Of a stretch of 64,000 nucleotides of DNA, positions 1-64,000 are shown one piece after another. The translations under genes and the position numbers were made by a program. The notes below the pieces were generated by a model, which saw nothing but the letters and a program-made list of their open reading frames with translations, was not told the origin of the DNA and searched no databases. Source of the stretch: Escherichia coli (GTDB taxonomy: Bacteria > Pseudomonadota > Gammaproteobacteria > Enterobacterales > Enterobacteriaceae); NCBI RefSeq assembly GCF_003334385.1, contig NZ_QOWN01000006.1; one strand, written 5' to 3'. Numbering within the stretch: the stretch's first letter is position 1; every line of letters starts with the position of its first letter.

Positions 1-10199: not shown

Positions 10200-10781
10200 T
10201 TATTCAGTTACAACTGTTTGTACTCTCGCGGGGCCGGGATTATACCAGCCCCATCCGCCGTAGCCATAGGGCCAGCCACGACCGCCATAAAACCATGGAT
10301 CAATCGGCTGAGGCGGCATAATCACCTGCTGGGTTAAATGCCAACGTTTGTAACCCGTTACTTGCATCACCATAAATTTATAGGGCGTATTGCCGATTTT
10401 GCCGTCAACCGCACCAGTGATTGGCCCGACTACCGTAACCAGTTGTCCACGGAAATCCACCGGGTCCAGAAAACCGTTCACATCGGCATAAATGCGACCG
10501 CGAGAAGGTTCTCCCAGCGTCGGTCTGGCTCCGCTGTCCAGCGGTACGGTAGCAATTTCCAGGCGAGTTTTCCCTTGCTGGTTTTGTACCGCAACCACTT
10601 TGCCACCAAAGCGTGCCTCCTGACCAACGTACAGCTGCGGCGCACTCATCACCCGAACTAAATCTTGTTGCGGCGTGGGACTGCTGCCTTTAATGGCGTC
10701 CGGCACAGTGACACAACCGCTCAGCATTAGCGCAAACGTACCTGCCAGTATGCCTTTGATAACATTCTTTTGAACCGCCAT
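10200..10781 (-). CDS. yeaY: Slp-family outer membrane lipoprotein
   Basis: Track ORF 193 aa; lipobox LSGC near N-terminus. Confidence 0.85.
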
Positions 10782-10820
10782 GGTGCGACTCCTTTTTTTC
10801 TCAGGGCATACTCTTAAGAT

Positions 10821-11516
10821 TCATTCTTTGCCCGGAAGTTTCTTCCATGCGACGTTGTTACGTAAATAAACCGGTTCGGCATGTTCCACCGCCACCGTTT
10901 TACCCTCAGCAAACATCTGACACGCAATCGGCAGCATATCTTCAGCAGCAGGCAGTAACACTTCGCCATCGCGCAAAACCAGCCCGCTCTCTTTACCGAG
11001 ATCCGGCCAAGCTTGCCAGCCCGTCCCTACCGTCACCCATTCGCCGGAAAGCTGTTGCATTCGTTCATGGACGATTTCGGGTTTGAGTACGGCTTCGGTT
11101 TCTTCACCGTGCCAGATACCGTTTTCATCACGCTGATATTCGGCCCAGTAAACTTCGCCCATTCGCGCGTCAATGGCTGCCAGCACGCGGGTTGCGCCGT
11201 TTTTGCGCCACGCCCCTTGCGCCATCGTCATTAGCGTGGAGACGCCAATCATCGGTAATTCCGCGCCAAGCGCCAGCCCTTGCGCGATGCCAATACCAAT
11301 GCGCACGCCAGTAAAGCTACCGGGGCCGCGCCCGTAAGCCAGAGCGTTAATATCAGTCAGGGAAGTTCCGCTGGTGGTCAGGATATCCTGCACCATCGGT
11401 AAGATTCGTTGAGTATGTTCACGAGGGCAAAGCTCAAAATGAGCGTTGACAGTACCGTCGTTCCACAGGGCGACAGAGCAGGCCTCTGTCGCGGTATCGA
11501 TAGCCAGAATTCGCAT
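10821..11516 (-). CDS. tsaB: tRNA threonylcarbamoyladenosine biosynthesis protein TsaB
   Basis: Track ORF 231 aa, [11 protein letters not shown] start typical of YeaZ/TsaB. Confidence 0.9.
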
Positions 11517-11573
11517 GGGTCTTCGTGCTTAGATCAATAAAAAGGCGCGCATCATACCATACTCCGTAACAAA

Positions 11574-13484
11574 TTACCTGGAGGATGGTATCGCAAGGAA
11601 ACGAACCGCACGGGCAATGTCACGGGTGCGTGGCGCGGGCGGCAGACTGGCGAGAAACGTCGCGCCGTAAGGACGCATCACCAGCCGATTGTCACAAATC
11701 ACCAGCACGCCACGATCGTCGGCGTCGCGAATCAGTCGCCCTACCCCCTGTTTGAGAGTAATGACGGCATCTGGTAGTTGCACTTCATCGAACGGGTCGC
11801 CACCGCGCAAACGACAATCTTCCATGCGCGCTTTTAACAGTGGATCATCCGGCGAGGTAAACGGCAATTTGTCGATAATTACCAATGACAATGTATCGCC
11901 ACGCACGTCCACCCCTTCCCAGAAACTGCTGGTTGCCACAAGAAGCGCATTACCGGCGCTGACAAATTGCTGCAACAGTTGCCCTTTGCTGGTTTCCCCC
12001 TGCAACAATACAGGAAGCGTCATGGTAGCGCGGAACTGCTCGGCCAGATCGCGCATCATGGCGTGCGAGGTACAAAGCATAAAACAACGACCGTTGTTAG
12101 CTTCGATGATCGGTCGCAGCATTGCCGCTAACAGGCGAGCAGAACCTGGCTGGTTGGTTTGCGGCAGATTGCGCGGCACACAGAGTAACGCCTGGCGGCT
12201 GTAATCAAATGGGCTGGGCAACAGCAACGACTCGGCCTGTTCGATGCCAAGCCGCGAGGTGAAATGATGCAGATCGTCGTTCACCGACAGCGTTGCTGAG
12301 GTGAAGATCCAGCTACCGGGTTTTTGCGCCATTAACTCTTTGAATTTATCCGCCACGCTGAGCGGCGTGAGAGCCAGAGTAAAATGGCGCGAAGTGCATT
12401 CGTACCAGTAGCTGTAGCCCGGCTGATTGATCTCTTTTAGCCGCTTCAGCCGTGTGCGATACAACGTGGCGCGCTCAAATGCCGCATCCAGCAAGGCGGA
12501 ACGCCCCAGTGACAGTTTCGCCACGTCATAACAAAGTTCCAGGGTGTCATCGAGCAGTAAAAATGCCCGCTGAATTTGCGGATTAGCTAACAGCTCACGC
12601 AGGTTACCGCGATAACCTGGCTCACCGAGTTGCAGACGAAAATCCTGCGCACTCTGGGCAAGACGATCAGCGCACTTTTGTAACTGCTGGGTGTCTTTTA
12701 ATTCGGTGCGGTAGGCGATGGTGATGTCTTTTGCCAGGTCGAGCAGTTGTCGACTGGAGAGTGACTGACCAAAATACTGGCTGGCAATGTCCGGTAGCTG
12801 GTGGGCTTCGTCGAAGATCATGACGTCCGCTTCCGGGATCAGTTCGCCAAATCCACTCTCTTTAACCACCATATCCGCCAGAAAGAGATGATGGTTTACC
12901 ACCACCACATCGGCGTCCATCGCTTTTTTACGTGCTTTGACCACAAAGCAATCTTTATACATCGGGCAGTCGCTGCCAAGACAGTTGTCGTTGGTGCTGG
13001 TGACCAGCGGCCACGCCTGTGAATCTTCCGCCACGCTGACGCAGGTGCTGATATCACCATCGACTGTTTGATTAGACCAGGAGCGCAGCAGGATCACATC
13101 GCTTAAGATTTGTACCGGCAGATCGCCCCCCGCCAGCGCCTGCTGTTCGAGACGTTCGAGGCAGAGGTAGTTTGAGCGCCCTTTCAGCAGCGCCACGTTG
13201 CCCGTATATTTCAATGCCTTTGAGACTGTTGGCAAATCGCGGCTGTAGAGCTGATCCTGCAACGCTTTTGAGCCGGTCGAGATAATGACTTTCTTTTTCG
13301 CCCGCAGCGCAGGAGCCAGGTAAGCGTAGGTTTTGCCCGTACCGGTTCCTGCTTCCACCACCAGCGGCTGGCCTTTTTCTATCGCCTGGGTGACGGCTAC
13401 CGCCATCTGTCGCTGTGGTTCTCGCGGCTTAAAGCCTGGTATCGCTTTCGCCAGCTGACCGTCTGGTGCAAAATCGTCCGTCAC
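11574..13484 (-). CDS. yoaA: DinG-family ATP-dependent DNA helicase
   Basis: Track ORF 636 aa; Walker A GTGTGKT, DEAH box and Cys cluster seen. Confidence 0.9.
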   Translation of the reverse strand: MTDDFAPDGQLAKAIPGFKPREPQRQMAVAVTQAIEKGQPLVVEAGTGTGKTYAYLAPALRAKKKVIISTGSKALQDQLYSRDLPTVSKALKYTGNVALLKGRSNYLCLERLEQQALAGGDLPVQILSDVILLRSWSNQTVDGDISTCVSVAEDSQAWPLVTSTNDNCLGSDCPMYKDCFVVKARKKAMDADVVVVNHHLFLADMVVKESGFGELIPEADVMIFDEAHQLPDIASQYFGQSLSSRQLLDLAKDITIAYRTELKDTQQLQKCADRLAQSAQDFRLQLGEPGYRGNLRELLANPQIQRAFLLLDDTLELCYDVAKLSLGRSALLDAAFERATLYRTRLKRLKEINQPGYSYWYECTSRHFTLALTPLSVADKFKELMAQKPGSWIFTSATLSVNDDLHHFTSRLGIEQAESLLLPSPFDYSRQALLCVPRNLPQTNQPGSARLLAAMLRPIIEANNGRCFMLCTSHAMMRDLAEQFRATMTLPVLLQGETSKGQLLQQFVSAGNALLVATSSFWEGVDVRGDTLSLVIIDKLPFTSPDDPLLKARMEDCRLRGGDPFDEVQLPDAVITLKQGVGRLIRDADDRGVLVICDNRLVMRPYGATFLASLPPAPRTRDIARAVRFLAIPSSR

Positions 13485-13615
13485 ACTACCCCCTGTTGAT
13501 TTGAACAGGGATTATGTCAGGATGAGGGCGCTTTCGCCAGTTGAAGTGGTGACGGCGACCTCACATTGTGGCAGTCTTTGCAGCACGAAAATGGAAGTAT
13601 AATGAGGACAAAATG

Positions 13616-13960
13616 ATGACTATCGTTCGTATCGATGCTGAAGCCCGCTGGTCTGATGTAGTAATCCACAACAACACGCTCTACTACACTGGTGTACCGG
13701 AAAACCTCGACGCCGATGCCTTTGAGCAAACCGCCAACACGCTGGCACAGATTGACGCCGTGCTGGAAAAACAGGGCAGCAATAAATCGAGCATTCTGGA
13801 TGCCACCATTTTCCTGGCCGATAAAAACGACTTCGCGGCGATGAATAAAGCGTGGGATGCCTGGGTTGTCGCGGGTCATGCGCCGGTGCGCTGCACGGTA
13901 CAAGCGGGTTTGATGAACCCGAAGTATAAAGTTGAAATTAAGATTGTGGCTGCGGTGTAA
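13616..13960 (+). CDS. yoaB: RidA/YjgF-family protein
   Basis: Track ORF 13568-13960; known 114-aa protein starts MTIVRID. Confidence 0.8.
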   Translation: MTIVRIDAEARWSDVVIHNNTLYYTGVPENLDADAFEQTANTLAQIDAVLEKQGSNKSSILDATIFLADKNDFAAMNKAWDAWVVAGHAPVRCTVQAGLMNPKYKVEIKIVAAV

Positions 13961-14381
13961 GCTTTATCGAAGCAAAATAAGTCAGACGATAATTTATCGA
14001 TAATACTGGTCGGTTTTACATAAATCGACCAGAGAATAAGATATTACTGTTGATGCTTCTGCTAATTCATTATTTATATTTATAATTTCAATTTTATCTA
14101 TAAAACTAACTATATAAATAAACATAAACATGCCGTTGTGTTCGCCCTTTGATTAGCAACTCTGGTTTTCTTTCTTAGCTGAACAATCTGGTTATAGCGT
14201 GCGGACTGACCGTTAAATTTCTCCATCTTACTGGATAACACACCATGAGCTGCTACCTTTAAAACACCTGAATGTCAACAGGTTAACTCGTGCCATATCG
14301 TTATAATCCCTTTGATATTAGATGCAAATTAAGGTCATATATAGCCTTATCGATAACATGGTTAATTTTAAGGATAAGAAT

Positions 14382-14681
14382 ATGCCTGCTGTAATAGATA
14401 AAGCCCTGGATTTCATTGGTGCCATGGATGTATCAGCGCCAACACCAAGTTCGATGAATGAAAGCACGGCGAAGGGAATCTTTAAATATTTAAAAGAACT
14501 GGGAGTACCCGCGAGTGCCGCTGATATTACGGCGCGAGCTGACCAGGAAGGCTGGAACCCTGGGTTCACGGAAAAAATGGTTGGATGGGCAAAAAAAATG
14601 GAGACAGGTGAACGTTCTGTGATTAAAAATCCTGAATACTTTTCAACATATATGCAGGAAGAACTAAAAGCACTGGTCTGA
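14382..14681 (+). CDS. yoaC: DUF1889 protein YoaC
   Basis: Track ORF 14322-14681; internal ATG at 14382 (MPAVIDK) gives the 99-aa product. Confidence 0.75.
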   Translation: MPAVIDKALDFIGAMDVSAPTPSSMNESTAKGIFKYLKELGVPASAADITARADQEGWNPGFTEKMVGWAKKMETGERSVIKNPEYFSTYMQEELKALV

Positions 14682-14709
14682 GTTAAATTTATATCAGCAT
14701 AAATGGGTC

Positions 14710-14747
14710 AGGACGCTTTTAATCACATATAAAAAGCGTCCTTTTTC
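14710..14747 (+). terminator. rho-independent terminator after yoaC
   Basis: AGGACGCTTTT...AAAAGCGTCCT hairpin followed by T5. Confidence 0.7.
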
Positions 14748-14800
14748 TCACAATCAAATGATCATCGGCTTCTATAACGAAATCGATACGGATTAGTGTG

Positions 14801-14980
14801 TTACTCGTCTTCATCCTCAAAACGCGCCACGATTCGCTCGCCGGAGTGGTTGGCACGCAGCTCTTCTGCCACCAGCGCGATTGCCTGGCCGCTGCTCATC
14901 CCTTGTGCCATCAGTTCCTGGATCCGCTCGACAGCTTTTTGCTGCTGTTCATGGGTGAGTGAAGGTAAACCTGCAAACAT
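14801..14980 (-). CDS. yoaH: UPF0181 small protein YoaH (59 aa)
   Basis: Not in ORF track (<60 aa); minus-strand [30 protein letters not shown]...EDEDE with AGGAG SD upstream. Confidence 0.75.
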
Positions 14981-15053
14981 TGTTAACTCCTGCTAAATTG
15001 TTGGCGCTAATTATTTCATGCTACCCGGCACATAGCCAGTAGAGTCAGGACTG

Positions 15054-16415
15054 ATGAAGACGTTATCTCCCGCTGTGATTACTTTACCCTGGCGTCAGGA
15101 CGCCGCTGAATTTTATTTCTCCCGCTTAAGCCACCTGCCGTGGGCGATGCTTTTACACTCCGGCTATGCCGATCATCCGTATAGCCGCTTTGATATTGTG
15201 GTCGCCGAGCCGATTTGCACTTTAACCACTTTCGGTAAAGAAACCGTTGTTAGTGAAAGCGAAAAACGCACAACGACCACTGATGACCCGCTACAGGTGC
15301 TCCAGCAGGTGCTGGATCGCGCAGACATTCGCCCAACGCATAACGAAGATTTGCCATTTCAGGGCGGCGCACTGGGGTTGTTTGGCTACGATCTGGGCCG
15401 CCGTTTTGAGTCACTGCCAGAAATTGCGGAACAAGATATCGTTCTGCCGGATATGGCAGTGGGTATCTACGATTGGGCGCTCATTGTCGACCACCAGCGT
15501 CATACAGTTTCTTTGCTGAGTCATAATGATGTCAATGCCCGTCGGGCCTGGCTGGAAAGCCAGCAATTCTCGCCGCAGGAAGATTTCACGCTCACTTCCG
15601 ACTGGCAATCCAATATGACCCGCGAGCAGTACGGCGAAAAATTTCGCCAGGTACAGGAATATCTGCACAGCGGTGATTGCTATCAGGTGAATCTCGCCCA
15701 ACGTTTTCATGCGACCTATTCTGGCGATGAATGGCAGGCATTCCTTCAGCTTAATCAGGCCAACCGCGCGCCATTTAGCGCTTTTTTACGTCTTGAACAG
15801 GGTGCAATTTTAAGCCTTTCGCCAGAGCGGTTTATTCTTTGTGATAATAGTGAAATCCAGACCCGCCCGATTAAAGGCACGCTACCACGCCTGCCCGATC
15901 CTCAGGAAGATAGCAAACAAGCAGTAAAACTGGCGAACTCAGCGAAAGATCGTGCCGAAAATCTGATGATTGTCGATTTAATGCGTAATGATATCGGTCG
16001 TGTTGCCGTAGCAGGTTCGGTAAAAGTACCAGAGCTGTTCGTGGTGGAACCCTTCCCTGCCGTGCATCATCTGGTCAGCACCATAACGGCGCAACTACCA
16101 GAACAGTTACACGCCAGCGATCTGCTGCGCGCAGCTTTTCCTGGTGGCTCAATAACCGGGGCTCCGAAAGTACGGGCTATGGAAATTATCGACGAACTGG
16201 AACCGCAGCGACGCAATGCCTGGTGCGGCAGCATTGGCTATTTGAGCTTTTGCGGCAACATGGATACCAGTATTACTATCCGCACGCTGACTGCCATTAA
16301 CGGACAAATTTTCTGCTCTGCGGGCGGTGGAATTGTCGCCGATAGCCAGGAAGAAGCGGAATATCAGGAAACTTTTGATAAAGTTAATCGTATCCTGAAG
16401 CAACTGGAGAAGTAA
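15054..16415 (+). CDS. pabB: aminodeoxychorismate synthase component I
   Basis: Track ORF 453 aa, chorismate-binding family. Confidence 0.9.
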   Translation: MKTLSPAVITLPWRQDAAEFYFSRLSHLPWAMLLHSGYADHPYSRFDIVVAEPICTLTTFGKETVVSESEKRTTTTDDPLQVLQQVLDRADIRPTHNEDLPFQGGALGLFGYDLGRRFESLPEIAEQDIVLPDMAVGIYDWALIVDHQRHTVSLLSHNDVNARRAWLESQQFSPQEDFTLTSDWQSNMTREQYGEKFRQVQEYLHSGDCYQVNLAQRFHATYSGDEWQAFLQLNQANRAPFSAFLRLEQGAILSLSPERFILCDNSEIQTRPIKGTLPRLPDPQEDSKQAVKLANSAKDRAENLMIVDLMRNDIGRVAVAGSVKVPELFVVEPFPAVHHLVSTITAQLPEQLHASDLLRAAFPGGSITGAPKVRAMEIIDELEPQRRNAWCGSIGYLSFCGNMDTSITIRTLTAINGQIFCSAGGGIVADSQEEAEYQETFDKVNRILKQLEK

Positions 16416-16418
16416 GAC

Positions 16419-16997
16419 GTGGAATACCGTAGCCTGACGCTTGATGATTTTTTATCGCGCTTTCAACTTTTGCGCCCGCAAATTAACCGGGAAACCCTAA
16501 ATCATCGTCAGGCTGCTGTGTTAATCCCCATCGTCCGTCGACCGCAACCGGGGTTGTTGCTGACTCAGCGTTCGATTCATCTGCGTAAACACGCTGGACA
16601 AGTGGCATTCCCTGGAGGTGCAGTCGATGACACGGACGCATCAGCTATCGCCGCCGCGCTGCGCGAAGCTGAAGAAGAGGTCGCTATACCGCCTTCCGCC
16701 GTTGAAGTTATCGGCGTGCTGCCGCCCGTCGATAGCGTCACTGGCTACCAGGTAACCCCAGTGGTCGGCATTATCCCGCCCGATCTGCCGTATCGCGCCA
16801 GTGAAGATGAAGTCTCGGCGGTGTTTGAAATGCCGCTCGCCCAGGCATTACATCTGGGTCGTTATCACCCTTTAGATATCTACCGCCGTGGTGATTCACA
16901 TCGGGTATGGCTGTCCTGGTACGAACAGTATTTTGTATGGGGAATGACCGCAGGCATAATTCGTGAGCTGGCGCTGCAAATTGGTGTGAAACCCTGA
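16419..16997 (+). CDS. nudL: Nudix CoA pyrophosphatase
   Basis: Track ORF 192 aa; Nudix box region GGAVDDTD...EAEEE. Confidence 0.85.
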
Positions 16998-17180
16998 CTA
17001 TACTTATCTTTACATCTACAAAACACTACTTGAGACAATCATCGCAATATTAGTTAAATCGCGGTTTTTGATTAGTTTAATTCATGTGAATAGTTAAGCC
17101 AGTCGCCGCGTTCCCTCTTACACTATGCGCTGTTATTAGTTCGTTACTGGAAGTCCAGTCACCTTGTCAGGAGTATTATC

Positions 17181-18545
17181 GTGATTAGTCTATTCGACAT
17201 GTTTAAGGTGGGGATTGGTCCCTCATCTTCCCATACCGTAGGGCCTATGAAGGCAGGTAAACAGTTCGTCGATGATCTGGTCGAAAAAGGCTTACTGGAT
17301 AGCGTTACTCGCGTTGCCGTGGACGTTTATGGTTCACTGTCGCTGACGGGTAAAGGCCACCACACCGATATCGCCATTATTATGGGTCTTGCAGGTAACG
17401 AACCTGCCACCGTGGATATCGACAGTATTCCCGGTTTTATTCGCGACGTAGAAGAGCGCGAACGTCTGCTGCTGGCACAGGGACGGCATGAAGTGGATTT
17501 CCCGCGCGACAACGGGATGCGTTTTCATAACGGCAACCTGCCGCTGCATGAAAACGGTATGCAAATCCACGCCTATAACGGCGATGAAGTCGTCTACAGC
17601 AAAACTTATTATTCCATCGGCGGCGGTTTTATCGTCGATGAAGAACACTTTGGTCAGGATGCTGCCAACGAAGTAAGCGTGCCGTATCCGTTCAAATCTG
17701 CCACCGAACTGCTCGCGTACTGTAATGAAACCGGCTATTCGCTGTCTGGTCTCGCTATGCAGAACGAACTGGCGCTGCACAGCAAGAAAGAGATCGACGA
17801 GTATTTCGCGCATGTCTGGCAAACCATGCAGGCATGTATCGATCGCGGGATGAACACCGAAGGTGTACTGCCAGGCCCGCTGCGCGTGCCACGTCGTGCG
17901 TCTGCCCTGCGCCGGATGCTGGTTTCCAGCGATAAACTGTCTAACGATCCGATGAATGTCATTGACTGGGTAAACATGTTTGCGCTGGCAGTTAACGAAG
18001 AAAACGCCGCCGGTGGTCGTGTGGTAACTGCGCCAACCAACGGTGCCTGCGGTATCGTTCCGGCAGTGCTGGCTTACTATGACCACTTTATTGAATCGGT
18101 CAGCCCGGACATCTATACCCGTTACTTTATGGCAGCGGGCGCGATTGGTGCATTGTATAAAATGAACGCCTCTATTTCCGGTGCGGAAGTTGGTTGCCAG
18201 GGCGAAGTGGGTGTTGCCTGTTCAATGGCTGCTGCGGGTCTTGCAGAACTGCTGGGCGGTAGCCCGGAACAGGTTTGCGTGGCGGCGGAAATTGGCATGG
18301 AACACAACCTTGGTTTAACCTGCGACCCGGTTGCAGGGCAGGTTCAGGTGCCGTGCATTGAGCGTAATGCCATTGCCTCTGTGAAGGCGATTAACGCCGC
18401 GCGGATGGCTCTGCGCCGCACCAGTGCACCGCGCGTCTCGCTGGATAAGGTCATCGAAACGATGTACGAAACCGGTAAGGACATGAACGCCAAATACCGC
18501 GAAACCTCACGCGGTGGTCTGGCAATCAAAGTCCAGTGTGACTAA
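17181..18545 (+). CDS. sdaA: L-serine dehydratase 1
   Basis: Track ORF 454 aa, GTG start, [19 protein letters not shown]. Confidence 0.9.
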
Positions 18546-18555
18546 TACTTCTTAC

Positions 18556-18588
18556 TCGCCCATCTGCAACGGATGGGCGAATTTATAC
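18556..18588 (+). terminator. rho-independent terminator after sdaA
   Basis: TCGCCCATC-TGCAACG-GATGGGCGA hairpin then T-rich. Confidence 0.65.
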
Positions 18589-18675
18589 CCGCTTTCTCGT
18601 CTGCTGTAATATTCCCCACTACACTTCCACTGTTGCGTCAGGCGTTTGTCGCCATACGCTTACAGGGTGGCCCGC

Positions 18676-20274
18676 ATGCAAAAAGCACAACGGATCATTA
18701 AAACCTATCGTCGTAATCGAATGATTGTTTGTACGATTTGCGCACTCGTTACGCTCGCTTCGACCCTGAGCGTGCGATTTATTTCACAGCGTAACTTAAA
18801 TCAACAACGGGTAGTACAATTCGCCAATCACGCTGTAGAGGAATTAGATAAAGTACTGCTTCCCCTACAGGCAGGTAGCGAAGTCTTGCTTCCGCTGATT
18901 GGTCTGCCCTGCTCTGTCGCCCATTTGCCATTACGTAAACAGGCGGCAAAACTCCAAACTGTGCGATCCATTGGCCTGGTGCAAGACGGCACACTTTATT
19001 GCTCCAGCATTTTTGGTTATCGCAATGTGCCCGTCGTGGACATTCTGGCTGAACTTCCTGCACCGCAACCACTTTTACGCCTGACGATCGACCGTGCCCT
19101 GATTAAAGGCAGTCCGGTTTTGATTCAATGGACGCCTGCAGCGGGCAGTAGCAATGCTGGGGTCATGGAGATGATTAACATCGACTTACTGACGGCAATG
19201 CTGCTTGAGCCACAACTGCCGCAAATCAGTAGCGCCAGCCTGACGGTGGACAAACGGCATTTGCTCTATGGTAATGGGCTGGTAGATTCCCTTCCGCAAC
19301 CTGAAGACAATGAAAACTATCAGGTTTCTTCGCAACGCTTTCCTTTTACCATTAACGTTAATGGTCCGGGGGCTACGGCGCTGGCATGGCACTATCTTCC
19401 AACACAATTACCGCTGGCGGTGCTGCTAAGTTTACTGGTGGGCTACATCGCCTGGCTGGCGACCGCTTACCGAATGAGCTTTTCCCGCGAAATCAATCTG
19501 GGCCTGGCGCAACATGAGTTCGAATTGTTCTGTCAGCCTTTGCTTAATGCGCGCAGCCAGCAATGTATTGGTGTAGAGATTTTGCTGCGCTGGAACAATC
19601 CGCGTCAGGGCTGGATTTCACCGGATGTGTTTATTCCTATCGCGGAAGAACATCATTTAATTGTGCCACTGACCCGCTATGTGATGGCAGAAACCATTCG
19701 TCAGCGCCATGTTTTCCCGATGAGTAGTCAGTTTCATGTTGGCATTAACGTCGCACCCAGCCATTTTCGCCGTGGTGTGCTGATAAAAGATCTCAATCAG
19801 TACTGGTTTAGCGCTCACCCGATTCAGCAACTGATCCTCGAAATCACCGAACGCGATGCCTTACTGGATGTTGATTATCGGATTGCCCGCGAGCTGCATC
19901 GTAAAAACGTCAAACTGGCGATTGATGACTTCGGCACCGGCAACAGCTCGTTTTCCTGGCTTGAAACATTACGTCCTGACGTGCTGAAAATTGATAAGTC
20001 ATTTACCGCAGCTATAGGTTCTGACGCGGTTAACTCGACGGTGACCGATATCATCATCGCGCTGGGGCAAAGACTGAATATTGAACTGGTGGCGGAGGGC
20101 GTGGAAACGCAAGAACAGGCGAAGTATTTGCGCCGTCATGGCGTGCATATTTTGCAAGGGTATTTGTACGCACAGCCGATGCCGCTACGTGATTTTCCCA
20201 AATGGCTGGCGGGCAGCCAACCGCCGCCCGCCCGGCATAATGGACATATCACGCCCATTATGCCGTTACGTTAA
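18676..20274 (+). CDS. pdeD: c-di-GMP phosphodiesterase (CSS-motif sensor + EAL domain)
   Basis: Track ORF 18646-20274; EAL-domain C-terminus; start placed at MQKAQRII. Confidence 0.85.
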   Translation: MQKAQRIIKTYRRNRMIVCTICALVTLASTLSVRFISQRNLNQQRVVQFANHAVEELDKVLLPLQAGSEVLLPLIGLPCSVAHLPLRKQAAKLQTVRSIGLVQDGTLYCSSIFGYRNVPVVDILAELPAPQPLLRLTIDRALIKGSPVLIQWTPAAGSSNAGVMEMINIDLLTAMLLEPQLPQISSASLTVDKRHLLYGNGLVDSLPQPEDNENYQVSSQRFPFTINVNGPGATALAWHYLPTQLPLAVLLSLLVGYIAWLATAYRMSFSREINLGLAQHEFELFCQPLLNARSQQCIGVEILLRWNNPRQGWISPDVFIPIAEEHHLIVPLTRYVMAETIRQRHVFPMSSQFHVGINVAPSHFRRGVLIKDLNQYWFSAHPIQQLILEITERDALLDVDYRIARELHRKNVKLAIDDFGTGNSSFSWLETLRPDVLKIDKSFTAAIGSDAVNSTVTDIIIALGQRLNIELVAEGVETQEQAKYLRRHGVHILQGYLYAQPMPLRDFPKWLAGSQPPPARHNGHITPIMPLR

Positions 20275-20277
20275 CGC

Positions 20278-21828
20278 TTACTCATCTTCATCGTGCGCCG
20301 GTTGCTCTTTAACAATGCGAACCAGATCAACACGATAATCATTGGCTTCAATGATGGTGATATGCAGTGGCCCTACATCAATCACATCGCCCACACGGGG
20401 AATGTGACCATTTGCCGAGATCACGAGGCCCGCGACCGTCGCGATATCATCGTCATCGGCAAGGTGCTCAACATCAAGCGCCTGCTGCAAGGCATGCAAA
20501 TCTGTACCGCCTTTTACCAGCCAGCCGTCACCATCAGTAATGATTTCCGGCGTTTCGTCAGCGTCCGGGAATTCACCCGCAATGGCTTCCAGCACATCCA
20601 GCGGCGTGACCAGACCTTGTACCACACCAAACTCGTTGGTCACGATAACAAAGCTCCCGCGAGCACGACGCAGCACGCCCAACAGGTTGATCGGATCGAG
20701 GGTTTCCGGGACGATAATCGCCGGAGACGCCGAAGCAATCGCCGCCACATCAACGCCCTCTTCCAGCGCCACCAGCAGTTCTTTAGCACGTACAATACCG
20801 ATGATTTCATCCAGTTCACCGCGACATACCGGGAACAGACTGTGCGGTGAAGAGAGCAGTTGCTCGCGGATTTCATCGACCCCGAGATTAGCGTCAACCC
20901 AGCTTATTTCACCGCGCGGCGTCATGATCCCGCGCAGAGAACGCGACGCCAGCGTCAGTACGCCGTTAATCATGTAACGTTCTTCTTCGGCAAATGCACC
21001 TTCCGGGATCGGCATCGGGTTATCGGCATCGTGCTGAACATTGGCCTGACGTTTCCCGCCCATCAAACGCAGGATGGCATCGGCAGTACGCGCTCGCAGC
21101 GGCAAAGTCGACTGGTGGCGAATAAAGTTGCGACGCGCAATCTGGTTAAACACTTCGATGATGATCGAGAAGCCAATCGCGGCATACAGGTAACCTTTCG
21201 GAATGTGGAAACCGAAACCTTCTGCCACCAGACTCAGACCAATCATTAACAGGAAGCTCAGACAGAGCACCACCACCGTGGGGTGCTGGTTAACGAATCG
21301 CGTCAGCGGTTTGGATGCCAGCAACATAACCGCCATCGCAATCACTACCGCCGCCATCATCACCGGCAGATGGTTAACCATCCCTACTGCAGTAATTACC
21401 GCATCCAACGAGAAGACGGCGTCAAGGATGACAATCTGTGTGACGACCACCCAGAAACTGGCGTAGCCTTTACCGTGGCCGGAATCATGATCGCGGTTTT
21501 CCAGCCGTTCATGCAGTTCGGTTGTTGCTTTGAACAGCAAGAATATCCCCCCGAACAACATAATCAGGTCGCGTCCGGAGAAGGAGAAATCCATGACGGT
21601 AAATAGCGGTTTGGTCAGCGTGACCATCCATGAAATCAGCGACAGCAGCCCCAGACGCATAATCAGCGCCAGTGATAACCCCAGCAAACGCGCGTTATCG
21701 CGTTGTTTTGGCGGCAGTTTGTCAGCAAGAATGGCGATGAAGACCAGGTTATCGATACCCAGCACAATTTCGAGAACAACAAGCGTGAGTAGCCCCGCCC
21801 AAATTGAGGGGTCCATTAAGAATTCCAT
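20278..21828 (-). CDS. yoaE: TerC-family membrane protein with CBS and CorC/HlyC domains
   Basis: Track ORF 516 aa. Confidence 0.85.

Positions 21829-64000: not shown

Follow-up and report, generated by a model that had tools for sequence, protein, structure and literature searches.

The minus strand at positions 14801-14980 of the window (the whole 64,000-nt stretch of Escherichia coli DNA that was analysed) almost certainly carries the protein-coding gene yoaH, which is translated from its own AGGAG/ATG signals to give a cytoplasmic, 59-residue member of the YoaH/UPF0181 family, while the plus-strand open reading frame (ORF) lying opposite to it is, with the same near certainty, no gene. 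yoaH is an already known, standard annotated gene of E. coli, and the family to which it belongs is without demonstrated function. Below, we lay out the evidence for the gene and its strand, and then what its relatives suggest about how the protein might act.

A 59-residue minus-strand product matches YoaH

The coding sequence spans 180 bases, from an ATG at 14980-14978 to a TAA at 14803-14801, and its translation is exactly the peptide of 59 amino acids (aa) that had been quoted in the original prediction. Family profiles placed this product in YoaH of UPF0181, as had been proposed there: the NCBIfam equivalog model NF003476 matched with 114.2 bits (E = 1.5e-33; curated cut-off, 72 bits) and covered the protein end to end (residues 1-59 against profile positions 1-60 of 60), and Pfam PF03701 (UPF0181) matched residues 1-49 against model positions 1-49 of 50 with 100.7 bits (E = 3.2e-29). 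The RefSeq yoaH coding sequence (WP_000457334.1, "YoaH family protein") mapped base for base onto 14801-14980 of the minus strand, in an annotation that was transferred from E. coli strain ER1709, whose sequence in this region is identical to the window. The window gene is the same as the yoaH of E. coli K-12, with coordinates and protein identical to RefSeq and no difference found. The surrounding region (14300-15500) showed 100% identity to many complete E. coli genomes and was present in 5425/5426.

The gene had been described as missed by the ORF track. This holds for the ORF list, from which yoaH is absent because the default cut-off is 60 aa and the gene, at 59 aa, falls one residue short; it does not hold for the genome annotation, which did have yoaH. 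The sole ORF of at least 60 aa listed over 14700-15050 is a plus-strand frame of 66 aa with a GTG start, at 14796-14996. ORF length by itself is no evidence for either, because the window contains 238 ORFs of at least 59 aa as compared to a mean of 193 in shuffled sequence; it is homology, codon statistics, and cross-species conservation that lift the yoaH ORF above chance. The site thus has value as a control, where a fixed 60-aa threshold loses a genuine, strongly conserved gene and lists a chance antisense ORF in its stead.

Codon usage and conservation follow the minus strand

The competing reading, that the plus-strand ORF at 14796-14996 is a real gene or that both strands are coding, starts from the fact that no other ORF of at least 60 aa is listed at the site. 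Scoring of both strands for codon usage and ribosome-binding sites, the check that accompanied the original prediction, clearly separated the two: a codon log-odds score trained on the long ORFs of the window itself yielded +16.0 bits for the yoaH frame, which is preceded by AGGAG, and negative values for all five other frames, with -13.0 bits for the plus-strand ORF, ahead of whose GTG no purine-rich Shine-Dalgarno (SD) sequence was seen. For its 66-aa product, the family profile search found no family match. Comparison with related species pointed in the same direction, as E. coli and Salmonella yoaH differ at 4/3/24 sites at codon positions 1/2/3 (21 synonymous and 6 non-synonymous codon changes) and E. 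coli and Klebsiella at 1/3/25, while stop codons break the frame homologous to the plus-strand ORF in Salmonella, Klebsiella, and Proteus.

A one-genome-per-species scan yielded relatives in 264 genomes, of which the best 80 loci were fetched, all of them from Enterobacteriaceae; the conservation statistics were computed over 76 of these, with four Buttiauxella loci left out where the start-finding pattern did not parse. Among these 76 loci (from the best 80 of 264), the yoaH ORF was intact in 76/76, at a length of 59-70 aa, and the frame displayed purifying selection together with a retained start, stop, and SD: the differences from E. coli yoaH summed to 302/204/1666 at codon positions 1/2/3, with 77% of the substitutions at position 3, and the median dN/dS was 0.052. 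The frame homologous to the plus-strand ORF, in contrast, was broken in 72/76 of the same loci (best 80 of 264) and stop-free in 4/76, these being the Escherichia-type loci, in which it is still open. The substitution pattern tracks the codon phase of the minus strand and not that of the plus-strand ORF. Because it has no family match, no SD, a negative codon score, and an open frame in 4/76 loci only, the plus-strand 66-aa ORF is a chance antisense frame of the kind that is commonly left open opposite a real gene, and the probability that it is coding, alone or along with yoaH, is close to nil. Its description as spurious was therefore well placed, and the observations that could have spoken against the original prediction came out the other way, with family matches for the minus-strand product and conservation in favor of its strand. 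Strand cases of this type are cleanly resolved by homology combined with codon-phase conservation.

Start signals and flanking elements

The strong AGGAG SD claimed for the gene was found at 14987-14991 on the minus strand, with a 6-nt spacer to the ATG, and AGGAG was kept within the -18 to -5 interval in 76/76 Enterobacteriaceae loci (best 80 of 264). Directly abutting the ATG is an ACA triplet (14981-14983, minus strand), which fits the published data on where MazF cleaves yoaH mRNA: the transcript was polysome-associated in Poly-seq, and the ACA that MazF cuts stands at a distance of 3 nt to the start codon (PMC5001579, Table 1). An alignment of 71 distinct upstream sequences displayed two conserved blocks upstream of yoaH, namely, the SD region and TGAAATAAT at 15010-15018 (minus strand), the latter being the most conserved of all. 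This block is a candidate extended -10 element (TGn + AATAAT), and a weak candidate -35, TGGCTA, lies at 15033-15038 (minus strand) with a 17-nt spacer in between; together they read as a putative extended -10/-35 promoter of yoaH. A consensus scanner, run at its own thresholds, called no sigma-70 promoter in 14600-15200, and its sole terminator call in that interval (15090-15105) was disregarded, as it lies inside pabB.

That gene, the divergent neighbor of yoaH, occupies 15054-16415 of the plus strand according to the RefSeq mapping. The two start codons are only 73 nt apart (14981-15053), and the yoaH and pabB promoters must hence overlap or sit within each other's genes. Any deletion of yoaH accordingly risks changing pabB expression, which bears on a published fitness phenotype in Salmonella that we discuss further below.

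On the other side, the 119-nt spacer between the convergent genes yoaC and yoaH yielded folding z-scores of -3.2 and -2.9 on the two strands. It contains an 11-bp hairpin at 14710-14742 that folds on both strands and has an 11-nt loop, beyond the limits of the terminator scanner. Because it is followed by a T-run on the plus side, this hairpin is the yoaC terminator, and it probably also marks the 3' end of yoaH. No known RNA element was matched in Rfam over 13500-16000 at E ≤ 1. Elsewhere in the window, Rfam matches at gathering threshold comprised sroD (8266-8351, minus strand), a cspA-type 5' UTR thermoregulator (27394-27854, minus strand), and the overlapping antisense pair SraC/RyeA and SdsR/RyeB (43343-43487, both strands), all of which are expected for this E. 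coli region.

Genomic neighborhood in Enterobacteriaceae

From the ER1709 RefSeq mapping, the plus-strand genes around yoaH are yoaB (13616-13960), yoaC (14382-14681), and, past pabB, nudL (16419-16997). The window gene stands in the orthologous enterobacterial position, divergent from pabB(-nudL): pabB was divergent in 75/76 Enterobacteriaceae loci (best 80 of 264), where the spacer measured 61-99 nt with a median of 81 nt, and Proteus has the same divergent arrangement.

The downstream side is more variable. yoaC and the ~420-nt AT-rich spacer that precedes it (13961-14800 in all) were present in 4/76 loci (best 80 of 264), and since these were Escherichia loci only, yoaC has the look of an insertion specific to Escherichia. 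In most other genera, Salmonella and Klebsiella among them, yoaB and yoaH face each other directly as convergent neighbors, and some E. coli strains carry an IS1 within the pre-yoaC spacer. The start of yoaC itself differs between the mechanical ORF (ATG at 14322, 119 aa) and RefSeq (14382, 99 aa, MPAVIDK...). In Proteus mirabilis (L004, 3200-3676), yebF lies on the same strand 17 nt past the yoaH stop, while E. coli yebF is located elsewhere. A common downstream partner gene was rejected, as the Proteus yebF and the PM0630 family gene of Pasteurellaceae-type loci are unrelated. A PADLOC search returned no defense system. A link to phages was likewise rejected, as a match to phrog_29644 and one "phage" record (an unannotated 2.4-kb Salmonella fragment) look like host DNA. 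The "plasmid" matches were mostly chromosomes, or chromids filed as plasmids.

YoaH is a predicted acidic hairpin

An AlphaFold2 model built from the small family alignment placed YoaH in two helices, residues 10-25 and 30-46, with pLDDT values of 92-95 in the core blocks and values from below 50 to 66 in the tail (residues 47-59). The protein has a pI of 4.7 and a net charge of -6, and 31/38 diverse relatives are net negative as well. Across the alignment of these 38 members, A33 and I34 do not vary at all, and Q13, A16, E18, I20, G27, V37, A38, and R42 are conserved in at least 90%; the window YoaH carries all of these core residues in a single domain, within the family size of about 50-65 aa. 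We found no hydrophobic segment in E. coli YoaH, and hence no signal peptide or membrane segment. Taken together, the prediction for YoaH is a soluble, acidic hairpin of two alpha-helices that ends in an acidic tail, flexible or disordered.

Neither sequence nor fold searches linked YoaH significantly to a characterised protein. Single-sequence and profile searches of the PDB with YoaH yielded nothing beyond designed repeat proteins and HTH fragments of no significance, the best matches being 2jml (a MerR-like CarA domain; E = 0.064) and the Mu transposase 2ezk (E = 0.58). A Foldseek search of the YoaH model against the PDB gave nothing below E = 1.8, and a search against AFDB50 returned almost only other UPF0181 proteins. 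The likeness to HTH/MerR domains is a local one, in a helix-Gly-helix such as EAVxRIxxLxxxGxSxxEAIAxV, and YoaH differs from these domains in being acidic and in lacking a third helix.

These resemblances raise the reading that YoaH is a small HTH-like DNA-binding regulator of the divergent pabB and thus of folate/PABA synthesis. Such a role would suit the pairing of the two genes across a spacer of ~80 nt, which recurs in 75/76 Enterobacteriaceae (best 80 of 264) and in Proteus, and alongside the two PDB matches there are sub-threshold Pfam resemblances to RsmI_C (0.053) and HTH_63 (0.063). Yet, none of the HTH matches is significant, with all E values above 0.05; the model contains two helices and no recognition helix where three helices are expected; the charge of YoaH and of most of its relatives is negative; and the linkage to pabB is absent in Vibrionaceae and in Pasteurellaceae-type loci.

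Published phenotypes also bear on this reading. For enterobacterial yoaH, the literature yielded only screen-level mentions and no function-defining experiment: an ASKA overexpression list on oxidant resistance includes the gene (PMC8228696), its expression is among those that differ most when a ydgH deletion is compared with the wild type (PMC12356324), and a Salmonella yoaH mutant was outcompeted on muskmelon and not in LB (PMC12767474). The last phenotype is one that a PABA-related defect might show, but it is equally explicable as a polar effect on pabB, and it could indeed be polar because the pabB promoter must overlap the 5' region of yoaH. Overall, we consider it very unlikely that YoaH acts as an HTH-like regulator of pabB.

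VxrE of Vibrio is a family member

The YoaH family is small, with 94 representatives at 50% identity among 1.84 billion proteins, and its named members are found in Enterobacterales, Pasteurellaceae, and Vibrionaceae. The context outside Enterobacteriaceae comes from a handful of loci, as the best 80 of 264 were all Enterobacteriaceae. On Pasteurellaceae-type contigs, the yoaH homologue comes after yqcC (DUF446) and truC, which encodes a pseudouridine synthase. In Vibrionaceae, it is the fifth gene in the order DUF3404 histidine kinase, OmpR-type regulator, DUF2861 protein, TraF_2 outer-membrane protein, and UPF0181 protein, which we observed in V. cholerae, Salinivibrio, V. campbellii, and one further genome (L008). 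The order was verified directly for the V. cholerae protein P0234, which bears the NCBI name "YoaH family protein" and carries PF03701. In V. cholerae, vxrABCDE correspond to VCA0565-0569, and vxrE (VCA0569) is co-transcribed with vxrD (PMC4441509). Judged from sequence and gene order, VxrE is a YoaH homologue, because the order around the V. cholerae YoaH-family gene corresponds to vxrABCDE.

VxrE and YoaH share family, size, and the hairpin core, but differ in their surroundings and at their ends: E. coli yoaH is an orphan without vxrABCD, divergent from pabB, and the conserved acidic tail of E. coli YoaH is missing from the Vibrio proteins. The window gene is not in a VxrE-type operon position, its neighbors being yoaC and pabB. 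DUF2861 and YoaH matches co-locate in Vibrionaceae records, and a tblastn search for DUF2861 found it in Vibrionaceae only, with no match on the E. coli, Salmonella, Klebsiella, and Proteus chromosomes of the same collection. E. coli YoaH is thus homologous to VxrE but stands outside any Vxr system.

In three divergent proteins, with 45-57% mutual identity, the two domains are fused as DUF2861::UPF0181 (VxrC-VxrE). The fusion ORFs (L005, 1012-2118; L006, 3054-4151; L014, 6001-7116) each follow directly after the regulator gene, with no vxrD, and a DUF3404 kinase gene precedes the regulator in L006 and L014, the two cases in which the contig extends far enough. The fusion N-terminus carries a signal peptide, and the junction keeps the internal Met-Phe start of the stand-alone protein with an SD-like purine run ahead of it, from which a separate hairpin may still be made. 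An AlphaFold2 model of one fusion placed the hairpin behind a low-confidence linker, and Foldseek on the fusion gave only generic Ig/FnIII-like sandwich matches (TM about 0.2) and revealed no docking surface. Two 465-aa "members" from a V. metschnikovii cluster (P0226 and P0228) proved to be unrelated proteins and not fusions.

A further variant is a tandem array. P0139 (347 aa) and P0206 (227 aa) are built of 6 and 3 tandem copies, respectively, of a unit of 45 residues (LTPEQRQQV..ELREQGKTPQEIRAAIAEMLKGWG), which hhalign matched to the YoaH hairpin with a probability of 95.4% (E = 1.8e-8); the tandem-unit protein loci are L095 5001-5684 and L096 2428-3111. A signal peptide is present in P0206, whose gene stands two genes upstream of one for an alpha-2-macroglobulin-like protein; the context is metagenomic and non-enterobacterial.

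Several features of the vxrE loci were recorded besides. In V. campbellii (L002, 3975-4000), a 9-bp GC-rich hairpin followed by UUUUUU ends directly before the vxrE ATG; it is terminator-like, and with a GAGGAG SD in its 3' arm, it would also sequester the ribosome-binding site. Salinivibrio likewise has a terminator-like hairpin between vxrD and vxrE. The gene directly downstream of vxrE in Salinivibrio (L003, 4245-4799) and in another Vibrionaceae genome (L008, 6339-6854) encodes a small protein with a stand-alone HD domain, which weakly matches the hydrolase region of RelA/SpoT. In V. cholerae, both assemblies (L097 and L098) break 34-36 nt past the vxrE stop, and VCA0569 comes up mostly in papers on genome rearrangement and the CTX prophage, a hint that just downstream of vxrE there is a repeat or an integration site.

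Possible modes of action

The VxrAB (WigKR) two-component system, which senses cell-envelope damage, is the only consistent genomic association of YoaH. The most likely mode of action, to which we would give slightly less than an even chance, is that YoaH binds another protein, docking on its partner stoichiometrically as a small modulator or adaptor. A protein-binding mode is favored because an acidic hairpin of such small size and so few features is implausible as an enzyme or transporter and lacks the third helix and the positive charge for DNA binding. A signalling or envelope-stress role in E. coli is more doubtful. In published assays, vxrC, vxrD, and vxrE contribute little, and the effects of vxrE are only minor: its deletion gave a competitive index of 0.70 in infant mice (PMC4441509). 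Furthermore, taxa that lack VxrABCD conserve the family to the same degree.

The context of yoaH also varies by order, from pabB in Enterobacterales to yqcC-truC in Pasteurellaceae-type loci. VxrC and VxrA are not the conserved YoaH partner, because a DUF2861 gene is lacking from E. coli, Salmonella, Klebsiella, and Proteus. A periplasmic location is predicted for VxrC, which seems to act as an inhibitor of VxrA (PMC10237652), and the VxrC-VxrE fusion is topologically awkward because the stand-alone YoaH has no signal peptide to follow VxrC there. The retained internal start with its SD-like run also makes the fusions weaker evidence of a physical partnership.

A more specific form of protein binding would have YoaH/VxrE act as a hairpin that binds the DHp four-helix bundle of a histidine kinase, with VxrA as its target in Vibrio and another kinase in E. 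coli. The model for such action is Sda of B. subtilis, a 46-aa helical-hairpin inhibitor of the sporulation kinase KinA. Like Sda, YoaH is predicted to form a small antiparallel two-helix hairpin, and it is of about the same size; its relatives are genetically associated with a histidine kinase, through the operon with kinase and regulator in Vibrionaceae and through the fusions in kinase/regulator operons. However, nothing in the PDB and Foldseek searches connected YoaH to Sda or another kinase inhibitor, by sequence or by fold, so the likeness would be an analogy of action and not a family assignment. In published assays, vxrCDE were moreover dispensable for the output of VxrAB, both for VadR induction (PMC7695739) and for T6SS activation (PMC10268840), and the family persists in taxa without VxrA. 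A Sda-like kinase-binding role is, on this balance, unlikely.

The tandem-array proteins open another reading, in which the hairpin belongs in the envelope, as a periplasmic module with kinship to the CpxP/Spy "LTXXQ" stress proteins. Helix 1 of YoaH opens with an LTHEQQQ motif, the signal-peptide-bearing P0139 and P0206 are built from a YoaH-like unit, P0206 has a faint match to Metal_resist of the CpxP clan (0.012), and the family is fused to the periplasmic VxrC. E. coli YoaH itself, however, has no signal peptide or hydrophobic segment, no LTXXQ or Metal_resist match in Pfam at E ≤ 10, and no match to CpxP, Spy, or ZraP in the PDB, where P0206 is without a relative too. A CpxP/LTXXQ kinship of YoaH itself is thus unsupported, and we regard this reading as highly improbable.

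Returning to protein binding as the preferred mode, a broader proposal may be made in which the 45-residue hairpin is a portable module of envelope-stress signalling, which would occur as VxrE in the VxrAB operon, joined in some lineages to the periplasmic VxrC, and in secreted tandem arrays elsewhere. YoaH would then be its orphan enterobacterial copy, tuning some kinase or stress pathway of E. coli by direct binding, which in this specific form we hold to be rather doubtful. The equivalence of YoaH and VxrE and the VxrC-VxrE fusions offer a concrete, if unproven, lead to the function of yoaH, a modest lead rather than a discovery. If the proposal is true, it would provide the first function for VxrE and for one of the last conserved uncharacterised proteins of E. 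coli.
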